Shown: in pieces, positions 1-44,355 of the stretch
How the letters are laid out: the number at the start of each line of letters is the position of its first letter
Position numbering within the stretch: the first letter of the stretch is position 1
Origin: Escherichia coli
GTDB taxonomy: Bacteria; Pseudomonadota; Gammaproteobacteria; Enterobacterales; Enterobacteriaceae
Length of the DNA stretch: 44,355 nucleotides
Assembly: GCF_044324785.1 (NCBI RefSeq)
Contig: NZ_CP172130.1
Direction: 5' to 3' (one strand)
Made by a program: the position numbers and the translations under genes
Notes under the pieces: model-generated
What the model was told of the DNA's origin: nothing
What the model saw: only the letters and a program-made list of their open reading frames with translations
Databases searched by the model: none

Positions 1-855
1 ATGAGGCTTCAGGTGAAAACTGTAACAGGGTTAACGAAAGTCAGGCATAGAAATGAGGTTGGCGTTACTCTGGCATCTCTTTCTCTTTCTGCGAAACGGG
101 TTTTATTTCTCGCACTTTGTCAGATTGATACAAAGGAAATGTTGAATGATGATATTTTGGAGGTTGATGCTGATTTTTTTTCTAAGACAACTACTTTGGA
201 TAAATATGCTGCATATGCGGCCTTAAAAGAAGGTGCAAAAGTTCTGGCTTCAACGACATTAGTTTTAAATAGAGATGATTTAAAAACCCTATCTAATGAA
301 TTGGGAATATCAACATCTAAAAACAAGATACCTGACAGATTGGATTTAAATTTAACCGAATTTTGTGCCTATTATGATCATTTGGCTACTGTTCGTATTA
401 AATTTACTAATACTGCAAAAAGATACTTTTCAAAACTTATTGGCTCTGAAAACAGATATACAACACAGGTGTTAAAATCTGTTGTTATCTTGAACAGTGT
501 AAACTCCACAAACTTATATCAGGTTATCAGAAAATACTATAGTTTAAACCCTGCGAGTAAATCCTTCGAAATTTCAGTTGACCAACTGAAAGAGGAAATG
601 GGGCTTTATAATATTGAAAATGGTGAGAAGGTATACAGATATCCAAAGTACTCTTTTTTTATTCGTGATGTTATAAACAAAAGTATAAGAGAAATCATAG
701 AAAAGACAGAGATAAGGGATATAAAATTTTCAGTGGCAGGAAAAAAAGGACGTATGGTGCATATGCTAAGATTTGATTTTTCTCTCAATGAAGATATTTC
801 TCTTTCTGATGATGAAGCTAAATTCTTGGAAGAGTTTGATAAAAAAGTCCTCTAG
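1..855 (+). CDS. pir: Replication initiator pi protein (Rep_3 family, R6K Pir-like)
   Basis: 284-aa ORF with clear similarity, recalled from memory, to R6K pi protein (MRL.V...RHRNE...LYQLIRKHY...RDV.NK.I.EI..KTEI). Iteron array and inverted-repeat operator lie immediately upstream across the circular junction (44046..44316). Confidence 0.85.
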   Translation: MRLQVKTVTGLTKVRHRNEVGVTLASLSLSAKRVLFLALCQIDTKEMLNDDILEVDADFFSKTTTLDKYAAYAALKEGAKVLASTTLVLNRDDLKTLSNELGISTSKNKIPDRLDLNLTEFCAYYDHLATVRIKFTNTAKRYFSKLIGSENRYTTQVLKSVVILNSVNSTNLYQVIRKYYSLNPASKSFEISVDQLKEEMGLYNIENGEKVYRYPKYSFFIRDVINKSIREIIEKTEIRDIKFSVAGKKGRMVHMLRFDFSLNEDISLSDDEAKFLEEFDKKVL

Positions 856-879
856 TGAATATATGATATGAGGTAACTC

Positions 880-1326
880 ATGGCTAAAATCTATCAATTC
901 CCTCAGGGGGAAGAACGTGCTAAATTCAGGAAAGAAATAGCCAGGGAGCGTAAGAAACGTTTTGCAGTGAAAACAGGGAGCACTTTTGTTAAGTGGCTTG
1001 GCTGGGGATGGTTTTATCTTCGTCTTCTTGTCGCGAGTGTTTTACATTTTATCTTTGTTTTTGTGTTAGCCATTCTTGGTGCGTTTAAATGGGCTGTATT
1101 CTGGCTGGGTGGTATTTTGTGTGTCATCACCTGGTATCATCTCGATCACCAGTTATGGACTCCACAAAATCTGACTATACCGGTGATTACGGCAACCTGG
1201 ATTTTGGGACTGCTGGCTGAGCCTCTGATGGAGCTGCTCAACAAAACTATGCCCTGGCACAAGTTACTTGTTCCCGAACCTGCGGACGAAAGCACCGAGA
1301 ACAGTAGCGAGATAAGCCAGCAATGA
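880..1326 (+). CDS. Small membrane protein immediately downstream of pir (position of bis in R6K/IncX)
   Basis: 148-aa ORF with a basic N-terminus and two or three hydrophobic helices; GAGG-type RBS region; synteny with pir. Assignment as bis is positional only. Confidence 0.5.
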   Translation: MAKIYQFPQGEERAKFRKEIARERKKRFAVKTGSTFVKWLGWGWFYLRLLVASVLHFIFVFVLAILGAFKWAVFWLGGILCVITWYHLDHQLWTPQNLTIPVITATWILGLLAEPLMELLNKTMPWHKLLVPEPADESTENSSEISQQ

Positions 1327-1354
1327 TGCTACTCAGCGGTTATGCCAGTCCCTG

Positions 1355-1468
1355 CCTTTTCACTGTGATGCAGGATAGGGCAAACGCCGTAAAATGACGT
1401 CATTGACGCCATTTTACGGCGTTTGCCCGGTAACCTACAGTCGGTTCTTATTGGAGAATTTTATGAAA
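1355..1468. promoter_or_regulatory. oriT-like / beta-origin-like element, copy A of a ~110-bp inverted repeat pair; contains a perfect 19-bp palindrome
   Basis: GGGCAAACGCCGTAAAATG...CATTTTACGGCGTTTGCCC palindrome; about 85% identical in inverted orientation to 40331..40443 next to taxA; ends in GGAGAATTTT-ATG. Confidence 0.5.
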
Positions 1469-1819
1469 TATCAGGTGAGAGAGTTTATTAACGAAAAATA
1501 TGCTAAGGCTGTTAATATTTTAAATGATAATCTTAAAGAAAACTACCATGTTTTTTATGGAGTAAGATTAAGTGAGATTCTTTTCCCTGCCAGTGAGTAT
1601 GGCTCTGATGCATTCTTTAAAGAGTTTGAATCAATTAACAGTGTAATACTTCCATTAGTAATATTTGATTTTATAGACCGAAAGCCGATTATGGTTATCG
1701 GCTTCGATAAGATACCTGATGCCAGTTTGTTTGAAGGAACAAATATTGTGGTTCTTGAATGTACTACCCTCGCCGATCTTCTGACAAATGATAACATTTG
1801 TTTTTTATATAAAAGCTAA
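1463..1819 (+). CDS. Hypothetical protein (118 aa)
   Basis: ORF-track frame 1394..1819 trimmed to the ATG preceded by GGAGAA. The upstream 23 codons are simply the translated inverted repeat shared with the taxA upstream region. Confidence 0.5.
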   Translation: MKYQVREFINEKYAKAVNILNDNLKENYHVFYGVRLSEILFPASEYGSDAFFKEFESINSVILPLVIFDFIDRKPIMVIGFDKIPDASLFEGTNIVVLECTTLADLLTNDNICFLYKS

Positions 1820-2793
1820 GAATCTCCTATCAGTTTATATTTTCTGCTTGGGTTGCCAAGTGTTATCGAGTCCAGTTCATGTGAGTAATGATGTGTATGA
1901 TAATGTGCTGGATTTTTCAGATAATCAGGGAGTGATATTATTTTTCCGTAGCTAATTGCAGAATAAAACCAGTTGCGGAATGTCTCGCTGTTTGTTTTTA
2001 AAGCATCTTTTGGAATAAATGCTAATTTTATGTTAGAAACGTAATTAACAGGTTTAAGTGTGGTATGTCTGTTTTGTCCAAAGTCTTTTAAAGCATCTGT
2101 AAATTCATATTCTGATGTATAATTTTCTGTCTTATTACTAGGGTGTTTTATCTGGAATATGAATGAATAGTAGTTCTGGCCAAGTATTTCAACGGTGTTT
2201 GAATTTATGCTCAGTTGTTCAATAACCGCTTCTCTTTTATACTCTAATTTGTCTCTGACAGATTGATATACAACCATTGCTGCATGATGTGAACCACCAC
2301 TGTTTAAAGCCACATATCGGTCAATCCAAGAGTAATATTTAACATTAATAGGATCGCGAGGCTTGAAACCTTCATGCTCAATGTGCCATATATTATCCTC
2401 CCAGTCTGAAATATTTTCAGCTTTCAGATTTTCGGCAGGATACATCCCCTCTCCCCACGAATAAAGATCTTTGAACCAACTACCATTTATTACCTTGCTC
2501 CATCCACAACCGAAACTTTTCGAGTCAGTCAGAGATTGTATTTTGTTAAAATCGAAGTCCAGAGAGTGTTTCTTATCTGTAGTTATTAAGTTGCTCAGAA
2601 TTTCAGCCAGATCCCTGTCAATATATCTCAGTGAGTATTCGCTAAATATATTTTCAAGCTGCAATATGGTGTCTGCATCTGCTGTAGGTTTAAATAACTT
2701 AATATCAGCAAGATTTTTAAACGTTGCTGTGGTCAGTTTATGGTGATCTGTCAACCTGTAGAGGTTACAGATCAATTCGGTTAAATATCTCAT
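1816..2793 (-). CDS. Hypothetical protein (325 aa), AT-rich accessory gene, no recognised domain
   Basis: Long uninterrupted ORF convergent with the 118-aa gene; strongly AT-rich codon usage unlike neighbouring backbone genes. Confidence 0.55.
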   Translation of the reverse strand: MRYLTELICNLYRLTDHHKLTTATFKNLADIKLFKPTADADTILQLENIFSEYSLRYIDRDLAEILSNLITTDKKHSLDFDFNKIQSLTDSKSFGCGWSKVINGSWFKDLYSWGEGMYPAENLKAENISDWEDNIWHIEHEGFKPRDPINVKYYSWIDRYVALNSGGSHHAAMVVYQSVRDKLEYKREAVIEQLSINSNTVEILGQNYYSFIFQIKHPSNKTENYTSEYEFTDALKDFGQNRHTTLKPVNYVSNIKLAFIPKDALKTNSETFRNWFYSAISYGKIISLPDYLKNPAHYHTHHYSHELDSITLGNPSRKYKLIGDS

Positions 2794-2817
2794 AGATTTT
2801 CATCCATGCTTCTATGG

Positions 2818-3099
2818 TTAGAATTTTGCAGACTCAAGCAACCAGTGATTCTTTATGTTTTCATCCTGGCTGTTGTACATCGCCAGCGCCGCTTTGAGAA
2901 CGGTTGTTTTGCTCTGCCCTGTTCTGATAGCTTCAGCTTCCAGTATGTCCTCAAAATGGGCAGAAAGTCTGAAGTTCATCAACTTTGGTTTACCCACTAC
3001 AGGCGCTCTGGTAGCGCCGGAGATAAAACGCGCGGTTTCTGCGTTTGTTGCTGGTTGCTGAGATTCATCGATGTTCGGACGGTTTAGTTTCAAAGCCAT
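2818..3099 (-). CDS. Small partition/centromere-binding protein, ribbon-helix-helix type (ParG/ParB-like)
   Basis: 93-aa ORF immediately downstream of the parA-like gene; start chosen at ATG preceded by AAGGGGA; basic N-terminus and short size typical of ParG-like partners. Confidence 0.6.
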   Translation of the reverse strand: MALKLNRPNIDESQQPATNAETARFISGATRAPVVGKPKLMNFRLSAHFEDILEAEAIRTGQSKTTVLKAALAMYNSQDENIKNHWLLESAKF

Positions 3100-3198
3100 G
3101 ACAATTTCCCCTTGTACGGTATGCATTAATAGTAAATATCATACCGTCTTTATATTATCTTTACAATGTAAAGATTGTTATAGATGGTATTGATATTA

Positions 3199-3861
3199 CT
3201 ATAAAATTCCAATTTCCTGCGCTACTAGTTCAATCTGTGCTTTCGCTGTTGAAAGGCTTGATGCCCGGCTAACGTCATGTACCCCTGCCCCTTCATTACA
3301 GGCGCTTTCATACACATCCAGCTCGGATATCCGGGTTTTAAGAGGTTGAATCCAGATGTTGTCCGACCGCAGTAATTTATCCAGATCAATGGCCGCTTTT
3401 CTGTGGCGGGGTTTTGCTGAGTTGATTCTGGTGAACAGCACCCACGGTTCCAGGGCTGCGTTAGCTTTCTGAGCGGTGCGGATTTTCTCTGTAACACTGG
3501 TCAGTGTTTCGCTTTCGAAATCAGAGGACGGCTTAACCAGTGTTACCACGATATCTGATACTGTCAGGGCGCTACGGAACTCCTGGCTGTCGTGGCCGGG
3601 GCAATCGACAATGAGGACTTCACACAGCTTACTAAGTCGCTTAATTTCATTGCTGACGTTTCCGTAAGCTGCGTGAACCGGGATAGTGAGTAAGCCGTTA
3701 TCTGTCCGCTTTTCGTTCCAGCTCAACAGATCGTGGTTTTTATCTGTCTTGAGGATAATTACCGACTTACCTTTATTGACTAGCATTGAGCCTGTGTTAG
3801 CCACGTAGGTACTTTTTCCTACACCACCCTTATCTGATACGACAAGCAAGATTTTACCCAT
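3199..3861 (-). CDS. parA: ParA/ParF-family partition ATPase
   Basis: Deviant Walker A motif KGGVGKST at the N-terminus; 220 aa; followed by a small basic protein; flanked by repeat arrays. Confidence 0.85.
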   Translation of the reverse strand: MGKILLVVSDKGGVGKSTYVANTGSMLVNKGKSVIILKTDKNHDLLSWNEKRTDNGLLTIPVHAAYGNVSNEIKRLSKLCEVLIVDCPGHDSQEFRSALTVSDIVVTLVKPSSDFESETLTSVTEKIRTAQKANAALEPWVLFTRINSAKPRHRKAAIDLDKLLRSDNIWIQPLKTRISELDVYESACNEGAGVHDVSRASSLSTAKAQIELVAQEIGIL

Positions 3862-3882
3862 TTGAGAATTCCTCTCTTTATC

Positions 3883-4110
3883 ATGTAAAGATCATGTAAA
3901 GATCGTCTTGTCTTTACATTGTGTGTTTTCTGTAAAGATGATTTTATCTTTACAGTGTCTTTATATTACATAGGATTTACCATGTAAAGCACAAATAAAG
4001 ACAATCATGTATTTATGTTATCTTTATTTTGTAAAGACTAGCGCATCATTATATTGGCTTTACATAGTAAATCAGTACTTGTCTTTACATCATATTTACG
4101 TTGTAAATTT
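3883..4110. repeat. Array of about 11 TGTAAAG/CTTTACA heptamer repeats in both orientations (candidate centromere/operator, possibly overlapping a res site)
   Basis: Repeated CATGTAAAG, CTTTACA, CTGTAAAG, TTGTAAAG motifs between the par operon and the resolvase gene; a related palindrome CTTTACAATGTAAAG lies at about 3150..3175. Confidence 0.5.
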
Positions 4111-4223
4111 TCATGTGACATTGTCACTTTATGACCAGAGGTCTGTTTTCTGGTTCTTTTAGAGTGTGCCTTTCCTGTCGATCTACTTTCTGGTGCATTT
4201 TGGGTATAGTGGTATAACCTTAT

Positions 4224-4880
4224 GTGAACCGGTTCTGTAATATGACTTCAAATGTACCAACAAGCTTTGTCCGCGCTTATCTGAGAGCTTCAACAGCAGA
4301 ACAGGATGCTTCGCGTGCCCTGGAAACTATCGAGGCTTTTGCCAGGGAAAGAGGCCTGATCATTTGCAGCTACTATATTGAGAATGAATCCGGCACCCGT
4401 CTTGAGCGCCCGGAACTTTTTCGTCTTCTGAGAGATTGCCAACAAAATGACATTTTGCTTATCGAGGATGTGGACAGACTTTCCCGCCTGTCAGGGGAAG
4501 ACTGGAATACGTTGAAGAAAATGATCCGGCAGAAAGACATCCGGGTTATGGCGGTGAATGTGCCGACGACATGGATTAATTCTGGTATGAGTGAGTTTGA
4601 TAGCCGGTTGTTTGCAGCCATTAACGATATGCTGCTGGATATGCTGGCCGCTGTTGCCAGAAGGGACTATGAACAACGGCGGGAACGCCAGAAACAAGGG
4701 ATAGAGAAAGCAAGGAAAGACGGCAAATATAAAGGGCGTAAACCTAATCAAGCCAGACATGATGCAATTATCAGGTTGATAGAAAGCGGTAGCTCCTGGA
4801 CACAGGTACAGAAAGTGCTAGGGTGCAGCCGTGGCACAATCAGTAGCGCAATAAAACGTAAATCCCGGCAATCACTCTAG
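4224..4880 (+). CDS. Serine recombinase (resolvase family), probable multimer-resolution resolvase
   Basis: N-terminal catalytic motif AYLRASTAEQ; size and C-terminal HTH region typical of resolvases. The true start may be the ATG at 4242 (MTSNVP...). Confidence 0.8.
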   Translation: MNRFCNMTSNVPTSFVRAYLRASTAEQDASRALETIEAFARERGLIICSYYIENESGTRLERPELFRLLRDCQQNDILLIEDVDRLSRLSGEDWNTLKKMIRQKDIRVMAVNVPTTWINSGMSEFDSRLFAAINDMLLDMLAAVARRDYEQRRERQKQGIEKARKDGKYKGRKPNQARHDAIIRLIESGSSWTQVQKVLGCSRGTISSAIKRKSRQSL

Positions 4881-5067
4881 TGAGTAGGGAAGCTGTTATC
4901 CTGAATTACTTTGGATATGGGCATATATGCTGGAATAGGGCATTAGATAAAGTAATTGAGCATGTGAATGTTGTAACTAATTCAGGCTGAGCAGAAAATG
5001 CTGTATGTCCAGTCTGTACTGGAATTATACTGGCAACCATGATCATCACAGGAAGAACAAGTAATAG

Positions 5068-5592
5068 ATGGCGACTGAGTGGGTGGATGTGGCTGATAAT
5101 GCCGTTAAAATTGGGCTTGGCTCTGCGCTAACAATATTGGGCGGTTATTTGACGCTCAAATTATCACAGCAGCACGAGTTAAGGAAAGAAGCATTAATTC
5201 AGCGACGTAAAGATTTTGAGGTGAAAGCTGAGCGTTACGTGAATTTTTTATCCTGTTCAAGAATGATGTTACAGAAATATATGATGTCCTCATTAAGACA
5301 TGACTGTGAAGATTATATTGAATATACAAGGCTGCATGAAACGGTATCCCTTACATGCGCAAGTAATACTATGAGAAAGCTGGCCTTTGATGCTTACAAC
5401 GCCGTATCTGATGCCTGCACAATGGGAACAGCAAATCGCGATGAAAAAAAACCAGTCAGGGAAAAAGCTAAAGTGGCTTTAGATAAGTTTCAGGGATTTG
5501 CCAGTGAAGAACTACGTCATGAGAAAGCTGCAATTGAGGTAATGAACAAAAAGCGGGCATTTTGGTCCTTTGGGCGACAAACTGCGCGATGA
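5068..5592 (+). CDS. Hypothetical protein with one N-terminal transmembrane helix (174 aa)
   Basis: Hydrophobic segment VKIGLGSALTILGGYLTL followed by a charged, probably coiled-coil region; AT-rich. Confidence 0.5.
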   Translation: MATEWVDVADNAVKIGLGSALTILGGYLTLKLSQQHELRKEALIQRRKDFEVKAERYVNFLSCSRMMLQKYMMSSLRHDCEDYIEYTRLHETVSLTCASNTMRKLAFDAYNAVSDACTMGTANRDEKKPVREKAKVALDKFQGFASEELRHEKAAIEVMNKKRAFWSFGRQTAR

Positions 5593-5841
5593 TGGTGTCT
5601 GGAACGCGGAAAATCTTGTTTTCTACTCAACAAGAAGAGAGGCAAAAAGAAAGTCGCGTGCTTTTTCTAACACTAAGAGACAGAGATGCCGAAATATTTG
5701 TCACAAGAAAAACTGGTAACAATGGCTATGAAGATGGGATGATTTATGAATGTAATCCCTGAACATTTAATCCTTTTAGAAAAATTCAAATAAAATTTAG
5801 TCAAGAAAAGTGAATACGTTTATGTTTCATAAGGAGTTTTT

Positions 5842-6663
5842 ATGTTGGGTACTTCGTTTCAACAGTTTTCGATAGAGGCGCTTCTTGCTAGTGCTTCACT
5901 ACGCAGTGGACTGACAGCATTGAATAAGTGTAAATATCATGATAAAGGCAGCTTTTATAATGCTTTTTTTCAACTGTCAATTGGTCTGGAACGTTTTTTT
6001 AAAATTATTTATGTTGTTCAGTATATGATTGAAAATGATTTGAATAAACCAACATATATCCATTTGAGGAAATTAGGTCATGATATAAGCATTTTACATC
6101 AAAATGCAGTAAATATTGCAATCAAATACGAGAAAAGAGACAAAGGCAAATGGGTCTTGAATGATGAGCAATCTGCAATATTGACAATGCTATCGGAATT
6201 TGGGAAAGAAACTCGGTATTATAACTTAAATACTATTATTGGAGATAAAAAACTAATGAATGACCCTCTTGAGCAATGGAATTATATTTTGGAGTATTGC
6301 TACTGGAAGTATACTTCAACAACTAAAAGAGAGAGATTGAGTCAAGAAGTAATCTCATGGGCTGAGAGAAATCGATTGTATGGTTTTACTAATGAATTTG
6401 GCCTCGATGGTCATATTATGACGTATGTAGATCAGTATCTATTGAACTGGAAAGTAAACAAAATTTCGCCTTGCATTGCATGGGAAATAATTAGCATGTT
6501 GCAACCGTATTACTTTTTGCTAATGAGATTACGAGATACTGTGCAGTTGATGGAACAAGATAAAGGAATTAAAGACCCTTTAGTACCATACTTTCATGAA
6601 ATTTTCCCATATTTCCTTTTAGATCGTGCAACAGCGAAAAGACGTAGGAATTGGCTTGATTAG
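5842..6663 (+). CDS. Hypothetical protein (273 aa), no recognised domain
   Basis: Long ORF with AGGAG RBS (aaggagtttttATG); AT-rich; co-directional with the upstream 174-aa ORF. Confidence 0.55.
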   Translation: MLGTSFQQFSIEALLASASLRSGLTALNKCKYHDKGSFYNAFFQLSIGLERFFKIIYVVQYMIENDLNKPTYIHLRKLGHDISILHQNAVNIAIKYEKRDKGKWVLNDEQSAILTMLSEFGKETRYYNLNTIIGDKKLMNDPLEQWNYILEYCYWKYTSTTKRERLSQEVISWAERNRLYGFTNEFGLDGHIMTYVDQYLLNWKVNKISPCIAWEIISMLQPYYFLLMRLRDTVQLMEQDKGIKDPLVPYFHEIFPYFLLDRATAKRRRNWLD

Positions 6664-6742
6664 CCGCAATACTATTTCTGAACAGAATGAGTGTATGTCC
6701 AAGTCGGGCGAGAAATTAAACGAGGGGCGTAAAAAAGGCCGC

Positions 6743-6922
6743 TTACGCGACCTCAGCCTTTTGCGGTTTTGGCTTGGTGATATACCACGATAGACAACCG
6801 ACAATAAAACTCATGAACATTCCAGTAAAACGATCATCGATGCCTGGAAACAGGCAACCGACAAACATCGCAACAGGGAAAGGAAGAAGTAAACAGCGCC
6901 CCAAAATGCTCATAAAATCCAT
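6743..6922 (-). CDS. Small hydrophobic protein (59 aa, two predicted transmembrane helices)
   Basis: GGAGG RBS then ATG (MDFMSIL...); immediately downstream of the 31-aa peptide gene and a GC-rich hairpin (6943..6968). Confidence 0.3.
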   Translation of the reverse strand: MDFMSILGRCLLLPFPVAMFVGCLFPGIDDRFTGMFMSFIVGCLSWYITKPKPQKAEVA

Positions 6923-6988
6923 AAATCCTCCTTTGTTAAAGGGCAGGAAGCGGTGCACTTCCTGCCCTTAGTTACGTTTCCGCAGTCA

Positions 6989-7084
6989 TCAATCGATGAA
7001 CTGACGGATCAGTTCCAGAACTGCAATCAGCGCGTTTGCAACGGCGACCACAGCCCTGAGAACGATGATTAACAGGTTAATCAT
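6989..7084 (-). CDS. Candidate type I toxin: 31-aa hydrophobic peptide MINLLIIVLRAVVAVANALIAVLELIRQFID (DinQ/TisB-like)
   Basis: ATG with GGAG 6 nt upstream; the SD lies in a CUCCAG/CUGGAG hairpin; single transmembrane helix; absent from the ORF track because it is under 60 aa. Confidence 0.4.
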   Translation of the reverse strand: MINLLIIVLRAVVAVANALIAVLELIRQFID

Positions 7085-7344
7085 CCGTTTCTCCAGGTTG
7101 ATACTGGAGGAAGTCGCCGTTGCTTGCTCATACATCGCCTGTCACAACGGCTCTCTCACATTGTTGGATGTAGAGTACCTTCCCCCTGCCAGAGCACTGA
7201 ACACAGCACCACCTGTTTGTTCAGCCAGGACTTTAATTCGTTCATACCCAGATAGCGCAGGGTTTAGAAGCAAGGGAGGCACACTGTACAGCGCCAACAC
7301 AAAGATTATACGGGGTCTGACGCTCAGTGGAACGAAAACTCACG

Positions 7345-18588: not shown

Positions 18589-18852
18589 TTATCGTCTCTT
18601 CGCCCACTCTTTTTCATCATCGGTGAGTTGTTCTTTATGCAAATAATCACCAGGGACAGGGGGAGGAGTAACCAGTTTAGGACGCCCATTATCATCACGA
18701 ACCGTCACCAGACCAACTACCTCACCATTTTCTTTAAGCGCCCATGCAGCCAGTTGGTATACTGTTGACTTTCCTGCCACACCGGAGACATTATCGTGAC
18801 GGAAATACCAGTCTGTCGCAGGGATAATTTGTTTGTAGGATGTATTACTCAT
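18589..18852 (-). CDS. Hypothetical protein (87 aa) downstream of hns
   Basis: ORF co-directional with hns-hha-topB; followed by a hairpin plus T-rich stretch on the minus strand (about 18548..18580). Confidence 0.5.
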   Translation of the reverse strand: MSNTSYKQIIPATDWYFRHDNVSGVAGKSTVYQLAAWALKENGEVVGLVTVRDDNGRPKLVTPPPVPGDYLHKEQLTDDEKEWAKRR

Positions 18853-18902
18853 GGATTTTCTTCCTTAACAAAATGATGATATAAAACTATATCCTTGCCA
18901 TA

Positions 18903-19364
18903 TTACTGCTCATCTGTTACTCCGTTCAAACTCTTATTGATACGAAAATCTTCCAGAGAACGCCCGGCTTTCAACGCTTCATCAATCGGTTTTGGCGCAC
19001 GTCCACGACCAGACCAGTATTTCGTTTCACCATTTTCTTCAAATTGATACTTGGGTGGCGCTTTTGGTAACGTTTTTTTACGTGATTTTGGTGCTTCTTC
19101 GGACAGACCAAGCAGTTCTTCCGGTGAGAAACCCTCTCCGGCGATTAACTGAAGCAGTTCCTGACGTTTCCGTTCACGCTCTGCTCGTTCAGCCGCTTCA
19201 CGTTCAGCATCTTCACGACGTTCTTCAATAACAACGTTGAGCTTTTCCTGCATTTCGAGCAACTGCTCAAAATCAATCTCACGGGCAAACACACGCAATG
19301 AACGAATATTCATCATAGTCCGGCTGATAATGCCGTATTCATCTTCTTTAGTCAGTTCGCTCAT
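18903..19364 (-). CDS. hns: Plasmid-encoded H-NS-family nucleoid-associated protein
   Basis: 153 aa; N-terminal coiled-coil oligomerisation region and C-terminal DNA-binding motif (YWSGRGRAPK) characteristic of H-NS. Confidence 0.8.
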   Translation of the reverse strand: MSELTKEDEYGIISRTMMNIRSLRVFAREIDFEQLLEMQEKLNVVIEERREDAEREAAERAERERKRQELLQLIAGEGFSPEELLGLSEEAPKSRKKTLPKAPPKYQFEENGETKYWSGRGRAPKPIDEALKAGRSLEDFRINKSLNGVTDEQ

Positions 19365-19379
19365 AATTAATCCTCTTGT

Positions 19380-19586
19380 TTAATGGACGTACTTCCATAC
19401 GCCGGAAGGAACCTTATCATAAAGTTTATTCATCACCAGTTCTGCACGGCGGTGATCTGCGGCAGAATAAAATGCCTCTGATTCTGATAAAGGCAGCTTG
19501 TAACGGTTAATCTCAATAACTTTTTCAAGAGTATCTCTTGATGTACATTTTCTTAACTGAAAAAGCCATTCCTGCTTTGTTTTCAC
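19380..19586 (-). CDS. hha: Hha/YmoA-family H-NS co-regulator
   Basis: 68-aa protein with Hha-like sequence (…[15 protein letters not shown]…); sits between topB and hns. Confidence 0.75.
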
Positions 19587-21736
19587 TTCTTAGCCCTTGC
19601 CGGAAAACCCAGCTTCCCTGTTTTCTTATCCTCAAGGACAAGAACTGTATCATACGTTCCACCACTTTTCTTTTTAAATCCCTTAATCAAATCGGTTTTC
19701 CCTGATTTAACCAGTTTTTCGGCCTGTGCCTGGGTGATTTTCTTACCAGAAAACTCACTCCAGATTTTAAATTCACATCCGGTACAGAAATAACCTTTCG
19801 GCCTGATAACAATATGTTTACCACAGGAAGGGCAGGGAGAGTCCAGGCGTTGAAACTGCCCTGCTGGCGCAGCGGGTTCAATCTTCATCTCGCCCAGGTC
19901 AACATCAGAAATCATGCCTGTCAGTTCACCGTACAGCTCATTAATAAACTCTTCAACCGTCAGGTCGCCATTTTCAATGGCTGTCTGCTTTTCAGACCAT
20001 AATGCTGTCATATCAGGATTAACCGCTATACCAGGCAGGGCATCAATAAGCGCATATCCGGTATCAGTAGGAATAAGTTTCCCTTTTTCCAGCGTGATAT
20101 AGTTTCTTTTCTTCAGCGTTTCCAGAATGGCTGCGCGGGTAGCTGGCGTACCAATGCCACCATGTTCATCTTTTTTGTCTTTATCCTTATCCTTCAACAA
20201 TTTTTTAATTGTTGGATCAGTGACAAAATCCGCGACACGAACAAGCGCAGCAAGCAAGGAGGCTTCGGTGAATAACGGCGGCGGTGTTGTTTTCTTCTCA
20301 TTAACAATAACTTCTTTTGTCGTCAGTGTTTCTCCTGTGCGAATTTTACAGAGCAGTTCAAAAGCGGAATCATCATTATCTTCTGATTCACCTTCGTCTG
20401 TGGTTTCCGCGCCAAGAAACGCCTCAAATCCGCTGTCAGTTGTTTTTCTGGCACGGGCATAGAACGACTCATCACCACACTGAATGGCAACCGATACTTC
20501 CTGGTATGCTTTTTCAGGCATGAACTGAACAAGATAGTGTTGTGCGATCGCCAGGTAAACATTGCGCTCGTCGGTACTGAGTGCGTTAACATCAGGCACA
20601 CTGGCGGTCGGGATTATCGCAGTATGCGCAGTCACCTTTGCACTGTTAAACGCCTTGCTTTTACGTGAAGAATCAATATCCAGCGACTGAGGAAAGACTG
20701 ATTTCAGGGCATCGATAACCTGCGGCGCTTCGCTGAATTGTTCATCAGAAAGATATGAGCAATCAGAGCGGTTATAAGTAATCGCTTTATATTTTTCACG
20801 TAATTGTTGCGTAATATCCAGCGTTTTTTGTGCCGTCATTTTGAACTTTTTGTTCATGTATTGCTGGAGTCTGACCAGGTTAAACGGCAACGGCGCAGCC
20901 GTTTTTTTATCATCAGTTGCTGCCGCTTCAACTGTAGCCGGTTTTCCTGCAAGGGATGCTGCCGTTCCGTCTGCCCACGCTTTATCAAGTAATTTACGGT
21001 CTGTCAGCGGAGCAAATTCCCCTGGCTTCCAGTTCGCCCTGATAACATCAGCACCACGCTGAAAGACTCCGGTCATGGTGTAGTAAAAACTGGATTTATG
21101 GTTCTGGTTAGCACGGGTACGATTCACAATCAGGCCAAGAACGGGCGTCTGGACGCGCCCGACAGACAGAACGCCCTGATATCCTCTGGCTTTTGCAGGA
21201 ATGGTGTAAGCACGCGTCATGGAGAAGCCATAGACGGCATCAGCAACTGAACGCGCCAGCGCCTTAAGGTAAAGCCCTTTGAAATCACGATTATCTTTAA
21301 GATTTGCCAGTGCCTTTTTCACTGCCGGAAGCGTGTTGTCGTTAATCAGAACGCGCTTTACGGGTTTTGTGTTTCCTGCATATTCCAGGACTTCATCAAC
21401 AAGTAGCTGTCCCTCATCATCAGGATCGCCAGCGTGAACAATTTCAGTCACGTCTCCACGTCTGATAAGTTCGAGAATCGTTTTAACCTGTTTTGCTGCA
21501 CTTTCAACAGGCTGATACTTCACGGGATAAAGACGTAAAGGAAGCGTTTCAACCTTCCAGGCTTTGTATTCAGGATTATAGTTTTCCGGCGGTTGTGATT
21601 CGATAATATGACCAAAACAGTTAGTCACAATGGCGTTATCACTTTCAAACCAGCCATCATGACGGGTGAAATTGCCCCCAAGAGCCTTAACAATATCATT
21701 TGCTACTGCGGGTTTTTCTGCAATAAAAAGTTTCAT
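19583..21736 (-). CDS. topB: DNA topoisomerase III (type IA) with C-terminal zinc-ribbon domains
   Basis: 717 aa; N-terminal TOPRIM (MKLFIAEKP...), type IA core, C-terminal Cys-rich repeats (CPSCGK..., CTGC...). Confidence 0.85.
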
Positions 21737-21740
21737 TTTG

Positions 21741-22328
21741 TTATCCTTTACATTGAATTAATCTTTTGGCACAACGGATAGCGCGTTCTTCTGATACTTC
21801 CTGTTGCCAGTTATCTTCACTTACAGGTTGTTTGAATCTGCGCTCACAGCCATTAAAGGCAAAAATTCCCTCACGGTTAAGTATATTAGTTGCAATATCC
21901 CAGTCTTTAATTCTCAAAAAGGCTGTTACAGCAAAACCAGAATACGAAGCAATTTTTGAAATGATGCATTCATCAGCTTTTATTAACGCGGCAAAAGGAA
22001 CTATCTTCTGATGACCACACGAAATCATAGGGAGTGTGTGAATATCATAATAAGCTATTGAATGACAATCCATGCGGGTGTCATCAATAGCTGCCAGCCA
22101 GAATCCTGTCTGGTCTTTTATTTTTCTGCTAATATCAGAATCTGAAACACCAGGATTTAATAAATATCCACCATAGCAGACATGGAAGGGGTGAACAGAT
22201 TCATCAATATCAGGAAGTTCTTTTACCGGATTTTCTTTCCAGTCCTTCAGAACACCAAATTCAAGAGCATCCAGCAAAAACTTTCGTTCAAATCCATCAA
22301 ACAATGCATATTGCATAATAACCACCAA
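21741..22328 (-). CDS. Hypothetical protein (195 aa)
   Basis: ORF 5 bp upstream of topB on the same strand; no recognised motif. True start may be the internal ATG (MQYALF...). Confidence 0.5.
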   Translation of the reverse strand: MVVIMQYALFDGFERKFLLDALEFGVLKDWKENPVKELPDIDESVHPFHVCYGGYLLNPGVSDSDISRKIKDQTGFWLAAIDDTRMDCHSIAYYDIHTLPMISCGHQKIVPFAALIKADECIISKIASYSGFAVTAFLRIKDWDIATNILNREGIFAFNGCERRFKQPVSEDNWQQEVSEERAIRCAKRLIQCKG

Positions 22329-22340
22329 AGAGTATCTGAT

Positions 22341-22958
22341 TTATATAACTAATGCACTTTCAATAGACGGTTGTCTTTTGAATAAAGAACAATCTGTATT
22401 CAATCGTTCAGACTGAATAGTGTGAAGTAAAAGGCTTTCTTCTCTGGACAGAAGGAAGTCACCCCATTCGAACTCTTTCCACATATCATGACTGTTTTCA
22501 CCAGGCTTATTTAATAAGGACTCCATTTTGGGCTGGATTCTGGCTGGAGGATTATTTTCATAAGCTGAATGTACCCTGTCACTCCACTTATCAAAAGAAC
22601 CATTTAATAGAATTTCCTGTGATACCATATCAAAATCATCATCTTCTATATAGGTATTTACCCGATGATAAATCAATCCCATATCTTCAATATCCCAGGT
22701 GTATATAGTAGTAAACCATCTTAATTTTTTATCTGTTTGCAAAACGAGGCCATTGACTGACTTTCTTCCTTTTCGCATTCCAACCCATAAACATTTGTTA
22801 GGCCACGGTCTCCCCACAGATAATGATTTATCATCAATAGTTAAATTAAGTTCAGGTATGGAGATAGATTTAAGACTACATTTATTAGCCATTCGATGAA
22901 AAAGTTTAGGTACAATATGCAAGTACATATAGATTTCCTTTATCTTTAGTGTGCTCAA
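22341..22958 (-). CDS. Hypothetical protein (205 aa)
   Basis: Co-directional, tightly spaced with neighbours; AT-rich; no recognised motif. Confidence 0.5.
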   Translation of the reverse strand: MSTLKIKEIYMYLHIVPKLFHRMANKCSLKSISIPELNLTIDDKSLSVGRPWPNKCLWVGMRKGRKSVNGLVLQTDKKLRWFTTIYTWDIEDMGLIYHRVNTYIEDDDFDMVSQEILLNGSFDKWSDRVHSAYENNPPARIQPKMESLLNKPGENSHDMWKEFEWGDFLLSREESLLLHTIQSERLNTDCSLFKRQPSIESALVI

Positions 22959-23275
22959 ATAAGTCCTGATTTGTTGATATCGATACCAGACTTATCAGCA
23001 AGAGCGACCAAAAACTTTTCCTGTGAATCAAGCCAACCACTTACCCACGGATATTCATCCAGAATTTCAGGATGTTGATTCTTTATAAGTTCAAGCAGTT
23101 CTCTGTTTTCAGATATTCGCTTATTAACACCGCCCTGTGTGCGCTTTATCGTTTCAGACAGTGAATTGAGTCTGTAATGGACACGCCTGTAATATTTAAC
23201 AACTATAAATAAAATCACAATCAAAGCTATAACCCATACGCAGAACAATACTTCTGAAAATAAATGGATATTCAT
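22955..23275 (-). CDS. Hypothetical membrane-anchored protein (106 aa, one N-terminal transmembrane helix)
   Basis: Hydrophobic N-terminus LFCVWVIALIVILFIVV; 4-bp overlap with the downstream gene. Confidence 0.5.
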   Translation of the reverse strand: MNIHLFSEVLFCVWVIALIVILFIVVKYYRRVHYRLNSLSETIKRTQGGVNKRISENRELLELIKNQHPEILDEYPWVSGWLDSQEKFLVALADKSGIDINKSGLI

Positions 23276-23334
23276 TTAAGCCTCCTTAATTTTATGCCGC
23301 CATTTCATCCATTATGACTGTGAAGTATTCAGCA

Positions 23335-23739
23335 TTAGTATTCATCTTCATAAGGTAGCCAATCGTAATCGTTTGAGTTCCAGTCAATTGGAAGAAATGG
23401 CTCTGTTTGTTTATGGCAGGAGAGGCAAACATAAATATTTTTCTCTTTATGAAAAATCATCGACTTACATTTATCACAGTCGCACCAACCCTCGACTGGT
23501 TCAGGGCATTCAGGTAATTCTATCTCCTGATGTTTACCATATTTTTTCCATTCCTCGGCATCCTGATAACCTCCCCATACTGCTTGTGTAAAACTGTCGA
23601 TATAGTCACCTGACTTATTTTTATCAAAATTAAATTTATATACTTCGCCATTTAGTTCAAATGACAGATCAAGGTCAGGTAGTAATTGCTTTTCGAAGCG
23701 TTGTTGTAACTCTTTCTTTTCTTTGGGGGATAAAGCCAT
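23335..23739 (-). CDS. Hypothetical Cys-rich protein (134 aa), putative zinc ribbon
   Basis: C-terminal CPEPVEGWCDCDKC...CLSCHK cluster. Confidence 0.5.
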   Translation of the reverse strand: MALSPKEKKELQQRFEKQLLPDLDLSFELNGEVYKFNFDKNKSGDYIDSFTQAVWGGYQDAEEWKKYGKHQEIELPECPEPVEGWCDCDKCKSMIFHKEKNIYVCLSCHKQTEPFLPIDWNSNDYDWLPYEDEY

Positions 23740-23754
23740 AAAAACCTCTATCAG

Positions 23755-24291
23755 TTAGTTATGTTTGTATCGCCACTCCCACGGTGGAACCGGATTTGCA
23801 TCGGCCCACAAACCGCGTTTTTGTTCCTGAGCTTCCCGTTGTAGAGCCGGTAATGACTCATCCACGTTGTAACGTTCATATACCCATGCAGCGCCAGACT
23901 GAACCATAAAGCGGCTGGCATCCGTGCCGTTCGTCGTGAACACATGACCGATAATGCGTCCGTAGCGGTCTTTATGTGAATAAGAGACTGTCACCTGTTT
24001 ACCTGCAACCAGAGTTTTAAGCTGACTAGTTGACCAGCGTCCAAAAGGTTGTTTCTTTTCAGGGGCATCGATGTTTATCAATCGGACTCGGATCGGAACT
24101 TCATACACAACAATTTTTGCGGGTAGTGTTTTAATTTCTATAGTGTCGCCATCGAGAACACGAATAACTTTCCCCTGGATTTCCAGGTTTAATGTAGAAA
24201 GTATTCCTGCTAAAGCACCAGGTATTCCACCTGCATTTGCAGACTGAAAAGCAGTAAACAGGAATAAAATCACGCTTAAAAAAATCCTCAT
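23755..24291 (-). CDS. Secreted thermonuclease (SNase-like) family nuclease
   Basis: N-terminal signal peptide (MRIFLSVILFLFTAFQSANA); conserved SNase-like motifs (VIRVLDGDTI, RLINIDAPE, KDRYGRI..., GLWAD). Confidence 0.75.
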   Translation of the reverse strand: MRIFLSVILFLFTAFQSANAGGIPGALAGILSTLNLEIQGKVIRVLDGDTIEIKTLPAKIVVYEVPIRVRLINIDAPEKKQPFGRWSTSQLKTLVAGKQVTVSYSHKDRYGRIIGHVFTTNGTDASRFMVQSGAAWVYERYNVDESLPALQREAQEQKRGLWADANPVPPWEWRYKHN

Positions 24292-24722
24292 TCAACGTCT
24301 CCTTTTCTCTTTCTACGATAAAATAGTTCTTCCAGTGCACAAAAATTAAAGGTAAACCAGACCACAAAGCCAATAACAACTGACGACCAATAAAAATATC
24401 GAATAGAACCGTCAACAGATTCCTGCCAGTCAGCAGCATCAACTAACGTTGTTATACATTTATTTTTTAATACATGTTCAGTTGTGGAGTTTGTCAACTC
24501 CATATCCTGTGGTACGCCCTTTTCGAAAAGACAGACGTTAACCTTATCAGAAGGAGTATCGGTTATAAGCCCCCTAGCCTCTTTTAAAAATGAACCAGCA
24601 GTTGAGTTATTAAACGAAAAAAACATAAAAACAACAAATAAAGATATTGATGGGGCTGTGATAAAACTAAAAACAAAAACTTGCCGAAGCATACGATTGA
24701 CATAACTAAATTTATTCATCAT
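24288..24722 (-). CDS. Hypothetical integral membrane protein (144 aa)
   Basis: Several hydrophobic segments; 4-bp overlap with the nuclease gene. Confidence 0.5.
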   Translation of the reverse strand: MMNKFSYVNRMLRQVFVFSFITAPSISLFVVFMFFSFNNSTAGSFLKEARGLITDTPSDKVNVCLFEKGVPQDMELTNSTTEHVLKNKCITTLVDAADWQESVDGSIRYFYWSSVVIGFVVWFTFNFCALEELFYRRKRKGDVE

Positions 24723-24803
24723 AAAACTAACGCCCTTCGGTTGTTCAACCCCGCAAATTCCAGATTAAAATCTGGAATCTGCGGCGTTTACATTTATCTC
24801 TGT

Positions 24804-25061
24804 TCAGAAGAATTCTGGATAAATTTTAACCTCATTAATTTCTTCAACTGAAATACGCTCTGGCATAGTCCTCGAACAATACTTTGTGAGAGGAGTTTCT
24901 TTGCAGTTACCTGCTTTACCGGGCGCAATCGTTGCCTCGTAGTTATGAATGATGGCGTTCATAGTCTTATCATCCAATGCATGAGCAGGATTACCAGCTA
25001 TAAAGCCAGAGTGCCCTGCTTTTATTGCATTAAGAAAATCAATCTTTTCTTTTTTTTTCAT
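24804..25061 (-). CDS. Hypothetical protein (85 aa)
   Basis: ORF within the transfer-region gene string. Confidence 0.4.
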   Translation of the reverse strand: MKKKEKIDFLNAIKAGHSGFIAGNPAHALDDKTMNAIIHNYEATIAPGKAGNCKETPLTKYCSRTMPERISVEEINEVKIYPEFF

Positions 25062-25066
25062 ATCAT

Positions 25067-25369
25067 CTACCCCTTAATCTTACCGAACTTACTCATGATT
25101 TTCGATATAGCAGCAGGATCAGCCGTTGAACACTGATTCAGAAATGCTTTACGGGCATCAAAAGTTTTACTCCAGCGAATGCTTCCTTTTTTCTTTTTCA
25201 GAATATTAAAAAAATCCTTTTCAGCACTTCTGCACTCACTCCCTCCACCTTGCCCGACTGCTTTTCCATATAAGCAAAGTACCGAAGCGCAAGGGTCAGA
25301 TGCATACGCAGGTGCTGTCAGCCAGGACACAGTAAAAATTACGATTAGACTTTTGCATATCTTTTTCAT
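25067..25369 (-). CDS. Small secreted Cys-containing protein (100 aa)
   Basis: Signal peptide MKKICKSLIVIFTVSWLTAPAYA. Confidence 0.5.
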   Translation of the reverse strand: MKKICKSLIVIFTVSWLTAPAYASDPCASVLCLYGKAVGQGGGSECRSAEKDFFNILKKKKGSIRWSKTFDARKAFLNQCSTADPAAISKIMSKFGKIKG

Positions 25370-25779
25370 GGTAACCTCTGAACATTTATTCTTGACAGAT
25401 AAATTTCAACATAGTCATTATTCAACCATCTTTTTAGTGGCTGATATTCAATAACACCTGTTGCACCATTTTTTCTTAGCCAGTCTTTCGCTGACCAGTA
25501 ACTATCAAAAGAAGATGTCCTTACAACTATTTTTTCAGAGTGGGCAACTGCATAAAAAACAGAATCATCGTAAAGACGATTTTCTGGTTTAAAATCAGGC
25601 AACACCTTACTCCATAAGGAATTTATATTATCTGATTTAATAACGTTAGATGTTGGTGTCCAGTTCATTATTTGTGTATTCATAACTTCAGGCCGTCTTT
25701 CCCATTCAACCTGTGGCGGTTCAGGTGGAGAGGAACAGGCTGTGAGGAGAAGAATACTGATCATAAGTATTTTTTTCAT
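25366..25779 (-). CDS. Lipoprotein (137 aa) downstream of taxB
   Basis: Lipobox LLTAC after a signal peptide; 4-bp overlaps with both neighbours. Confidence 0.55.
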   Translation of the reverse strand: MKKILMISILLLTACSSPPEPPQVEWERRPEVMNTQIMNWTPTSNVIKSDNINSLWSKVLPDFKPENRLYDDSVFYAVAHSEKIVVRTSSFDSYWSAKDWLRKNGATGVIEYQPLKRWLNNDYVEIYLSRINVQRLP

Positions 25780-27617
25780 AGCAAAACCTCAGACTCCAGC
25801 TCCCCTACGGAGAGCATTTTTTCTTTTGACGGATATTTAAGCCCTTTCACACCAAATATTTTTTTCGTCTTATTTAGTTCCATCGTCAATGATGCCAGTT
25901 TAGGACTGACCTTCATTAACCTGTCCATAAAATACGGATCAAGGTAATAAAGTGCCTTTTCTGCTTTAACAGGGTTCTCCCCCTTCAGGATGATAAATTC
26001 TTCTTTAAAGTCCAGCGTTCCCAGCTCCTGTGGAAGCACCAGTGCTCTTCGGGCTTCACTTTCTGATTCGCCCTGTGAAGCTGATCGTCCCCGGCTCTTG
26101 CTTGTGCTCTTTGATGTGGTTGTAATATACCCAAGTTTTTCTGATATCTTCGCGGCATCATCCTCTTCGCTGACAGCATAGATAATACGGCATGGATGAG
26201 CACTCATCAGCGTTTTGGCTCCCTCAATACCATAGATTTCATTTAGCTGACTGATATTCTGATAAATCGTCAGCAGTTTAAGTTTAAAACCTGCAATATA
26301 CCCTGACCCCTTTTTAATAATTGGCATATAACCAATCGAAGGGAACTCATCAAGAAACATCAGGCAGTCATGTTTCAGGGTGGGATCAAAATCAGGATTT
26401 TCACGCAATGTCACTTCAACAACGAAGTTGAAAAACAGGTTCAGAAAATCGTAAGCCAGAGATATATCTTCCGCATTAACACCGACATAAACAGTGATAT
26501 CTTCCCGTCGCAACTGACGGAGATCGAAATCATTACCATCAGTACATTTACGAACGGTTGGGAGATAAAACAGGCTCATTTTCTTACGGAAAGAACCATC
26601 AATGCTTGAACGCTGTTCATCTTCCGTTTCGTGATATTCCCTGATTTTGGTCAGGGCATCGCGCAAATGATACAACGCGTTTTCATCAAGTCCGTTTGTT
26701 CCCTCCAGTTCTTCCCGCTTACTGAGTATCAGTTCCCTGTCAATATTGCTGTACAGGTCGACGACAGAACCGATTGAGAAAACGGGTTTAAGCCCGAACT
26801 CATTAAGCCAGGACGGCTCATAGTTAATAAAGAAATGAAGCAACTTAGCCAGTCCTGTCCAGTACTGACCAGCAAGGTTATTAAAGTGCGCTTCTGCCCC
26901 TGTCATGCCGTAAGACGGAAACAGAATTTCAATCAGTTTAAGCAGATCCTTAGCACCACTCTCTGCTTTTAAATCAATATAGAAAAGGGGGTTAAACTGA
27001 TGTGTCTTACTGTTGAATGGGTCGAGAAGATAAACTTTATTACCCAGCAGTATTTCACGCACCTTACTGGTGATTTTCCACAATTCCTGTTTTGGATCTA
27101 ACGCAATCAGAGAGTGTTTTCTGACCAGAAGATTAGGGATACCAATGGCGGCACCTTTACCGGCGCGGGTTCCTGCACCAAGAGATACAAAATCCGGGGC
27201 GGTATACCACAGATATTTTCCTTTATACGCGCCGACCAGAATATCCGTATCATTTTCTGTCTCCCACTTAAGCAGTTTTGATTTTTTTAAATCATTGTCA
27301 CTGGCAAACTTCGCATCACCATAAAGAGCAACATCCATTTTATTCAGTTGCCAGATAACAAAAACAGGCACAATGAGAGACGAAACCATACCTGACAAAA
27401 GAGAAGGTATGGCAGTCAGTCTGATATCTGTACGTATATTACTCTCTGTTATTATTTTCCAGAGCAACATGGAATCAAAATTTTTCCATATATACAGTGG
27501 TGTTTTTCCGTTCAGGAAATAAACAGAAACAGAACCAGCATAATAGGTCACGAGACACATAACCAGACCGATAAAAACCCACTGGCCTTTATCGGGGAGT
27601 TTTAAAGACATAATCAC
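25776..27617 (-). CDS. taxB: Type IV coupling protein (VirD4/TraG family)
   Basis: 613 aa; N-terminal transmembrane helices; Walker A GAGTRAGKG; position directly after virB11. Confidence 0.85.
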   Translation of the reverse strand: MIMSLKLPDKGQWVFIGLVMCLVTYYAGSVSVYFLNGKTPLYIWKNFDSMLLWKIITESNIRTDIRLTAIPSLLSGMVSSLIVPVFVIWQLNKMDVALYGDAKFASDNDLKKSKLLKWETENDTDILVGAYKGKYLWYTAPDFVSLGAGTRAGKGAAIGIPNLLVRKHSLIALDPKQELWKITSKVREILLGNKVYLLDPFNSKTHQFNPLFYIDLKAESGAKDLLKLIEILFPSYGMTGAEAHFNNLAGQYWTGLAKLLHFFINYEPSWLNEFGLKPVFSIGSVVDLYSNIDRELILSKREELEGTNGLDENALYHLRDALTKIREYHETEDEQRSSIDGSFRKKMSLFYLPTVRKCTDGNDFDLRQLRREDITVYVGVNAEDISLAYDFLNLFFNFVVEVTLRENPDFDPTLKHDCLMFLDEFPSIGYMPIIKKGSGYIAGFKLKLLTIYQNISQLNEIYGIEGAKTLMSAHPCRIIYAVSEEDDAAKISEKLGYITTTSKSTSKSRGRSASQGESESEARRALVLPQELGTLDFKEEFIILKGENPVKAEKALYYLDPYFMDRLMKVSPKLASLTMELNKTKKIFGVKGLKYPSKEKMLSVGELESEVLL

Positions 27618-28645
27618 TCCTTCAGTTTTCTGAAATAATCATCAAAATGAAGTTGTCTGTAGTAAATGCCGGAAGCGAACCGAAAATCTTCATCATCAAG
27701 GTATTTAATACTCATGATAATATCAATATTACTCAGTACACGTCTTAAAATGACATTGAATGGTAGATTCTGACATTCAGGATTCATATAACATCGCTGG
27801 ACAATCCCAAGCACGGCATATTCAGGACTACTTTCGTGAACGGTGGTAATGTTTCCTGCATGGCCTGAACTCGATGCTTTCAGAAAATCCCATGCCTCAG
27901 CTCCCCTGATTTCTGTCATCAGAATCCTGTCCGGATTCATACGAAAACAGGAACGCAGAAGACTCGCTGAGGTAATAATCTTACTCTCCCCCTCTGCCGG
28001 ATAGTAAAGTTTTACATGGTTTTTATGAAATCTGAATTTTGCCTCATCAGTATCTTCAATAGAAATACACCGCAGATGATGCGGTATATATTCCAGACAG
28101 GCATTTGCAAAGGTGGTTTTACCTGACCCTGTTCCTCCACAGAAAACTATCGTTTTCCCCTGACTCAGTGATTCAGGTATAACCCGTTCAAAATATCCGG
28201 AAGTGATTAAAGCAGAAATATTATCTTCCATAACAGAGTCACCACTTAAACCACTGACGCGTGAATAAAATCCCTGTTTTATAAATTTGTCATGACTGAT
28301 AAAAATACCTGACGGCTTACGGATTGTTATAGAAACAGTATCTTTTTCAGTTGCCGGTGGGATCACAACCTGAACACGTTCTCCACCCGGAAGCGTGGCA
28401 GAACGCAGGGGATATTCAGGAGTCACAGAACCGCCGTCATGAAAATCGGCCAGTGTGGATGCAAAAGAAAGACAATCACTGTAACTCATCTTTTGTTCAT
28501 ACCATTGCCACTTTCCCCTGACCTTTATAAATATTTCTCCTGGTCGGTTAACAGCGATTTCCGTGACACCATCAGTCTCATTCAGCCAGTGATAAAAATA
28601 GTCGTTAACCACATCATAAATCAGATGTCTGTTTTCGTTATTCAC
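27614..28645 (-). CDS. pilX11: T4SS ATPase VirB11 homologue
   Basis: 343 aa; Walker A GGTGSGKTT. Confidence 0.85.
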   Translation of the reverse strand: MNNENRHLIYDVVNDYFYHWLNETDGVTEIAVNRPGEIFIKVRGKWQWYEQKMSYSDCLSFASTLADFHDGGSVTPEYPLRSATLPGGERVQVVIPPATEKDTVSITIRKPSGIFISHDKFIKQGFYSRVSGLSGDSVMEDNISALITSGYFERVIPESLSQGKTIVFCGGTGSGKTTFANACLEYIPHHLRCISIEDTDEAKFRFHKNHVKLYYPAEGESKIITSASLLRSCFRMNPDRILMTEIRGAEAWDFLKASSSGHAGNITTVHESSPEYAVLGIVQRCYMNPECQNLPFNVILRRVLSNIDIIMSIKYLDDEDFRFASGIYYRQLHFDDYFRKLKE

Positions 28646-28646
28646 A

Positions 28647-29852
28647 TTAACCCCCTTTCATTTTCAGTTTATAAATACCTGAAAAATCCAGATCCTGACC
28701 GACAATCAGAGTAATAATTTCTCCCTGATTTTTATAAAGCGTTGGCGGGATATTCACACTATTAGAAAATGCTTCGCGTGCTATATCAGCAAAAGCCTGG
28801 CGGCTGTTAGCTGTATAGTCCGTCTGACTGTCCCTGTTATTCTGAGCAATACCACTGGCCGCCTGACTTAAATCCGGTATCATCCCGACCATCATTGCAC
28901 CAAGAAAACGTTCACTGAAATGAGTGTCAATCCAGCCAGAAGCACCGGCTTCGCCTAACGCGCCAGCCGCCTGTGAGTCAACCAGGGGAATATCAATAAA
29001 AGGCTTACTGCGGGTACGTAGCTTATAAGCCATAACAAACACACGCCCTTGTCCATGATTTAAAGACCCGGCCTTATACATCAGTTTTGCGGCGGTTCCT
29101 CTTTCGATAAGTTTTACATTGCCACTGGCGCTGTATATATCACTGTTGACCGTACATTCCAGTTTCCCCGCCAGGTCAGAAACAAAACGCCTGTCCAGTG
29201 AACAGGGAATTGATGTCCCTTCCGGGATAAACAAATTTGGGTCATATGGAAGTTTCGTTATTTTCGCCAGTGGCGCAGATTCTGTAGCCTGTGCGGTTGC
29301 TTTTGCTTCATCCTTTTTATCGCTTTCTGGCTCACTGGCCGCAGTATGTGAAACTGACGTTCCCGCTGAACTGCTGCTGTTTCCTGCCTGGCTGCCATCA
29401 AGAGAAACGTCAAGTGCACGGCTGAAGCTCTGCTGTTTATTTTCCGGCGGTTCAGTCTTTTCAGAAGAAATGACTTTTTCTTCCTCTGGTTTCTCTGTTT
29501 TTTTCTGTGCGGTATTAAAAGGATCGATATCTTCGCTCAGTCCGGTCTGACGTTTAGCCTCTCCGGTTGCAAGCGGCTGACTTGCGGGTTTCTCATCCCC
29601 TGACGACACAGAACGGATAATGGACGGGATATAATAAACAGAAACACCGGCAGCAAGCAGAAGAAAACCCACGACGAGGATAATCATCCCTTTACGTGAT
29701 TTTTTAAGTTTTTCAATACCAAGCTGCAATGCTGGCTTGCCAAGCTCTTCTTCCGGGGTCTTCCCGGCCTGTTCCAGTTCTTTCTGTCTGCGTTCCCGTA
29801 ACTGCTGTTCAATTTCGGTTGCAGTCGGGATTTTATTTTCCTGTTCAGTCAC
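28647..29852 (-). CDS. pilX10: T4SS VirB10 homologue
   Basis: 401 aa; N-terminal transmembrane helix, Pro/Glu-rich linker, conserved C-terminal domain; gene order. Confidence 0.8.
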   Translation of the reverse strand: MTEQENKIPTATEIEQQLRERRQKELEQAGKTPEEELGKPALQLGIEKLKKSRKGMIILVVGFLLLAAGVSVYYIPSIIRSVSSGDEKPASQPLATGEAKRQTGLSEDIDPFNTAQKKTEKPEEEKVISSEKTEPPENKQQSFSRALDVSLDGSQAGNSSSSAGTSVSHTAASEPESDKKDEAKATAQATESAPLAKITKLPYDPNLFIPEGTSIPCSLDRRFVSDLAGKLECTVNSDIYSASGNVKLIERGTAAKLMYKAGSLNHGQGRVFVMAYKLRTRSKPFIDIPLVDSQAAGALGEAGASGWIDTHFSERFLGAMMVGMIPDLSQAASGIAQNNRDSQTDYTANSRQAFADIAREAFSNSVNIPPTLYKNQGEIITLIVGQDLDFSGIYKLKMKGG

Positions 29853-30778
29853 TGGATCACCTCTTTCTTAACATCCGGGGATACCGTATCTCCGGCTGGT
29901 AAACGTACTTTTCCGAAGCCCTGGTTCTCAATCCCCACCACCTGCTCACCAAGACGTAAAACAAAACGCTTATCAACCGGTACGCCAACAGCCGTAAAAC
30001 TTCCGCTCTGTTTAATCACAGGATTGGTAAGAGTCTCCTGCATACCGTTCATCACAAAGACGCTGGGAATTTTCTTTAACGGACTGAAGCCGAACCAGGT
30101 ATAACGACCATCGTCATATGCATAATCAGGGCTGATATCCTGGCTGCCTTCAGCAACCCGCTTCCAGTACTGCCAGTTACGGGGCGATTTCGCATTTTCC
30201 AGGGAACGGTTGATTGCCTGTTCCTCCAGGCGTCTGGCAAGAGTCTCTGTGCGTTTCTTCTCAATTTCGGCCTGTTCTTTCCGGCGTTCCTGCGGATACT
30301 GGTAATTCACCACAAACGCAATTTTCTCCGGCTGTCGGAACGTTCTGGCGTTCAGCTCCATGCTGTAATTACGTTTCGTGGTACGAACAAACAGATTCGT
30401 TCGCCAGCGTTCAAGCTCATTTTCCGGGTCAAGAGCAACACTGACGGATTCAGAAGAGGTATTACCGTTTTCATCCGTATTATTTTTCTGAACAGTCTGT
30501 TTAACAGGACGAACTTCCAGATATACCAGGTTATCTTCTTTATTAACCGCCCATCCCTGCGGAAAACCAGTTCTGGCACTGATAACTGTTTCATCTTCAT
30601 CAAATACCAGTGTGGTGGTGTATCCAACGGCACTGTTAATTATGGTGGTATTATTGGGGTTATAACTGACTATCTGATTGCGTGGGTCAAAGCGACTGCC
30701 TGAAGGAAGAACAGCAGCATTACAGACGTGCGCCGCCATCAGAAGCGCCATAATTAACGCTCCTTTATTCATTTTCAT
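29849..30778 (-). CDS. pilX9: T4SS VirB9 homologue
   Basis: 309 aa with signal peptide; gene order between virB8 and virB10. Confidence 0.8.
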   Translation of the reverse strand: MKMNKGALIMALLMAAHVCNAAVLPSGSRFDPRNQIVSYNPNNTTIINSAVGYTTTLVFDEDETVISARTGFPQGWAVNKEDNLVYLEVRPVKQTVQKNNTDENGNTSSESVSVALDPENELERWRTNLFVRTTKRNYSMELNARTFRQPEKIAFVVNYQYPQERRKEQAEIEKKRTETLARRLEEQAINRSLENAKSPRNWQYWKRVAEGSQDISPDYAYDDGRYTWFGFSPLKKIPSVFVMNGMQETLTNPVIKQSGSFTAVGVPVDKRFVLRLGEQVVGIENQGFGKVRLPAGDTVSPDVKKEVIQ

Positions 30779-30782
30779 ATTA

Positions 30783-31496
30783 TTAACCTCTGGCTTCTTT
30801 ATCGCGAACGTAGCTTGTTACAACGAACTTAAGAGGATTGTTATTACGTTCCCCTGACACCATTTCAACCTGCGGTTCGATACGATAAGTCAGGCGAACA
30901 TTCCAGAACTCCTGGCGGGTTTGTCCGGTAGCAACATCCCTGATGGTCAGACGAAAACGAATATACGCACCGATATCTTTATCATCCGTCCGTGACGAAG
31001 GTGAAATTATGACAGATGGATTATCCTGAACCATTGCCGTTTTTTCTGCTTTGTTATAAACAAGTTTTGGTGCCTGTTCACTGTTAAATAATGCGTTATA
31101 ATCTGCCGCGACATTCTCCGCGCTGCAAGCCATTACATAATCATAATCATGCTGGAGACTGAAAAAATTATAACCTTCACGATGTTTTATATACTGGGTG
31201 ATAAAATATCGGGCAATGGCTTCGTTTTCAGAAAGATTTTCTTTTTTAACAGAAGTCAGACGTTCAGCCACACCTGTAACCTTATCGATAAGGTAGGCAT
31301 CAACAACTGTTGTTTTCAGTGGTAATGCTGCATTTAATGCAAGTAAAGACAGCCCACCAATTAACATGCCTCCGATACCACCGAATTTATAAATACGATT
31401 CATTCTCTCCTGTAGTGCAATGTTTTTTTCTTCAAACGAAACTGATGAGTCAGTAACGTCTTTTTTATTTTTAAATCCGGGAAGTTTAAATTCCAT
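30783..31496 (-). CDS. pilX8: T4SS VirB8 homologue
   Basis: 237 aa; single N-terminal transmembrane helix; gene order. Confidence 0.8.
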   Translation of the reverse strand: MEFKLPGFKNKKDVTDSSVSFEEKNIALQERMNRIYKFGGIGGMLIGGLSLLALNAALPLKTTVVDAYLIDKVTGVAERLTSVKKENLSENEAIARYFITQYIKHREGYNFFSLQHDYDYVMACSAENVAADYNALFNSEQAPKLVYNKAEKTAMVQDNPSVIISPSSRTDDKDIGAYIRFRLTIRDVATGQTRQEFWNVRLTYRIEPQVEMVSGERNNNPLKFVVTSYVRDKEARG

Positions 31497-31614
31497 TTTG
31501 CATTACCTCAGCAGAATTAACAGGTTCGCTTTTCCCGGAAACGGGCGGTAGTTTATGTGACGCCTGACAACCAGCGAGACAAAGCGTCACGAAAGCCACA
31601 ATAAGTAGTTTCAT
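31486..31614 (-). CDS. pilX7: T4SS VirB7-like lipoprotein (42 aa)
   Basis: MKLLIVAFVTLCLAGCQ... lipobox; overlaps the pilX8 start; not in the ORF track because it is under 60 aa. Confidence 0.6.
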   Translation of the reverse strand: MKLLIVAFVTLCLAGCQASHKLPPVSGKSEPVNSAEVMQNGI

Positions 31615-31740
31615 AATATGAACACCTGTATAACAGATTAATATTTACAGAAGACTCAGTCTGAACAAAGAAAATAGATCGCGACAAGCCCGTTAATTAT
31701 GAAAAGAACATTTAAAATGGTATCAACACTCATAATTAAA

Positions 31741-32874
31741 TCACCCTCCATACATTTTCTTTGCCCTCTCAATAGCTGCCTGACGAAGCTTTTTGGCACC
31801 AATATTAACGCCCTGTCCGGCCAGGTTAGCGGTCTTACCCGTTATTCCCGGAGACTGACCAAACCCGCCTTCCTGACGACGCAGACCTTTCCATGCACCA
31901 ATACCGGCATTTCTGCCCATACCAAGTGCGCCACGCGCCATACGGGATGCACCGAAAACGCCAGCACCAATCCCCATAGCGGCTGCGCCCTGCATGGCAC
32001 CTTCAACACCCACACCTGCAATCTGTGAAGCATAACTTTTCGCCTGCCAGATAATCCAGGCCATGAAAATGCCAGCAGCTAATGAAGTTACTCCCGTTTG
32101 AAGAAGATTGTTTTCTGATGCTGTAGCAATAGACGTACTTAATGCCATGTTTAATTGCCATGTCCCAGCTCTTAGTGCTAATGCTGCAAATAGAAAAACC
32201 AGTAACGAGCTAAAATTAAGCTGTAGCCAGCTATTAAACATTTGCCGAAGGAAACCAAACATCAAACACATGATAAATATTGGCGCAGTGACAGAAAGTA
32301 ATAGTAATGTTAATTCAGCAGCTGCAAATACTATAGAACAAAGCAATAATGCCAAAACACCACCAACATAAGTTAATAAAGCACCAATCCCACCGGCAAC
32401 AGGCACAGTAGATGTATCTTTATCAAAAATAAGAGTTGCAACTTGTATAACCTTCACCCATAACTGATCCATCCATACCCACGGATCTCCCCCTGCCAAT
32501 GTATTTTTCAATCCATCAATAGCATCTGTTGCTGATGTAAGTATTCCCCCTGTATTCTTAACAAAAAGCAATATTATGTAAAACCTACAGATATTCCAGA
32601 TAAAATCAGGTACAGGTGTCTGTTGTTTCCTTGCTAATACAGTAAAGGCATACCATAAAACATACAGAGAAACTCCATATTTACCAAGAGTATAAGCCAC
32701 ATCTGAATATTCACTTAATTTTCCAGATATACTCTTATTGAGAATGTTAAATATAACTTCATGAGTTGTCTGAAAAAAATCAGAATCAAACCCAGGAACA
32801 CCTCCCGCATTTGCGGGAGAGGTTACATTACCTGATAAATCAGTACCATCCGGTATACCAGTGACAATCCCCAT
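31741..32874 (-). CDS. pilX6: T4SS VirB6 homologue (polytopic membrane protein)
   Basis: 377 aa, multiple transmembrane segments; gene order. Confidence 0.8.
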   Translation of the reverse strand: MGIVTGIPDGTDLSGNVTSPANAGGVPGFDSDFFQTTHEVIFNILNKSISGKLSEYSDVAYTLGKYGVSLYVLWYAFTVLARKQQTPVPDFIWNICRFYIILLFVKNTGGILTSATDAIDGLKNTLAGGDPWVWMDQLWVKVIQVATLIFDKDTSTVPVAGGIGALLTYVGGVLALLLCSIVFAAAELTLLLLSVTAPIFIMCLMFGFLRQMFNSWLQLNFSSLLVFLFAALALRAGTWQLNMALSTSIATASENNLLQTGVTSLAAGIFMAWIIWQAKSYASQIAGVGVEGAMQGAAAMGIGAGVFGASRMARGALGMGRNAGIGAWKGLRRQEGGFGQSPGITGKTANLAGQGVNIGAKKLRQAAIERAKKMYGG

Positions 32875-32883
32875 ACATCACCC

Positions 32884-33111
32884 TCAATTTATTGGTAAAC
32901 CAACCGCCTTTCTCCGTTCAAAAGACAAATGTGCTCGCTTAACGTTCTTACAATTATCAGAATCGCTACCAGACTTCTGACACTCTTCAAATTTTTTGTA
33001 TGTCTCCTTCGGATGTGCAAGCCACCAATCAACCGATTTTGTTTCTTCAAAACATCCAGAAAGACTAAAAACAGATATAATGACAAGGCCAGCAGTAGCG
33101 ATACTTTTCAT
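32884..33111 (-). CDS. Small lipoprotein between virB5 and virB6, positionally equivalent to the entry-exclusion protein Eex of pKM101-type systems
   Basis: Signal peptide with lipobox LSGC (MKSIATAGLVIISVFSLSGC); 75 aa. Confidence 0.5.
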   Translation of the reverse strand: MKSIATAGLVIISVFSLSGCFEETKSVDWWLAHPKETYKKFEECQKSGSDSDNCKNVKRAHLSFERRKAVGLPIN

Positions 33112-33870
33112 TTAATCATCCTCATATGATTTCATTGCCATATAAGCTTTTCTGTAAGAAGGAGGCACGGCTTCACGTTGCTGTTTTCTGAAAGAAGCCT
33201 GAGCCATCTTCTCTTTATATTCTGCAAGATCTCGCTGCTTATCGCGATACATTTGATACTGAAATTTGAGCTTCTCGAACTTCAGTTGTTCAAGTGCAAC
33301 AGCGTTTGTTGCATCCTGCGTGGCCTTCGTATCCTTCGCATTTTTGACTTGATCAATAAGGTCTTTCATCGTCTGGTTGTCCTGACGAAGCTTGCTCTCC
33401 AGCTTGTTACCGTATTCCACGCTTGCCAGTTGAGAAAGGAACGTCGCTTCACATCCCCGTACCAGGTCGCCGGAATATCCCAGGTTCTGGCAGGTATCCG
33501 TTACTTTGTAATCCGACAATAACGATTTGGCCTGTTCCGATAACGCCCCTTCAGGATTTTTAATGTAATCGTCAATAAAAGCATTCCCCTGATCATAAAT
33601 CTGCATCAGTTCCTGACTCACTGACTGTGCGGACTGCACCAGTCCCTGCACATCACGGATACCCGTTTTTGACAGCAGCTCCTGTTTGTACGCATTTATC
33701 TGATTTTCGTAATGTTTTACCGTTTCCGCCCATTGCTTAAGGCGTTCTGTCCATCGTCCGGCTTCAATCGCCCATTCAGGGTTGGCGTCGATGGCAACAG
33801 GTATCCCTGCCTGAGCGCCGGAAATAACAATCAGTGAAGCGACGAATGCCGCCATAATTTGCTTTTTCAT
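33112..33870 (-). CDS. pilX5: T4SS VirB5 homologue (minor pilus subunit)
   Basis: 252 aa with signal peptide; helical content; gene order. Confidence 0.75.
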   Translation of the reverse strand: MKKQIMAAFVASLIVISGAQAGIPVAIDANPEWAIEAGRWTERLKQWAETVKHYENQINAYKQELLSKTGIRDVQGLVQSAQSVSQELMQIYDQGNAFIDDYIKNPEGALSEQAKSLLSDYKVTDTCQNLGYSGDLVRGCEATFLSQLASVEYGNKLESKLRQDNQTMKDLIDQVKNAKDTKATQDATNAVALEQLKFEKLKFQYQMYRDKQRDLAEYKEKMAQASFRKQQREAVPPSYRKAYMAMKSYEDD

Positions 33871-33880
33871 TGGTGATTCC

Positions 33881-36634
33881 TCAAATCAGGTTCGCCTGTT
33901 CCAGATAGGTATCAAGCCACTCTTCCGGCTTCATTCCTTCTTTCCAGATTTCATCGAACAGTTCTAACTGGGGTTTTGATGCACTGAGAACCGGTAAGTA
34001 ATACGCTGCTTTTCCCAGCTCCAGTCTGGCAAAAGCAGCAAAATCATCACTTTCACCTTTCCTCTGTGGGTTCTTAACAACCAGGAACTGGCGGGACAGC
34101 GGATCAATAGCTTTAATTTTGTCAAAATAAAGCTCCCTGACCTGCAAACCATCAACATATTCACTACGTTTGGCTTTCGGGTTTGCCAGATAGATATGAG
34201 TGGCGCATTGCTCACGAACCGCTGCCGCAATGGGTGATTTAATCAGTTCATCCGGTGACTGTGTGGCTACGACAAGCACCATATCGAGTTTGCGTCCGGT
34301 TTTCAGTTTGTTGTAAACAAAGTCCCTGAACGCTTCGTTATTGATCCATTGCCAGAACTCATCCATGTAGATAAGAAGCCTGCGACCATCGGCCAGCATG
34401 GTGACCCGATAGATGAGATAGAATGAAGCAGCACTGGCCAGCACCTTATTATCCAGGAACTCCGTTCCATCAATACCGAAAACATCCAGGTTATCGACAT
34501 CAAACGTGTCTTCCCGATTGTCGAACACCCAGCCAAACTCTTCCCCCTGCGTCCACGGCTTAAGACGGGCTTTAAGTCCATGACGTTTGGTTTCAGTATC
34601 ATCCGGCTCCTGGATAAGAGGCCGTAGTTTACTGATAGGATAAGAGCGATCTGACCGTTGCATAAGACGTTCAACCGCATCTGAAATCAGGCTGTTCTGG
34701 TAATCATCGAGCGGCTCACTGTTGAGAGTACAAAGCAGCCTCACCAGGTCCTTCATAAAAGCGATATTACGTTTTGTTGGCGGCAGTGCGGCGGGATTCC
34801 AGCCTGTCGGCTCTCCCTCCTTCACCCGGTAATAAGATCCCCCCATAGCCCGTATACCGACTTCACCTGCCCGGTCTTTATCGAAAAAAACCGTGGTCAG
34901 TTTTTTCAGTTTTCTGTTTGCAGGGAATGATTCCGGCGTACCGAACTGCTGGGCGGCAAATGCTTTTGTCATCAGTAATACGGTTTTACCCACGTTAGAC
35001 GTACCGAGAATTTCGGTATGCCCCAGCGTCGGGTTCTTACCGAAGAAATTCTGATGTTCAGTCGTCATATGGTAATTCAGATGGTAGATATCATTACCTG
35101 ACCCCCGAAGAGTAATCAGTTTTTCCCCCCAGGTATTTCCTTTTTCTTTTCCTGAAAAGAAATTATGAAAACTTTCCATTTCAGCAAAATTAAGACTACT
35201 GAGGGTACTCAGACGAGGGCGAAGCGTATAATTTCCTGGAAGCTGAGCAAAATAAGCTGCGCCAAGACTCAGTGTTGAATAAGTGACAATCAGCCCCAAA
35301 TCTTCCAGAGTGGAAGTCACGATATTGGTGTCTTTCACCAGACGCTCCGGTGAATCCGCAAAGACAACCAGGGTCTGATGCGATTTCCCGAAAGAAATAT
35401 ATCCGCTGGAAACCATATCCAGTCCGACTTTCAGATCTGCCAGCAAAGATTTGGCAGCATCATCCGTCATTTCCAGCTTATCGATCTGATCATCCAGCGC
35501 CTTAATCGCTGACTGCTTATCCATCGCAGTAAAGGACGATGTCACGACATACTCAACGGGGAGATACATCAGAGCATCCAGAATACCGGCATCCGTCTCC
35601 TGAAAATAATCCTTAATCTCTATGCAACGAAAATACCGGGCATGGTCTGACGCGGTAATTTGTCCGGCATCATTACCAAAGAACAGGTCTTTTCCTCCCA
35701 GATATGTATAAAACGGACTACTGCTAACCCTGACCTTTTGCCATCGACCAGAAAGCAGATACTGGAACAGAGATAACTGATCTGAATAAACAACCCCATG
35801 ATCTTCATAAAGCCCAAGACGTCGGGAATGAAAACGGGACAGATAGGTGTTCAACCTGTCGCAAATTTCATTCATTTCATTAACAGGCTCTTTAAAGATA
35901 TCTTTTTGTTTTTTACCGCGTGAAAAGAAATGCGTTACTTTATCTTCCGTAGTAAAAGGTTTAAAACAAATCGTCAGAAATAATTTATTCTCGAAAAATT
36001 CAGACTGAGGGAATGACTCGTAATAATCATTCATTACTCTGTTCACAAAAGGAATTTTACTGTTAAATACTGGTCTGACGTCCTTTTTACATCTGATACG
36101 ATGAGGATACAGCGTAACAGATTTCCCTTCAAAGCTACGTATAAGCGTATTGAGCTGATCTGTCAGAATTGACAAATCTTCAGAATCAACACACTCAAAG
36201 TAAGCACCGTCTATCTGCCAGGTTGCCAGCAAATCCCGGTTTTTTGTAACGATAATGTTGTCAGTGATATGTGAAGAGTACGGAATTAACTCTTCAACAG
36301 AAGACTGGTCTTTCAGCTTCATAAAGTTATCCACTTTTGAAATATCAACTTCGTCGTACTGGCTCCCCGCATAATGGACTGCGCTGAATCGCTTGTTTGA
36401 TAAAGGATGCCCTTTGACAAGGGTTCTCAGATACAGAAGGTCAAAAAAGCGTTCATCAAACTGTGTTACACGCCTGATGGCATACCAGCCAGGAAGAATG
36501 AGGGCGTACATAGCCTCATGAATCCAGACACCAAGCAGAACACAAATAATGCACATTCCAAGAAAGGGGTAGAGCGGAACGCCCAGCCCCCTTATTAAAG
36601 CAGGGCGCGTAAGACCTTTAAAAAGAGTACTCAT
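33881..36634 (-). CDS. pilX3-4: T4SS VirB3-VirB4 fusion ATPase
   Basis: 917 aa; N-terminal VirB3-like membrane segment fused to VirB4 ATPase (Walker A GTSNVGKT). Confidence 0.85.
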   Translation of the reverse strand: MSTLFKGLTRPALIRGLGVPLYPFLGMCIICVLLGVWIHEAMYALILPGWYAIRRVTQFDERFFDLLYLRTLVKGHPLSNKRFSAVHYAGSQYDEVDISKVDNFMKLKDQSSVEELIPYSSHITDNIIVTKNRDLLATWQIDGAYFECVDSEDLSILTDQLNTLIRSFEGKSVTLYPHRIRCKKDVRPVFNSKIPFVNRVMNDYYESFPQSEFFENKLFLTICFKPFTTEDKVTHFFSRGKKQKDIFKEPVNEMNEICDRLNTYLSRFHSRRLGLYEDHGVVYSDQLSLFQYLLSGRWQKVRVSSSPFYTYLGGKDLFFGNDAGQITASDHARYFRCIEIKDYFQETDAGILDALMYLPVEYVVTSSFTAMDKQSAIKALDDQIDKLEMTDDAAKSLLADLKVGLDMVSSGYISFGKSHQTLVVFADSPERLVKDTNIVTSTLEDLGLIVTYSTLSLGAAYFAQLPGNYTLRPRLSTLSSLNFAEMESFHNFFSGKEKGNTWGEKLITLRGSGNDIYHLNYHMTTEHQNFFGKNPTLGHTEILGTSNVGKTVLLMTKAFAAQQFGTPESFPANRKLKKLTTVFFDKDRAGEVGIRAMGGSYYRVKEGEPTGWNPAALPPTKRNIAFMKDLVRLLCTLNSEPLDDYQNSLISDAVERLMQRSDRSYPISKLRPLIQEPDDTETKRHGLKARLKPWTQGEEFGWVFDNREDTFDVDNLDVFGIDGTEFLDNKVLASAASFYLIYRVTMLADGRRLLIYMDEFWQWINNEAFRDFVYNKLKTGRKLDMVLVVATQSPDELIKSPIAAAVREQCATHIYLANPKAKRSEYVDGLQVRELYFDKIKAIDPLSRQFLVVKNPQRKGESDDFAAFARLELGKAAYYLPVLSASKPQLELFDEIWKEGMKPEEWLDTYLEQANLI

Positions 36635-36652
36635 AGTGCGCCCATCCTTTAA

Positions 36653-36982
36653 TTACGCAAGCCAGTTAGGAATATATGGTGCAACAATAAAGATGATAAT
36701 TCCGATAACGAGTGGGACTATCCATGCGGTATGTTGACGCGAAAATAATGCAATATATCCAATAACAAGAGCCATAATTGTAATTGCCGGTTTACGAACA
36801 TCCGTTAAAAAATCAATTATTTTCTGTAAAAAACCAGTTGTCTTCGTAGACACATCATCCGCAAAAGCAGGTTCTGCAACACAAAGCATCAACGCAGCCA
36901 TAAATAGAGAAAGCGTTAAATAACGTTTATTCAGATTTAATTTCGACATCTTTTGTTTCCTTTTCATTCGATACAGTGCCAC
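36653..36982 (-). CDS. pilX2: T4SS VirB2-type pilin
   Basis: 109 aa; long signal peptide and two hydrophobic helices typical of VirB2 pilins. Confidence 0.75.
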   Translation of the reverse strand: MALYRMKRKQKMSKLNLNKRYLTLSLFMAALMLCVAEPAFADDVSTKTTGFLQKIIDFLTDVRKPAITIMALVIGYIALFSRQHTAWIVPLVIGIIIFIVAPYIPNWLA

Positions 36983-37610
36983 GTATGGCGTATTGAGGAT
37001 ATATAATGATTTCTTCAGGTGTGATAGTCGTCTTGTTCTCCTTTTTAATCATTTCCTTTACAGAGGGAACAATAAAAATTTTTTTGTTATCAGGAGGGCT
37101 AAATCCTATACGTTGTACATAACTTGTATTATTAAATTCAGGTTCTGGTTTTACTCCTGTTTCTGGATTACCGGAATAATAGCAACTCAACCCGCGCACT
37201 AAGTCGCCACCTCGTTTATAACAGTCAACCAGTATTTTTTCTGATACCTTAAGATTTTCGCATGGATCAAACATTTTCTCTGCTGTCGTACCGAACTTTG
37301 CAAAATTGGTACTCGTTATTTGCATAAGTCCTACAGAGTAACGATGGTTCCGTGATTCAATGTTTTTAACGATACTAAGTGCTGCCTCCTTTGATTCAGG
37401 AAAGTAAGATACTACGCCTTTATCACCAGGTTTGTGTTTAACCTTTGGTATTATTTCCGCAATCGCATATGGGTTAAAACCTGATTCAACCCTGGCGACT
37501 TCGTGCGTTGTGTCAGGATGAACGCTGGCAGCGCATTGCATGGCAAGCGCAAGAAAAGTAGAAGTAGATAACATAAATATTCCACATTCAGAACACCGGG
37601 GCGCTATCAC
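36927..37610 (-). CDS. pilX1: T4SS VirB1-type lytic transglycosylase
   Basis: SLT-domain motifs (ESGFNPYA, GLMQI); signal peptide begins at the internal ATG (MLSTSTFLALA...), so the true start is probably 37571. Confidence 0.8.
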   Translation of the reverse strand: MIAPRCSECGIFMLSTSTFLALAMQCAASVHPDTTHEVARVESGFNPYAIAEIIPKVKHKPGDKGVVSYFPESKEAALSIVKNIESRNHRYSVGLMQITSTNFAKFGTTAEKMFDPCENLKVSEKILVDCYKRGGDLVRGLSCYYSGNPETGVKPEPEFNNTSYVQRIGFSPPDNKKIFIVPSVKEMIKKENKTTITPEEIIIYPQYAIRGTVSNEKETKDVEIKSE

Positions 37611-37819
37611 TCGTCAGGAATATCAGCCCCATGAATAAGCTCTTTCATCGCCTGAGATTTGTATTTTTTAATAAGATACTGAACAAAACCAGAATCAGAG
37701 ATACGCCTCCCCCTCTTGAAACTTATTTCAATTGCAATTTTTTCAACTTCAACACGAACTTCTGTAGGAAGGTAGAGTACATTGCGTTGCGGTTTCCGCT
37801 TTCCTTTTATAGCTGTCAT
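37607..37819 (-). CDS. Small basic protein (70 aa) upstream of pilX1, possible regulator
   Basis: ORF with 4-bp overlap onto pilX1; overlaps the 3' end of the actX frame in another frame, so one of the two boundaries is uncertain. Confidence 0.35.
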   Translation of the reverse strand: MTAIKGKRKPQRNVLYLPTEVRVEVEKIAIEISFKRGRRISDSGFVQYLIKKYKSQAMKELIHGADIPDE

Positions 37820-38303
37820 TTTTTAACCTGTCGTATTTTCTGTTACACACATAGTCGGCAAAGACTTGTCCACGCTTTGAAGCGTCTGCAAGGAGAAGTA
37901 TTTTTGCCAGACAGGAGTTATTCATCAGGCTTAAATTCATCGAAAAAATCTTCTCCTGCTCTTTTACTTCATTTATGACACTTAGAGGAACTTCAGCAGG
38001 ATATTCACCAAAACTGACCAGTCCATAAACATTTTTCATCCGGGTAAAGCAGGATGGATGTACAACCTCAAAATCCAGAAGAACGAATACATAACCGGGA
38101 AACATTGGCATGATTTGTCCCCTGTATGCACTACAGTCACGCCTCTTATAGAAAGTGCGTATAACTGGATTGTAGTAAGCGATACCGCTCCGGGATAACT
38201 GCAACAGAACCGACTGATGAAAATGCGGAGAACACTGAAGCAGGTAAAACTGTTTCTGTCCTTTCATACTCAATCCCCGATATACAGATGTGACAAAACA
38301 CAA
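37749..38303 (-). CDS. actX: NusG/RfaH-like transcription antiterminator (ActX-type activator of the pilX operon)
   Basis: Family assignment is mainly positional (first gene of the pilX operon), with weak sequence resemblance to NusG-like proteins; probable true start at the internal ATG (MKGQKQFYLL...). Confidence 0.6.
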   Translation of the reverse strand: MCFVTSVYRGLSMKGQKQFYLLQCSPHFHQSVLLQLSRSGIAYYNPVIRTFYKRRDCSAYRGQIMPMFPGYVFVLLDFEVVHPSCFTRMKNVYGLVSFGEYPAEVPLSVINEVKEQEKIFSMNLSLMNNSCLAKILLLADASKRGQVFADYVCNRKYDRLKNDSYKRKAETATQCTLPSYRSSC

Positions 38304-38619
38304 GCCAACCGTGGTTGCTTGTGAGAAATCACGCCCCTATGAAGAGAGACTTTTTACTATTGCGCGAAGTTTATACTACAAGTGGCTTATGCTAAGTTCA
38401 ACACATAAAACAGATCTTTCGATCTTGATAAATCAATTTTTCTTTCATTTATTCCATGTAAACAATAAAACATAGAATATTCATCTTTTGCAGATCTATT
38501 TTTTAGATCGATAGATCGAATGATAGCTAAAACGCAGAATTTCGATCTGTTTTTAAGGCGAAAAGATGAGCAAGCGAACTAAAATAAATATTTTTCTCGC
38601 ATAATCAATACATTAAATC

Positions 38620-39792
38620 TTATAAGCCCAAAAACTTAATCCCTGTTTTCAGCTTCTGTTCTGACTGTAACGTGGATGCTTTCTGCTGCGTAAACTGCGC
38701 CATTCGCTGTTGTTGCTTCAACAGCATATCAGGGCTGTTCAGTACCAGCTCTTTGCTGGCTGAAGGTGTTCTGTCTACGCCCTTAACCCCCAGATTTTCT
38801 AACTGCCACTCATTTCTGTGAACCGTTTTCCAGCCATGCTGAACACCATTTTTATCGAGCGCCGGGATTTTTACTTCTTTCTGACCAAGTTTCTTCAGTC
38901 TGACAAGATCACCTGCTTTAACGCTTTCCCGCGAACATAAGTCCCCAAAATCAGCCCCCCAGTATGTTTTCTCAACCCCCTTGTTAAGAGTCTTTAGCTT
39001 TATAAAATGTTGCTTAGACTTTGTTTTATCGTTCTGATAATGGTCATAGCCAATATCAACAACCTCATAAACACCTTTCTGTCTTTTTGGTGCTGTATTA
39101 TGTGCATCTTTAACAGACTGATTAAGTCCATGCTGTTGCTTATGGGTCGCTTTAACGTCATAACCTTTTAACTTCAACTCTTCACAAAAACCTGTACGAA
39201 TTTCCCGTAAATCTTTTTTCCTGATATCAGCGCGTTTACCGTCATTATCTCGGATACGAAAAACAACATGAACGTGAGGATGTTCTTTCTTATCACAGTG
39301 GTATCCAAGAACAAAACGGTGATTAGGATATTTTTTCTGCATCGTTTTCCTGACAGACTCCAGCAAATCTTCAGGCTTTACTTTCGCTGAAACTGGAGGC
39401 GAGAAGACAATATTCTGTGTGATTTTTTTATTTTCTTTACCTTTATCATTCATCACATGCTGAGGATCATTAGCACGATCTATCATGTGCTCTTTAGCTT
39501 CCAGAATTTCGTCACCCGTCCATACCCGACCGCTTTCACTCATCACTGGTAGCTCTGACTCACGGCTCATATAATCAATACTGTTCCGAATCCCCTGACG
39601 AGTAATAGCACCTCCAGATATTTTGACAACAACCTCCTTACTGGCACCCTTGCGGTTGATACGTTCCTGAACATTGCGGCTATAGTTCTTTCCACCATTT
39701 TTGACTTTGTGAGCGAAAGCTGACTTACGACCATTTTCTGATGACTTTCGTTTAACACGATATTCTTTATCAACGTAAACGCCCATAATCAC
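38620..39792 (-). CDS. taxC: Conjugative relaxase (MOBP-type)
   Basis: 390 aa; histidine triad HPHVHVV and N-terminal catalytic region; adjacent to taxA and the oriT-like repeat. Confidence 0.8.
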   Translation of the reverse strand: MIMGVYVDKEYRVKRKSSENGRKSAFAHKVKNGGKNYSRNVQERINRKGASKEVVVKISGGAITRQGIRNSIDYMSRESELPVMSESGRVWTGDEILEAKEHMIDRANDPQHVMNDKGKENKKITQNIVFSPPVSAKVKPEDLLESVRKTMQKKYPNHRFVLGYHCDKKEHPHVHVVFRIRDNDGKRADIRKKDLREIRTGFCEELKLKGYDVKATHKQQHGLNQSVKDAHNTAPKRQKGVYEVVDIGYDHYQNDKTKSKQHFIKLKTLNKGVEKTYWGADFGDLCSRESVKAGDLVRLKKLGQKEVKIPALDKNGVQHGWKTVHRNEWQLENLGVKGVDRTPSASKELVLNSPDMLLKQQQRMAQFTQQKASTLQSEQKLKTGIKFLGL

Positions 39793-40334
39793 ATCTCCAC
39801 TTTATTTGAAACAGTTCTCCCTTTACATAACATAATGTAATTCTCAAACTGATTCTTAAGATTAAAAATTTCTGTTGTAAGACGCTCCGCATCCTGATAG
39901 AAACCATCTTTATCAAGAACCCTGGTCTGATCATTAACAATGATATAATGGAAATTACGACCGATCTTATCAATTGAATTACGGCAACGATTCATCATCA
40001 GCAGTTCCTGGTCAAAGAAATCCAGTTCATTTTCAAGTGTCGTCTGTATGCGGTAACGACATTCTCGTGATAACGTCCATCCGTGACGATTAGCAGCTCT
40101 TTCAATATCAGCCCTTTGTTTACCTGTTAAGTACATCGTTGTTTTGATAAAATCATTATTATCAAAAAACGTATTTATATCCTTACTGACAGCTTTACTT
40201 TTTAATAAAGCATTTGCTAAAAGTTTCATGCCTTTAGCTACTGTTAAAGCTGGTTCATCCGGATAAAGAGTTTTAAGGCAATCCAGCAAATCATCATGCT
40301 GATTTTCATCAATTCTGAATTGAACTTTTTTCAT
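39789..40334 (-). CDS. taxA: Relaxosome accessory protein
   Basis: 181 aa from the ATG preceded by GGAGAA; the 23-codon extension in the ORF track is the translated inverted repeat. Confidence 0.65.
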   Translation of the reverse strand: MKKVQFRIDENQHDDLLDCLKTLYPDEPALTVAKGMKLLANALLKSKAVSKDINTFFDNNDFIKTTMYLTGKQRADIERAANRHGWTLSRECRYRIQTTLENELDFFDQELLMMNRCRNSIDKIGRNFHYIIVNDQTRVLDKDGFYQDAERLTTEIFNLKNQFENYIMLCKGRTVSNKVEM

Positions 40335-40443
40335 AAAATTCTCCAACAAGAACCGACTGTAGGTCACCGGGCAAATGTTGCGGAATGGCGTCAGAGACGT
40401 CATTTTGCAGTGTTTGCCCTATCCTGCATCGCAGTGAATCTGG
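40331..40443. promoter_or_regulatory. oriT-like / alpha-origin-like element, copy B of the inverted repeat pair
   Basis: About 85% identical (inverted) to 1355..1468, including the GGGCAAAC...GTTTGCCC palindrome and the shared GGAGAATTTTATGAAA translation start. Confidence 0.5.
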
Positions 40444-40659
40444 CGCCGCTCATAAATTGTGCTTGAGCATCAACAAAAATGCAAAAAGGCTGATGTTGTC
40501 ATGGCTGAACATACGTACGTCTGCGACCGGAAACCCGATCAATGCGGTAAGGACAGTGCCGTCAGGTTCGCTCCGCGAACGGTCTGGCAGGAAGCGCAAG
40601 CGCAGTCCCGCGCAATATATCAGAAAGCACCTCCCGAAATACGGGAGGGCTTCGGCTAT

Positions 40660-40932
40660 TCAGCTAAGGTTGCTCTGTTCAGGTTGCTGAGTGTAGCCTT
40701 CCATGCCCTGACGGGCATCAAAAAGCCAGCGCCGGAAGTTACTCATTCTTTCAAGGTTAGCTTTGCTTGGTTTTTTGCCACGATTACCACTTAATATCCG
40801 CCAGACTCGTATTCCTGCTTTATTAGTCCAGTGCAGAACAATTTCTCCTTTGCTGTTAAAAGCAAGAGAAAAGCGTACAGCGCCTTGCCGCAATTCTCCA
40901 CTGACAAAGGACACAAAATCATGTTTTGTCAT
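40660..40932 (-). CDS. Hypothetical small protein (90 aa), presumed leading region
   Basis: Fourth of four tightly packed small ORFs downstream of a strong promoter. Confidence 0.45.
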   Translation of the reverse strand: MTKHDFVSFVSGELRQGAVRFSLAFNSKGEIVLHWTNKAGIRVWRILSGNRGKKPSKANLERMSNFRRWLFDARQGMEGYTQQPEQSNLS

Positions 40933-40944
40933 AAAGCCTCCGGT

Positions 40945-41142
40945 TTATTTATCTGTTCTCTTTTGTGTCTTTTTTTCCAGTGCTTTTCTGAGTAATGCCA
41001 TATACTCAGGAAAGACATGGAATGGCATCAAAGGGAAAACCGGACGCCCACCCTTTTCAACGTCATTTATTGCTGATAATATGCGTTCCGACATTTTATT
41101 CCTCGCAATAGAATCAGGTGTCACGGTATCAGGTTGCCCCAC
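40945..41142 (-). CDS. Hypothetical small protein (65 aa)
   Basis: Tightly packed small ORF in the same string. Confidence 0.4.
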   Translation of the reverse strand: MGQPDTVTPDSIARNKMSERILSAINDVEKGGRPVFPLMPFHVFPEYMALLRKALEKKTQKRTDK

Positions 41143-41163
41143 AACCTGATACCATCTTTATCT

Positions 41164-41343
41164 TTACTTTATTAACTTCTCAATTGCTTCTTTTTTTGCT
41201 TTCTCCTGTTCTGATGGTGGGTATGCAAGGTCATACCAGTTATCAATACAATGAATAACTCTTTCTTTAGATAATCCACATTGCTCAAACCAAAATTTTA
41301 TATTTCGGTTTAATGATGCTTTTGCGCTAAACTCTCTTTCCAT
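41164..41343 (-). CDS. Hypothetical small protein (59 aa)
   Basis: MEREFSAKASLNRNIKFWFEQCGLSKERVIHCIDNWYDLAYPPSEQEKAKKEAIEKLIK; found by manual translation (under the ORF-track cutoff). Confidence 0.35.
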   Translation of the reverse strand: MEREFSAKASLNRNIKFWFEQCGLSKERVIHCIDNWYDLAYPPSEQEKAKKEAIEKLIK

Positions 41344-41385
41344 TTTCAGACCTTTACTAAAAGGGGGAATATCCCCCCTGATTAA

Positions 41386-41715
41386 TTAGTAGTAAGAAGA
41401 AAATCGATGTTTTTCTTCCGGTAGAGTTTTATACGCAGTTTCAAAATCTTCGATTTTGATTGCCAGCTCATCACCAAAATCTTTTATCTGACGCTTAAAA
41501 CATTCACCAGTAAAATCATTTAAAACGGGAGTTTTAAAGCCGACCATTGAATCGGTATATTCTGAATTGGCGCGAATCTCGCGAACGGTGACGGTTTTTT
41601 TACCGTGAACAGAAAGAACCTGGTAGAAGGTTACATTGGTTTGCTCATAGCCCCATGATGATACAAAGATATCACCAACAGAGACAGTATCATTTTTAAA
41701 AGTTAATACTTTCAT
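41386..41715 (-). CDS. Hypothetical protein (109 aa), first gene behind duplicated promoter-operator-leader copy 1
   Basis: Start directly preceded by GGGAGCTAAA and a conserved leader hairpin. Confidence 0.5.
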   Translation of the reverse strand: MKVLTFKNDTVSVGDIFVSSWGYEQTNVTFYQVLSVHGKKTVTVREIRANSEYTDSMVGFKTPVLNDFTGECFKRQIKDFGDELAIKIEDFETAYKTLPEEKHRFSSYY

Positions 41716-41805
41716 TTTTAGCTCCCGCCCAGCTTGGGCTCTGGATGAAAGAGAACCTGTTTCCCTTTCCTGTGTTTTATTATACCTGCATTTGCAGGTA
41801 TGGCA
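41716..41805 (-). promoter_or_regulatory. Promoter-operator-leader cassette, copy 1 (TTGCCA-16 bp-TATAAT with ACCTGCAAATGCAGGT palindrome; leader hairpin GCCCAAGCTGGGC)
   Basis: About 90 bp, roughly 90% identical to 42627..42716. Confidence 0.6.
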
Positions 41806-41807
41806 AG

Positions 41808-42029
41808 TTATTTTTTTACCAGCCTGTAAGACGGATGCATATTTGCTAATAACAATAAATACTGATATTCACCAATAGATAAAGAACGACTGGCCTTACC
41901 TGCACTTTCTTTCATCTGCCAGGAATTCAGTTGATAACCAAAAATATCAGCAGCTTCTTTAAGAGTAAGACCTGCCGCAACCCGCGCATTCTTTACTTCT
42001 TCAGGTGTAGGTTTATTCTGCATTTTCAT
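41808..42029 (-). CDS. Small HTH (XRE-like) DNA-binding protein (73 aa)
   Basis: Helix-turn-helix signature ...AAGLTLKEAADIFGY...; overlaps the upstream 81/85-aa ORF by 17 nt. Confidence 0.55.
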   Translation of the reverse strand: MKMQNKPTPEEVKNARVAAGLTLKEAADIFGYQLNSWQMKESAGKASRSLSIGEYQYLLLLANMHPSYRLVKK

Positions 42030-42270
42030 CCCCTTTTGTCAGACAATCACACAAAACCCCATTATCCAGAAGCATCAATGATGCCAGGTTGAGTTTTTCG
42101 TCCATTATCAATTTTCTTACTGTTTTCCTGCTTTTAGTTTTATCAATCGTCTTAACATATTTTAAGACGTGAAAAACCGTATCCCCATCTTCATCCATCG
42201 TTCTGATTACATAGGAGTAATTACCTCTGTTTTTCTTAATTATCTTATCTTTATCCATATTATTCCTCAT
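42013..42270 (-). CDS. Hypothetical small protein (81-85 aa) translationally coupled to the HTH gene
   Basis: Probable start at 42258 (GAGGAA then ATG, MDKDK...). Confidence 0.45.
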   Translation of the reverse strand: MRNNMDKDKIIKKNRGNYSYVIRTMDEDGDTVFHVLKYVKTIDKTKSRKTVRKLIMDEKLNLASLMLLDNGVLCDCLTKGDENAE

Positions 42271-42271
42271 A

Positions 42272-42300
42272 ACTAAAAAAGGGGCTTAATGCCCCTTTTT
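42272..42300 (-). terminator. Intrinsic terminator hairpin, plausibly bidirectional
   Basis: AAAAAGGGGCATTAAGCCCCTTTTTT. Confidence 0.6.
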
Positions 42301-42302
42301 AT

Positions 42303-42626
42303 CTATAACACGGTATGTAACCCTGTTTCCTGTGTAAATAAACGCGCTAACTGATCACAATAGATATTATCGAATCTTGAAATATCTTTAACTTCAGCAC
42401 CACGTACACGAGAAAATTTCACCTGGTACGTATCAGTAAAATCCAGTTTAATTTTTACTAAGTTGATGCCTTTCATTGCAAAATTTGACGGCAAACGGAA
42501 AGTTAACCCACACTCACCGTTTTCATCAAAGTAAGAAAAACTTTTAGCACCAGTCATAACAATAAAACGATTACCACCAAGTTGACGTAAAATCTCTGTG
42601 GCTACAGATTTAGCGTAGTTTTGCAT
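42303..42626 (-). CDS. Hypothetical protein (107 aa) behind promoter-operator-leader copy 2
   Basis: Start preceded by GGGAGGTTAAA and the conserved leader hairpin. Confidence 0.5.
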   Translation of the reverse strand: MQNYAKSVATEILRQLGGNRFIVMTGAKSFSYFDENGECGLTFRLPSNFAMKGINLVKIKLDFTDTYQVKFSRVRGAEVKDISRFDNIYCDQLARLFTQETGLHTVL

Positions 42627-42716
42627 TTTTAACCTCCCGCCCACTTTGGGCTCTGGATGAAAGAGAACCTGTTTCCCTTTCTTGTGTTTTATTATACCTG
42701 CATTTGCAGGTATTGC
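42627..42716 (-). promoter_or_regulatory. Promoter-operator-leader cassette, copy 2 (TTGCAA-16 bp-TATAAT with the same palindrome and leader hairpin)
   Basis: Direct repeat of 41716..41805. Confidence 0.6.
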
Positions 42717-42771
42717 AAATTTTTAATGCTCTCGCTCTGACTGTAAACAGTCAATCATTTGATGATTAATC

Positions 42772-43053
42772 TTAGCGCAAATCTGCGATCTGATAGACTT
42801 CGCTGCTTTCCCTTCTTCCAACGGCAATAACGAGTAAAACGACTTTCTCATCAATGACTTGGTATACAAGTCTGTAGCCAGATGCACGAAGTTTGATTTT
42901 ATAGCGATCAGCATGACCATGTAACCGGGCTGCGGGTACGCGTGGATTTTCCAGCCGTTCTGCCAGTTTCTTTTTGAATTGTTCACGGATGGTGTGGCCG
43001 AGTTTCTGCCATTCCTTCAGTGCTCTACGGTCAAAAGCCAGTTCATAGGTCAT
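42772..43053 (-). CDS. stbE: RelE/ParE-family toxin of a type II toxin-antitoxin pair
   Basis: 93 aa; RelE-like sequence (…YKIKLRASGYRLVYQVIDEKVVLLVIAVGRRE…); 11-nt overlap with the upstream antitoxin gene. Confidence 0.8.
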   Translation of the reverse strand: MTYELAFDRRALKEWQKLGHTIREQFKKKLAERLENPRVPAARLHGHADRYKIKLRASGYRLVYQVIDEKVVLLVIAVGRRESSEVYQIADLR

Positions 43054-43294
43054 CCAGGTTAACCTTCACAATTTCCGGGTTTTTCATGCGCTCATCAGCA
43101 ACAGCGTTTAACTCAGCATCTTCAGCGAGTTCCCGATAGTAGGCGTAAAGTTTTGGTGGAACGCAATAGAACGCCGGTTCGTTTCGGTTCAGGATCGCAA
43201 CAGCGTCCCCTTCACCTTCAGCTACGGTTCCCATAGGATTTTTTTTCAGGTCAGTAATACTGGCCGCTGTGGTTGTCAGAATTTGATAGCTCAT
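43043..43294 (-). CDS. stbD: RelB/Phd/YefM-type antitoxin
   Basis: 83-aa acidic protein immediately upstream of and overlapping the RelE-like gene. Confidence 0.75.
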   Translation of the reverse strand: MSYQILTTTAASITDLKKNPMGTVAEGEGDAVAILNRNEPAFYCVPPKLYAYYRELAEDAELNAVADERMKNPEIVKVNLDDL

Positions 43295-43767
43295 AAGCCC
43301 TCCGCTTGTCTCATTGGCATAATAGCATCTTTAAAAGCACTCTTAAAAGTGCTTATGTTGAGAAAAACATCAGAACAGGTGAGATATGGCTCTTTCCGAC
43401 ATCGCCTTAAAACGCTCTGTAACGCGTTCTGAGCGTTTTTTCCCGTTTCGTTGTAGTCAGCTACGGTTTAACGGTTTTTAACGCCGCTCAACGCTTTTTA
43501 GCGGCCTTGTTGCTGTGATCTGTTGCCATGATCCGGATAGGAGTTCAATCTTGATCAAAATTTCCTCAAGGCAACGACTGTTTTGTAAATACCCTCTAAA
43601 ACGCGCTGTATCGCATTCTGAGCGATTTTTTCGATTTCGCATGTTTTCACCATGGTTGTATCGAACGAAGCGGCAGAAAGCGATTCAGGGCTTCTCAGTG
43701 AAAGATCCAAAAAGGATCAATCAACGGATCGTATGAGCTGAACTCTTCTGGTTTTGAGAAAGGAGAC

Positions 43768-43825
43768 ACCGCTCGCCGCAGCCGAACGACCGAGCGTAGC
43801 GAGTTAGTGAGCGAGGAAGCGGAAT
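43768..43825 (+). other. Segment resembling the ColE1/pMB1 region CCGCTCGCCGCAGCCGAACGACCGAGCGCAGCGAGTCAGTGAGCGAGGAAGCGGAAG (possible single-strand initiation / primosome assembly site)
   Basis: Recognised from memory of pBR322/pUC sequence, with a few mismatches. Confidence 0.4.
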
Positions 43826-43936
43826 AGCACAGGGATTACATTAGGCACTTACGCACAGTGGTTAAAAAATGAGCATATTGTTTTTATGTGTGGTTGTCTT
43901 GGTTCAGAGTGATCTGTCCTCCGGGTTTACGCAAAG

Positions 43937-43945
43937 TTATCCACA
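43937..43945 (+). promoter_or_regulatory. Consensus DnaA box TTATCCACA flanking the iteron origin
   Basis: Perfect 9-mer; a second near-match CATCCACAG lies at 44178..44186 directly after the last iteron. Confidence 0.5.
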
Positions 43946-44045
43946 GGCGCTGTGCATTTAAAAAACTTATCTTTTCTTCTTGATCTTAAAAACTTAAAAA
44001 CTTAGAGCGTCGTAACATTATGATAAATATAATAAAAAAACGCTA

Positions 44046-44177
44046 AACATGAGAGGATTTTTAACGTAAGGTGAGAGGATCTTTAACATAAGGTGAGAAG
44101 ATTTTTAAGTAAGGGTGAGAAGATTTTTCACTAAAGATGAGAGGATTTTTAACGAAAGGTGAGAGGATTTTTAAGTA
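44046..44177 (+). repeat. Six tandem 22-bp iterons of a gamma-type (pi-dependent) replication origin
   Basis: AACATGAGAGGATTTTTAACGT / AAGGTGAGAGGATCTTTAACAT / AAGGTGAGAAGATTTTTAAGTA / AGGGTGAGAAGATTTTTCACTA / AAGATGAGAGGATTTTTAACGA / AAGGTGAGAGGATTTTTAAGTA; AT-rich flanks. Confidence 0.85.
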
Positions 44178-44260
44178 CATCCACAGGCTAAAAAAATATC
44201 ATGTAAAACATGATGTTATGAATTCATTTTGATGTGAATACATAAAGATCTTTATATCTA

Positions 44261-44316
44261 AAGGTGATAAGTTTTTTAACTAAAGGTTGTAATGTGTTGT
44301 TGTCATACAACCTTTA
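44261..44316 (+). promoter_or_regulatory. pir promoter/operator: iteron-like box AAGGTGATAAGTTTTTTAACTA plus 10-bp inverted repeat AAAGGTTGTA-N14-TACAACCTTT
   Basis: Lies just upstream of the pir ATG across the circular junction. Confidence 0.6.
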
Positions 44317-44355
44317 TAGGGTTATCATTTAGCCAAGTGATACGACTTATCTATA

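Follow-up and report, generated by a model that had tools for sequence, protein, structure and literature searches.

A conserved cluster of paired GATC sites upstream of PactX, the transfer promoter of IncX1 plasmids, and its possible coupling to Dam methylation

Introduction

Does the dense group of GATC tetramers that precedes actX on an IncX1 plasmid couple the expression of transfer genes to Dam methylation, or is it read by another factor, or by none? The question concerns PactX, which is the master promoter of the type IV secretion (actX-pilX) operon and the single gate of the transfer machinery. Among the major carriers of carbapenemase and tet(X4) genes are IncX plasmids, especially IncX3, and recent work dissects PactX via VirBR, H-NS-like silencers, and an ops-like site. 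In IncX1, X2, and X3, plasmid-encoded H-NS-like proteins bind and repress PactX, and VirBR counteracts this silencing (PMC11214620, PMC11915502). These silencers belong to the Sfx/HppX family, including HppX3, and are displaced by VirBR (PMC11915502). For the silencer of R6K, one preprint argues that it is elongation that is hit, not initiation. ActX (PrfaH) works at an ops-like site in the 5′ UTR, and the IncX3 element was experimentally defined as TCGGGGTCATCCGAG (PMC11880322). The cluster would be contained in the published PactX reporter fragments, which cover 300 bp and 350 bp upstream of actX; the hosts used were all dam+.

In the literature searched on PactX and the pilX promoter (VirBR, H-NS-like silencers, and PixR), neither GATC nor methylation is mentioned, and literature searches for IncX or R6K together with GATC, SeqA, or Lrp gave nothing relevant. 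The IncX1–3 papers searched likewise do not mention the most conserved sequence of the region, AAAGATCT, located 11 bp from the −35 hexamer, or the paired GATCs. Dam-sensitive or small-repressor control of a transfer promoter is a known kind of control, but this instance of it appears to be undescribed.

Plasmid and gene order

The window, i.e., the whole stretch of 44,355 nt that was analyzed, is an IncX1 conjugative plasmid (MOBP, MPF-T). The 451 bp around the cluster show 94–100% identity to 339 plasmid records, nearly all of them from Escherichia or Salmonella and typed IncX1/MOBP/MPF-T, and an identical cluster region is annotated in pFG31-1-45kb. The cargo region of the window differs from this otherwise near-identical plasmid. 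The window also holds three identical repeats of at least 731 bp (10270-11000, 11585-12315, and 15185-15915), about the size of IS26, one of which truncates intI1.

All genes close to the cluster lie on the minus strand, in the order taxA, taxC, intergenic region, actX, a 70-aa ORF, and pilX1 onward, with the pilX/virB genes downstream of actX (Table 1). An earlier note on this DNA had named taxC and the actX/pilX operon as the neighbors of the cluster. From this gene order the claim is therefore correct: the relaxase gene ends at 38620, the NusG/RfaH-like gene starts at 38267, and pilX/virB follow. In IncX3, the gene of the 85-aa VirBR protein (258 bp) is located immediately upstream of taxA.

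Table 1. Coordinates of the features discussed (positions in the window)
Feature	Position	Strand	Basis or remark
virBR homologue, 90 aa	40660..40932	-	74% identical to the 85-aa IncX3 protein; published as activator/counter-silencer of PactX (PMC11214620)
taxA	40403-39789	-	ORF list/annotation
taxC, MobP1 relaxase	38620..39792	-	ORF list and pFG31-1-45kb annotation; its stop at 38620 bounds the intergenic region
taxC-actX intergenic region, 352 bp	38619-38268	-	
Candidate VirBR box, AAATATTTATTTTAGTTCGC	38574..38593	-	best regional match to the published consensus, 4 mismatches; weak assignment
GATC S1, ACAGATCGAAA	38544..38547	.	in 9/9 IncX1-type sequences; without positional homologue in IncX3, X5, X2
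Distal doublet S2/S3, minus strand CGATCTATCGATCT	38506..38517	.	on the plus strand an 8-bp tandem, TAGATCGA twice
GATC S4, AGATCT	38493..38496	.	9 bp from S3; IncX1-specific; dispensable, lost in metagenomic variant L029
AT-rich spacer between doublets	38425..38492	.	alignments: sequence poorly conserved, length fixed
Proximal doublet S5/S6, GATCGAAAGATCT	38412..38424	-	includes the invariant 8-mer AAAGATCT (38419..38412)
Putative PactX core promoter	38373..38401	-	-35 TTGAAC (38401-38396), 17-bp spacer, -10 TAGTAT (38378-38373)
Candidate ops-like hairpin in 5′ UTR, CCACGGTTGG	38305..38314	-	inferred from alignment with IncX3 TCGGGGTCATCCGAG; sequence differs
actX, NusG/RfaH-like activator, 172 aa	37749..38267	-	ATG at 38267; Pfam NusG E=4e-11 and annotation
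70-aa ORF in the actX operon	37607..37819	-	possible ribbon-helix-helix protein, candidate reader of the doublets; 61% identical to IncX3 counterpart

The GATC cluster

Six GATC sites had been reported within the 135 bp from 38413 to 38547, and a recount gives the same six, at positions 38413, 38421, 38493, 38506, 38514, and 38544, i.e., about one per 22 bp. The description of the cluster as AT-rich stands as well, with 27% GC in the 135-bp stretch vs 44% in the window; the cluster region is a local GC minimum (28%). The GATC density of the stretch exceeds that of the window as a whole about 14-fold, and no second 135-bp stretch of the window contains six sites. The second-densest cluster, with 5 sites in 89 bp (14824-14912), falls within the class 1 integron integrase gene intI1 and is probably compositional, because it is GC-rich coding DNA.

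Base composition predicts about 0.9–1.0 GATC over the whole intergenic region of ~316–352 bp. Dinucleotide-preserving shuffles of the local sequence gave a mean of 1.5 GATC and reached six in about 1 of 1000 cases (P ~0.001), and when the 143 GATCs of the window were placed uniformly, at least six fell into some 135-bp stretch with P ~0.009. Both values bear out the claim that the count is far above chance. Over the whole window GATC is slightly under-represented (143 observed vs 169 expected). Within the 135-bp stretch it is the most enriched tetramer (13.8 times); TCGA is enriched too.

All six sites read AGATCK or its complement. Four of the six pair up as two GATC-N4-GATCT doublets, and these are the only two GATC-N4-GATC doublets in the window. 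With 4 bp between them, the two GATCs of a doublet are ~274 degrees apart around the helix and face different sides. The −35 hexamer of the putative PactX core is placed 11 bp past the end of the proximal doublet, and TTGAAM is kept at this hexamer in all subgroups aligned. The core was left uncalled by a consensus promoter scanner, because it scores 8/12. Read from the sequence, the start site would lie near 38366, and the homologous position in IncX3 agrees to ~7 nt with the start that follows from the published position of the VirBR site (−199 to −179). Relative to this putative start, the cluster would span −181 to −47 and the proximal doublet about −58 to −47.

The published regulators of PactX act in the same promoter region as the GATC doublets, but the doublets are separate from the mapped VirBR box and from the ops-like site of the 5′ UTR. 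The VirBR consensus VAAAHTTTVGHTAASTHVHC has no match with ≤2 mismatches in the whole window; the candidate box, with 4 mismatches, falls outside the GATC cluster, and the mapped IncX3 site is ~20 bp upstream of the distal doublet. The possibility that the cluster itself is a VirBR box was rejected, given the mismatch to the consensus and the mapped IncX3 site upstream of the doublets. As a separate observation, the IncX1 5′ UTR (38305-38314, minus strand) is without the ops-like TCGGGGTCATCCGAG of IncX3, X5, and X2 and has AACCACGGTTGGCTTGTG instead, a possible CCA/TGG hairpin with a CGGT loop. A different ActX recruitment site in IncX1, if this is what the sequence represents, fits the very divergent ActX (32% identity).

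Conservation across IncX lineages

The comparison set was found via the ActX protein and consists of IncX3 (four variants), IncX5, R6K-type IncX2, two further lineages, and nine IncX1-type variants. Metagenome homologues were added by a scan keyed on the ops-like 5′ UTR motif, hence blind to GATC; it gave mostly chance matches, and nine true homologues were kept. Scanning species-representative genomes for the ops-like motif returned four chance matches in unrelated MAGs and nothing else. Between IncX groups ActX identity is ~30% (32% for IncX1 vs IncX3), and the mean column identity of the cross-subgroup intergenic alignment (10 sequences) is 59%. In this alignment, no invariant block anywhere in the intergenic region is longer than AAAGATCT, the invariant flanks of its GATC being AAA and T.

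The proximal doublet is kept in IncX1, X2, X3, and X5, and the distal one, as GATC-N4-GATCT, in IncX1, X3, and X5. Four of the six sites are positionally homologous in these last three, and the proximal pair also in R6K. In R6K, identical in this region to the IncX2 representative, the proximal doublet alone remains, two point changes having abolished the distal one (CGTTCTATTGAAC). The geometry is kept as well. Computation puts the second proximal GATC exactly 11 bp before the −35 hexamer in four lineages, and the sequences of two more read the same. The distance between the doublets is 93 bp in X1 and 94 bp in both X3 and X5, ~nine helical turns, with the outermost doublet GATCs separated by 101–102 bp. 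The spacers within the doublets are AT-rich (TATC, GAAA, TAAA, AATC, ATTT). Among the nine IncX1-type sequences, 1 of 24 GATC columns is variable vs 53 of 188 other columns (Fisher P 0.006), and GATC columns are also less variable across five lineages (permutation P 0.007).

Enrichment of GATC was found lineage by lineage, with 6 sites in IncX1 (P 0.004), 5 in IncX3 (P 0.002), 6 in IncX5 (P 0.006), and six in an IncF-typed MOBP plasmid with an actX-like gene (P 0.003). The extra sites are non-homologous (S1 and S4 in X1, a far-upstream site in X3 and X5, a third distal site in X5, and a seventh in locus L018), and the totals per lineage stay at 5–6 despite gains at different places. Such scattered gains look like selection on the number of GATCs, not on one operator sequence. 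In a diverged metagenomic lineage four GATCs are kept, and the DNA between them is now unalignable. One GATC and no cluster were found in a Pseudomonas plasmid homologue; Pseudomonas is not known to have Dam. One Salmonella plasmid of another type has a single GATC. IncX4, with PixR in place of ActX and the same Dam+ hosts, has no GATC cluster at its pilX promoter.

Because four sites share positions in distantly related IncX plasmids, the cluster can be regarded as a real control element. The alignments show it to be a cis element of PactX that is conserved and fixed in its geometry. The earlier note's placement of a non-random cluster upstream of the actX/pilX operon is thus supported by the conservation of four of the six sites across IncX subgroups in addition to the counts.

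Two observations concern the wider organization of the region. In pSZB23-2 (locus L003) and in a metagenomic contig (L029), a mosaic junction occurs at the −35 hexamer (window 38268-38401): an IncX1-type upstream module with a near-identical GATC cluster is joined to a core promoter, ops-like 5′ UTR, and actX of IncX3 type. The ActX identity is 34% and the switch comes immediately past GATCTGCTTTATGTGTTGAA. Recombination thus treats the upstream control module and the promoter/ops/actX module as two separate units. In pSC2020597_48k (L013 1000-1497), typed IncFIC/IncFII, a MOBP relaxase and two tandem NusG-like genes occur together with an IncX-like ops element; the six-GATC cluster upstream includes GATC-N3-GATCT and an AAGATCT 12 bp before a TTTACA hexamer.

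Coupling to Dam methylation as the leading explanation

The earlier note had suggested that the cluster may couple transfer-gene expression to methylation state. On the sequence comparisons described above this is plausible, and we would assign it a probability of roughly 0.4. It is proposed that the cluster would be an upstream regulatory module of PactX, with a core of two doublets ~nine turns apart to which IncX1 adds two GATCs, and that the six sites would be read via their Dam methylation state. After replication, or after single-strand entry into a recipient and copying, all six sites would be transiently hemimethylated. A dense hemimethylated cluster could then be held by SeqA, or could be bound differently by a methylation-sensitive regulator, and the promoter output would shift transiently, for example, via a disturbed H-NS-like silencer over the AT-rich region. 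In this way, the expression of transfer genes would be linked to replication or to a recent transfer.

Several results favor coupling to Dam. GATC is repeatedly enriched in separate lineages while single sites come and go, GATC columns vary less than others, and the diverged metagenomic lineage keeps its four GATCs, whereas the homologue on a Pseudomonas plasmid is without the cluster. The density is SeqA-like and the S3/S4 pair has the crystallized SeqA spacing; there are also precedents in traJ of pSLT and in pap. Other results weaken it. Neither Dam nor SeqA alone requires the invariant flanks of AAAGATCT, the GATCs of a doublet are 4 bp apart on different helical faces, R6K works with two GATCs, and IncX4 has no cluster at its pilX promoter. 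No better-than-chance match was found for Lrp, OxyR, or Fur, the regulators known to be sensitive to methylation: the Lrp SELEX consensus has no match with ≤2 mismatches in the region, and shuffled sequences match OxyR and Fur as well as the region does, a consensus scan being a weak test in all three cases. Sites of further host regulators (CRP, ArcA, CpxR, Fis, IHF, and the H-NS motif) were rejected together with these on the same comparison with shuffles. The invariance of the AAAGATCT flanks and the 4-bp spacing would fit an operator of a sequence-specific protein about equally well.

A possible operator for a small plasmid protein

The alternative that deserves most attention, although we consider it somewhat doubtful, is that the doublets are operator boxes for the small ribbon-helix-helix-like protein encoded at 37819..37607 or for another plasmid protein. 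GATC would then be a palindromic tetramer box, boxes 4 bp apart would take adjacent dimers, and the arrays would loop and feed back on PactX, the overlap with a Dam site being incidental or a secondary layer. A design of this type is known for the ParG operator, in which tetramer boxes are separated by regular 4-bp AT-rich spacers, each box takes one dimer, and at least two boxes are needed (PMC3130281). The doublets, the sole GATC-N4-GATC pairs of the window, conform to this design of adjacent tetramer boxes and AT-rich 4-bp spacers, and the invariant AAA and T flanks suit an operator.

The properties of the 70-aa ORF point in the same direction. Its product is 61% identical between IncX1 and IncX3, vs 32% for ActX, and its N-terminal KPQRNtLYLP is nearly invariant. 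Nine of 16 homologues give weak, sub-threshold matches to Pfam RHH_5 (best E 0.011), and the predicted model consists of an extended N-terminus and two helices (pLDDT 70). However, the fold assignment is below threshold, with Pfam under the curated cut-off and a best Foldseek E of ~3; neither the fold search nor the PDB search gave a significant match. All four lineages with an N4 doublet have the ORF and three without the doublet lack it, but this association is confounded by shared ancestry, and lineages without the ORF keep AAAGATCT 11 bp from the −35 hexamer. When the IncX3 counterpart, rs00240, was deleted, the change in transfer was below 12-fold or there was none (PMC11880322). The extra single GATCs and their turnover are also unaccounted for by an operator. 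Dam coupling and an operator are compatible, and a protein competing with Dam for binding would satisfy both.

A small ORF is likewise found before pilX1 in IncX4 (MKEKSDKSSEKGVYVTIKLDPRLNAFIEEK...), and it looks like the same strand-helix-helix pattern. The plasmid's own ParG was also considered as a reader of AAAGATC and rejected: the repeat of the par region is TGTAAAGA, and the GATCs in it are incidental. About a dozen direct or inverted copies of TGTAAAGA/TCTTTACA are located at 3880-4110, upstream of parA-family/parG genes; two contain GATC by chance, and the repeats are probably a partition operator or centromere.

A possible epigenetic switch

A further reading, which combines methylation with a plasmid protein and which we regard as unlikely, takes PactX for an epigenetic switch. 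The phased doublets would then be alternative binding or methylation-protection sites in the manner of pap, for a plasmid protein competing with Dam. This protein would be the small ribbon-helix-helix-like protein or an H-NS-like silencer. If the switch is real, the transfer operon would fire only in a heritable subpopulation, or in a burst just after entry into a new host while the DNA is hemimethylated. This third layer, so far undescribed, would lie above the VirBR/H-NS/ActX circuit of the plasmids that chiefly carry NDM carbapenemase genes.

By-product, chance, and origin as less likely explanations

Quite unlikely, in our estimate, is the view that the GATCs are by-products of AT-rich sequences serving nucleation, bridging, or curvature for the Sfx/HppX-family silencer and its antagonist VirBR, the tetramer itself having no role. 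In its favor, H-NS-like proteins do bind and repress PactX in IncX1, X2, and X3 and VirBR displaces them (PMC11915502). The region is also the local GC minimum (28%), with enrichment of TCGA. The far-upstream GATC of IncX3, X5, and related lineages sits in GATCGATTTATT, which resembles the TCGATAAATT-type high-affinity motif of H-NS. However, the H-NS motif TCGWTWAATT has 3 matches at ≤2 mismatches in the IncX1 region vs 3.0 expected, and none at ≤1. What is conserved at the core is GATC with its set spacing, and neither TCGA nor an A/T step (in R6K, GTGATCTAAAGATCT is kept and there is no TCGA), eight invariant bases are rarely demanded by binding of the H-NS type, and the mapped IncX3 VirBR site is outside the doublets. 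The loss of the distal doublet in R6K was also considered as the reason for the reported non-repression of PactX initiation by Sfx; this idea was dropped because two papers disagree on Sfx repression of the R6K promoter.

Chance clustering that hitch-hikes in a conserved backbone is disfavoured and, in our view, highly improbable. The window-wide scan gives a P of only ~0.009, and the GA, AT, and TC dinucleotides raise the expectation to ~1.5; however, positions, spacing, and flanks are kept across lineages with ~59% mean column identity, and the enrichment is repeated in at least four lineages.

Least probable of all, to the point of being negligible, is a role of the cluster in replication, as unwinding element of a secondary origin or as a SeqA sequestration site comparable to the oriC 13-mers. 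The GATC density of oriC is similar to that of the cluster, and the oriC-13-mer-like GATCTnTTnTTTT (≤2 mismatches) occurs three times in the region vs 0.45 expected, but this excess arises because the GATCs are already present. Iterons are found in the window only at 44048-44175 and 44263-44280, ~5.5 kb off, and DnaA boxes are not enriched in the region; on these two grounds an origin or unwinding element was rejected. The fixed 11-bp distance to the conserved −35 hexamer points to transcription.

Near the gamma origin itself, GATC triplets with 11–13-bp spacing occur at 43704-43730 and 43517-43556, and in locus L147 at 32455-32489, a few hundred bp to the left of the iterons. The triplet at 43704-43730 is inside a 233-bp block that is 89% identical between IncX1 and IncX4, and in IncX4 a fourth site makes GATC-N4-GATCT. 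These triplets could be an origin-linked SeqA target. At 44244-44253, the pir promoter region has the palindrome AAAGATCTTT with the same 8-mer as at PactX, flanked on one side by the iteron array (44048-44175) and on the other by the isolated iteron-like repeat (44263-44280). Another copy of the palindrome, at 2463-2472, is within a coding region.

Two more candidates were rejected. A structured RNA or single-strand promoter gave no Rfam match at E≤1 and folding z-scores of −1.05 and −0.50, and for a taxC terminator, neither of the two terminator-like matches, 38237-38256 (plus strand) and 38350-38333 (minus strand), lies between the taxC stop and the cluster.

Comparison with known systems

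If Dam sensing by PactX is real, it would explain the timing of transfer to replication or to arrival in a new host and would make host Dam a lever on plasmid spread; if the doublets are instead an operator for a small protein encoded in the operon, a missing feedback loop is revealed. Both possibilities can be set against systems that are already known. As expected of a Dam-regulated promoter of the pap, traJ, or agn43 type, PactX has more than one GATC whose position is conserved.

Camacho and Casadesus are said to have described, in 2002, the regulation of conjugal transfer of the Salmonella virulence plasmid by Lrp and Dam. In pSLT and F-like plasmids, Dam and Lrp control traJ, Dam controls finP, and hemimethylation after replication or transfer modulates transfer genes. 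The traJ promoter of pSLT, like PactX, drives the master activator of a conjugative operon and has a Dam target in its upstream activating region. However, in this F-type system a single GATC is located inside an Lrp site, whereas PactX has six, including two N4 doublets, and no Lrp consensus. The PactX system is also IncX, MPF-T, and MOBP, and its activator, unlike TraJ, is a NusG/RfaH paralogue.

The second precedent is pap, a switch for the phase variation of pili. Its GATC-proximal and GATC-distal sites, checked in the pap sequence, are 102 bp apart, a distance similar to the 93–94 bp between the doublets of PactX (101–102 bp for their outermost sites), which also lie upstream of a pilus-type operon. 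The flanks are also similar, ACGATCTTTTA in pap and CGATCT/AGATCT followed by a T-rich stretch at PactX. In contrast, the pap system (Lrp, PapI, and Dam) uses single GATC sites, while PactX has doublets and no Lrp SELEX match; no PapI-like product is present in the annotation of a near-identical plasmid.

Compared with the SeqA clusters of oriC and the dnaA promoter, the density of GATC at PactX is similarly high, and the S3/S4 distance of 9 bp is the separation used in the SeqA–DNA crystal structure, the smallest spacing in the SeqA series being 5 bp (PMC2691817). However, the conserved pairs of PactX are 4 bp apart, below this minimum and on other helical faces, and there are no origin features nearby.

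In the ParG system, the operator OF and parH share with the doublets the tetramer boxes, the 8-bp register, the 4-bp AT-rich spacers, and the need for at least two adjacent boxes. The metboxes of MetJ are likewise 8-bp operator units of a ribbon-helix-helix protein. ParG arrays contain 8–12 boxes, whereas at PactX there are two, the box is GATC, and the candidate small gene would be located in the regulated operon itself.

What the first reader, a model, noticed from the sequence alone, without database searches (positions are those of the whole stretch)
40660..41715. String of four small uncharacterised ORFs next to oriT: candidate anti-defence / establishment genes
Four tightly packed small ORFs (109, 59, 65 and 90 aa) sit on the side of the oriT-like element opposite the transfer genes, which would enter a recipient first. 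Leading regions of conjugative plasmids commonly carry anti-restriction, anti-SOS and other anti-defence genes. None of these proteins shows a motif I recognise.
Basis: inference. Interest (0 to 1): 0.6.

Follow-up and report, generated by a model that had tools for sequence, protein, structure and literature searches.

The report
Repressor-controlled leading-region genes of IncX1 plasmid
The four small genes next to the transfer origin of this IncX1 resistance plasmid are real, selected genes that probably enter a recipient first and belong to a seven-gene set switched by a duplicated promoter/operator cassette and an anti-CRISPR-associated-type repressor, but what the four proteins do is still unknown and none resembles a known anti-defence protein.

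Summary
Observation confirmed. Four co-oriented minus-strand ORFs lie at 40660-41715 of an IncX1 conjugative plasmid. B, C and D are under purifying selection (dN/dS 0.09-0.31). C is probably 49 aa rather than 65.

Polarity is supported by inference. An inverted repeat followed by TATCCTG|C on the + strand puts these genes first into the recipient, with the transferred strand as their template. A second, inverted oriT 5.3 kb away makes the whole inter-oriT segment leading whichever oriT fires.

The string is half of a regulon. A 98-nt promoter-operator-leader cassette is duplicated, before G-F-E and before A-B-C-D. E is an HTH protein homologous to the anti-CRISPR-associated repressor Aca10 (hhalign 96.9%), with a similar palindromic operator inside the promoter. 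Homologous cassettes occur in IncX3, IncI2 and pOXA-48. In pOXA-48 they precede the A homologue and the antirestriction gene, and the E-like Orf20 is experimentally essential.

Best reading: a repressor-gated, zygotically induced establishment regulon. An anti-defence role is plausible but unproven.

The parts
40329..40438 (+). Long inverted repeat, copy alpha, containing oriT-alpha and the start of taxA
   Evidence: 87% identical over 110 bp to 1468-1359 on the opposite strand. IncX plasmids are reported to carry two oriTs in long inverted repeats (PMC3402527, PMC3332091).
40369..40419 (+). oriT-alpha inverted repeat (24-nt arms, 3-nt spacer, 75% complementary)
   Evidence: I1. It lies immediately 5' of the nick motif, as in MOBP (RP4-type) oriTs.
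40420..40427 (+). Nick-region motif TATCCTG|C (MOBP consensus YATCCTG|Y); inferred nick between 40426 and 40427 on the + strand
   Evidence: The motif is conserved in both copies of the long inverted repeat. The nick position is inferred from the MOBP consensus and has not been mapped.
1359..1468 (-). Long inverted repeat, copy beta, with oriT-beta (nick motif at 1370-1377 on the - strand), next to ddp3
   Evidence: Its inverted repeat is nearly perfect (23 of 24).
40630..40648 (-). Terminator-like hairpin after D (CCTCCCG-loop-CGGGAGG followed by a T-rich tail)
40660..40932 (-). ORF D, 90 aa, pI 10.9, alpha-beta3-alpha fold with a disordered tail; IncX-core gene closest to oriT
   Evidence: 1,546 plasmids; dN/dS 0.09-0.16; pLDDT 87.
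40945..41094 (-). ORF C, conserved 49-aa form (the mechanical ORF runs to 41142, 65 aa)
   Evidence: dN/dS 0.16-0.31; 1,530 plasmids.
41164..41343 (-). ORF B, 59 aa; equals the C-terminal half of a 112-114-aa protein of IncX3 and Serratia plasmids
   Evidence: 1,555 plasmids.
41364..41378 (-). GC-rich hairpin followed by a T-run between A and B (terminator-like)
   Evidence: A similar hairpin follows G (D6).
41386..41715 (-). ORF A, 109 aa, all-beta SH3/Tudor/BAH-like barrel; member of a very large unnamed family; absent from IncX3
   Evidence: 2,835 plasmids; 3,801 clusters; pLDDT 93.
41713..41812 (-). Promoter-operator-leader cassette, copy 2 (drives A and probably B-C-D). Contains -35 TTGCCA, 16 nt, -10 TATAAT (41806-41779), the palindrome ATACCTGCAAATGCAGGTAT (41782-41801), and a leader with two hairpins and the Shine-Dalgarno
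   Evidence: (D1).
41808..42023 (-). ORF E, 71 aa, XRE/MqsA-type HTH protein homologous to Aca10; proposed repressor of both cassettes
   Evidence: (hhalign 96.9%, E 1.7e-10).
42013..42258 (-). ORF F, 81 aa, overlaps the start of E; fast-evolving with no family match
42281..42295 (-). GC-rich hairpin (GGGGC-loop-GCCCC) followed by a T-run between G and F
   Evidence: Read directly from the sequence. It resembles the hairpin after A (D6 and I1).
42303..42626 (-). ORF G, 107 aa (phrog_9437, unknown function); shared with IncI2 (78%), absent from IncX3
42624..42724 (-). Promoter-operator-leader cassette, copy 1 (drives G-F-E). Contains TTGCAA, 16 nt, TATAAT (42718-42691) and the palindrome at 42694-42713
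42772..43294 (-). stbD/stbE (Phd/YefM-RelE/ParE) toxin-antitoxin pair bounding the regulon on the replicon side

Best explanation
The four ORFs are the oriT-proximal half of a two-operon, seven-gene regulon in the leading region of an IncX1 plasmid.

Proposed mechanism:
1. The relaxase TaxC, with TaxA, nicks the + strand at TATCCTG|C (40426/40427). The + strand then enters the recipient 5' to 3', so D, C, B, A, E, F and G are the first genes in, and the incoming strand is their template.
2. After complementary-strand synthesis, two near-identical strong sigma-70 promoters fire in the repressor-free recipient. These are the cassettes at 41713-41812 and 42624-42724.
3. Their products include E, an Aca10-type dimeric HTH repressor. 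E binds the 20-bp palindrome that spans each promoter's -35/-10 spacer and overlaps the start of the -10, and shuts both operons down. The result is a short burst of expression (zygotic induction).
4. The burst-expressed small proteins act on recipient factors or on the incoming DNA to help the plasmid establish. They are A (beta-barrel), the B-C-D trio (D is basic and looks like a nucleic-acid binder), G and F.

Status of each step:
- Shown: gene reality, cassette duplication, operator symmetry and covariation, E-Aca10 homology, and association with the leading side.
- Inferred: nick position and polarity, E binding to the operator, burst expression, and an establishment or anti-defence role.
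- Unknown: the biochemical targets.
For: Polarity:
- The inverted repeat plus YATCCTG|Y motif lies on the + strand directly upstream of taxA/relaxase.
- The gene order (small genes, then oriT, then accessory protein, then relaxase) is the same as in pOXA-48, where the run contains ssb and an antirestriction gene.
- The template-strand orientation matches the leading-region rule (PMC11541004).

Regulon:
- A 98-nt direct repeat at 92% identity holds an 11/12 and a 10/12 consensus promoter.
- The perfect palindrome occurs only at those two sites in 44 kb, against 0.02 expected.
- Homologous cassettes occur in IncX3, IncI2 and IncL/M.
- Six of nine palindrome arm positions changed on both sides and none on one side only. 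89% of cells in the three tested helices are paired, against 36-46% in slid controls.

Repressor:
- E matches Aca10 (7XI5) with hhalign probability 96.9%, E 1.7e-10 and 35% identity. The equivalents of Aca10 R44, Q37 and G49 are conserved.
- Aca10 binds ATACGCTCATTGAGCGTAT inside a TTGCAA-N16 promoter (PMC9410881). Here the palindrome is ATACCTGCAAATGCAGGTAT inside TTGCAA/TTGCCA-N16-TATAAT.
- The tandem E-like protein of pOXA-48 is Orf20. It can be deleted only with complementation, and transconjugants receiving the deletion plasmid stop dividing (PMC12365149).

Link to establishment:
- In pOXA-48 the same cassette precedes both the A homologue and the antirestriction gene.
- The A family lies on the leading side in 5 of 5 backbones.
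- 92-94% of plasmids carrying A, B, C or D are conjugative.
- The genes are under purifying selection.
Against: - No protein of the four matches any known anti-restriction, anti-SOS or anti-CRISPR family or structure.
- No Frpo-like single-strand promoter hairpin is present, so expression must wait for second-strand synthesis.
- A terminator-like hairpin after A may limit expression of B-C-D from the cassette in IncX1.
- The nick site, E-operator binding and the timing of expression are all unmeasured.
- The covariation rests on only three independent lineages.
- With the second oriT, some transfers would deliver these genes as the non-template strand, 1.4-5.3 kb from the leading end.
- Aca-type HTH proteins are generic regulators, so homology to Aca10 does not show that the regulated genes are anti-CRISPRs.
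Confidence: 0.6

Rival explanations
1. At least one of the four proteins is a genuine new anti-defence protein, such as an inhibitor of type I restriction, of type I-E/I-F CRISPR-Cas, or of another recipient immune system. It would be expressed from an acr-aca-like module. This is a more specific version of the best explanation.
For: - E is homologous to Aca10 and has an Aca10-like operator.
- G-F-E has the acr-acr-aca operon layout.
- The same cassette drives the annotated antirestriction gene in pOXA-48.
- Leading regions are enriched for anti-defence genes (PMC11541004).
- A and G are mobile between plasmid groups and F evolves fast, as is typical of counter-defence genes.
Against: - There is no sequence or fold similarity to any known Acr, Ard, Klc or Psi protein.
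- D is very basic and highly conserved (dN/dS about 0.1), which is unlike most fast-evolving inhibitors.
- B-C-D are fixed IncX core genes rather than variable cargo.
- No functional data exist.
Confidence: 0.35
2. B-C-D, and especially D, are DNA-processing or replication accessories of the IncX backbone rather than counter-defence proteins. They could be relaxosome or oriT architectural factors, protectors or primers of the incoming single strand, or modulators of the R6K-type alpha/beta origins that coincide with the long inverted repeats.
For: - D is IncX-specific, always directly next to oriT and taxA, strongly conserved and basic (pI 10.9).
- D has an alpha-beta3-alpha fold whose best, though weak, structural match is the RNA-binding SRP9/14.
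- B, C and D co-occur in the same roughly 1,540 plasmids as a fixed trio.
- TaxA/ddp1 and ddp3 in this region are already known to act on both transfer and replication (PMC3332091).
- One A-domain protein is fused to a primase fragment.
Against: - The genes are transcribed from a repressor-gated cassette shared with non-Dtr genes. In IncX3 and Serratia the cassette sits directly before B-C-D.
- That arrangement points to burst expression in the recipient rather than constitutive donor function.
- From memory, not checked here, published R6K work defines taxA, taxB and taxC as the Dtr genes.
Confidence: 0.25
3. F-E is a type II toxin-antitoxin pair, toxin first as in mqsR-mqsA or higB-higA. The cassette palindromes would simply be antitoxin operators, and the four ORFs would be passengers with no establishment role.
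For: - E and its relatives hit the MqsA-antitoxin and 'antitoxin Xre-like HTH' Pfam families.
- F overlaps the start of E.
- The E-like Orf20 of pOXA-48 is essential for plasmid maintenance.
Against: - F matches no toxin family in PHROGs, NCBIfam, PADLOC or PDB.
- F is poorly conserved between IncX groups, 26-32% identity.
- The operator is duplicated in front of operons that contain no F-like gene. There are up to six or more copies in pOXA-48, one before an antirestriction gene.
- That pattern fits a global regulator better than a toxin-antitoxin autoregulator.
Confidence: 0.1
4. The ORFs are non-functional filler between oriT and the replicon.
For: No known domains were found, the proteins are very small, and B looks like a truncated remnant in IncX1.
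Against: - dN/dS is 0.09-0.31 with saturated synonymous sites.
- The genes are conserved in about 1,500-2,800 plasmids.
- The AlphaFold models are confident.
- There are dedicated promoters, Shine-Dalgarno sequences and terminators.
Confidence: 0.03

Closest known systems
acr-aca operons controlled by Aca10 (acrIC7-acrIC6-aca10 of Pseudomonas citronellolis)
   Same: - E is a detectable homologue of Aca10, with the equivalents of R44, Q37 and G49 conserved.
- The operator is a roughly 20-bp perfect palindrome with ATAC...GTAT outer half-sites, lying within a TTGCAA-N16 promoter.
- In G-F-E the repressor gene is last, after small unknown genes.
   Different: - The regulated proteins have no similarity to AcrIC6/7 that could be tested, or to any solved Acr.
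- The operator is duplicated to control a second operon in trans.
- The setting is a plasmid leading region rather than a phage or island.
- No CRISPR inhibition has been shown.
CUP elements and the ArdK regulon of the IncN pKM101 leading region
   Same: Repeated conserved upstream promoter elements precede several leading-region genes. They are bound by a plasmid-encoded repressor that also autoregulates, and they are thought to give controlled expression during establishment (PMC6289460).
   Different: - The repressor family is different: Aca10/XRE-MqsA-like rather than ArdK.
- Sequence similarity between the cassettes and the CUP elements was not tested.
- IncN CUPs drive the known ardA and ardB genes. 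In IncX1 the driven genes are all of unknown function, and only the IncL/M version drives an annotated antirestriction gene.
KorC-klcA (kilC) and other kil-kor regulons of IncP and IncL/M; pOXA-48 Orf20
   Same: - A small HTH repressor has its palindromic operator between -35 and -10.
- The repressor is essential because its absence is deleterious. The E-like Orf20 of pOXA-48 can only be deleted with complementation (PMC12365149).
   Different: - pOXA-48 korC is a different gene from the E-like orf20.
- That paper leaves Orf20's targets unknown. The link between Orf20 and the repeated cassettes is my inference.
Frpo/ssi single-strand promoters of IncF and IncI1 leading regions
   Same: The genes are in the same position and orientation, with the transferred strand as template, and the presumed purpose is the same: early expression in the recipient.
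   Different: No long hairpin that would rebuild -35/-10 in single-stranded DNA is present (z -1.6 and -2.0). The IncX/IncI2/IncL/M cassette is a conventional double-strand promoter gated by a repressor.

Membership tests
ArdA (DNA-mimic antirestriction, PF07275) | Sequence or profile match to ArdA, and a strongly acidic DNA-mimic protein | tested here: not met
   [not shown]
ArdB/KlcA (PF03230) | Profile or fold match to the KlcA/ArdB antirestriction domain | tested here: not met
   No match or 67-68. The pOXA-48 antirestriction gene is a different gene that only shares the promoter cassette.
PsiB/PsiA (anti-SOS) | Profile match to PF06290 or PF06952 | tested here: not met
   Pfam scans of A-D returned nothing at E <= 0.001.
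Anti-CRISPR (acr) genes | Homology to a described Acr family | tested here: inconclusive
   No match to any solved protein, Acrs included, for A, B (long form), C, D, F or G, and none in NCBIfam or PHROGs. The AcrIC6 and AcrIC7 sequences could not be retrieved, and no dedicated Acr HMM library was available.
Anti-CRISPR (acr) genes | Genetic linkage to an Aca-type repressor with an operator in the promoter | tested here: met
   E is homologous to Aca10. The operator palindrome lies in both promoters. G-F-E is linked in cis and A-B-C-D through the duplicated operator.
Anti-CRISPR (acr) genes | Inhibition of a CRISPR-Cas system | not testable with these tools
   Requires interference or conjugation assays.
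Aca10 family (for protein E) | Sequence homology, including DNA-binding and dimerisation residues | tested here: met
   phmmer against PDB puts 7XI5 first at E 0.023. The profile-sequence hhalign gives probability 96.9%, E 1.7e-10 and 35% identity over 51 columns. R46, Q36 and G51 of E align with R44, Q37 and G49 of Aca10.
Aca10 family (for protein E) | Binds a palindrome overlapping its own promoter as a dimer and represses it | not testable with these tools
   Indirect support only: operator position, perfect dyad symmetry and symmetric covariation.
Leading-region genes of conjugative plasmids | Located just 3' of the nick on the transferred strand, on the side of oriT away from the relaxase | tested here: met
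   The inverted repeat plus TATCCTG|C lies on the + strand at 40369-40427. The ORFs are at 40660-42626, and taxA/relaxase are on the other side. The nick position is inferred from the MOBP consensus and not mapped.
Leading-region genes of conjugative plasmids | The transferred strand is the template strand | tested here: met
   All seven genes are on the minus strand and the transferred strand is the plus strand. The rule comes from PMC11541004.
Leading-region genes of conjugative plasmids | Frpo/ssi-type single-strand promoter | tested here: not met
   DNA folding of the + strand shows only the short palindrome hairpins, with z-scores of -1.6 and -2.0.
Leading-region genes of conjugative plasmids | Transient (zygotic) induction in new transconjugants | not testable with these tools
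   Needs RNA-seq or reporters in transconjugants.
CUP/ArdK-type leading regulon (IncN) | Repeated conserved upstream promoter elements before several leading genes, plus a cognate repressor | tested here: met
   Copies per plasmid are 2 in IncX1, IncX3 and Serratia, 4 in IncI2 and at least 6 in pOXA-48. This is a functional analogy; sequence homology to the CUP elements or to ArdK was not tested.
Type II toxin-antitoxin (F-E) | Recognisable toxin partner | tested here: not met
   F has no hit in PHROGs or NCBIfam, only a weak AbiEi hit in PADLOC (E 0.039), and no PDB hit.

The most novel reading that the evidence does not exclude
The 98-nt promoter-operator-leader cassette and its Aca10/Orf20-type repressor mark a previously unrecognised, modular counter-defence regulon. 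It would be shared by IncX, IncI2 and IncL/M plasmids, which are major carriers of NDM, mcr-1 and OXA-48. Under this reading the genes plugged behind the cassette are new families of anti-defence or host-takeover proteins. They include protein A (a family of 3,801 clusters with no Pfam entry), G, F and the IncX trio B-C-D. Derepression of these genes would explain why Orf20 is essential in pOXA-48.
Probability: 0.35. Interest if true: 0.8.

Novelty: new member of a known kind. Interest (0 to 1): 0.55.

Why it matters
IncX plasmids are among the main vehicles of carbapenem and colistin resistance in Enterobacterales, yet the genes that enter a recipient first are all annotated as hypothetical.

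This analysis turns a vague "string of small ORFs" into a defined, testable unit. That unit consists of two operons, a duplicated promoter/operator cassette, and a candidate repressor related to an anti-CRISPR-associated regulator.

The same cassette logic recurs in IncI2 (mcr-1) and IncL/M (pOXA-48) plasmids, where it precedes an annotated antirestriction gene. It also offers an explanation for a published but unexplained result, the essentiality of pOXA-48 orf20.

If the cassette is a reliable flag for establishment or anti-defence genes, it gives a simple sequence handle for discovering new ones. Protein A's very large unnamed family would be one. The repressor would also become a possible target for blocking plasmid establishment.

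Tried and rejected
1. PF13342 (topoisomerase C-terminal repeat) as a clue to D. The only carrier, P0121, is a chimera whose first 38 residues match D and whose remainder is unrelated.
2. Frpo-like single-strand promoters. Folding the transferred strand around cassette 2 and around the segment between the nick and D gave only short local hairpins, with z-scores of -2.0 and -1.6.
3. Known RNA families in the leader or the region. Rfam returned only two sub-threshold chance hits.
4. Fusion partners of the A domain. Pfam, PHROGs and NCBIfam on long relatives gave nothing consistent. The only hits were one primase-fragment fusion and weak LPD5/DUF3560 hints.
5. Looking up these proteins by accession in the Samuel et al. 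supplement gave no occurrences.
6. Retrieving the AcrIC6 and AcrIC7 sequences for a direct comparison. The supplements list accession numbers only.
7. PADLOC (defence systems) returned only noise-level hits.
8. pOXA-48 korC as the E homologue was rejected. By gene order the E-like tandem HTH protein is orf20, and korC is a separate gene.
9. The weak WD40-repeat hits of D in PDB cover a single beta-hairpin motif and are not meaningful.
Full report
**1. What the window is**

The window is an IncX1 conjugative plasmid (MOBP relaxase, MPF_T). The region 40400-42700 is 100% identical to many E. coli and Salmonella IncX1 plasmids, such as pDKX1-TEM-52 and NZ_CP104480.1.

On the minus strand the local order is: T4SS genes, NusG-like gene, relaxase (taxC/mobP1, 38620-39792), taxA/ddp1 (39789-40334), oriT, the small ORFs, a RelE/ParE-Phd toxin-antitoxin pair (42772-43294), and then the replicon (pir at 1-855).

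**2. The observation**

They are annotated only as "hypothetical protein" in RefSeq and as "conserved hypothetical" orf04-07 in pECTm80 (PMC3332091).

They are real genes. Comparing IncX1 with IncX3 and a Serratia IncX-like plasmid gave these dN/dS values, with synonymous sites near saturation:

| Gene | dN/dS |
|---|---|
| B | 0.23 |
| C | 0.16-0.31 |
| D | 0.09-0.16 |
| taxA (control) | 0.04 |

- C is conserved only in its 49-aa form.
- B corresponds to the C-terminal half of a 112-114-aa protein in the other IncX groups.

**3. Polarity**

An imperfect 24-nt inverted repeat (40369-40419) is followed immediately by TATCCTGC (40420-40427) on the + strand. This is the MOBP layout (inverted repeat, then YATCCTG|Y), known from RP4 and R64. 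I take that from established knowledge and did not test it here.

Nicking there and 5'-to-3' transfer of the + strand sends D, C, B and A in first and taxA/taxC in last. Because the genes are on the minus strand, the transferred strand is their template. That is the orientation reported for leading-region gene families (PMC11541004).

The same gene order occurs in pOXA-48 (small genes reading towards oriT, then accessory protein, then relaxase). There the run contains ssb and an antirestriction gene, which are standard leading-region markers.

There is one complication. IncX plasmids have two oriTs in long inverted repeats (PMC3402527, PMC3332091).
- I found the second copy at 1359-1468, inverted and 87% identical, with its nick motif on the minus strand.
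- The 5.3-kb segment between the two nick sites holds the small ORFs, the toxin-antitoxin pair, pir and bis.
- That segment therefore leads whichever oriT fires, but it enters from opposite ends and as opposite strands.

**4. The four ORFs are half of a regulon**

A 98-nt direct repeat (92% identity) lies at 41715-41812 and 42627-42724. Read on the minus strand, each copy contains:
- a near-consensus sigma-70 promoter: TTGCCA-16-TATAAT (11/12) and TTGCAA-16-TATAAT (10/12);
- a perfect 20-bp palindrome, ATACCTGCAAATGCAGGTAT, spanning the -35/-10 spacer and overlapping the start of the -10. It is found only at these two sites in the plasmid, against 0.02 expected;
- a leader of about 60 nt with two small hairpins that ends at the Shine-Dalgarno and ATG.

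One copy precedes G-F-E and the other precedes A-B-C-D.

**5. The cassette is conserved across plasmid groups**

Homologous cassettes exist in other backbones and always abut a start codon:

| Backbone | Copies | Genes preceded |
|---|---|---|
| IncX1 | 2 | G, A |
| IncX3 | 2 | J-domain gene, long form of B |
| Serratia IncX-like | 2 | J-domain gene, long form of B |
| IncI2 | 4 | A homologue, G homologue, and two others |
| IncL/M pOXA-48 | at least 6 full | A homologue, DUF1380 gene, the annotated antirestriction gene, and others |

The palindrome differs between groups:

| Group | Palindrome |
|---|---|
| IncX1 | ATACCTGCA-AA-TGCAGGTAT |
| IncX3 | TACCATCA-TA-TGATGGTA |
| IncI2 | ATAGGTCAG-TT-CTGACCTAT |

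The differences are always symmetric. Six of nine arm positions changed on both sides and none on one side only. Across the three helices tested, 89% of cells are paired, against 36-46% when the partners are slid. This is what an operator co-evolving with a dimeric protein would show. It rests on only three lineages.

**6. The repressor**

E (71 aa) is an XRE/MqsA-type HTH protein.
- Its closest solved relative is 7XI5, which is Aca10, the repressor of the acrIC7-acrIC6-aca10 operon.
- A profile of E homologues matches Aca10 residues 5-56 with hhalign probability 96.9%, E 1.7e-10 and 35% identity.
- The residues shown to matter in Aca10 align with identical residues in E: R44 (critical for DNA binding), Q37, and G49 (dimer interface).
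- Aca10 binds ATACGCTCATTGAGCGTAT inside a TTGCAA-N16 promoter (PMC9410881). The IncX1 operator has the same position and the same ATAC...GTAT outer half-sites.

pOXA-48 encodes a protein with two tandem E-like domains. By gene order it is Orf20.
- Published Tn-seq and deletion work found Orf20 essential: it could be deleted only with complementation.
- Transconjugants receiving the deletion plasmid elongated and lost the plasmid. The authors left its function open (PMC12365149).
- That phenotype fits a repressor of burst-expressed genes that are harmful when derepressed. The link between Orf20 and the cassettes is my inference.

**7. The proteins**

*Protein A*
- 109 aa, pI 5.7. The AlphaFold model is confident (pLDDT 93) and all-beta.
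- Its family is very large, with 3,801 clusters at 50% identity. Members are either stand-alone or the C-terminal domain of proteins of about 190 aa. There is no Pfam family.
- It occurs in 2,835 PLSDB plasmids, 92% of them conjugative.
- It lies on the leading side, reading towards oriT or the relaxase, in all five backbones examined: IncX1, IncL/M, IncI2, an Acinetobacter MOBF plasmid and a Xanthomonas MOBP plasmid.
- IncX3 lacks A and G. IncI2 has both.
- In IncX1 each of these two genes sits directly after a cassette and is followed by a similar GC-rich hairpin. They therefore look like inserted promoter-gene-terminator modules. The insertion of A appears to have truncated the ancestral long B gene.

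*Proteins B, C and D*
- B, C and D co-occur in about 1,530-1,555 plasmids and form an IncX-core trio.

*Matches to known families*
- None of A, B, C, D, F or G matches any named (functionally annotated) family in Pfam (A-D only), NCBIfam, PHROGs or PADLOC, or any PDB sequence.

**8. Mechanism and rivals**

The best-supported picture is a repressor-gated, zygotically induced establishment regulon. It is functionally analogous to the CUP/ArdK regulon of IncN (PMC6289460) and to acr-aca operons. It is distinct from the single-strand Frpo promoters of IncF and IncI1 (PMC12672017), because no Frpo-like hairpin is present.

- Whether any of the four proteins is truly anti-defence remains open; I put that at about 0.35.
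- A serious alternative for B-C-D, and for D in particular, is a DNA-processing or replication accessory role tied to oriT and to the R6K-type origins.
- A toxin-antitoxin reading of F-E is weak, because F matches no toxin family and the operator controls operons that lack an F-like gene.

**9. Novelty and verdict**

The genes and their location are already in databases as hypothetical proteins, and the idea that leading regions carry establishment or anti-defence genes is established.

In the literature I could search, I did not find the following described:
- the duplicated cassette;
- its homologues across IncX, IncI2 and IncL/M;
- the Aca10/Orf20-type repressor link;
- the mosaic origin of the four ORFs.

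I classify the finding as a new member of a known kind, of moderate interest, with concrete experiments available.

Noticed in passing
window 1359-1468 (- strand) and 40329-40438 (+ strand): There are two oriTs in a long inverted repeat (87% identity). The beta copy has an almost perfect 24-nt inverted repeat (23 of 24), while the alpha copy is degenerate in the middle of its arms (75%). The 5.3-kb segment between the two nick sites (small ORFs, stbDE, pir, bis) is the leading DNA for either oriT. pir and bis also have their proximal transferred strand as template.
   Followed up: partly
L003 (pOXA-48-type plasmid NZ_CP039944.1) 1820-13348: At least six near-identical copies (89-97%) of a roughly 90-nt promoter-leader cassette precede leading-region genes, including the antirestriction gene, DUF1380 and the A homologue. 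A diverged copy precedes orf19-orf20. The spacer in this version is not a perfect palindrome, and the cognate E-like protein (Orf20) has two tandem HTH domains in one chain.
   Followed up: partly
window 41716-41778 and 42627-42690 (- strand); alignments A6 and A7: The cassette leader keeps two small hairpins across IncX1, IncX3, IncI2 and IncL/M, with compensatory changes (3 and 2 pairs changed on both sides). One hairpin lies directly before the Shine-Dalgarno. This could be an mRNA stability or translation element. There is no Rfam match.
   Followed up: partly
L007 1353-1868 (IncX3), L008 2733-3248 (Serratia), L010 3423-3920 (Acinetobacter): A J-domain (DnaJ-like) protein gene recurs in the leading-side gene runs of unrelated plasmids. 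In IncX3 and Serratia it sits directly behind a cassette copy, in the position that G occupies in IncX1.
   Followed up: no
[not shown]
   Followed up: no
window 40385-40690 (+ strand): A 101-aa ORF annotated as orf08 in pECTm80 runs across oriT, the nick region and the terminator of D. It is not annotated in RefSeq records and is probably spurious.
   Followed up: no
protein P0121: A Logan-assembly protein joins the first 38 residues of D to a topoisomerase C-terminal repeat (PF13342). It is either an assembly chimera or a recombination junction with the plasmid topB gene.
   Followed up: yes
window 10322-11044, 11637-12359, 15237-15959 (- strand): Three ORFs of identical length (240 aa) lie in the accessory region. 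They probably represent repeated insertion-sequence copies flanking resistance cargo. I did not examine them.
   Followed up: no

What the first reader, a model, noticed from the sequence alone, without database searches (positions are those of the whole stretch)
41716..42716. Duplicated promoter-operator-leader cassette driving two unrelated small genes in the presumed leading region
Two ~90-bp direct repeats (41716..41805 and 42627..42716) each provide a near-consensus promoter (TTGCCA or TTGCAA, 16 bp, TATAAT) with a 16-bp palindrome ACCTGCAAATGCAGGT in the spacer, then a conserved leader hairpin (GCCCAAGCTGGGC / GCCCAAAGTGGGC) directly before GGGAG and the ATG. The genes behind them (109 aa and 107 aa) are not obviously related. 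This implies a shared repressor; the adjacent 73-aa HTH protein is the obvious candidate.
Basis: seen in the sequence. Interest (0 to 1): 0.62.

Follow-up and report, generated by a model that had tools for sequence, protein, structure and literature searches.

The report
Repressor-controlled promoter cassettes, plasmid leading region
Two copies of a portable "promoter + repressor-binding site + structured leader" cassette drive unrelated small genes in the first-transferred part of this IncX1 resistance plasmid; related cassettes in IncX3, X4, X5, I2 and L/M plasmids change their binding site in step with a small helix-turn-helix protein, which points to a shared, so far undescribed switch for genes expressed on entering a new host.

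Summary
Window 41715-41812 and 42627-42724 are 98-nt direct repeats (92% identical) on the - strand. Each holds a near-consensus sigma-70 promoter, a 20-bp palindrome (ATACCTGCA-AA-TGCAGGTAT) filling the spacer and fused to the -10, a ~60-nt leader with two hairpins, GGGAG and ATG. They precede unrelated ORF109 and ORF107.

The window is an IncX1 conjugative plasmid, and the cassettes lie between oriT and the replication origin.

A covariance model finds 30+ sense-strand copies in 13 of the 19 loci searched (IncX1/3/4/5, IncI2, IncL/M and others). These precede at least 13 unrelated gene families.

Within a plasmid all cassettes share one operator. Between lineages the operator core changes together with helix 3 of the 73-aa MqsA-like HTH. 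Plasmids whose homologue is a tandem double HTH (pOXA-48 Orf20) carry an asymmetric 20-nt site at the same position, nine copies in pOXA-48.

Orf20 is experimentally essential, with targets unknown. The system is analogous, not homologous, to IncN CUP/ArdK and IncP KorC.

Best reading: a repressor-controlled leading-region regulon giving an expression burst on entry. Binding and transcription remain untested.

The parts
41713..41812 (-). Cassette A: promoter, operator, leader, SD and start codon of ORF109
   Evidence: Direct repeat D2; promoter scan 11/12; covariance-model hit 41712-41778, 68 bits
42624..42724 (-). Cassette B: promoter, operator, leader, SD and start codon of ORF107
   Evidence: Direct repeat D2; promoter scan 10/12; covariance-model hit 42624-42690, 74 bits
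41801..41806 (-). -35 hexamer TTGCCA of cassette A
41782..41801 (.). 20-bp operator palindrome ATACCTGCA-AA-TGCAGGTAT of cassette A; fills the spacer and overlaps the last base of the -35 and the first three bases of the -10
41779..41784 (-). -10 hexamer TATAAT of cassette A
41747..41769 (-). Leader hairpin HP1 of cassette A (9 bp, 5-nt loop), starting 9 nt after the -10
41727..41739 (-). Leader hairpin HP2 of cassette A (GCCCA-AGC-UGGGC), abutting the SD
41722..41726 (-). Shine-Dalgarno GGGAG of ORF109
   Evidence: read from the sequence
42713..42718 (-). -35 hexamer TTGCAA of cassette B
42694..42713 (.). 20-bp operator palindrome of cassette B, identical to that of cassette A
42691..42696 (-). 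-10 hexamer TATAAT of cassette B
42659..42681 (-). Leader hairpin HP1 of cassette B
42639..42651 (-). Leader hairpin HP2 of cassette B (GCCCA-AAG-UGGGC)
42303..42626 (-). ORF107, cargo of cassette B; unknown function (phrog_9437, no Pfam match)
   Evidence: cassette-driven homologues in L004 and L013
42276..42300 (-). Terminator-like hairpin AAAAAGGGGC-AUUAA-GCCCCUUUUU between ORF107 and ORF81
   Evidence: z = -4.0
42013..42258 (-). ORF81, conserved partner gene overlapping the start of the HTH gene; unknown function
41808..42029 (-). 73-aa (71 aa as annotated) MqsA/XRE-like HTH protein; candidate repressor of both cassettes; homologue of pOXA-48 Orf20
41386..41715 (-). ORF109 (YagA-like), cargo of cassette A; confident all-beta model with no PDB neighbour
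41361..41379 (-). Weaker terminator-like hairpin after ORF109
40660..40932 (-). ORF90, probable IncX1 VirBR homologue (activator of the actX/T4SS promoter), the last gene downstream of cassette A
   Evidence: 74% identity to L008:4911-5165; R20, R42 and R67 as in PMC11214620
40420..40427 (+). nic-like motif TATCCTG|C of the oriT beside taxA; defines 40.4->44.3 kb as the leading region

Best explanation
Each repeat is a self-contained expression cassette for a leading-region gene.

(1) A strong sigma-70 promoter whose whole spacer is a 20-bp two-fold symmetric operator.

(2) The operator is bound by a dimer of the plasmid's 73-aa MqsA/XRE-type HTH protein. This blocks RNA polymerase, because the site covers the last base of the -35, the spacer and half of the -10.

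(3) A conserved ~60-nt 5' leader. Its first hairpin sits at the extreme 5' end of the transcript and probably protects the mRNA. Its second hairpin directly precedes a strong SD and probably presents the ribosome-binding site in a constant context whatever gene follows.

When the plasmid enters a cell that has no repressor, both promoters fire. As the HTH protein accumulates they are shut down (zygotic induction with negative feedback). In an established host the cargo genes, and perhaps virBR downstream, are kept low.

Shown here: the repeat, the promoter and operator geometry, structural conservation of the leader, the co-variation of operator and HTH, and the position in the leading region.

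Inferred: promoter activity, HTH binding, the transcription start, the roles of the leader hairpins, and how the HTH gene itself is expressed in IncX1.
For: Geometry. These are the best promoter matches in the region, with the palindrome spanning the -35/-10 interval.

Family. Covariance model R1 finds 30 sense-strand copies at E <= 3e-6 in 15 of the 16 sources of the first search, among them four never used for training and two weaker L014 hits; a 31st hit in L016 is marginal (E 0.19). None is in IncN R46 and exactly two are in the window. Further copies turn up in later searches.

Modularity. The copies precede at least 13 unrelated gene families.

Operator and repressor. Within each plasmid all cassettes share one operator. 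Between lineages the core changes: CTGCA, CATCA, GACTT, ATCTA, GGTCAG, CGCAC. The flanks ATA(C/G)...(C/G)TAT and the fusion to the -10 stay.

HTH proteins with near-identical helix 3 share an operator, and diverged ones do not. Spearman 0.71 between protein identity and half-site identity, but the pairs are not independent.

Three lineages were examined after the rule was stated. L018 and L020 have the predicted palindromic class, and L019 has five copies of an asymmetric site.

Tandem double-HTH homologues (L011/L017, L014, L019) go with non-palindromic 20-nt sites at the same position. pOXA-48 has nine copies against a chance expectation of 0.

In IncX3, X4, I2, L005 and pOXA-48 the HTH gene is the last gene of a cassette-driven operon, which implies autoregulation.

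The profile of the family matches the solved MqsA HTH domain (E 4e-4), and more weakly Aca3 and 434 repressor.

Experiment in a relative. pOXA-48 Orf20 can be deleted only with complementation in trans. Recipients that receive the deleted plasmid elongate and stop dividing, and CRISPRi silencing causes plasmid loss (PMC12365149; PMC12361523).

Leader. The same two-hairpin fold is the minimum-free-energy structure in 29 of 30 copies, and HP1 always starts 9 nt after the -10. Each copy's own arms pair better than cross-lineage chimeras: HP1 -9.4 against -6.4 kcal/mol, HP2 -7.9 against -6.1, 0 of 5000 permutations. The sense strand folds better than the antisense strand in most copies, and G-U pairs are used.
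Against: There is no transcription or binding data for any member.

The operator-HTH correlation could reflect co-inheritance with some other plasmid-specific factor. ORF81 is co-conserved with the HTH in the single-HTH lineages.

In IncX1 a strong terminator-like hairpin separates ORF107 from ORF81-HTH, and no promoter was detected in front of ORF81. The autoregulatory loop is therefore not evident in this plasmid.

The formal pair count on the model-fitted alignment is equivocal. Sliding the 3' partner by -1 scores as well as the proposed register, as expected for a purine arm facing a pyrimidine arm. The helix that would pair part of the SD is only 59% paired.

Single-sequence z-scores of the two window leaders are modest (-1.6 and -2.2).

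The hits of the HTH to Pfam and NCBIfam are weak.
Confidence: 0.7

Rival explanations
1. The cassettes are repressed, but the cognate DNA-binding factor is not the HTH protein. It would be ORF81, an ORF81-HTH complex, or another plasmid or host protein.
For: ORF81 overlaps the HTH start and is co-conserved with it in IncX1, L004, L005, X3, X4, I2 and L015. It is basic and has no recognisable domain. VirBR shows that small non-HTH proteins of IncX plasmids can bind DNA (PMC11214620).
Against: ORF81 is absent from the IncL/M-type plasmids, which still have cassettes and where the HTH alone is duplicated. The match between site symmetry and HTH architecture is specific to the HTH. Deleting orf19, the gene upstream of orf20 in pOXA-48, has no phenotype, while orf20 is essential.
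Confidence: 0.12
2. ORF81-HTH is primarily a type II toxin-antitoxin pair like mqsR-mqsA. The palindromes would be secondary antitoxin-binding sites, and the essentiality of the homologue would reflect an unneutralised toxin rather than promoter derepression.
For: The gene order (small upstream gene, then an overlapping MqsA-like HTH) resembles mqsRA. The best family matches are to MqsA. NCBI names one homologue an 'antitoxin Xre-like HTH'.
Against: ORF81 has no similarity to MqsR or to any toxin family. In pOXA-48, insertions in orf19 are depleted rather than tolerated, and deleting orf19 is neutral, which is the opposite of what a toxin gene would show. The binding sites lie in up to nine promoters of unrelated genes, not only in the promoter of the pair itself.
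Confidence: 0.08
3. The repeats act as nucleic-acid structures in transferred single-stranded DNA (Frpo/ssi-type single-strand promoters or priming sites), not as duplex promoters with a protein operator.
For: They lie in the leading region with the transferred strand as template. The palindrome and both leader hairpins can form in single strands. IncX4 and IncI2 cassettes carry an extra ~300-nt GC-rich upstream element that may be of that kind.
Against: No long hairpin rebuilds a duplex -35/-10. Only the short local hairpins form, and the 251-nt ssDNA fold has z = -1.5. In IncL/M-type plasmids the site at the operator position is not palindromic, so it cannot be a hairpin. The leader helices use G-U pairs on the sense strand, which become C-A mismatches on the transferred strand, and the sense strand folds better than the antisense strand in most copies. 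IncX1 and IncX3 lack the GC-rich element.
Confidence: 0.05
4. The duplication is a neutral relic of recombination or gene-cassette shuffling, without shared regulation.
For: Truncated remnants exist in F-type plasmids: stbDE, cassette B and a cut ORF107, without the HTH gene (L003, L006). CUP repeats of IncN were proposed to promote recombination (from my own knowledge of Delver and Belogurov 1997).
Against: The architecture is maintained across lineages that share little sequence. Spacing is exact (operator fused to the -10, HP1 at +9), the operator evolves in concert within a plasmid, and the stems change in a compensatory way. The decayed remnant L006 has lost the palindrome and the -10, which shows what neutral decay looks like.
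Confidence: 0.05

Closest known systems
CUP (conserved upstream) elements and the ArdK/ArdR repressors of IncN pKM101/R46
   Same: Repeated promoter-bearing modules sit in front of several unrelated leading-region genes (ardA, ardB, the ccg genes). They are repressed by a plasmid-encoded regulator that also controls itself. ArdK binding to CUP sequences has been shown (PMC6289460).
   Different: There is no sequence similarity. blastn of the IncX1 cassette finds nothing in R46, and the covariance model finds no copy there. HTH73 is unrelated to ArdK, ArdR or the neighbouring small ORF. R46 CUPs are repeats of about 110-300 nt, against 98 nt here. The two-hairpin leader is specific to the present family.
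KorC-controlled kle/klc promoters of IncP-1 RK2/RP4, and KorC of IncU RA3 and IncL pOXA-48
   Same: A small HTH repressor binds a palindromic operator between the -35 and -10 of duplicated strong promoters that drive genes which harm the host when derepressed (kil-kor logic). Zygotic induction has been shown for RP4 (PMC7314908 listed; description of KorC in PMC12365149).
   Different: HTH73 has no detectable similarity to the pOXA-48 KorC-like protein. pOXA-48 carries both systems, and its KorC site was reported at one promoter only. The 20-nt site described here occurs nine times there.
pOXA-48 Orf20 / DNDJGHEP_0014 (XRE-like regulator)
   Same: It is a true homologue. Each half of Orf20 aligns with HTH73 (45% and 41% identity). 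It occupies the same position at the head of the leading region and lies behind a cassette-type promoter.
   Different: Orf20 is a tandem double HTH, and its presumed site is asymmetric. Its targets and binding site are stated to be unknown in both 2025 papers. The cassette link is proposed here and has not been published in the searched library.
MqsA antitoxin/regulator and Aca (anti-CRISPR-associated) repressors
   Same: These are the closest solved relatives of the HTH domain (3fmy, E 4e-4; Aca3 9vt3, E 3e-3). They are dimeric XRE-type proteins that bind palindromes overlapping strong promoters. From my own knowledge, Aca proteins are essential brakes on very strong promoters of counter-defence genes.
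   Different: HTH73 lacks the zinc-binding toxin-binding domain of MqsA, and the similarity is limited to about 40 residues. No toxin or anti-CRISPR gene was identified among the cargo genes.
Frpo/ssi single-strand promoters of F and IncI1 leading regions
   Same: [quoted passage not shown]
   Different: A different mechanism is predicted: a duplex promoter with a protein operator. No long promoter-mimicking hairpin forms.

Membership tests
IncN CUP element | Sequence homology to the CUP repeats of pKM101/R46 | tested here: not met
   blastn (word size 7) of both cassettes against R46 gives no hit. Covariance model R1 gives no hit in R46.
IncN CUP element | Control by an ArdK or ArdR homologue | tested here: not met
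   HTH73 against ArdK gives E 2.2, against ArdR E 21, and against the adjacent 79-aa ORF no alignment.
IncN CUP element | Repeated promoter module upstream of several unrelated leading-region genes (functional architecture) | tested here: met
   Two copies in the window, 2-9 per plasmid in relatives, at least 13 cargo families.
KorC regulon (IncP/IncU/IncL) | Repressor homologous to KorC | tested here: not met
   No alignment between HTH73 and the pOXA-48 KorC-like protein L011:6042-6308. RP4 KorC itself was not tested.
KorC regulon (IncP/IncU/IncL) | Palindromic operator between the -35 and -10 of strong promoters | tested here: met
   The 20-bp palindrome fills the spacer in both copies.
XRE/MqsA-type HTH transcription factor | Sequence match to the HTH_XRE/MqsA C-terminal domain | tested here: met
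   The profile of the family against PDB matches the MqsA HTH domain 3fmy at E 3.7e-4, 7xi5 at 4e-4 and Aca3 at 3e-3. Single-sequence hits are weak: Pfam MqsA_antitoxin E 0.035, TIGR03830 E 0.004 and below its cut-off, and a PHROG 'transcriptional repressor' at 5e-4.
XRE/MqsA-type HTH transcription factor | Binds its palindrome as a dimer | not testable with these tools
   Inferred only, from the match between site symmetry and protein architecture.
Type II toxin-antitoxin (MqsR/MqsA-like) | Partner gene encodes a recognisable toxin | tested here: not met
   ORF81 has no hit in Pfam, NCBIfam, PHROGs or PADLOC.
Frpo-type single-strand promoter | A long hairpin in the transferred strand that rebuilds duplex -35 and -10 boxes | tested here: not met
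   The ssDNA fold of 41650-41900 (+) shows only the two short local hairpins, z = -1.5.
Rfam RNA families (leader) | Match to a curated covariance model | tested here: not met
   No relevant hit at E <= 1 in 40300-44355.
Plasmid leading region | Lies 3' of the nick on the transferred strand, with genes templated by that strand | tested here: met
   TATCCTG|C on the + strand at 40420-40427 next to taxA and the relaxase gene. All genes from 40660 to 43294 are on the - strand. The nick site itself has not been mapped experimentally.

The most novel reading that the evidence does not exclude
The cassettes define a previously unrecognised, family-wide leading-region regulon of major resistance plasmids: IncX1/X3/X4/X5, IncI2, IncL/M and relatives, more than 4,200 PLSDB records with the HTH.

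A fast-evolving MqsA-like repressor and its operator would form plasmid-specific 'immunity classes', rather like lambdoid repressor-operator pairs. This would allow an expression burst of establishment genes only in cells that lack a plasmid of the same class.

The model supplies the missing targets and binding site of the essential pOXA-48 regulator Orf20: nine promoters, including those ahead of the antirestriction gene and the gene preceding ssb.

In IncX plasmids it may also place virBR, the T4SS activator, under entry-triggered control. That would explain why virBR looks silent in established hosts and would give newly formed transconjugants a transient boost in transfer.

The conserved two-hairpin leader would be a natural insulating 5' UTR that makes any inserted gene well expressed.
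Probability: 0.4. Interest if true: 0.78.

Novelty: new variant of a known kind. Interest (0 to 1): 0.66.

Why it matters
The plasmid groups that carry this cassette/HTH system are the main vehicles of NDM-5 (IncX3), mcr-1 (IncX4, IncI2) and OXA-48 (IncL).

Two 2025 studies found the IncL homologue (Orf20) essential for plasmid maintenance but could not say what it regulates. The operator and regulon proposed here make that question directly testable with a 20-nt site and nine named promoters.

If the repressor is the brake on strong, potentially toxic leading-region promoters, it is a plasmid-specific weak point: loss of repression halts cell division.

The class-specific operators predict which plasmids cross-repress each other's establishment genes.

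The portable leader may also be useful as a natural insulated expression part.

Tried and rejected
(1) Homology to IncN CUP/ArdK, which the gene name ccgAII in IncI plasmids suggested. Rejected at the sequence level and kept only as a functional analogue.

(2) VirBR as the HTH protein. Rejected: VirBR is an 85-aa non-HTH protein. It corresponds to ORF90 instead.

(3) pCTX-M3 orf35/orf36 as homologues. These are different genes, YggA-like and IncL/M-specific.

(4) An Rfam match for the leader: none.

(5) RNAalifold on the plain MAFFT alignment: nearly no consensus structure, because stem lengths vary. The pair count on the model-fitted alignment was equivocal. I replaced both with single-sequence folds and an arm-swap permutation test.

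(6) Function of the cargo genes. ORF107, ORF109 and ORF81 have no match in Pfam, NCBIfam or PADLOC; PHROGs places ORF107 and ORF109 only in families of unknown function and gives nothing for ORF81. All 86 relatives of ORF109 are hypothetical proteins, one of them labelled YagA. Its confident all-beta model has no PDB neighbour (best E 0.095).

(7) The GC-rich ~300-nt element upstream of IncX4 and IncI2 cassettes as an Frpo relative. The ssDNA fold gives z = -2.1 and blastn finds no similarity in the IncI1 locus. Left open.

(8) The weak palindrome matches at 24.2 and 36.9 kb lie inside coding sequence and are judged chance matches.

(9) StbD/StbE as the binder of the palindrome. Rejected, because cassettes in other plasmids are not linked to stbDE.

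(10) Searching the paper library for the operator sequences themselves: no paper contains them.
Full report
OBSERVATION

The window is an IncX1 conjugative plasmid. A 44,362-bp Salmonella plasmid (NZ_CP104480.1) is nearly identical and is typed IncX1/MOBP/MPF_T.

The repeat finder reports 41715-41812 and 42627-42724 as 98-nt direct repeats at 92% identity. Read on the - strand, each copy has these parts:

- TTGCCA or TTGCAA, 16 nt, then TATAAT. These are the two best sigma-70 matches in 40.8-44.3 kb.
- A 20-bp palindrome, ATACCTGCA-AA-TGCAGGTAT. It runs from the last base of the -35 to the third base of the -10.
- A leader of 66 or 67 nt with two hairpins. HP1 is GAAAGGGAA/UUCUCUUUC and starts 9 nt after the -10. 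HP2 is GCCCA/UGGGC and abuts GGGAG.
- The ATG of ORF109 (41386-41715) or ORF107 (42303-42626).

The two proteins are unrelated. The exact 16-mer core occurs only at these two places in the window.

CONTEXT

The genes on the - strand run in this order:

1. stbD and stbE (43294-42772)
2. cassette B
3. ORF107
4. a strong terminator-like hairpin (42276-42300, z = -4.0)
5. ORF81 and the overlapping 73-aa HTH gene
6. cassette A, whose -35 starts 1 nt after the HTH stop codon
7. ORF109
8. a weaker hairpin
9. ORF59, ORF49 and ORF90
10. oriT, then taxA and the relaxase gene

A MOBP-type nic motif TATCCTG|C lies on the + strand at 40420-40427. The + strand would therefore be the transferred strand, and 40.4->44.3 kb would enter the recipient first. 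It would also be the template for all these genes.

THE CASSETTE IS A FAMILY

A blastn search of plasmids with the cassette finds full-length copies in 534 records. It also finds a leader-only relative in about 540 IncI-type plasmids, where it sits in front of ccgAII in their leading region.

Divergent full cassettes occur in a Salmonella Weltevreden plasmid (L004) and a MOBC plasmid (L005). There they precede an ORF107 homologue, an ORF109 homologue, a J-domain protein and an IS-disrupted gene.

tblastn with the HTH protein finds homologues in 4,243 plasmids, including IncX3, X4, X5, I2 and L/M. In each lineage I inspected, the same design recurs: -35, a 20-nt site fused to the -10, 9 nt, HP1, HP2, SD, ATG. 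It is repeated 2-9 times per plasmid.

A covariance model built from 21 leaders (R1) finds 30 copies at E <= 3e-6 in 15 of the 16 sources of the first search, plus a marginal hit in L016 (E 0.19). All are on the gene-sense strand. Four strong hits come from sequences not used for training, and two further, weaker hits in L014 were also not used. The window has exactly two copies and IncN R46 has none. The copies precede at least 13 unrelated protein families.

OPERATOR AND REPRESSOR

Within one plasmid all cassettes carry the same 20-nt site. Between lineages the core differs:

| Lineage (locus) | 20-nt site |
|---|---|
| IncX1, L004, L005 | ATACCTGCA-NN-TGCAGGTAT |
| IncX3, IncX5 | ATACCATCA-NN-TGATGGTAT |
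| IncX4 | ATACGACTT-AA-AGGTCGTAT |
| IncI2 (L010) | ATACATCTA-AA-TAGATGTAT |
| second IncI2 lineage (L013) | ATAGGTCAG-TT-CTGACCTAT |
| L015 | ATACCGCAC-AT-GTGCGGTAT |

The HTH proteins fall into the same classes by their presumed recognition helix: GYQLNSWQMKES, GFTLSAWQAKET, GVGLRTWQKKEE, GVGLSTWQKKEA, SMSPRTWRRKEE, GMSLSNWQRKES.

The same cargo families (ORF107-like, ORF109-like, J-domain) lie behind different operators in different plasmids. The operator has therefore evolved in place, in concert within each plasmid, and in step with the HTH.

The strongest argument is one of symmetry. In three IncL/M-type plasmids the homologue is a tandem double HTH. There the 20-nt site at the same promoter position is not palindromic, yet it is conserved across copies:

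- ATATGGCTCATTAGACGTAT: nine copies in pOXA-48 against a chance expectation of 0, and at least four in L014.
- A different asymmetric site, GGTATGTCTTTTGTCGTATAAT: five copies in L019.

A homodimer fits a palindrome. A covalently linked pair of non-identical HTH domains fits an asymmetric site. An asymmetric site also excludes the idea that the element works as a hairpin.

Three lineages (L018, L019, L020) were fetched after the rule had been formulated, and all fitted it.

In IncX3, X4, I2, L005 and pOXA-48 the HTH gene is the last gene of an operon that starts with a cassette. This implies negative autoregulation.

The family profile matches the solved HTH domain of MqsA, and more weakly Aca3 and 434 repressor.

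EXPERIMENTAL ANCHOR

- It could be deleted only with complementation in trans.
- Recipients that acquire the deleted plasmid elongate and stop dividing.
- CRISPRi silencing causes plasmid loss.
- Both papers state that its targets are unknown (PMC12365149; PMC12361523).

Nine cassette promoters carry the conserved site. They include the orf19-orf20 promoter, the promoter ahead of the antirestriction gene and the one ahead of the gene preceding ssb. Derepression of these promoters offers a direct explanation for the phenotype.

LEADER

Folded one by one, 29 of 30 copies adopt the same two hairpins as their minimum-free-energy structure. HP1 always starts 9-10 nt after the -10, so it would be at the very 5' end of the transcript.

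RNAalifold on the plain alignment failed. The pair count on the model-fitted alignment was equivocal: 27 double-sided changes against 14.8 in shuffles (0/500), but sliding the register by -1 scored equally well.

An alignment-free test was clear. Each copy's 5' arm pairs better with its own 3' arm than with arms from other lineages. HP1 gives -9.4 against -6.4 kcal/mol and HP2 gives -7.9 against -6.1, with 0 of 5000 permutations as good in both cases. Examples:

- HP1: GAAAG.../...CUUUC becomes GAGAG.../...CUCUC.
- HP2: GCCCA/UGGGC becomes GCCCC/GGGGC, GUCC/GGAC, GCCGC/GCGGC and GCGCC/GGCGC.

G-U pairs and the better folding of the sense strand place the structure in the mRNA, not in the transferred DNA strand.

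I infer that HP1 stabilises the mRNA, as 5'-terminal stem-loops such as that of ompA are known to do (my own knowledge). I infer that HP2 insulates the SD from the downstream gene. Neither role was tested. A helix that would pair part of the SD is poorly supported (59% paired).

WHAT IT IS NOT

- Not an IncN CUP element, and not ArdK-controlled.
- Not KorC-related.
- Not an Frpo-type single-strand promoter.
- Not a known Rfam family.
- VirBR, the published IncX regulator, is a different protein.

COMPARISON AND NOVELTY

The logic is known from several systems: IncN CUP/ArdK, IncP KorC with the kle and klc promoters, and Aca-acr loci. In each, repeated strong promoters of establishment genes are held down by a plasmid-encoded repressor and give a burst of expression on entry.

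This family is distinct in sequence, in its repressor and in its conserved leader. I found no description of it in the searchable literature, and no paper contains the operator sequences.

I therefore rate it a new variant of a known kind. Its value is that it proposes a concrete binding site and regulon for an essential, uncharacterised regulator of pOXA-48 and its relatives.

LIMITS

- Nothing here shows transcription or binding.
- The operator-HTH correlation is not corrected for phylogeny.
- The expression route of the HTH gene in IncX1 is unclear because of the hairpin at 42276-42300.
- The functions of ORF107, ORF109 and ORF81 remain unknown.

Noticed in passing
window 40660-40932 (-): ORF90 is the probable IncX1 homologue of VirBR, the published activator of the actX/T4SS promoter. 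It is 74% identical over 85 aa to the IncX3 ORF at L008:4911-5165 and has arginines at positions 20, 42 and 67. In both IncX1 and IncX3 it lies downstream of a cassette on the same strand, so it may be co-regulated.
   Followed up: partly
window 40385-40440 (+) and about 1365-1433 (-): Two near-identical oriT-like sequences lie in inverted orientation. Each has an inverted repeat followed by GTTTGCCCTATCCTGCATC. The ~5.3 kb between them (cassettes, stbDE, iterons, pir) would be transferred first from either nick. From memory, R6K is reported to have two oriTs.
   Followed up: partly
window 43760-43830; also L005:3870-3925 and L009 about 1900-1950: The motif CCGCTCGCCGCAGCCGAACGACCGAGCGTAGCGAGTTAGTGAGCGAGGAAGCGGAA resembles, from memory, the primosome-assembly-site region next to ColE1/pMB1 origins. 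It recurs upstream of cassette regions in other plasmids.
   Followed up: no
L009:2184-2500 and 4264-4590; L010:1440-1741 and 4392-4693: IncX4 and IncI2 cassettes are preceded by a conserved ~300-nt GC-rich element (about 90% identical between the two groups) that IncX1 and IncX3 lack. It may be a single-strand promoter or priming element. The ssDNA fold gives only z = -2.1.
   Followed up: partly
L002:5001-5066 (IncI-gamma/K plasmid pN270): IncI-type plasmids carry the two-hairpin leader without the operator promoter, directly upstream of ccgAII in their leading region. About 540 PLSDB records match at about 82% identity.
   Followed up: partly
window 43408-43450 and 43597-43639: A 43-nt direct repeat (84% identical), TAAAACGCTCTGTAACGCGTTCTGAGCGTTTTTTCCCGTTTCG, lies between stbD and the iterons. 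Each copy contains a small hairpin followed by a T-run. Function unknown.
   Followed up: no
window 44028-44199: Six 22-bp iterons (TGAGAGGATTTTTAAC...) of the R6K-type replication origin lie just upstream of pir, which starts at window position 1.
   Followed up: no
L003:3431-4160 and L006:3426-4140: Remnants made of stbDE, cassette B and a truncated ORF107, cut by insertion sequences, sit in large F-type plasmids of E. albertii and E. coli without the HTH gene. In L006 the palindrome and the -10 have decayed.
   Followed up: partly

What the first reader, a model, noticed from the sequence alone, without database searches (positions are those of the whole stretch)
41808..42258. Overlapping small gene pair (81-85 aa plus 73-aa HTH): possible toxin-antitoxin or repressor module
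The two ORFs overlap by 17 nt, suggesting translational coupling; the second is an XRE-type HTH protein. This could be a higBA-like toxin-antitoxin pair or the regulator of the duplicated cassettes. The upstream gene starts immediately after a terminator hairpin with no obvious promoter of its own.
Basis: inference. Interest (0 to 1): 0.45.

Follow-up and report, generated by a model that had tools for sequence, protein, structure and literature searches.

The report
Plasmid entry-gene repressor with small partner
The two overlapping small genes are real and conserved on thousands of conjugative resistance plasmids, but the evidence points to a small DNA-binding repressor (plus a partner of unknown role) that shuts off two duplicated strong promoters driving "entry" genes, not to a classic toxin-antitoxin pair.

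Summary
The window is a complete IncX1 conjugative plasmid. The finding's two ORFs are real and lie on the minus strand. ORF81 is 42013-42258 and HTH71 is 41808-42023. They overlap by 11 nt from the conserved start codons, or 17 nt from the longest ORFs. They sit just after a strong terminator and have no promoter of their own.

HTH71 is a minimal Cro/XRE-type protein. Its nearest solved relatives are Aca10, the MqsA HTH domain and Aca3. An 18-bp palindrome, TACCTGCAAATGCAGGTA, fills the -35/-10 spacer of both duplicated cassettes that flank the pair.

In ten other plasmid backbones the same promoter-operator-leader cassette recurs two or three times next to an HTH71 homologue. The operator core changes as the HTH diverges. 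The tandem double-HTH of pOXA-48 (Orf20, experimentally essential) goes with an asymmetric operator.

ORF81 matches no toxin family or fold and diverges faster than the HTH in 36 of 36 comparisons. Nevertheless it always sits translationally coupled in front of the HTH gene.

Best reading: an autoregulated repressor of leading-region genes (zygotic induction), with a partner of unknown role. A toxin-antitoxin-like reading is not excluded. IncX4 "TsxAB" may be the homologous pair, but I could not read that paper.

The parts
42013..42258 (-). ORF81 (RefSeq WP_000356546.1). Small Lys-rich protein predicted as a four-stranded beta meander plus two C-terminal helices. It is translationally coupled to the HTH gene. 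An alternative ATG at 42270 would give 85 aa.
   Evidence: AF2 pLDDT 81, pTM 0.68. The family is tiny: 9 hits at E<1e-3 among 1.84 billion representatives. It is homologous to the small proteins that precede the HTH in IncX3/X4/I2 (hhalign probability 95.7%, E 8.6e-9).
41808..42023 (-). HTH71 (RefSeq WP_001180116.1; 'YajA' in some records). Minimal Cro/XRE-type helix-turn-helix protein and the proposed dimeric repressor. An alternative ATG at 42029 would give 73 aa.
   Evidence: tblastn finds homologues in 4246 PLSDB plasmids, 3845 of them conjugative.
42275..42300 (-). Intrinsic terminator between ORF107 and ORF81: AAAAAGGGGC-AUUAA-GCCCCUUUUUU.
   Evidence: dG -20.3, z -3.9. Hairpins occupy the same position in L005, L006 and L011.
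42627..42724 (-). Cassette P1. It contains -35 TTGCAA (42718-42713), the 18-bp palindromic operator (42695-42712), -10 TATAAT (42696-42691), a two-hairpin leader and a Shine-Dalgarno sequence. It drives ORF107 and, by read-through, ORF81-HTH71.
   Evidence: (repeat D2, 92% identity to P2).
41715..41812 (-). Cassette P2. It contains -35 TTGCCA (41806-41801), the 18-bp palindromic operator (41783-41800), -10 TATAAT (41784-41779), a two-hairpin leader and a Shine-Dalgarno sequence. It starts 2 nt after the HTH71 stop codon and drives ORF109.
   Evidence: (11 of 12 consensus matches).
42303..42626 (-). ORF107 (WP_001181903.1; 113 aa from the upstream GTG). First gene behind P1 and a cargo gene of unknown function.
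   Evidence: PHROG 9437 (unknown function), E 1.7e-26. No PDB relative. A homologue occupies the same position in Pantoea pDSJ07.
41386..41715 (-). ORF109 (WP_000866648.1). Gene behind P2 and a cargo gene of unknown function.
   Evidence: PHROG 37844, E 2.1e-12. A homologue lies behind the equivalent cassette in Pantoea pDSJ07.
40660..41378 (-). Downstream string that may be fed by P2 read-through: terminator 41364-41378, ORF59 (41164-41343), ORF49 (40945-41094) and ORF90 (40660-40932). ORF90 is the IncX1 homologue of VirBR.
   Evidence: ORF90 is 74% identical to IncX3 VirBR. No sigma-70-like site lies on this strand between P2 and ORF90.

Best explanation
HTH71 is a small dimeric Cro/Aca-like repressor. 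Its operator is the 18-bp palindrome TACCTGCA-AA-TGCAGGTA, which fills the spacer of two near-consensus sigma-70 promoters, the 'duplicated cassettes' P1 and P2.

The genes lie on the side of oriT that should enter a recipient first, and they point toward oriT. When the plasmid enters a cell with no repressor, P1 and P2 fire and express the cargo genes ORF107 and ORF109, and possibly ORF59, ORF49 and the VirBR homologue by read-through. A fraction of P1 transcripts passes the terminator after ORF107 and yields ORF81 and, by translational coupling, HTH71. HTH71 then occupies both operators and shuts the programme down. This is negative autoregulation, or zygotic induction.

ORF81 is the repressor's constant, co-inherited partner. 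Its role is not established. It is not a recognisable toxin.

Shown by sequence: the promoters, operators, terminator, gene overlap, conservation, and covariation of operator with repressor.

Inferred: binding, repression, read-through, the direction of transfer, and any role of ORF81.
For: 1. The palindrome occurs only twice in the window, both times between -35 and -10 of the cassettes. Chance expectation is 0.04.

2. Nine further single-HTH backbones carry the same cassette beside an HTH71 homologue, and eight of them have it two or three times. IncX4 shows one copy, but that locus is cut at the record end. One copy usually abuts the HTH stop codon.

3. The operator core co-varies with HTH divergence. 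It is TACCTGCA in IncX1/L004/L005/L006, where the HTH is 76-82% identical. It is ACCATCAT in IncX3, TACGAC in IncX4, TACATCTA in IncI2, TAGGTCA in L011 and TACCGCAC in L013.

4. In IncL/M pOXA-48-type plasmids the HTH is a fused tandem double domain. There the spacer carries a conserved asymmetric sequence, TATATGGCTCATT, in otherwise the same cassette.

5. The nearest solved relative is Aca10, a 65-aa dimeric repressor. Its minimal operator, ATACGCTCATTGAGCGTAT, overlaps its operon's promoter (PMC9410881).

6. pOXA-48 Orf20, the tandem homologue, can be deleted only when it is supplied in trans. Transconjugants that lack it elongate and lose the plasmid (10.1101/2025.01.23.634512; PMC12361523).

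7. A strong terminator and no promoter precede the pair.

8. Against a toxin role for ORF81: no toxin HMM or fold matches. The HTH is always the more conserved partner, mean 54% versus 32% identity.
Against: Nothing here is experimental for IncX1. Binding of HTH71 to the palindrome, promoter activity and terminator read-through are all inferred.

The constant adjacency and overlap of ORF81 with the HTH gene is exactly the layout of toxin-first TA pairs such as higBA and mqsRA. The HTH is related to the MqsA DNA-binding domain.

The essentiality of Orf20, and of IncX4 'tsxB', would also fit an antitoxin.

The model gives ORF81 no role.

The leading-region assignment rests on analogy with MOBP plasmids such as RP4, not on a mapped nic site.
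Confidence: 0.65

Rival explanations
1. Type II toxin-antitoxin, or 'TA-like', addiction module. ORF81 is a toxin of a new fold. HTH71 is its antitoxin and also the transcriptional autorepressor. Loss of the plasmid or of HTH71 frees ORF81 and harms the cell.
For: The layout is toxin-first with overlapping genes.

The HTH profile matches the MqsA antitoxin HTH domain, E 1.5e-4.

NCBI names one homologue 'antitoxin Xre-like HTH'.

pOXA-48 Orf20 is essential, while the upstream orf19 can be deleted (10.1101/2025.01.23.634512).

In IncX4, a 'TA-like' TsxAB pair has a tsxB gene that takes no Tn5 insertions (PMC8725589, citing Bustamante and Iredell 2019). The IncX4 homologues of this pair (YajB/YajA) may be that system, but I could not verify this.

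Natural alleles with truncated ORF81 exist. That pattern is expected for a dispensable toxin.
Against: ORF81 matches no toxin model at E<=1 in Pfam, NCBIfam or PADLOC. Its only PADLOC row is a sub-threshold match to the antitoxin AbiEi, E 0.024.

HTH71 is only a 71-aa DNA-binding domain with no extra neutralising segment.

The putative antitoxin is more conserved than the putative toxin in 36 of 36 comparisons, the reverse of the usual TA pattern.

The operators control other genes, and none lies directly upstream of the pair.

pOXA-48 needs the HTH although its upstream gene is unrelated to ORF81.

A linked-chain AF2 model with 9 paired sequences gives pTM 0.38, so no confident interface. This is weak evidence because the alignment is shallow and no PAE was available.
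Confidence: 0.2
2. An acr-aca-type anti-defence operon. ORF81, with or without ORF107 and ORF109, is a fast-evolving inhibitor of a host defence system. HTH71 is the Aca-like repressor that limits its expression after entry.
For: The nearest solved relatives of the HTH include Aca10 and Aca3 (PMC9410881).

A variable small protein lies directly upstream of a conserved HTH.

The genes lie in the leading region with the T-strand as template. Anti-defence genes are enriched in this setting (PMC11541004).

A palindromic operator overlaps a strong promoter.
Against: ORF81-like proteins form one homologous family that always accompanies the HTH. Known acr genes, by contrast, are swapped freely in front of aca genes.

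ORF81 is the penultimate gene, behind a terminator, and not the promoter-proximal gene.

No similarity to any known anti-defence protein could be tested with these tools.
Confidence: 0.15
3. ORF81 is a regulatory cofactor of HTH71, acting as co-repressor, anti-repressor or nucleic-acid-binding partner. Together they set the timing of shut-off.
For: Strict co-inheritance, translational coupling and co-divergence hold across nine backbones.

A conserved basic N-terminal motif, (R/K)KNKGxxxY, is present.

A beta-beta-beta-beta-alpha topology gives repeated but non-significant matches to PUR-alpha and PC4-type single-strand-binding folds.

The neighbouring regulator VirBR is likewise a small beta-rich atypical DNA binder (PMC11214620).

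Against: The linked-chain model shows no confident complex.

pOXA-48-type plasmids run the same cassette system without an ORF81 homologue.
Confidence: 0.15

Closest known systems
Aca10, repressor of the acrIC7-acrIC6-aca10 operon of Pseudomonas citronellolis (PDB 7XI5; PMC9410881)
   Same: Both are single-domain HTH proteins of about 65-71 aa. Aca10 is the best PDB hit of the HTH71 family profile (E 1.2e-4). Both are encoded last in an operon. Aca10 binds a perfect 19-bp palindrome that overlaps the promoter; HTH71 is predicted to bind an 18-20-bp one. Both palindromes have outer ATAC...GTAT bases.
   Different: Similarity is distant and appears only with a profile. The upstream genes here are not known anti-CRISPRs. 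The operator is duplicated on separate promoters that control other genes. A fixed small partner gene always precedes the HTH. The host is an enterobacterial conjugative plasmid.
ArdK / CUP regulon of IncN pKM101 (Delver and Belogurov 1997, cited in PMC6289460)
   Same: Repeated conserved upstream elements in the leading region each carry a promoter. All are repressed by one small plasmid-encoded, autoregulated repressor. This is the same logic as proposed here.
   Different: ArdK belongs to the TrfB/KorA family (IPR032428), not to this HTH family. The CUP sequences are unrelated.
pOXA-48 Orf20 (DNDJGHEP_0014) (10.1101/2025.01.23.634512; PMC12361523)
   Same: It is a true homologue, about 46% identical per domain. 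It sits behind the same type of cassette. It has been shown to be essential for plasmid maintenance and establishment. Its regulon is unknown.
   Different: It is a fused tandem double HTH of 159 aa with an asymmetric operator candidate. The upstream gene, orf19, is unrelated to ORF81.
MqsRA and HigBA type II toxin-antitoxin systems
   Same: Both have a toxin-first layout with overlapping genes. The antitoxin carries an XRE-type HTH that binds a palindrome in the promoter. The MqsA HTH domain is the second-best PDB hit (E 1.5e-4).
   Different: ORF81 has no RelE/MqsR-like sequence or fold. HTH71 lacks MqsA's zinc-binding, toxin-binding domain. The operators are not directly upstream of the pair.
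TsxAB 'TA-like' system of IncX4 pJIE143 (Bustamante and Iredell 2019, J Antimicrob Chemother 74:553; not readable here)
   Same: It is possibly the IncX4 homologue of this very pair. The 'antitoxin' tsxB takes no Tn5 insertions in pHNSHP23 (PMC8725589), mirroring the essentiality of Orf20.
   Different: I could not verify the identity. No record or readable text links tsxAB to YajB/YajA. The authors themselves call it 'TA-like'.
KorC of IncP/IncU/IncL-M plasmids
   Same: It is a small HTH global repressor that binds 17-bp palindromes inside the promoters of kil-type and backbone genes. Losing it is lethal or destabilising.
   Different: It is not detectably homologous. hhalign of the HTH71 family against pOXA-48 KorC gives probability 0.7%.

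Membership tests
Type II toxin-antitoxin (HigBA / MqsRA / RelE-ParE / Gp49 type) | The toxin belongs to a recognised toxin sequence family. | tested here: not met
   ORF81 has 0 families at E<=1 in Pfam and NCBIfam. PADLOC gives only a sub-threshold match to the antitoxin AbiEi, E 0.024. A profile of the family against PDB sequences finds nothing below E 0.18.
Type II toxin-antitoxin (HigBA / MqsRA / RelE-ParE / Gp49 type) | The toxin has a known toxin fold (RelE/ParE, MqsR, HicA, MazF/CcdB and others). | tested here: not met
Type II toxin-antitoxin (HigBA / MqsRA / RelE-ParE / Gp49 type) | The two genes are small, adjacent or overlapping, and co-transcribed. | tested here: met
   The overlap is 11 nt here and 4-14 nt in nine backbones.
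Type II toxin-antitoxin (HigBA / MqsRA / RelE-ParE / Gp49 type) | The pair has its own promoter, with the antitoxin's operator directly upstream. | tested here: not met
   A terminator and no promoter-like site lie upstream of ORF81. The only operators are upstream of ORF107 and downstream of the HTH stop codon.
Type II toxin-antitoxin (HigBA / MqsRA / RelE-ParE / Gp49 type) | The antitoxin binds and neutralises the toxin. | tested here: inconclusive
   A linked-chain AF2 model with 9 paired sequences gives pTM 0.38, while both domains keep their own confidence. The alignment is shallow and no PAE was returned.
Type II toxin-antitoxin (HigBA / MqsRA / RelE-ParE / Gp49 type) | The toxin arrests growth when expressed alone and is rescued by the antitoxin. 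| not testable with these tools
   This needs an expression assay.
Cro/C1 (XRE)-type HTH DNA-binding proteins | Sequence similarity to the HTH_3/XRE superfamily and an all-helical fold. | tested here: met
   The profile hits Aca10, the MqsA HTH domain, Aca3, 434 repressor and 434 Cro. PHROG 7950 'transcriptional repressor' matches at E 5e-4. AF2 gives four helices at pLDDT about 90. Single-sequence Pfam and NCBIfam hits stay below the curated cut-offs.
Anti-CRISPR-associated (Aca) repressors | An HTH protein encoded at the end of an operon whose promoter carries its inverted-repeat operator. | tested here: met
   By sequence only. The palindrome fills the -35/-10 spacer of P1, the only promoter upstream of the pair.
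Anti-CRISPR-associated (Aca) repressors | The upstream gene or genes of the operon inhibit CRISPR-Cas. | not testable with these tools
   No anti-CRISPR library or assay was available. ORF81, ORF107 and ORF109 have no annotated relatives.
ArdK/CUP regulon (IncN) | Repeated conserved upstream promoter elements in the leading region. | tested here: met
   Two 98-nt copies, 92% identical, are present in the window. Most other backbones carry two or three copies.
ArdK/CUP regulon (IncN) | The repressor belongs to the TrfB/KorA family. | tested here: not met
   HTH71 has no TrfB/KorA hit in Pfam or NCBIfam. ArdK is IPR032428 according to PMC6289460.
KorC repressors | Homology to KorC. | tested here: not met
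   hhalign against pOXA-48 KorC gives probability 0.7%.
Frpo/ssi single-strand promoters | A long hairpin in the transferred strand that rebuilds a duplex -35/-10. | tested here: not met
   A ssDNA fold of the coding (non-template) strand of the P2 region shows only the 8-bp operator hairpin and the short leader hairpins. There is no duplex spanning -35 to -10. The transferred strand is its complement and has the mirror-image hairpin potential, but it was not folded separately.

The most novel reading that the evidence does not exclude
The pair is the master switch of a modular 'entry programme' shared by several thousand enterobacterial resistance plasmids (IncX1/X3/X4, IncI2, IncL/M, some IncF-like). 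The programme has three parts. The first is a portable promoter-operator-structured-leader cassette placed in front of many different leading-region genes. The second is a matching HTH repressor whose specificity has diversified into at least seven operator types. The third is a new-fold partner protein.

In IncX plasmids the switch would also gate VirBR, the activator of the type IV secretion genes. That would couple establishment in a new host to a transient burst of onward transfer. It would also explain why virBR appears silent in established laboratory cultures, and why Orf20 and TsxB-type regulators are essential.
Probability: 0.25. Interest if true: 0.75.

Novelty: new variant of a known kind. 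Interest (0 to 1): 0.5.

Why it matters
HTH71-family genes occur in about 6% of all plasmids in PLSDB (4246 of 72,556 records). These include the main vehicles of blaNDM (IncX3), mcr-1 (IncX4, IncI2) and blaOXA-48 (IncL).

Two 2025 studies found the pOXA-48 homologue essential for plasmid maintenance. Both stated that its target genes are unknown.

The cassette-and-operator assignment made here names concrete targets and a mechanism: repression of strong leading-region promoters after entry. It can be tested in a few days with EMSA and reporter fusions.

If it is right, it identifies a conserved, plasmid-essential regulator-operator pair that could be targeted to destabilise resistance plasmids. 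It also gives a simple sequence signature for finding early-expressed, and possibly anti-defence, plasmid genes.

Tried and rejected
- **Toxin family searches.** Pfam, NCBIfam, PHROGs and PADLOC at E<=1 gave no toxin-family match for ORF81.
- **Wide homologue search for ORF81.** The profile search of 1.84 billion representatives gave 9 hits, showing a tiny family rather than a link to anything known.
- **VirBR.** I first suspected ORF81 might be this 85-aa IncX regulator. I rejected that: VirBR corresponds to ORF90 at 40660-40932.
- **PixR.** It is a different gene near taxC.
- **KorC and ArdK as homologues.** Both rejected.
- **pOXA-48 orf19 as an ORF81 homologue.** No support.
- **IncI1 HTH next to the leader element.** Not convincingly related (probability 16%).
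- **Frpo-type single-strand promoter reading of the cassettes.** Not supported.
- **Rfam.** No family matches the leader or the region.
- **Linked-chain AF2 of ORF81 plus HTH71.** No confident complex, and uninformative without PAE.
- **Identity of TsxAB.** The paper (doi 10.1093/jac/dky491) is not held. pJIE143 (JN194214) is not in the collection. No record annotates tsxA or tsxB. The supplements of PMC8725589 do not mention them.
- **RK2 (BN000925).** Not in the collection.

Full report
**What the window is.** The 1.4 kb around the finding is 100% identical to dozens of IncX1 conjugative plasmids of E. coli and Salmonella. Examples are pDKX1-TEM-52 and NZ_CP104480.1, which is 44,362 bp and nearly collinear with the window. 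On the minus strand the gene order is:
- stbD and stbE (a RelE/ParE toxin-antitoxin pair)
- ORF107
- ORF81 and HTH71
- ORF109, ORF59 and ORF49
- ORF90
- an intergenic region that should hold oriT
- ddp1/taxA and the MobP1 relaxase

All these small genes point toward oriT and share the strand of the relaxase operon. In MOBP plasmids such as RP4 the relaxase operon enters last. By that analogy, this is the leading region with the transferred strand as template, the orientation reported for leading-region genes in PMC11541004. This assignment is an inference; no nic site is mapped here.

**The observation.** Both ORFs are present, on the minus strand. The conserved start codons are 42258 for ORF81 and 42023 for HTH71. 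Each has a Shine-Dalgarno sequence, is used by RefSeq, and matches the N-termini of homologues. These starts give an 11-nt overlap, which recurs in 6 of 9 backbones. The upstream hairpin is a textbook intrinsic terminator at 42275-42300, with a 10-bp stem, U6, dG -20.3 and z -3.9. No sigma-70-like site lies on this strand between it and the next cassette.

**The HTH protein.** As a single sequence, HTH71 gives only sub-threshold hits to MqsA-type HTH models and to a PHROG 'transcriptional repressor'. A profile of eight family members hits Aca10 (7XI5, E 1.2e-4), the MqsA HTH domain (1.5e-4), Aca3 (1.4e-3) and 434 repressor/Cro.

Aca10 is a 65-aa dimer. It represses its own acr operon through a 19-bp palindrome that overlaps the promoter (PMC9410881).

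The family is large. tblastn finds it in 4246 PLSDB plasmids, 3845 of them conjugative. These include IncX3 (59% identity), IncX4 (49%), IncI2 (about 50%) and IncL/M pOXA-48 (45%). Sources call it 'hypothetical', 'XRE family regulator' or 'YajA'.

**The duplicated cassettes are promoter-operator-leader units.** The two 98-nt repeats at 41715-41812 and 42627-42724 are 92% identical. Each contains, in order:
- a near-consensus promoter on the minus strand (TTGCCA or TTGCAA, 16 nt, TATAAT)
- an 18-bp palindrome, TACCTGCAAATGCAGGTA, that fills the spacer and runs into the -10
- a leader with two hairpins, the second abutting the Shine-Dalgarno sequence

These are the only two copies of the palindrome in the plasmid at up to 3 mismatches. 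Chance expectation is 0.04. P2 begins 2 nt after the HTH71 stop codon. P1 is the only promoter upstream of the pair.

**Comparative evidence.** ORF81 homologues at 40-48% identity occur in three other backbones. These are a MOBC plasmid (L004), an IncFII/FIC Salmonella plasmid (L005), and Pantoea pDSJ07 next to traM (L006). Each is followed by an overlapping HTH that is 76-82% identical to HTH71. Each locus carries the same palindrome twice, against a chance expectation of 0.01.

In IncX3, IncX4, IncI2 and two further plasmids (L011, L013) the HTH closes an operon of this form: J-domain protein, a protein of about 180 aa, a small protein, then the HTH. The same cassette architecture is present there, but the palindrome core differs:
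- ACCATCAT..ATGATGGT in IncX3
- TACGAC..GTCGTA in IncX4
- TACATCTA..TAGATGTA in IncI2, three copies
- TAGGTCA..TGACCTA in L011
- TACCGCAC..GTGCGGTA in L013

So operator sequence and repressor sequence diverge together while the -35, the -10 and the leader stay.

In pOXA-48-type IncL/M plasmids the repressor is a fused tandem of two diverged HTH domains. There the spacer of the otherwise identical cassette holds a conserved non-palindromic sequence, TATATGGCTCATT. It lies upstream of orf19-orf20 and of other leading-region genes. A symmetric site with a homodimer, and an asymmetric site with a pseudo-heterodimer, is what the repressor-operator assignment predicts.

**Experimental anchors from the literature.** pOXA-48 Orf20, the tandem homologue, could be deleted only when supplied in trans. 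Recipients lacking it that received the deleted plasmid elongated and lost it. The upstream orf19 was dispensable (10.1101/2025.01.23.634512). CRISPRi silencing of the operon caused plasmid loss. The authors state that the regulated genes are unknown (PMC12361523). This kor-like phenotype is what unchecked firing of strong leading-region promoters would produce. An antitoxin would give the same phenotype.

**ORF81.** It has no Pfam, NCBIfam or PHROG hit, and its only PADLOC row is a sub-threshold AbiEi match at E 0.024. A profile search of 1.84 billion representative proteins returns 9 hits.

The small proteins that precede the HTH in IncX3, IncX4 and IncI2 are homologous to ORF81 (hhalign probability 95.7%, E 8.6e-9). 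They share an N-terminal (R/K)KNKGxxxY motif. The two-gene unit is therefore old and constant.

In all 36 pairwise comparisons among nine backbones, the HTH is more conserved than the small protein. Mean identity is 54% versus 32%. A linked-chain AF2 run with nine paired sequences gives pTM 0.38 with both domains individually confident, so no confident complex.

Truncated ORF81 alleles exist in natural plasmids.

**Verdict on the two interpretations.** The 'regulator of the duplicated cassettes' reading is well supported by sequence logic and covariation. The 'higBA-like TA' reading fails every membership feature I could test except gene layout.

It remains a live rival at about 0.2, for two reasons. 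Toxicity cannot be computed. And an IncX4 'TA-like' pair, TsxAB, has an insertion-free 'antitoxin' tsxB (PMC8725589). TsxAB may be the IncX4 homologue of this pair, YajB/YajA. I could not read the original paper or find any annotation that settles this.

**Mechanism proposed.** On entry, P1 and P2 fire. P1 yields ORF107 and, past a leaky terminator, ORF81 and HTH71 by translational coupling. HTH71 dimers then close both operators.

Placing the repressor behind a terminator keeps its synthesis low relative to the cargo genes. An internal terminator tunes product ratios in the plasmid hicAB operon in a similar way (PMC11878559).

Downstream of P2, ORF59, ORF49 and ORF90 are tightly packed. They have no promoter-like site of their own and only a moderate terminator before them. 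ORF90 is the IncX1 homologue of VirBR, at 74% identity. [quoted passage not shown] A cascade from HTH71 through P2 to VirBR is therefore possible but unproven.

**Novelty.** The logic is known from Aca repressors, the ArdK/CUP regulon of IncN and KorC. The HTH family is not ArdK (TrfB family) and not KorC.

Three features appear undescribed in what I could read:
- a portable cassette with a structured leader
- operator specificities that have diversified together with the repressor
- an invariable small partner gene

No paper in the searchable library names the relevant accessions.

Noticed in passing
window 40660-40932 (-): ORF90 is the IncX1 homologue of VirBR (74% identical to the IncX3 protein). 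VirBR is the published activator of actX and the type IV secretion genes. ORF90 is the last gene before the presumed oriT. No sigma-70-like promoter lies between it and cassette P2.
   Followed up: partly
window 41716-41775 and 42628-42687 (-); L014 2500-2565: The cassette leader is a conserved two-hairpin 5'UTR. All 16 copies from eight backbones fold the same way. An outer helix pairs UCC with the GGA of the Shine-Dalgarno sequence. Hairpin 2 shows compensatory changes (GCCCA/TGGGC, GCCCC/GGGGC, GTCC/GGAC, GCCGC/GCGGC, GCCCG/CGGGC). The leader alone, without the palindromic promoter, also occurs in about 500 larger plasmids such as IncI1, next to ardA. No Rfam family matches it.
   Followed up: partly
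L010 3165-3215 and 4683-4720; L012 2150-2200, 4650-4690 and 5950-5990: pOXA-48-type IncL/M plasmids carry the same cassette. Their spacer sequence, TATATGGCTCATT, is asymmetric. It lies upstream of orf19-orf20 and of other leading-region genes. This matches their fused tandem double-HTH Orf20 and is a candidate operator for a regulator whose targets are reported as unknown.
   Followed up: partly
window 42772-43294 (-): A canonical stbDE-type toxin-antitoxin pair lies immediately upstream of P1. The 93-aa protein matches ParE_toxin (Pfam E 3.2e-14). It overlaps the gene for an 83-aa Phd/YefM-like antitoxin.
   Followed up: partly
window 44028-44199: Six tandem 22-bp repeats (TGAGAGGATTTTTAACGTAAGG-like) are present, probably the replication iterons upstream of the pir-type initiator gene.
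   Followed up: no
window 43408-43450 and 43597-43639: Two 43-nt direct repeats, 84% identical and 189 nt apart, lie between stbD and the iterons. Each contains a short hairpin. Function unknown.
   Followed up: no
window 41125-41153: A perfect 12-bp-stem hairpin (GGTATCAGGTTG-CCCCA-CAACCTGATACC) lies between ORF59 and ORF49. It has no T-run, so it is not a terminator. Function unknown.
   Followed up: no
L007 1812-3233; L008 2104-3266; L009 2577-3738; L013 1605-2762; L004 1339-2542: In IncX3, IncX4, IncI2 and two other backbones, the cargo of the cassette that feeds the small-protein/HTH pair is a J-domain (DnaJ-like) protein plus a protein of about 180 aa with no known function. IncX1 has ORF107 in their place.
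   Followed up: no
window about 6980-7080 (from the annotation of NZ_CP104480.1, 6989-7084): The near-identical plasmid record annotates a DinQ-like type I toxin gene, dqlB. The same family was recently reported on pOXA-48.
   Followed up: no

What the first reader, a model, noticed from the sequence alone, without database searches (positions are those of the whole stretch)
43404..43640. Two ~45-bp direct repeats with internal hairpins between stbD and the origin
TAAAACGCTCTGTAACGCGTTCTGAGCGTTTTTTCCCGTTTCG (43404..43446) and CTAAAACGCGCTGTATCGCATTCTGAGCGATTTTTTCGATTTCG (43596..43639) each contain AAAACGC..GAGCGTTTT-type inverted repeats. They may be StbD operator sites, single-strand initiation sites or origin-associated protein-binding sites.
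Basis: seen in the sequence. Interest (0 to 1): 0.35.

Follow-up and report, generated by a model that had tools for sequence, protein, structure and literature searches.

The report
Widespread origin-flank DNA motif, two copies
The two repeats are real, and they are copies of a roughly 34-base non-coding motif that also occurs in many enterobacterial plasmids and in T5-like phages, often beside replication-origin-like DNA; it is most likely a docking site for an unidentified DNA-binding protein, not a StbD operator or a conserved hairpin.

Summary
The repeat pair is real. They share 36 of 43 bases, with no other copy in the plasmid and none expected by chance. Only R1 folds into a significant DNA hairpin.

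The repeats are not tied to stbDE or to the iteron type. They persist next to other toxin-antitoxin genes or none, and next to four unrelated iteron families. IncX4 has one copy, some plasmids have an R1/R2 hybrid, and R6K keeps only a vestige.

Both copies belong to a much wider motif, c-TAAAACGC-n-CTGTA-wsssr-TTCTrAG-ssn-TTTT. I found it in:
- at least 1601 plasmid records
- 728 phage records, mostly terminal repeats of T5-like phages; phage T5's annotated "inverted repeat B/B'" is a short form
- prophage islands

Conserved blocks recur every 10 bp. No candidate helix shows covariation on either strand, and no reading frame is conserved. DnaA boxes, GATC sites and iteron-like repeats are enriched on one side.

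My best reading (confidence about 0.4) is a sequence-specific protein-binding accessory site bordering origin-type DNA, with an unknown binder. Rival readings are a weak terminator or insulator, a single-strand priming signal, and a functionless or mobile relic. I found no paper containing the sequence.

The parts
43408..43450 (+). Repeat copy R1, TAAAACGCTCTGTAACGCGTTCTGAGCGTTTTTTCCCGTTTCG. The family core (position-weight-matrix span) is 43404-43441.
   Evidence: family D3; self-BLAST; pattern, 0 expected by chance; matrix score 54.8 of a maximum 60.
43409..43439 (.). Near-perfect palindrome within R1. The arms AAAACGCTC (43409-43417) and GAGCGTTTT (43431-43439) surround TGTAACGCGTTCT. This is the only significant DNA hairpin of the pair.
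   Evidence: -8.5 kcal/mol, z = -2.4. (as RNA, z = -1.7 on the plus strand and -2.5 on the minus strand).
43451..43596 (.). 146-bp spacer between the copies. It is lost in the single-copy R1/R2 hybrid plasmids and is about half variable among two-copy relatives.
   Evidence: hybrids L001, L007. (49% variable columns).
43597..43639 (+). Repeat copy R2, TAAAACGCGCTGTATCGCATTCTGAGCGATTTTTTCGATTTCG. The family core is 43593-43630. This is the canonical copy: it is the one kept in IncX4 and in L004, and it carries the family's upstream ATACCCTC flank.
   Evidence: matrix score 58.3; only 3 of 38 columns vary among 19 distinct loci.
43610..43632 (+). 5-bp stem ATCGC/GCGAT with the 7-nt loop ATTCTGA, followed by T6. 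This is a weak terminator-like site on the plus strand.
   Evidence: scan hit. (not more stable than shuffles). (the stem is AACGC/GCGTT in R1 and in L004).

Best explanation
R1 and R2 are two anciently duplicated copies of a discrete, sequence-conserved cis element of about 34 bp (43 bp in the IncX subfamily). The element works as double-stranded DNA, as a binding site for a sequence-specific protein. The binder is most probably a factor supplied by the gamma-proteobacterial host, because the carriers share no gene. The element marks the outer border of origin-type non-coding DNA. In this plasmid that is the block made of a GATC cluster, a ColE1-like primosome site, a DnaA box, an A+T-rich segment and the iterons, to the left of pir. 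Shown: the motif, its distribution, its 10-bp-phased conservation, its independence from stbDE and from iteron type, its stronger conservation than the flanks, and the lack of RNA, hairpin or coding signatures. Inferred: that a protein binds it, that the protein is host-encoded, and that the role is accessory (organising or insulating the origin region) and not essential. R6K replicates without the element.
For: (1) The same core occurs in 72 contexts that are less than 85% identical to each other. Positions my search pattern left free are still conserved (position 8 is C in 56 of 72, position 13 is T in 62 of 72, position 33 is T in 62 of 72), while the flanks are unconserved. (2) Conserved blocks begin at positions 0, 10, 20 and 30, one per helical turn. 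Variants in EspYZU15, in L168 and in T5-like phages (EscoHU1) read as 2-3 tandem units of the form CTnnAACGCn. (3) No covariation supports any of three candidate helices on either strand. No reading frame is open in more than 44 of 72 contexts. Rfam gives no hit. (4) The element is independent of neighbouring genes. It lies next to StbDE, a different RelE/ParE pair, nikA or nothing, and next to four unrelated iteron families. (5) On the motif's 3' side there are 0.55 DnaA boxes per kb, against 0.20 per kb on the 5' side and 0.17 background. GATC sites run at 5.75 against 3.07 per kb within 300 nt. A 12-mer repeated at least 3 times occurs in 10 contexts on the 3' side against 3 on the 5' side. 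Examples are L036 and L121, L168, L191, and the Vibrio phage Ceto. (6) Among 19 distinct two-copy IncX loci, 8% of R2 core columns and 26% of R1 core columns vary, against 49-85% in the spacer and flanks. (7) In phage T5 and its relatives the motif sits about 30 nt from a perfect LexA-type box and next to paired DnaA boxes, so it lies among recognised host-factor sites (Davison, bioRxiv 10.1101/866236).
Against: No binding protein is identified, and I could not match the motif to any operator consensus I know. That comparison was made from memory and is not a test. Most E. coli genomes have no close copy (1192 of 5426 have one, on plasmids or prophage-like islands), so no native chromosomal target of a host factor is evident. 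Only 22 of 78 contexts have a DnaA box within 600 nt, so the link to origins is partial. Orientation relative to an R6K-like origin is flipped in L191 compared with IncX, and orientation relative to flanking genes is mixed. The consensus is an imperfect palindrome: arm positions pair in 65-75% of cells. A hairpin or cruciform therefore cannot be excluded on composition alone. The contexts were retrieved with sequence patterns, which inflates apparent conservation at the fixed positions and biases towards conserved cores.
Confidence: 0.4

Rival explanations
1. Transcription insulator. The copies act as weak intrinsic terminators (bidirectional in the R1-type form) that keep transcription out of the origin block.
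For: R2 is flagged as terminator-like: a 5-bp stem, a 7-nt loop and T6. The stem changes from ATCGC/GCGAT to AACGC/GCGTT in R1 and L004, and G-T wobbles appear in L003 and L011. R1, L011 and L191 have a 9-bp stem flanked by an A-run and a T-run. The element sits at the edge of the origin block.
Against: The hairpins are weak: R2 is no better than shuffles and the loops are 7-13 nt. Family-wide the stems are not maintained and do not covary. In L191 and in EscoHU1 a canonical strong terminator already lies next to the motif. The flanking stbDE genes are transcribed away from R1. The conserved loop and 5' sequence are left unexplained.
Confidence: 0.15
2. Single-strand function. The element is a priming or initiation signal (ssi), or another hairpin recognised in single-stranded DNA during replication or conjugative entry.
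For: R1 forms a significant single-stranded DNA hairpin. A ColE1-type primosome-site homologue lies 110 bp downstream on the same strand. Copies sometimes bracket origin-like DNA in inverted orientation, as in phage Ceto and in L168. That is the arrangement I recall for paired initiation signals (from memory).
Against: R2, which is the more conserved copy, has no significant DNA hairpin. No helix is conserved family-wide. R6K, from which such signals were isolated experimentally (Nomura et al. 1991, cited in PMC6854812), retains only a vestige. Abundant IncF-type plasmids are not among the hits.
Confidence: 0.1
3. A relic or selfish mini-element. The motif is spread by recombination or mobilisation among co-resident plasmids and phages, in the manner of REP elements, and has no function for the IncX plasmid.
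For: The borders are sharp against unrelated flanks. Homology between IncX1 and IncX4 begins at R2, and a chimeric fragment occurs in pSCU-106-2. R1-by-R2 deletions occurred at two or more different crossover points. Copy number and orientation are variable. R6K lost the element.
Against: The cores are much more conserved than their flanks within IncX. The motif is retained across very distant carriers, including strictly lytic phages. It has no terminal inverted repeats and no target duplication, and I saw no associated transposase. The non-random enrichment for DnaA boxes and GATC sites argues for selection.
Confidence: 0.12
4. Operator sites for the StbD/StbE antitoxin-toxin complex.
For: R1 lies 114 bp upstream of the stbD start codon. 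In pSCU-106-2 a fragment lies about 100 bp upstream of another RelE/ParE operon.
Against: The element is present without stbDE in IncX4, L004, Arsenophonus plasmids and T5-like phages. It is also present with a non-homologous toxin-antitoxin pair. The stbDE promoter-like site overlaps its own palindrome at 43335-43354, 50-70 bp away from R1. R2 is more than 300 bp from stbD.
Confidence: 0.02
5. Accessory binding sites for the plasmid's own initiator, the pi (Pir) protein.
For: The element is close to the iterons. The right part of R2 (TGAGCGATTTTTTCGA) loosely resembles this plasmid's iteron (TGAGAGGATTTTTAACG).
Against: The repeat sequence is essentially unchanged in plasmids whose iterons are unrelated: CATGATGGTTTAGGTCACTATC, AAACATGAGAGCTTCCTCGGTT and GAAAGGTGGATGGCTATGCCGT. 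It also occurs in phages that have no pir gene.
Confidence: 0.02

Closest known systems
Phage T5 'inverted repeat B / B'' and the neighbouring unnamed repeat in the left-terminal-repeat non-coding regions (annotation of AY587007; Davison, bioRxiv 10.1101/866236)
   Same: The sequence is the same. T5 position 9264-9301 (minus strand) reads CCTAAAACGTCCTAGATCGCATTCTAACGCGTTT. The annotated repeats B (5285-5310) and B' (6184-6209) are two-unit versions, CCTAAAACGCTTTCTAACG. They are non-coding, conserved across T5-like phages, lie next to DnaA boxes, and have no known function.
   Different: In T5 the copies are inverted, sit beside a LexA-type box, and lie in the first-step-transfer DNA and not next to a plasmid origin. 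The T5 literature does not link them to plasmids. The IncX copies are direct repeats, and each carries a 9-nt IncX-specific 3' extension.
Host-factor accessory sites at iteron origins (the DnaA boxes, IHF sites and 'enhancer' segment of the R6K gamma origin)
   Same: It is a discrete conserved site outside the iterons, in the non-coding DNA that flanks an R6K-type origin. It does not depend on the initiator's specificity and is dispensable in at least one family member.
   Different: The sequence matches neither the DnaA box (TTATCCACA) nor the IHF consensus (WATCAANNNNTTR); I compared it by eye with consensus sequences recalled from memory. It is longer (about 34 bp). Its distance to the origin (100-900 bp or more) and its orientation vary. 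The binder is unknown.
REP/BIME-type extragenic palindromic repeats
   Same: It is a short (about 35 bp) imperfect palindrome. It is strictly intergenic, occurs singly or in direct or inverted pairs, and has sharp borders against unrelated flanks.
   Different: It is found on plasmids, phages and prophages and not dispersed in host chromosomes. There are 1-4 copies per genome. No associated transposase was seen. Stem covariation is absent.
Plasmid iterons and other tandem 10-11-bp direct-repeat protein-binding arrays
   Same: There are two to three units with 10-bp periodicity (CTAAAACGCn, CTGTAACGCn, TTCTAACGCn).
   Different: It does not co-vary with the replicon's initiator and is shared by replicons with unrelated initiators. 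The units are far more divergent from one another than true iterons are.

Membership tests
Antitoxin (StbD/RelB-type) operator | Overlaps or abuts the toxin-antitoxin operon promoter | tested here: not met
   The promoter-like site is at 43346->43319 and overlaps a separate palindrome at 43335-43354. R1 starts 54 bp beyond that palindrome, and R2 lies more than 240 bp beyond it.
Antitoxin (StbD/RelB-type) operator | Co-occurs with the cognate toxin-antitoxin genes | tested here: not met
   The element is present without stbDE in IncX4, L004, Arsenophonus plasmids and T5-like phages, and with a different toxin-antitoxin pair in L003.
Iteron or initiator (pi) binding site | Sequence co-varies with the initiator and iteron type | tested here: not met
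   The repeat is unchanged next to four unrelated iteron families.
Intrinsic (rho-independent) terminator | Stable G+C-rich hairpin immediately followed by a T-run | tested here: inconclusive
   R2 meets the loose scan criteria but is no more stable than shuffles. R1 has a 9-bp stem whose T-run is part of the stem.
Intrinsic (rho-independent) terminator | Stem maintained by compensatory change across relatives | tested here: not met
   Within IncX there is one T-A to A-T swap and there are two wobbles. Across 72 contexts, pairing is no better than in shuffles on either strand.
Single-strand initiation signal (G4-type, or phiX174-type primosome assembly site) | Strand-specific, stable secondary structure in single-stranded DNA | tested here: inconclusive
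   Only R1 folds significantly as DNA. No conserved helix is seen.
Single-strand initiation signal (G4-type, or phiX174-type primosome assembly site) | Supports primase- or PriA-dependent priming on single-stranded templates | not testable with these tools
   This needs an M13-based plaque or replicative-form conversion assay.
Origin of transfer (IncX oriT alpha/beta) | Lies in the long inverted repeats next to taxC and next to ddp3 | tested here: not met
   The literature places the two oriTs near taxC and near ddp3/repX (PMC3402527; PMC3332091). No inverted partner of the repeat exists in the window.
T5 inverted repeat B/B' motif family | Shares the core CTAAAACGC...TTCTRA(G/C) | tested here: met
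   T5 positions 5285-5310, 6184-6209 and 9264-9301 compared with R1/R2. There are 728 phage records with matches.
Known RNA families (Rfam 15) | Match at or near a family's gathering score | tested here: not met
   The best hit is tracrRNA at 21.7 bits against a gathering score of 70, E = 1.4. No relevant hit was found in five other loci that carry the motif.
Protein-coding sequence | A reading frame kept open across family members | tested here: not met
   The best frame is open in 44 of 72 contexts over 64 nt and in 32 of 72 over 90 nt. The other five frames are open in 0-30 of 72 over 64 nt.

The most novel reading that the evidence does not exclude
The motif is the recognition site of a so far unrecognised, conserved gamma-proteobacterial DNA-binding factor, or of a known factor in an undescribed binding mode. 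Very different mobile elements recruit this factor next to DnaA-box or iteron DNA: IncX and other plasmids at their vegetative origins, prophage-like elements at iteron-rich regions, and T5-like phages in the first-step-transfer region where DNA injection pauses. If so, one host function would connect plasmid origin control with the long-unexplained T5 injection-stop region.
Probability: 0.25. Interest if true: 0.8.

Novelty: new variant of a known kind. Interest (0 to 1): 0.55.

Why it matters
IncX plasmids are major carriers of resistance genes, and the non-coding DNA beside their origin is largely uncharacterised because the model plasmid R6K has lost this element. The same 34-nt motif also occurs in the terminal-repeat control and injection-stop regions of T5-like phages, on unrelated small and large plasmids, and in prophage islands. 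That gives a concrete, testable handle, a defined oligonucleotide, for finding a factor these elements may share. It also re-labels a T5 repeat of unknown function (inverted repeat B/B') as part of a pan-element family. If the site proves to be an insulator or organiser of origins, it would be useful for vector design and for understanding how replicon modules are exchanged: homology between IncX1 and IncX4 begins at this element.

Tried and rejected
- **StbD operator and pi-binding site.** Rejected on distribution.
- **oriT.** Rejected. The literature places both IncX oriTs elsewhere, and the window has no inverted partner.
- **ori alpha.** Rejected. It lies several kb away, near ddp1/ddp2.
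- **Known RNA.** Rfam gave nothing.
- **Conserved hairpin or RNA structure.** I tested three helices, on both strands, with shuffled and slid controls. There is no covariation.
- **Covariation between tandem units at 9-12-bp offsets.** None found.
- **Small protein or peptide.** No frame is kept open.
- **Comparisons by eye with consensus sequences recalled from memory.** I compared the motif with sigma-70, sigma-54, sigma-E and sigma-28 promoters. I also compared it with Tus-Ter, IHF, Fis, CRP and CRP-S, and with boxA (NusB/E). Further comparisons were with LexA, PhoB, OmpR, CpxR, ArcA, PmrA and TorR, with DeoR, GalR/LacI-type, PurR and NagC, with KorB, and with hix/gix and dif/cer sites. None fits the invariant positions. 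These are leads checked by eye, not database tests.
- **Lambda origin iteron.** Its 11-mer CCCCTAAAACG (recalled from memory) matches some family members, but the rest of the iteron palindrome is absent.
- **Anticodon-arm resemblance.** The R2 hairpin loop AUUCUGA/AUUCUAA resembles a tRNA-Arg(UCU) anticodon arm, but the stem is not kept outside IncX.
- **Literature.** A full-text search for six 13-14-mers from the motif found no paper. Searches for R6K single-strand initiation signals, silencer/activator RNAs and primosome sites gave nothing that maps to this region. The R6K review PMC3691012 is not held.
- **Perfect 1-kb inverted repeat in Arsenophonus L010.** It contains the motif but tells us nothing about it.

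Full report
**The observation.** The window is a complete IncX1-type plasmid.
- It starts at pir (1-855). 22-bp iterons lie at 44050-44199, a DnaA box at 43937-43945, and stbE/stbD on the minus strand at 42772-43294.
- A 99.7%-identical relative, pIS15_43, is typed IncX1, MOBP, MPF_T.
- The repeat finder reports one 43-nt family: R1 at 43408-43450 and R2 at 43597-43639, 84% identical, starting 189 bp apart.
- Self-BLAST of the region against the whole plasmid finds no third copy (E = 3e-7 for the pair).
- A 33-nt consensus with up to three mismatches hits only these two sites, and none in 100 shuffles.

The "internal hairpin" claim is only half true.
- R1 is a near-perfect palindrome, AAAACGCTC...GAGCGTTTT, and folds as DNA at -8.5 kcal/mol (z = -2.4).
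- R2 folds no better than shuffled sequence (z = +0.3).
- R2 has just a 5-bp stem, ATCGC/GCGAT, plus T6, which the consensus scan calls terminator-like.
- As RNA, the minus strand gives modest G-U-dependent hairpins in both copies.

**What the repeats are not.**

StbD operators:
- The stbDE promoter-like site (43346->43319) overlaps its own 20-bp palindrome at 43335-43354. That palindrome is the natural operator candidate.
- The repeats occur independently of stbDE. L003 (CP044405) has both copies and the spacer next to a different RelE/ParE pair. L004 has one copy next to IncI-type nikA. IncX4 has one copy with unrelated DNA to its left.

Sites for the initiator:
- The repeat is essentially unchanged next to four unrelated iteron families.

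oriT or ori alpha:
- Published IncX maps put the two oriTs, and the alpha and beta origins with them, in long inverted repeats near taxC and near ddp3/repX. The repeat lies in neither place.

Other negatives:
- Rfam gives nothing.
- R6K, the model IncX plasmid, keeps only a vestige, TCTAAAACGCCTTCTAAGGCC, with the centre deleted. This probably explains why the element is absent from the R6K literature. It also shows the element is not essential for gamma-origin replication.

**History within IncX.**
- In PLSDB, 1466 records match the 321-bp region. Of these, 976 cover at least 80% of it, which is the two-copy form.
- IncX4 matches begin at window 43596, the base before R2.
- Several plasmids and contigs have a single hybrid copy, with R1 on the left and R2 on the right, and no spacer.
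- The crossover points differ. L001 reads ...GTAACAGGTTCTGAGCGATTTTTTCGATTTCG, while L007 and L083 read ...GTAACGCGTTCTGAGCGATTTTTACCATTTCA. The 189-bp unit has therefore been deleted by R1-by-R2 recombination more than once.
- Among 19 distinct two-copy loci, 8% of columns vary in the R2 core and 26% in the R1 core. The figure is 49% in the spacer, 53% downstream, 71% in the ColE1-like segment and 85% upstream of R1.
- The loci were found by pattern matching, which biases this comparison towards conserved cores. The contrast is nevertheless large.

**The wider family.**
It also hit 34 viral contigs and 5 species-representative genomes.
- The hits are not noise. Across 72 contexts less than 85% identical to each other, positions the pattern left free are conserved (8 = C in 56 of 72, 13 = T in 62 of 72, 33 = T in 62 of 72, 0 = C in 47 of 72). 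The central 5-mer is mostly ACGCA, TCGCA, TGCGA or AGCCA. The flanks carry almost no information.
- Freeing positions 6, 22 and 24 in a second viral scan left them mostly C, C/T and A/G.
- The consensus is c-TAAAACGC-n-CTGTA-wsssr-TTCTrAG-ssn-TTTT.
- BLAST of a 43-mer consensus finds 1601 plasmid records. Most are IncX. Others are roughly 110-kb Klebsiella plasmids, Arsenophonus plasmids and small MOBQ plasmids.
- It finds 728 phage records. Most are T5-like Demerecviridae of Salmonella, Escherichia, Klebsiella and Vibrio. There are also Vequintavirinae, a Zobellviridae podovirus and jumbo phages.
- It matches 1192 of 5426 complete E. coli genomes. The two chromosomal hits I inspected lie in prophage-like islands.
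- In phage T5 itself the full motif is at 9264-9301 (minus strand), between the annotated palindromes C and D. The annotated "inverted repeat B" (5285-5310) and "B'" (6184-6209) are two-unit short forms, CCTAAAACGCTTTCTAACG.
- The T5 literature I could read treats these conserved non-coding repeats as unexplained.
- No paper in the library contains any of six 13-14-mers of the motif.

**Anatomy and tests of mechanism.**
- Conserved blocks start at positions 0, 10, 20 and 30. In some members the element is visibly two to three tandem 10-bp units: CTAAAACGCT, CTGTAACGCA, TTCTAACGCG.
- I tested three mutually exclusive helices: arm a with b, b with c, and a with c. Each was tested on both strands with G-U pairs allowed, against column shuffles and slid registers. 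None exceeds the controls in a meaningful way. The best is a:c on the minus strand, at 270 of 360 cells paired against a shuffle mean of 267.
- The pairing potential therefore comes from an imperfectly palindromic consensus, not from covariation.
- Direct-repeat covariation between units is also absent.
- No reading frame stays open in more than 44 of 72 contexts.
- The element is intergenic, with a median of about 200 nt or more to the nearest long open frame on each side.
- Orientation relative to neighbouring genes is mixed, with some excess of genes on the opposite strand.
- The side towards which the motif's 3' end points is richer in origin-type features:

| Feature | 3' side | 5' side | Background |
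|---|---|---|---|
| DnaA boxes per kb (within 1 kb) | 0.55 (36 boxes) | 0.20 (15 boxes) | 0.17 |
| GATC per kb (within 300 nt) | 5.75 | 3.07 | 3.43 |
| Contexts with a 12-mer repeated 3 or more times (of 52) | 10 | 3 | not measured |

  By my own rough binomial arithmetic, 36 against 15 is about p = 0.005, but boxes cluster within loci, so this is only indicative.
- Clear examples:
  - Plasmid contigs L036 and L121: motif, then a GATC-rich A+T-rich segment, a DnaA-like box and iterons.
  - The E. coli prophage-like island L168: a 3-kb iteron-rich non-coding region with a motif copy at one end and an inverted partial copy at the other.
  - Vibrio phage Ceto: two convergent copies around DnaA boxes.
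  - The 6.9-kb plasmid L191: an R6K-like origin (DnaA box, A+T-rich segment, 22-bp iterons, rep) with the motif about 275 bp from the DnaA box. The distance in this window is about 300 bp.
- In L191 the motif has the opposite orientation to IncX.
- Only 22 of 78 contexts have a DnaA box within 600 nt.
- In E. coli T5-like phages each motif copy lies about 30 nt from a perfect LexA-type box (CTGTATAAATATACAG) and next to paired DnaA or DnaA-like boxes. The motif therefore sits among recognised host-factor sites.

**Best explanation and rivals.**
- The pattern is a discrete motif with 10-bp phasing. It is conserved in sequence but not in pairing, does not depend on the neighbouring genes, and is retained in carriers that share no protein. 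It sits beside DnaA-box and iteron DNA, and orientation is not critical.
- This is what one expects of a double-stranded DNA binding site for a sequence-specific, probably host-encoded, protein with an accessory role at the border of origin-type regions.
- I give this about 0.4. Binding itself, the identity of the binder and the effect are all inferred, not shown.
- Rivals:
  - A weak or bidirectional terminator or insulator (0.15). It is supported by the R2 scan hit, the R1-type stems and an apparent compensatory swap within IncX. It is weakened by poor stability and by loss of the stem in most of the family.
  - A single-strand priming signal or other single-stranded DNA hairpin (0.10). This is untestable here and has no structural support.
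  - A functionless or mobile relic that merely marks recombination joints (0.12). This is weakened by the conservation contrast and by retention in lytic phages.
  - StbD operator or pi site (0.02 each).

**Comparison with known systems and novelty.**
- The only sequence-level relative with a name is T5 inverted repeat B/B', whose function is unknown. In the way it probably works, the element resembles host-factor accessory sites at iteron origins. In form it has traits of REP-type extragenic palindromes and of short iteron arrays.
- It fails the defining tests for each of these that I could run (see the membership table).
- I found no description of the motif as a family shared by plasmids and phages. 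This rests on a limited open-access library and on my own memory.
- I rate it a new variant of a known kind, namely an origin-associated cis-acting binding site. There is a 0.25 chance that it reveals a shared host factor linking plasmid origins and the T5 injection-stop region.

Noticed in passing
window 43752-43829: This segment is about 90-97% identical to a stretch found in thousands of small ColE1-type plasmids (ACCGCTCGCCGCAGCCGAACGACCGAGCGTAGCGAGTTAGTGAGCGAGGAAGCGGAA). From memory, this corresponds to the PriA-dependent primosome assembly (n') site just downstream of the ColE1/pBR322 origin. It is conserved in IncX1, IncX4, L001, L003 and L004 but absent from R6K.
   Followed up: partly
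window 43335-43354 (with promoter-like site 43346->43319, minus strand): The 20-bp palindrome AAGCACTCTTAAAAGTGCTT overlaps the predicted stbDE promoter. It is a better candidate for the StbD/StbE operator than the repeats.
   Followed up: partly
window 43704-43730: A cluster of GATC sites (AGATCCAAAAAGGATCAATCAACGGATCG) lies between R2 and the ColE1-like segment. There are three sites here and four in IncX4, L001 and L003, where the window's GAGC reads GATC. This suggests a Dam/SeqA-sensitive element in the origin flank.
   Followed up: no
L006 (R6K, LT827129) 2478-2501: R6K retains only TCTAAAACGCCTTCTAAGGCC in place of R2. It also lacks the GATC cluster and the ColE1-like segment. Homology resumes at GGGCTTCTCAGTG, which leads into the gamma-origin enhancer.
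   Followed up: partly
L192 (phage T5) 6137-6152 and 9332-9347; L166 (EscoHU1) 4951-4970 and 8353-8372: Perfect LexA-type boxes (CTGTATAAATATACAG; TACTGTATATTTATACAGTA in EscoHU1) sit in the first-step-transfer non-coding regions of T5-like phages, next to the motif and to paired DnaA boxes. In the T5 annotation the 9332 copy is labelled only 'palindrome D' and the 6137 copy lies within 'inverted repeat D'.
   Followed up: no
L168 (E. coli NIID080884 chromosome) 6768-9730: A roughly 3-kb stretch with no annotated gene lies inside a prophage-like element. It is packed with at least five different iteron-like repeat families and A+T-rich blocks, with motif-like sequences at both ends.
   Followed up: partly
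L170 (pSCU-106-2) 4994-5065: A chimeric fragment is present: the motif without its TAAAA start, plus about 35 bp of the IncX4-type downstream sequence, spliced about 100 bp upstream of an unrelated RelE/ParE-HTH operon. It is an example of recombination joints falling in or next to the motif.
   Followed up: partly
L190 (Col156-type plasmid) 1925-1955 and 1985-2025: About 180 bp upstream of the rep gene lies a diverged motif copy on the minus strand. About 50 nt away from it is a separate 11-bp-stem hairpin, CCATAAAAACG-ATTCTGACG-CGTTTTTATGG, whose loop begins with ATTCTGA, the loop of the R2 stem.
   Followed up: no
window 43386-43481, 43515-43736 (plus strand); 43478-43642, 43555-43710 (minus strand): Short ORFs of 31-73 aa run through the repeats, and one relative annotates a 55-aa hypothetical protein across the hybrid copy (L001 1507-1674). 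The frames are not conserved across the family, so these are probably spurious.
   Followed up: yes
window 26658-26683: A weak minus-strand similarity to R2 (83% over 29 nt, E = 1.1) appeared in the self-BLAST. It is probably chance.
   Followed up: no

What the first reader, a model, noticed from the sequence alone, without database searches (positions are those of the whole stretch)
43768..43825. ColE1/pMB1-like sequence block near the iteron origin
A roughly 58-bp stretch closely resembles a segment I recall from pBR322/pUC (CCGCTCGCCGCAGCCGAACGACCGAGCGCAGCGAGTCAGTGAGCGAGGAAGCGGAAG), which lies near the primosome assembly region of ColE1-type plasmids. Its presence on an R6K-like replicon suggests a conserved priming signal or an old recombination event.
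Basis: partly seen in the sequence, partly recalled or inferred. Interest (0 to 1): 0.35.

Follow-up and report, generated by a model that had tools for sequence, protein, structure and literature searches.

The report
ColE1-type primosome site on IncX plasmid
The flagged 58 bp is a real copy of the hairpin signal that ColE1/pBR322 plasmids use to load the host priming machinery on single-stranded DNA; it is a portable module found beside many unrelated plasmid origins, so this is a solid but fairly ordinary new member of a known kind.

Summary
Window 43769-43825 matches the recalled pBR322/pUC string at 54 of 57 bases and authentic ColE1 at 58 of 61. In ColE1-type plasmids the block lies about 110-190 bp past the RNAII-to-DNA switch, on the RNAII-sense strand. 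That is the published position of ssiA, the PriA-dependent primosome assembly site.

The window is an IncX1 conjugative plasmid with a Pir/Rep3 initiator, iterons and a DnaA box, and no RNAI. The block sits about 110 bp left of the DnaA box. It is present upstream of pir in IncX1, X3, X4, X5 and a Serratia relative, but R6K itself (IncX2) lacks it.

Two arms, CCGCTCGCCGCAG and CGAGGAAGCGGAA, are near-invariant, and the interior is replaced by different self-complementary sequences. Two helices show compensatory changes, including three diverged copies beside F's RepFIA and RepFIB replicons. A second motif, [TG]ACGC, lies 25-28 nt downstream.

The block accompanies at least five unrelated initiator types and almost always shares the initiator gene's strand.

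The best reading is a portable PriA-type priming hairpin acting on the + strand. Its function here is inferred, not shown. It is a new member of a known kind, of modest interest.

The parts
43769..43824 (+). Core block: ColE1 ssiA-type primosome-assembly-site homologue (5' arm, 30-nt interior, 3' arm). The + strand carries the AAGCGG sense and is the predicted active strand.
   Evidence: 54 of 57 to the pBR322/pUC string; 58 of 61 to ColE1 1308-1368, same sense as RNAII; found in IncX1/X3/X4/X5.
43769..43781 (+). 5' arm CCGCTCGCCGCAG. Bases 43769-43773 (CCGCT) form the 5' side of the basal helix and 43781 (G) closes the upper helix.
   Evidence: Invariant in all ColE1-type and IncX versions. 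In F copies the first two bases change together with their partners.
43782..43811 (+). Variable 30-nt interior. Bases 43783-43787 pair with 43807-43811 (upper helix). In this plasmid that is C-G, a tandem G.A/A.G mismatch, A-T and C-G.
   Evidence: 36 distinct interiors found. Matched ends give a mean helix of 3.81 bp against 2.11 +/- 0.24 for permuted partners, 0 of 5000. Five of six pairs in helix 2 change on both sides.
43812..43824 (+). 3' arm CGAGGAAGCGGAA. Bases 43818-43822 (AGCGG) form the 3' side of the basal helix. It contains the AAGCGG hexamer.
   Evidence: Invariant in ColE1-type and IncX versions. F ori2 has AGCAC, which pairs with GTGCT.
43845..43856 (+). Downstream conserved motif GCACTTACGCAC, with the [TG]ACGC core 25-28 nt after GCGGAA. 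Role unknown; likely part of the functional site.
   Evidence: 13 of 23 representatives with unrelated spacers carry [TG]ACGC at +25..+28. Control windows give 0-1; shuffles give mean 0.44, maximum 4. Also present in the three F copies.
43752..43768 (+). Upstream flank TTTTGAGAAAGGAGACA, shared with some ColE1-type plasmids (L002) and all IncX1/X4 versions.
43596..43768 (+). Context: IncX1/IncX4-specific left module (hairpin + T-run, a second AAGCGG at 43666-43671, a GATC cluster) that ends with the block.
   Evidence: 89.7% identity between IncX1 and IncX4 over 43596-43825, stopping at the block's right edge. Present in 1431 PLSDB records. Absent from IncX3/X5, which still have the block.
43937..44185 (+). 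Context: gamma-type origin. DnaA box TTATCCACA (43937-43945), an A+T-rich stretch, six ~22-bp iterons (~44046-44176) and a DnaA-box-like ACATCCACA (44177-44185). pir follows at 1-855 after the circular wrap.
   Evidence: Sequence read; internal repeat hits; pir ORF; Rep3_N/Rep3_C.
40412..40435 (+). Context for strand logic: oriT nick island GTTTGCCCTATCCTGCATCGCAGT on the + strand. An inverted second copy lies at 1362-1385 (-).
   Evidence: Identical island in R6K. Second copy with 1 mismatch. 110-nt inverted repeat 1359-1468 / 40329-40438.

Best explanation
The block is a homologue of the ColE1/pBR322 ssiA element, a phiX174-type (n', PriA-dependent) primosome assembly site carried as a portable cassette next to the Pir/iteron origin of this IncX1 plasmid.

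Proposed mechanism (inferred):
1. The + strand becomes single-stranded, for example when origin opening and helicase action spread leftward from the A+T-rich region.
2. The + strand folds into an imperfect hairpin. It has a 5-bp basal helix (43769-73 with 43818-22), an internal loop that presents the invariant arm bases including AAGCGG, and an upper helix (43781/83-87 with 43807-12).
3. PriA recognises this structure on SSB-coated DNA and, with PriB, DnaT and DnaC, loads DnaB.
4. DnaB moves 5'->3' on the + strand, towards the iterons and pir, and DnaG lays primers that are extended leftward.
5. At a Rep3 origin this would supply the second helicase and the first primer of the opposite fork. 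That role is comparable to the ssi signals near other plasmid origins.

The site is an accessory that improves strand-initiation efficiency and is not an essential origin component. It could also prime complementary-strand synthesis in recipients when transfer starts from the oriT at 40.4 kb.

Shown here: homology, position in ColE1-type plasmids, conservation pattern, covarying helices, distribution and orientation rule. Inferred: PriA dependence and the role in this plasmid.
For: Homology and position:
- 54 of 57 to the pBR322 string and 58 of 61 to ColE1.
- In ColE1, L002 and L003 the block is on the RNAII-sense strand, 600-680 nt from the RNAII start implied by RNAI. That is about 110-190 nt past the switch, using the +555 switch position from my own knowledge.
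- PMC3167613 places ssiA, the lagging-strand primosome assembly site, within the 419 nt downstream of the switch of pMB1 origins and describes PriA recruitment there. PMC8246471 states that PAS sites occur near the pBR322 origin and that PriA binds a hairpin.

Conservation pattern of a structured single-strand signal:
- Arms are invariant and the interior is swapped.
- 85.9% of cells are paired against 77.2% in shuffles and 24-39% when partners are slid. Seven of 11 pairs change on both sides, and the covariation score is 0.288 against 0.141, 0 of 500.
- Permuted-partner test: 0 of 5000.
- IncX5 and Serratia versions fold with z = -3.07 and -1.99.

Portability:
- The block lies beside RNAI/RNAII origins, Rep3/Pir, RepL-like, PF03090 + PriCT_1 and pAB02-ORF2-like initiators.
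- Three diverged copies flank F's RepFIA and RepFIB replicons.
- In Rep-encoding plasmids it shares the rep strand and lies upstream in 9 IncX loci, L029, L114, L090, L025, L066 and L100, and for 2 of the 3 F copies.

Other support:
- PMC6854812 reports that deleting the 'ssi' of the pHW126-family plasmid pIGRK is tolerated but raises copy number and multimerisation. L090 and L025 have a similar small Rep next to the block, but I did not confirm they belong to that family.
- No ORF, sigma-70 promoter match or RNA family explains the block.
Against: - The window's own version does not fold better than shuffled sequence (z = +0.31 and -0.11). Its upper helix contains a tandem G.A mismatch.
- R6K, the prototype Pir replicon, lacks the block entirely, so it is dispensable for Pir replication and IncX transfer.
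- I could not open the primary papers that define the factor Y/ssiA boundaries. The equation 'block = experimentally defined ssiA' therefore rests on position, secondary literature and my memory.
- The geometry differs from ColE1. If forks leave the gamma-type origin leftward, which GC skew is compatible with, the + strand here is the leading-strand template and not the displaced lagging-strand template.
- The covariation structure was derived from the same sequences it was tested on, which inflates the slid-partner contrast.
Confidence: 0.65

Rival explanations
1. The block's main role in IncX plasmids is in conjugation. It would be a complementary-strand initiation site on the transferred strand, used in the recipient cell, and not a component of vegetative replication.
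For: The oriT nick island with the MOBP-type core YATCCTG|Y (the consensus is from my own knowledge) is on the + strand at 40412-40435. It is identical in R6K and preceded by an inverted repeat. Transfer from it would send the + strand 5'->3' rightward, exposing the block in its AAGCGG sense 3.34 kb after the nick. ssi sequences are discussed as recipient-strand initiation signals in conjugative plasmids (PMC7690428).
Against: A second, inverted oriT copy lies at 1359-1468. Transfer from it would send the opposite strand, so only one of the two oriTs fits. In F, block orientation follows the adjacent rep gene (one copy on each strand next to repE and RepFIB rep) and not a single transferred strand. 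The block also occurs in ColE1 on the strand I infer is not transferred. R6K conjugates without it.
Confidence: 0.15
2. The block is a neutral scar of past recombination with a ColE1-type plasmid and has no function in IncX plasmids.
For: ColE1-type plasmids are mobilised by IncX plasmids and co-reside with them (PMC4222815). R6K lacks the block. Homology between IncX1 and IncX4 ends exactly at the block's right edge, like a recombination joint.
Against: The block is kept at the same place and orientation in IncX1, X3, X4, X5 and a Serratia relative whose Pir proteins are only 38-46% identical, while the flanks are unalignable. The arms stay invariant while interiors are replaced by other hairpin-forming sequences with compensatory changes. 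In L007 about 385 bp are inserted next to it, yet the block is retained at 91.5%.
Confidence: 0.08
3. The block acts as a double-stranded or RNA-level signal, for example an intrinsic terminator for leftward transcription out of the origin, or a binding site for a duplex-DNA-binding protein.
For: The terminator scan flags a hairpin on the - strand (43790-43768, 8 pairs) followed by a T-containing tail.
Against: Two terminator-like hits in the region are within about 1.3 sd of the shuffle expectation (0.8 +/- 0.9). The flagged hairpin covers only the 5' arm and part of the interior, and does not explain the invariant 3' arm or the downstream motif. The T-rich tail is not conserved in ColE1-type flanks. 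No sigma-70 promoter-like site or Rfam family overlaps it.
Confidence: 0.04

Closest known systems
ColE1 / pBR322 ssiA (rriA; L-strand factor Y / n' primosome assembly site)
   Same: Direct sequence homologue: 58 of 61 to ColE1 and 54 of 57 to the pBR322 type. It has the same arms, the same interior class and the same downstream TTACGC motif. The predicted active strand is the one carrying AAGCGG.
   Different: In ColE1 it lies 110-190 bp downstream of an RNAII-primed, Pol I-dependent origin, on the displaced lagging-strand template. Here there is no RNAI/RNAII. The block lies on the A+T-rich side of a Pir/iteron origin, where the + strand is more likely the leading-strand template of a leftward fork (weak evidence).
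Block copies beside F plasmid ori2 (RepFIA) and RepFIB. From memory, a PriA-type site at mini-F ori2 was reported by Imber, Low and Ray in 1983 and F ssi signals by Nomura et al. in 1991; I could not verify this here.
   Same: Same layout next to a Rep3/iteron origin, with a block about 360-450 nt upstream of rep on the rep strand. F 48029-48085 (+) is upstream of repE and F 38074-38129 (-) is upstream of the RepFIB rep gene. Both have a 30-nt interior and a downstream TTAC(A/G)C.
   Different: The F copies are diverged. The basal-stem bases are changed in a compensatory way (GTGCT/AGCAC), and the interior has a GGGC-GAA-GCCC hairpin like IncX3. I could not confirm that these exact sequences are the published F sites.
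'ssi' of small ColE1-like, ColE2-like and pHW126/pIGRK-family plasmids
   Same: The literature treats ssi as a homologous element shared among these plasmids (PMC2831885; PMC5935869). The block occurs beside RepL-like small Reps (L090, L025) and a PF03090 + PriCT_1 Rep (L046). Deleting the pIGRK ssi is tolerated but destabilises the plasmid, which fits an accessory role.
   Different: Those are small, mostly mobilisable plasmids, whereas this is a 44-kb self-transmissible IncX1 plasmid. I could not fetch pIGRK (AY543071) or pCS36-4CPA (KM373703) to prove that their annotated ssi is this block.
phiX174 n'-pas and G4-type primase-only ssi (the G-site of R1/R100)
   Same: The proposed job is the same: a hairpin on single-stranded DNA that starts priming without the origin initiator. 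The G-site precedent (from my own knowledge) shows an ssi placed beside a Rep-dependent origin on the leading-strand template.
   Different: No sequence homology was tested or expected. G4-type sites use primase alone and a three-hairpin structure, and phiX174 pas shares at most the short AAGCGG-like consensus (from my own knowledge).

Membership tests
phiX174-type (n'/PriA-dependent) primosome assembly site, ssiA class | Sequence homology to an experimentally defined member (ColE1 ssiA / pBR322 L-strand site) | tested here: met
   58 of 61 to ColE1 1308-1368 and 54 of 57 to the pBR322-type string. Caveat: the boundaries of the experimentally defined site come from secondary sources and memory, because the primary papers are not held.
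phiX174-type (n'/PriA-dependent) primosome assembly site, ssiA class | In ColE1-type plasmids, located a short distance downstream of the RNA/DNA switch on the displaced (RNAII-sense) strand | tested here: met
   ColE1: RNAI 645-749 (-), block 1308-1368 (+). L002: RNAI 2331-2431 (-), block 3001-3077 (+). L003: RNAI 2398-2499 (-), block 3001-3059 (+). Five further variant loci have RNAI, of which L035 and L056 are full-length contigs whose coordinates show this arrangement directly; L036, L047 and L057 are short contigs, probably circular, where the two features lie at opposite ends.
phiX174-type (n'/PriA-dependent) primosome assembly site, ssiA class | Hairpin secondary structure of the active single strand | tested here: met
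   Two helices are supported by covariation: 85.9% paired, 7 pairs changed on both sides, score 0.288 against 0.141, 0 of 500. The permutation test gives 0 of 5000. The window's own copy is thermodynamically unremarkable.
phiX174-type (n'/PriA-dependent) primosome assembly site, ssiA class | AAGCGG hexamer on the active strand (consensus recalled from the 1980s literature) | tested here: met
   AAGCGG at 43817-43822 (+), invariant in all ColE1-type and IncX versions. It is altered in the F copies, where the change preserves base pairing. That this hexamer is defining is my own recollection.
phiX174-type (n'/PriA-dependent) primosome assembly site, ssiA class | Strand-specific, rifampicin-resistant ss-to-ds conversion that depends on PriA, PriB, DnaT, DnaB/C and DnaG; stimulation of PriA ATPase on SSB-coated DNA | not testable with these tools
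   Requires the M13 ssi assay and biochemistry.
ColE1-type replicon (origin) | RNAII primer and antisense RNAI | tested here: not met
   No RNAI (RF00106) anywhere in the window at the gathering threshold, while it is found in L002, L003 and L009. The window borrows only the ssi module, not the ColE1 origin.
R6K-type (Pir/iteron, IncX) origin | Rep3-family Pir initiator, tandem ~22-bp iterons, DnaA box and A+T-rich region | tested here: met
   Pir ORF 1-855 with Rep3_N/Rep3_C. Iterons and TTATCCACA read. Typed IncX1.
R6K-type (Pir/iteron, IncX) origin | The block is a constituent of the family's origin | tested here: not met
   R6K (NZ_LT827129.1, IncX2) has neither arm and no BLAST match. A distant Pir replicon (L015) also lacks it. 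It is present in X1, X3, X4 and X5.
Frpo-type single-stranded-DNA promoter (F leading-region ssi) | -35 and -10 hexamers formed within the hairpin | tested here: not met
   No sigma-70-like hexamer pair overlaps 43752-43860 on either strand. That scan works on linear sequence, so a promoter formed only by folding was not modelled.
G4-type primase-dependent ssi (G-site) | Three-hairpin structure recognised by DnaG alone | not tested
   No reference sequence was compared. The strong homology to the ColE1 ssiA class makes this unlikely.

The most novel reading that the evidence does not exclude
The block is the core of a roughly 90-nt bipartite priming cassette. It has a basal helix, a sequence-free upper helix, invariant loop bases, and a fixed-distance [TG]ACGC motif that has not, to my knowledge, been described. 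The cassette has been exchanged among at least five unrelated plasmid replication systems and is kept co-oriented with the initiator gene. This would imply a general, under-appreciated PriA-dependent step in establishing forks at Rep3/iteron origins. In IncX plasmids, where it lies between two inverted oriTs, the cassette would also serve recipient-strand conversion.
Probability: 0.25. Interest if true: 0.5.

Novelty: new member of a known kind. Interest (0 to 1): 0.3.

Why it matters
IncX plasmids are major carriers of mcr-1, blaNDM and qnrS. Their origin regions are usually annotated only by analogy with R6K, which turns out to lack this element. Recognising a PriA-type priming cassette next to the gamma-type origin of IncX1, X3, X4 and X5 gives a testable accessory determinant of copy number, stability or establishment after transfer. 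It also gives a shared 56-77 bp identity patch through which IncX and small ColE1-type plasmids could recombine. More generally, the comparative data refine the anatomy of a classic signal that was defined on very few sequences: invariant arms, two covarying helices, a fixed-distance downstream motif, and co-orientation with rep genes. The block is also a practical marker of pUC/pBR322 contamination in draft genomes.

Tried and rejected
- **Thermodynamic test of the window's own block and its flanks.** It is no better than shuffles (z = +0.31/+0.26 for 89 nt on both strands and -0.11 for 61 nt). Stability alone does not identify the structure; covariation was needed.\n- **An outer helix between the upstream flank (TTTGAGNGAG) and the downstream TTACGC motif.** Suggested by ColE1, L046 and L106, but matched and permuted partners are indistinguishable (6.07 against 6.02 +/- 0.18; 404 of 1000). 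Rejected as a general feature.\n- **A clean 'the block is on the transferred strand' argument.** Weakened once the second, inverted oriT copy was found and F's copies were seen on both strands.\n- **GC skew as an indicator of fork direction.** The cumulative minimum is at the origin, but gene orientation confounds it. Used only as weak evidence.\n- **Primary literature on the factor Y/ssi sites.** Zipursky and Marians 1980/81, Nomura 1982, and van der Ende 1983 are not held; Nomura 1991 was seen only as a cited reference and not requested. Two reviews guessed by PMC id are also absent, and Allen 2011 has no supplements held.\n- **Accession look-ups.** pIGRK (AY543071) and pCS36-4CPA (KM373703) are not in the collections, so their published ssi annotations could not be tied to the block by sequence.\n- **Literature searches for prior reports.** IncX + primosome returned 0 papers, and IncX/pOLA52 + ssi returned nothing relevant.\n- **A 'consecutive run' helix metric.** It undercounted the ColE1/IncX1 interior (1 bp). 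The per-pair count shows 4 Watson-Crick pairs around a tandem G.A.

Full report
**Observation.** None of 100 dinucleotide-preserving shuffles gives a match. The recalled string is genuine. The genome-collection scan returned 22 loci carrying exactly that interior, several with the pUC lac junction or the pBR322 flank immediately downstream. These are vector contamination in draft assemblies. Authentic ColE1 (NC_001371.1) matches window 43768-43828 at 58 of 61 bases. A 111-nt query centred on the block hits more than 5000 plasmid records, ranging from 2-kb cryptic plasmids to large conjugative ones.

**What the window is.** The last 3.3 kb of the window is identical to many IncX1 plasmids. NZ_CP104480.1 (44,362 bp) is essentially the same molecule and is typed IncX1, MOBP, MPF_T. 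The window starts with a 284-aa Rep3-family initiator, Pir. Reading leftward across the circular junction gives six ~22-bp iterons (~44046-44176), an A+T-rich stretch, a consensus DnaA box TTATCCACA (43937-43945) and then the block, about 110 bp further left. Beyond it lie a GATC-rich stretch, two copies of a hairpin + T-run element and a RelE/ParE toxin-antitoxin pair. The window contains no RNAI, so only the block is ColE1-like and the origin is not. No ORF of note, sigma-70 promoter match or Rfam family covers the block.

**What the block is in ColE1-type plasmids.** In ColE1, in a Rop-encoding relative (L002) and in pMG828-5 (L003), Rfam places RNAI on the strand opposite the block, 600-680 nt upstream. 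RNAI is antisense to the 5' end of RNAII, and the RNA/DNA switch lies about 555 nt into RNAII (my own knowledge). The block therefore lies roughly 110-190 nt downstream of the switch on the RNAII-sense strand, which is the displaced strand. That is where the literature puts ssiA, the n' primosome assembly site. Pol I extension exposes it, PriA is recruited, and DnaB and DnaG then start lagging-strand synthesis. ssiA lies within the 419 nt downstream of the switch of pMB1 origins (PMC3167613). PMC8246471 adds that PAS hairpins occur near the pBR322 origin and can act as origins. I could not open the primary footprinting papers. The identification therefore rests on position, secondary sources and memory.

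**Distribution in the Pir/IncX family.** I sampled the family with the Pir protein and fetched one origin region per lineage. The block is present upstream of pir, in the same orientation, in these groups:
- IncX1 (window, L005, L008, L014)
- IncX3 (L010)
- IncX4 (L004, L007)
- IncX5 (L011)
- a Serratia relative (L013)
- an IncX-like replicon inside an IncF cointegrate (L012)

These Pir proteins are as little as 38-46% identical, and the flanking DNA is mostly unalignable. IncX1 and IncX4 share a larger ~230-bp module whose homology ends exactly at the block's right edge. In L007 about 385 bp separate that module from the block, yet the block is retained. R6K itself (NZ_LT827129.1, IncX2) has no trace of it, and neither does a distant Pir replicon from Providencia. 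The element is therefore widespread in the family but dispensable.

**Anatomy from comparison.** The arms CCGCTCGCCGCAG and CGAGGAAGCGGAA are invariant from ColE1 to IncX5, while the interior is replaced. Examples are IncX5 CTTTGGCTG...CAGCCAAAG, Serratia TTTTGAC...GTCAAAA and IncX3 GGGC-GAA-GCCC. Scanning a species-level genome collection for the two arms separated by 20-50 nt gave 107 stretches and 36 distinct interiors.
- The interior ends are complementary far more often than chance. Across 21 stem-end types the mean helix is 3.81 bp, against 2.11 +/- 0.24 with permuted partners (0 of 5000).
- F plasmid carries three diverged copies, and these supply variation in the otherwise invariant basal stem. 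CCGCT/AGCGG becomes GTGCT/AGCAC at ori2 and GTGCT/AGCGC at RepFIB.
- On a gap-free 18-sequence alignment, a two-helix model gives 85.9% paired cells, against 77.2% in shuffles and 24-39% with slid partners. Seven of 11 pairs change on both sides, and the covariation score is 0.288 against 0.141 (0 of 500).
- The window's own copy keeps the upper helix as G-C, C-G, a tandem G.A/A.G, A-T and C-G. Its predicted stability is unremarkable, whereas the IncX5 and Serratia versions are clearly stable (z = -3.07 and -1.99).
- A second conserved feature is a [TG]ACGC motif 25-28 nt after GCGGAA. It occurs in 13 of 23 representatives with unrelated spacers (controls 0-1; shuffles mean 0.44, maximum 4). 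In the window it is GCACTTACGCAC at 43845-43856. It does not form a general outer helix with the upstream flank.

**A portable module.** Besides RNAI/RNAII plasmids and Pir, the block lies next to other Rep3 initiators (L029, L114), small RepL-like winged-helix Reps (L090, L025), a PF03090 Replicase + PriCT_1 protein that I recall as ColE2-type (L046), and pAB02-ORF2-like HTH Reps (L066, L100). In Rep-encoding plasmids it lies upstream of rep on the rep strand, including two of F's three copies (F 48029-48085 + with repE; F 38074-38129 - with the RepFIB rep gene). Published surveys already treat ssi as a shared element of small ColE1-like and other plasmids (PMC2831885; PMC5935869). In pIGRK, deleting the ssi is tolerated but raises copy number and multimerisation (PMC6854812). 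I found no report of the element in IncX plasmids.

**How it probably works here.** The AAGCGG sense is on the + strand. A primosome assembled there would send DnaB 5'->3' towards the iterons and pir, and would lay primers that extend leftward. In ColE1 this strand is the lagging-strand template of the only fork. At a Rep3 origin that opens in the A+T-rich region, the same geometry would supply the helicase of the rightward fork and the first primer of the leftward one. GC skew is compatible with a leftward fork through the block but is confounded by gene orientation.

A conjugative role is also possible. The oriT nick island (YATCCTG|Y core) is on the + strand at 40412-40435 and is identical in R6K. 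Transfer from it would expose the block in the active sense 3.34 kb after the nick. However, a second, inverted oriT copy at 1359-1468 would send the other strand, and F's copies follow their rep genes and not one transferred strand. I therefore favour a vegetative accessory role (confidence 0.65), with recipient-strand priming as a secondary or alternative role (0.15). A neutral recombination scar (0.08) and a duplex or terminator function (0.04) are poorly supported.

**Verdict.** It is a new member of a known kind. The comparative anatomy and orientation rule add some value, but a plasmid specialist would not be greatly surprised. Interest is 0.3.

Noticed in passing
window 1359-1468 and 40329-40438: A 110-nt inverted repeat (87% complementary), each arm carrying the oriT nick island GTTTGCCCTATCCTGCATC(G/A)CAGT. 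The two inverted oriT copies bracket the ~5.3-kb replication/leading region (small ORFs, TA pair, origin, pir, bis-like ORF), as reported for R6K and IncX1.
   Followed up: partly
window ~43405-43450 and ~43594-43640: Two direct copies (~84% identity over 43 nt) of an A-run + hairpin (AAAACGCTC...GAGCGTTTT) + T-run element. The second copy opens the module shared by IncX1 and IncX4 and is flagged as terminator-like. Its role is unknown (insulating terminators, or another kind of strand-initiation signal).
   Followed up: partly
window 43517-43556 and 43704-43730; 43666-43671: Two clusters of three GATC sites each lie between the toxin-antitoxin pair and the block, and a second AAGCGG (in CGAACGAAGCGGCAG) lies on the + strand and is conserved in IncX4. 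This suggests further origin-associated signals (Dam/SeqA sites, or a degenerate second PriA site).
   Followed up: no
L124/L125 (F plasmid NC_002483.1) 48029-48085 (+), 38074-38129 (-), ~49583-49617 (-): F carries three diverged copies of the block: upstream of repE (ori2), upstream of the RepFIB rep gene, and just downstream of repE on the opposite strand. All have the downstream TTAC(A/G)C motif, and the basal stem shows compensatory changes.
   Followed up: yes
L123 (R6K, NZ_LT827129.1) 26086-26099 versus window 43687-43700: R6K shares only a 14-nt GGGCTTCTCAGTG patch with the IncX1 origin-flanking module and then runs straight into its DnaA box. Relative to IncX1 it lacks the GATC cluster, the block and the downstream motif.
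   Followed up: partly
L016-L095 (genome-contig hits), e.g. L017, L018, L020, L024, L028, L045, L048: Many hits are tiny contigs in assemblies of Streptomyces, Cutibacterium, Myxococcus, Paracoccus, MAGs and others. They carry the exact pUC/pBR322 interior, and some carry the lac junction. These are cloning-vector or small-plasmid contamination in public genomes.
   Followed up: partly
L007 (IncX4-typed pMS1718-2) 1618-2003: About 385 bp of unrelated DNA separate the IncX left module from the block, against 54 bp in the window. This looks like an insertion or replacement immediately upstream of the block that leaves the block intact.
   Followed up: no
L090 (4203-bp MAG contig) 681-753 and 4093-4165: Two block copies lie 3412 bp apart on one contig, which suggests an over-assembled circular 3.4-kb mobilisable plasmid. 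It has a RepL-like Rep, a ColE1-type relaxase and a 47-nt-interior version of the block.
   Followed up: no
window 14219-14294 (-) and 18107-18194 (+): Rfam hits in the cargo region: AAC_AAD_leader/attI (class 1 integron attI region) and an AgrB-type antisense RNA.
   Followed up: no

What the first reader, a model, noticed from the sequence alone, without database searches (positions are those of the whole stretch)
43937..44316. Gamma-type origin with six 22-bp iterons, DnaA boxes and a pir operator at the window end; the window is circularly permuted at pir
Six tandem 22-bp repeats, a flanking perfect DnaA box, an extra iteron-like box and a 10-bp inverted repeat lie just before the pir ATG at position 1 once the sequence is circularised. 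This supports the window being a complete replicon. Six full iterons rather than the seven I recall for R6K may matter for copy-number control.
Basis: partly seen in the sequence, partly recalled or inferred. Interest (0 to 1): 0.4.

Follow-up and report, generated by a model that had tools for sequence, protein, structure and literature searches.

The report
Known IncX1 plasmid replication origin
The end of the window holds the ordinary, already published replication origin of an IncX1 (R485/pE001-type) resistance plasmid, and the window is that whole circular plasmid written so that it starts at its replication gene.

Summary
Six 22-bp iterons lie exactly in phase at 44046-44177. They are preceded by a perfect DnaA box (43937-43945) and a 73% A+T unwinding region. 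They are followed by a DnaA-box-like site, a seventh iteron-like box (44261-44282) and an 11-bp inverted repeat (44281-44291 / 44306-44316). The repeat's right arm fills the spacer of a sigma-70-like promoter just upstream of the ATG at position 1.

The ORF at 1-855 is a Rep_3 initiator, 41% identical to R6K pi. The ends join: the window equals all 38,611 bases of circular plasmid pE001 plus one 5.7-kb insert.

The last 556 bases are 100% identical to pE001 and to pECTm80. The pECTm80 replication region was published in 2012 as an R6K-like triple origin.

Six iterons is not a deviation. R485-type IncX1, IncX3, IncX4 and IncX5/X8 plasmids all have six tandem iterons plus one promoter-proximal box plus an inverted repeat. 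R6K, with seven, is the exception.

Verdict: already known, low interest.

Two side observations:
- The unwinding region, iterons and pir form a swapped cassette relative to pOLA52.
- A ColE1 ssiA-like segment lies about 110 bp upstream of the DnaA box.

The parts
43937..43945 (+). Perfect DnaA box TTATCCACA on the left edge of the origin
   Evidence: Only perfect copy in the window. GTTATCCACAG is invariant in IncX1 variants, IncX3, IncX4 and IncX5 at the same position. R6K-type has TTGTCCACA here.
43946..44045 (.). A+T-rich segment, the presumed DNA unwinding element, with CTTAAAAA repeats at 43985-44004
   Evidence: 73% A+T against 56% for the window. CTTAAAAA x2.5. TTTTCTTCTTGATCTTAAAAACTTAAAAACTTAG is invariant between IncX1 variants and IncX3 and closely matched in R6K-type and IncX4.
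44013..44025 (-). Candidate IHF site TATCATAATGTTA, one mismatch to WATCAANNNNTTR
   Evidence: Consensus scan. A one-mismatch site lies on the same strand at the equivalent place in the R6K-type origin (L003 3099). Weak evidence.
44046..44177 (+). Six tandem 22-bp iterons, consensus AAGGTGAGAGGATTTTTAAGTA, exactly in phase
   Evidence: The TGAGAG core is shared with R6K iterons. The array length is unchanged in 50 of 50 full-length hits sampled across 1109 plasmids.
44177..44185 (+). DnaA-box-like site ACATCCACA (7 of 9) abutting the last iteron
   Evidence: The 10-mer ATCCACAGGC is shared with the left box. TCCACAG is invariant in IncX1 and IncX3. TATCCACA in IncX4. ATCAACAGG in R6K-type.
44242..44255 (.). 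GATC-centred palindrome ATAAAGATCTTTAT between the array and the promoter region
   Evidence: Read from the sequence. AGATCTT is conserved in IncX3 and similar AGATCT palindromes occur in R6K-type. Function not tested.
44261..44282 (+). Seventh, promoter-proximal iteron-like box AAGGTGATAAGTTTTTTAACTA
   Evidence: 24.2 bits against a null maximum of 17.4. Conserved in IncX1 variants and IncX3. Counterpart of the R6K eighth iteron.
44281..44316 (.). Inverted repeat TAAAGGTTGTA (14-nt gap) TACAACCTTTA, the presumed pir operator; the left arm starts in 22-bp register with the seventh box
   Evidence: Arms invariant and loop variable across IncX1 variants and IncX3. Same position as the half-iteron inverted repeats of R6K-type, IncX4 and IncX5.
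44300..44328 (+). Sigma-70-like promoter: TTGTCA (44300-44305), 17-nt spacer, TATCAT (44323-44328)
   Evidence: L001 coordinate + 40799. TTG of the -35 and TAT(C/G)AT of the -10 are conserved. A consensus match only.
1..855 (+). pir (repX), the Rep_3 iteron-binding initiator, 284 aa
   Evidence: Rep3_N and Rep3_C. 41% identical to R6K pi. PDB 2NRA E 6.6e-57. Annotated as replication initiation protein WP_001239324.1 in pE001.
880..1326 (+). bis homologue, 148 aa
   Evidence: 38% identical to the ORF that follows pir in the R6K-type plasmid, E 3e-42.

Best explanation
This is the vegetative origin and initiator module of an R485/pE001-type IncX1 plasmid, a homologue of the R6K gamma origin. The mechanism below is inferred from R6K and was not tested here.

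1. Monomers of the plasmid's own Pir protein bind the six in-phase 22-bp iterons. The winged-helix 2 domain reads the conserved GAG of TGAGAG, and winged-helix 1 reads the lineage-specific half, GATTTTTAAG.
2. Host DnaA binds the flanking box or boxes, and a bending protein such as IHF assists. Together they open the adjacent A+T-rich segment so that DnaB can be loaded.
3. Pir dimers bind the inverted repeat that overlaps the pir promoter and, together with the promoter-proximal iteron, repress pir.
4. Iteron-bound Pir on sister copies pairs ('handcuffing') to limit copy number.

The window is the complete circular plasmid, linearised at the pir ATG.
For: Shown here:
- The anatomy and its statistics.
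- Element-by-element correspondence with the R6K-type origin.
- Pir is a Rep_3 protein homologous to pi and to the solved pi-iteron complex 2NRA, and bis is conserved.
- Conservation across IncX1 variants and IncX3 keeps the DnaA box, unwinding-region motif, iteron cores, inverted-repeat arms and -10 while intervening bases drift.
- The same six + one + inverted-repeat layout occurs in IncX3, IncX4 and IncX5/X8.
- Circular colinearity with pE001 and pAMSC5.
- 100% identity of the last 556 bp to pE001 and pECTm80.

From the literature:
- The pECTm80 replication region is described as an R6K-like alpha/beta/gamma origin system, 96% identical to the R485 origin (PMC3332091).
- pi winged-helix 2 contacts GAG (PMC4980987).
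- Losing an iteron was associated with higher copy number in a pOLA52-type IncX1 plasmid (PMC6118388).
Against: - No binding, replication or copy-number experiment exists for this sequence in what I could read. The mechanism is transferred from R6K, whose initiator is only 41% identical.
- The inverted-repeat arms share only TAAAGGT with the iterons. In R6K, IncX4 and IncX5 the arms are clean half-iterons.
- No exact IHF consensus is present.
- The right-hand DnaA site is imperfect.
- There is no obvious Shine-Dalgarno sequence before the ATG at position 1.
- From my own knowledge of R6K, the gamma origin is largely silent in the intact plasmid and serves in cis for the alpha and beta origins. 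Where synthesis starts in this plasmid is unknown.
Confidence: 0.92

Rival explanations
1. The iteron block is needed in cis as a Pir-loading and enhancer site and for copy control, but DNA synthesis in the intact plasmid starts elsewhere, at alpha- and beta-type origins inside the ~100-bp long inverted repeats that flank the replication region, as in native R6K.
For: A ~100-bp long inverted repeat lies at 40329-40430 and 1367-1468, bracketing the region. The pECTm80 paper places alpha and beta origins and oriT sites in such repeats of the same backbone. bis, needed for the R6K beta origin by my knowledge, is conserved.
Against: No extra full or half iteron was found anywhere else in the window, although R6K alpha and beta rely on such sites. 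From memory, a small R485 origin fragment replicates by itself with the initiator in trans (Stalker and Helinski 1985; I could not read the paper).
Confidence: 0.3
2. The 22-bp array is a partition (centromere-like) or purely incompatibility-determining repeat set, not an origin.
For: Tandem repeats next to plasmid maintenance genes can be centromeres. The stbDE toxin-antitoxin genes lie just upstream.
Against: The array abuts a Rep_3 initiator gene, carries the pi-type TGAGAG core and is flanked by a DnaA box and an A+T-rich segment homologous to R6K gamma. The ParA/MipZ-type partition ATPase is about 3 kb away on the other side.
Confidence: 0.02
3. The window is not a complete replicon. The apparent join at pir is an assembly or trimming artefact.
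For: No reads are available, and no record of exactly 44,355 bp was found in the plasmid collection.
Against: Two independent plasmids are colinear across the join, and pAMSC5 has 0 mismatches over 3 kb each side. All 38,611 bases of circular pE001 map once in circular order, with a single 5,735-bp insertion at 10270-16004. Many records start at the same base.
Confidence: 0.02

Closest known systems
R485 / pE001 / pECTm80-type IncX1 replicon (origin of R485, GenBank M11688; pECTm80 FJ914220; pE001 JF776874)
   Same: The 556 bp before pir are 100% identical to pE001 and pECTm80. Pir is the same protein, WP_001239324.1. pECTm80 is reported as 96% identical to the R485 origin region, and its repB/repX as 100% identical to that of R485.
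   Different: Nothing in the origin itself. The window differs from pE001 only by a 5.7-kb insertion elsewhere and a few substitutions or indels.
R6K (IncX2) gamma origin with pi, the eighth iteron and the pir operator
   Same: Same order of parts: DnaA box, A+T-rich segment with CTTAAAAC repeats, 22-bp iterons with TGAGAG, a post-array ATCnACAGG site, a promoter-proximal iteron, an inverted repeat, then pir and bis.
   Different: Seven tandem iterons instead of six. The winged-helix-1 half of the iteron differs (CTTAGTACGT against GATTTTTAAG). Pi is only 41% identical. The R6K inverted-repeat arms are exact half-iterons. The R6K left box is TTGTCCACA. The R6K-type locus lacks the ColE1 ssiA-like segment.
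IncX3, IncX4 and IncX5/X8 origins
   Same: Six tandem 22-bp iterons, one promoter-proximal iteron and an inverted repeat; GTTATCCACAG box; unwinding-region motif of the CTTAAAAA type, identical in IncX3 and IncX4 and diverged in IncX5 (CTTAAAAATCTTAAAGAATTAGAG). The IncX8 paper counts the same layout as eight iterons (PMC9239885).
   Different: IncX3 is 79% identical over the origin. IncX4 and IncX5 have other iteron sequences (TAAACATGAGAGCTTCCTCGGT; AAACATGATGGAAAATGCGACG).
pOLA52-type IncX1 replicon (the usual IncX1 typing reference)
   Same: Same backbone: 99.9% identical up to window 43954, including the DnaA box, and 94.9% identical from 865 onward.
   Different: A different cassette in between: 2 + 3 iterons TGAAAGGTGGATGGGTACGCAC, a second DnaA box, and a Rep only 37% identical.

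Membership tests
IncX (R6K-type) gamma origin / pi-iteron replicon | Tandem, in-phase 22-bp iterons carrying the TGAGnG core | tested here: met
   Six copies at 44046-44177, 30.6-34.6 bits each against a null maximum of 17.4. TGAGAG/TGAGAA in all six.
IncX (R6K-type) gamma origin / pi-iteron replicon | Adjacent A+T-rich unwinding segment homologous to that of R6K | tested here: met
   43946-44045 is 73% A+T. CTTAAAAACTTAAAAACTTAGAG aligns with R6K CTTATAAAACTTAAAACCTTAGAG.
IncX (R6K-type) gamma origin / pi-iteron replicon | DnaA sites bounding the origin (PMC5043065) | tested here: met
   Perfect box at 43937-43945 and a 7-of-9 site at 44177-44185 sharing ATCCACAGGC. Conserved across subgroups. 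DnaA binding itself was not tested.
IncX (R6K-type) gamma origin / pi-iteron replicon | IHF sites flanking the iterons | tested here: inconclusive
   No exact WATCAANNNNTTR match. One one-mismatch site at 44013-44025 (-) is placed like a one-mismatch site in R6K-type. R6K-type has an exact match after its array; the window has none there.
IncX (R6K-type) gamma origin / pi-iteron replicon | Cognate Rep_3 (WH1-WH2) initiator gene next to the iterons, homologous to pi | tested here: met
   Rep3_N and Rep3_C. 41% identity, E 1e-63. 2NRA E 6.6e-57.
IncX (R6K-type) gamma origin / pi-iteron replicon | Promoter-proximal iteron plus inverted partial iterons overlapping the pir promoter (autoregulatory operator) | tested here: met
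   Box 44261-44282, inverted repeat 44281-44316, and the right arm inside the -35/-10 spacer. The arms share only TAAAGGT with the iterons. Repression was not tested.
IncX (R6K-type) gamma origin / pi-iteron replicon | Pir-dependent replication and iteron-mediated copy control | not testable with these tools
   Needs replication, footprinting and copy-number assays.
R6K itself (IncX2) | Seven tandem iterons of sequence AAACATGAGAGCTTAGTACGTG and the pi protein | tested here: not met
   Six iterons of a different sequence and Pir only 41% identical. This is a relative of R6K, not R6K.
R485/pE001-type IncX1 replicon | Near-identity of the origin and pir to pE001, pECTm80 and R485 | tested here: met
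   100% over 556 bp to pE001 and pECTm80. 0 mismatches over the 3 kb downstream, including pir. Identity to R485 is taken from PMC3332091; the R485 record was not in the collection.
pOLA52-type IncX1 replicon | RepB WP_001050931.1 with TGAAAGGTGGATGGGTACGCAC iterons | tested here: not met
   Rep 37% identical. No similarity between 43955 and 864.

The most novel reading that the evidence does not exclude
On a nearly identical IncX1 backbone, the block made of the unwinding region, iterons, operator and pir (window 43955 through the junction to 864, about 1.27 kb) is an exchangeable specificity cassette. Its left breakpoint falls immediately after the shared DnaA box and its right breakpoint just after the pir stop codon. 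pOLA52-type plasmids carry an unrelated cassette in the same slot. The host-factor sites stay with the backbone: the DnaA box and a ColE1 ssiA-like primosome site (43753-43828, found in IncX1 and IncX4 only). If this is functional, swapping the cassette would change incompatibility and copy control without touching host interfaces. The ssiA-like site would prime lagging-strand or post-transfer complementary-strand synthesis. The sequence pattern is shown here. The functional reading, and whether it is new to the literature, are not.
Probability: 0.25. Interest if true: 0.3.

Novelty: already known. Interest (0 to 1): 0.07.

Why it matters
It matters little beyond annotation. It confirms that the window is a complete, closed IncX1 resistance plasmid of the pE001 lineage. 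It also fixes the coordinates of its origin parts.

One practical point: the label 'IncX1' covers two different iteron/initiator cassettes. Published iteron counts therefore refer to different replicons, and should not be compared with this one or with the seven of R6K:
- 'five', and a 3-to-2 deletion associated with higher copy number, for the pOLA52 type;
- six for the R485/pE001 type.

Tried and rejected
- R6K (LT827129), R485 (HE577112) and pOLA52 (EU370913) GenBank accessions were not in the collections. I used an R6K-type IncX2 plasmid that matches the R6K gamma core 100% and the RefSeq pOLA52 record.
- Primary R6K papers (PMC397286, PMC2001305, PMC219486) are not held. One literature search was wasted on the ambiguous term 'R485'.
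- A search for extra iterons or half-iterons that could mark alpha or beta origins found none above chance.
- The IHF consensus scan gave no exact site.
- The perfect 14-nt inverted match between 43958-43971 and the seventh box looked like a possible looping site. It is not maintained in pFORC7 or IncX3, so I treat it as a by-product of A/T-rich composition.
- Folding the ssiA-like segment as single-stranded DNA gave no unusual stability on either strand (z +0.8 and +0.9).
- No literature was found linking ssiA to IncX plasmids.
- The second promoter-like hit (TAGCCA/TATAAT, ending on the ATG) was rejected because it cannot transcribe the start codon.

Full report
**What is in the sequence**

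The last 420 bases of the window hold a compact set of origin elements.

- Tandem Repeats Finder reports one strong array in the whole window: period 22, 5.7 copies, 44050-44174, score 171.
- Read in register, there are six 22-mers with no indel, starting at 44046, 44068, 44090, 44112, 44134 and 44156. The consensus is AAGGTGAGAGGATTTTTAAGTA.
- A weight matrix built from them scores each copy at 30.6-34.6 bits. The best score in 30 locally shuffled windows was 17.4.
- The only other site above that null in all 44 kb, on either strand, is a seventh box at 44261-44282 (AAGGTGATAAGTTTTTTAACTA, 24.2 bits).
- A 13-mer half-iteron search also finds only the six.

The flanking elements are as follows.

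- Upstream lies TTATCCACA at 43937-43945, the only perfect DnaA box in the window. By count alone this is not significant.
- A 100-bp segment of 73% A+T follows, with CTTAAAAA repeats.
- Directly after the sixth iteron comes ACATCCACA (44177-44185). It shares the 10-mer ATCCACAGGC with the left box.
- Exactly 22 bp after the start of the seventh box, the inverted repeat begins: TAAAGGTTGTA, a 14-nt gap, then TACAACCTTTA (44281-44316). The arms are 11 bp, not 10. A repeat this long arose in 2 of 300 Markov resamples.
- A sigma-70-like promoter has TTGTCA at 44300-44305 and TATCAT at 44323-44328. The right arm fills the 17-nt spacer (read on a locus that spans the junction).

**The ends join**

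- In pE001 and pAMSC5, which are not linearised at this point, the 556 bp before the window end are followed directly by the 855-bp replication gene. pAMSC5 shows 0 mismatches over 3 kb on both sides of the join.
- A whole-plasmid comparison shows that all 38,611 bases of circular pE001 are present once, in circular order. The only addition is a single 5,735-bp insertion at 10270-16004.
- Several database records start at the same base.
- The window is therefore a complete IncX1 plasmid written from the pir ATG.

**What it is**

- The ORF at 1-855 has the Rep3_N and Rep3_C winged-helix domains.
- It is 41% identical to R6K pi over its whole length, including the MRL(Q/K)V N-terminus.
- It matches the solved pi-iteron complex 2NRA at E 6.6e-57.
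- The next ORF is a bis homologue.
- I recovered an R6K-type origin from an IncX2 plasmid that matches the R6K gamma core 100%.
- The two regions align part by part: DnaA box, A+T-rich segment with CTTA(T)AAAACTTAAAA(A/C)CTTAGAG, iterons with the TGAGAG core, ATC(C/A)ACAGG, promoter-proximal iteron, inverted repeat, pir.
- An alignment of three IncX1 variants and IncX3 keeps exactly these parts while the spacers and the repeat's loop drift. The conserved parts are GTTATCCACAG, a 34-nt unwinding-region motif, the iteron cores, TCCACAG, the seventh box, both arms, TTG of the -35 and the -10.

**Mechanism**

The mechanism is inferred from R6K and the reviews, and was not tested here.

- The winged-helix 2 domain of pi contacts GAG and winged-helix 1 contacts the other half of the iteron (PMC4980987).
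- Here the GAG half is conserved and the other half differs from R6K, which fits a diverged specificity.
- I infer that Pir monomers on the six iterons, with DnaA and a bending protein, open 43946-44045.
- I also infer that Pir dimers on the inverted repeat repress pir, and that iteron-bound Pir pairs plasmids to limit copy number.
- The weak points are listed in the evidence against the best explanation: the arms share only TAAAGGT with the iterons, there is no exact IHF consensus, and there is no clear ribosome-binding site before the ATG.
- In native R6K, by my own knowledge, the gamma origin is mostly silent and serves the alpha and beta origins. A ~100-bp long inverted repeat (40329-40430 / 1367-1468) brackets the replication region here as well.
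- The pECTm80 paper places alpha and beta origins in such repeats. The actual start site in this plasmid is therefore open.

**Six versus seven iterons**

| Lineage | Tandem iterons | Source |
|---|---|---|
| Three IncX1 variants of this type (100%, 97.8% and 88.6% identical) | 6 | |
| IncX3 | 6 | |
| IncX5/X8 | 6 | |
| IncX4 | 6.0 copies | |
| R6K-type IncX2 | 7 | |

- In an evenly spaced sample of 60 out of 1109 plasmid hits to the array with its flanks, all 50 full-length hits span 281 bp (one spans 282 bp). None has a 22-bp indel.
- The IncX8 paper counts the same layout as eight iterons: six, plus one, plus the left arm.
- Six is therefore the common IncX state and R6K is the exception.
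- Iteron number can matter. A 22-bp deletion (3 to 2 repeats) was associated with higher copy number in a Salmonella Heidelberg 'IncX1' plasmid (PMC6118388). That plasmid carries a different replicon, described below.

**Already known**

- The 556 bp are 100% identical to pE001 and pECTm80.
- The pECTm80 replication region was published in 2012 as an R6K-like triple-origin system, 96% identical to the R485 origin.
- The finding is correct, ordinary and already described.

**Side observations**

1. Compared with pOLA52, the usual IncX1 reference, the window is 99.9% identical up to 43954, just past the DnaA box. It is unrelated through the unwinding region, iterons and pir, and similar again from 865.
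   - pOLA52 and the S. Heidelberg plasmids carry 2 + 3 iterons of another sequence and a Rep only 37% identical.
2. A segment at 43753-43828 is 90-98% identical to thousands of small ColE1-type plasmids.
   - In one of them it lies about 570-650 nt downstream of RNAI, between the origin and rop. That is where ColE1 ssiA, the primosome assembly site, is expected (concept from PMC3167613).
   - It is present in IncX1 and IncX4 loci and absent from the IncX2, IncX3 and IncX5 loci examined.
3. Shigella pINV-type plasmids carry a dead remnant of this origin with two iterons and no pir.

Noticed in passing
window 43955-44355 plus 1-864, compared with L013 (pOLA52) 34318-35751: The unwinding region, iterons, operator and pir form a swapped cassette. 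The backbone is 99.9% identical to pOLA52 up to 43954 (just after the DnaA box) and 94.9% identical from 865. In between, pOLA52 has unrelated 2 + 3 iterons (TGAAAGGTGGATGGGTACGCAC), a second DnaA box and a Rep only 37% identical. 'IncX1' therefore covers two different replicons.
   Followed up: partly
window 43753-43828 (+), core 43790-43824: This segment is 90-98% identical to the region downstream of the origin in thousands of small ColE1-type plasmids, where the ssiA / n'-pas primosome site is expected. It ends in GAGCGAGGAAGCGGAA. It is found in IncX1 and IncX4 loci but not in the IncX2, IncX3 or IncX5 loci examined. Single-strand folding is unremarkable.
   Followed up: partly
L008 (Shigella flexneri 220-kb plasmid NZ_CP026771.1) 1200-1400: Large Shigella and E. 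coli virulence-type plasmids carry a remnant of this origin near ipgB2: the DnaA box, a degraded A+T-rich segment and only two iterons, with no pir following.
   Followed up: partly
window 40329-40430 and 1367-1468: A ~100-bp long inverted repeat brackets the replication region, and arm 2 contains a local hairpin (1378-1396 / 1410-1428). This matches the alpha/beta long inverted repeats with oriT sites described for R6K and pECTm80.
   Followed up: partly
window 10270-16004: A 5,735-bp insertion relative to pE001, inside the Tn3-like region. It contains an Rfam AAC_AAD_leader / attI match at 14219-14294 (-), so it probably carries integron-borne aminoglycoside resistance.
   Followed up: no
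window 18107-18194 (+): An Rfam AgrB antisense RNA match (68.8 bits). It sits in the stretch colinear with pE001 (offset about -30), whose annotated DinQ-like type I toxin gene dqlB (pE001 12762-12857) maps elsewhere, at about window 6989-7084. It may still be part of a plasmid type I toxin-antitoxin pair, but no adjacent toxin gene was identified here.
   Followed up: no
window 43958-43971 versus 44266-44279: A perfect 14-nt inverted match (TTAAAAAACTTATC / GATAAGTTTTTTAA) links the A+T-rich segment and the seventh iteron-like box. It is not maintained in pFORC7 or IncX3, so it is probably compositional.
   Followed up: yes
L006 (IncX3 plasmid CP024820.1) 1505-2518: The annotated IncX3 replication gene starts about 150 bp upstream of the conserved ATGAGGCTT start and runs through the seventh iteron and the inverted repeat. 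This is probably an over-extended start-codon call in many IncX3 records.
   Followed up: no
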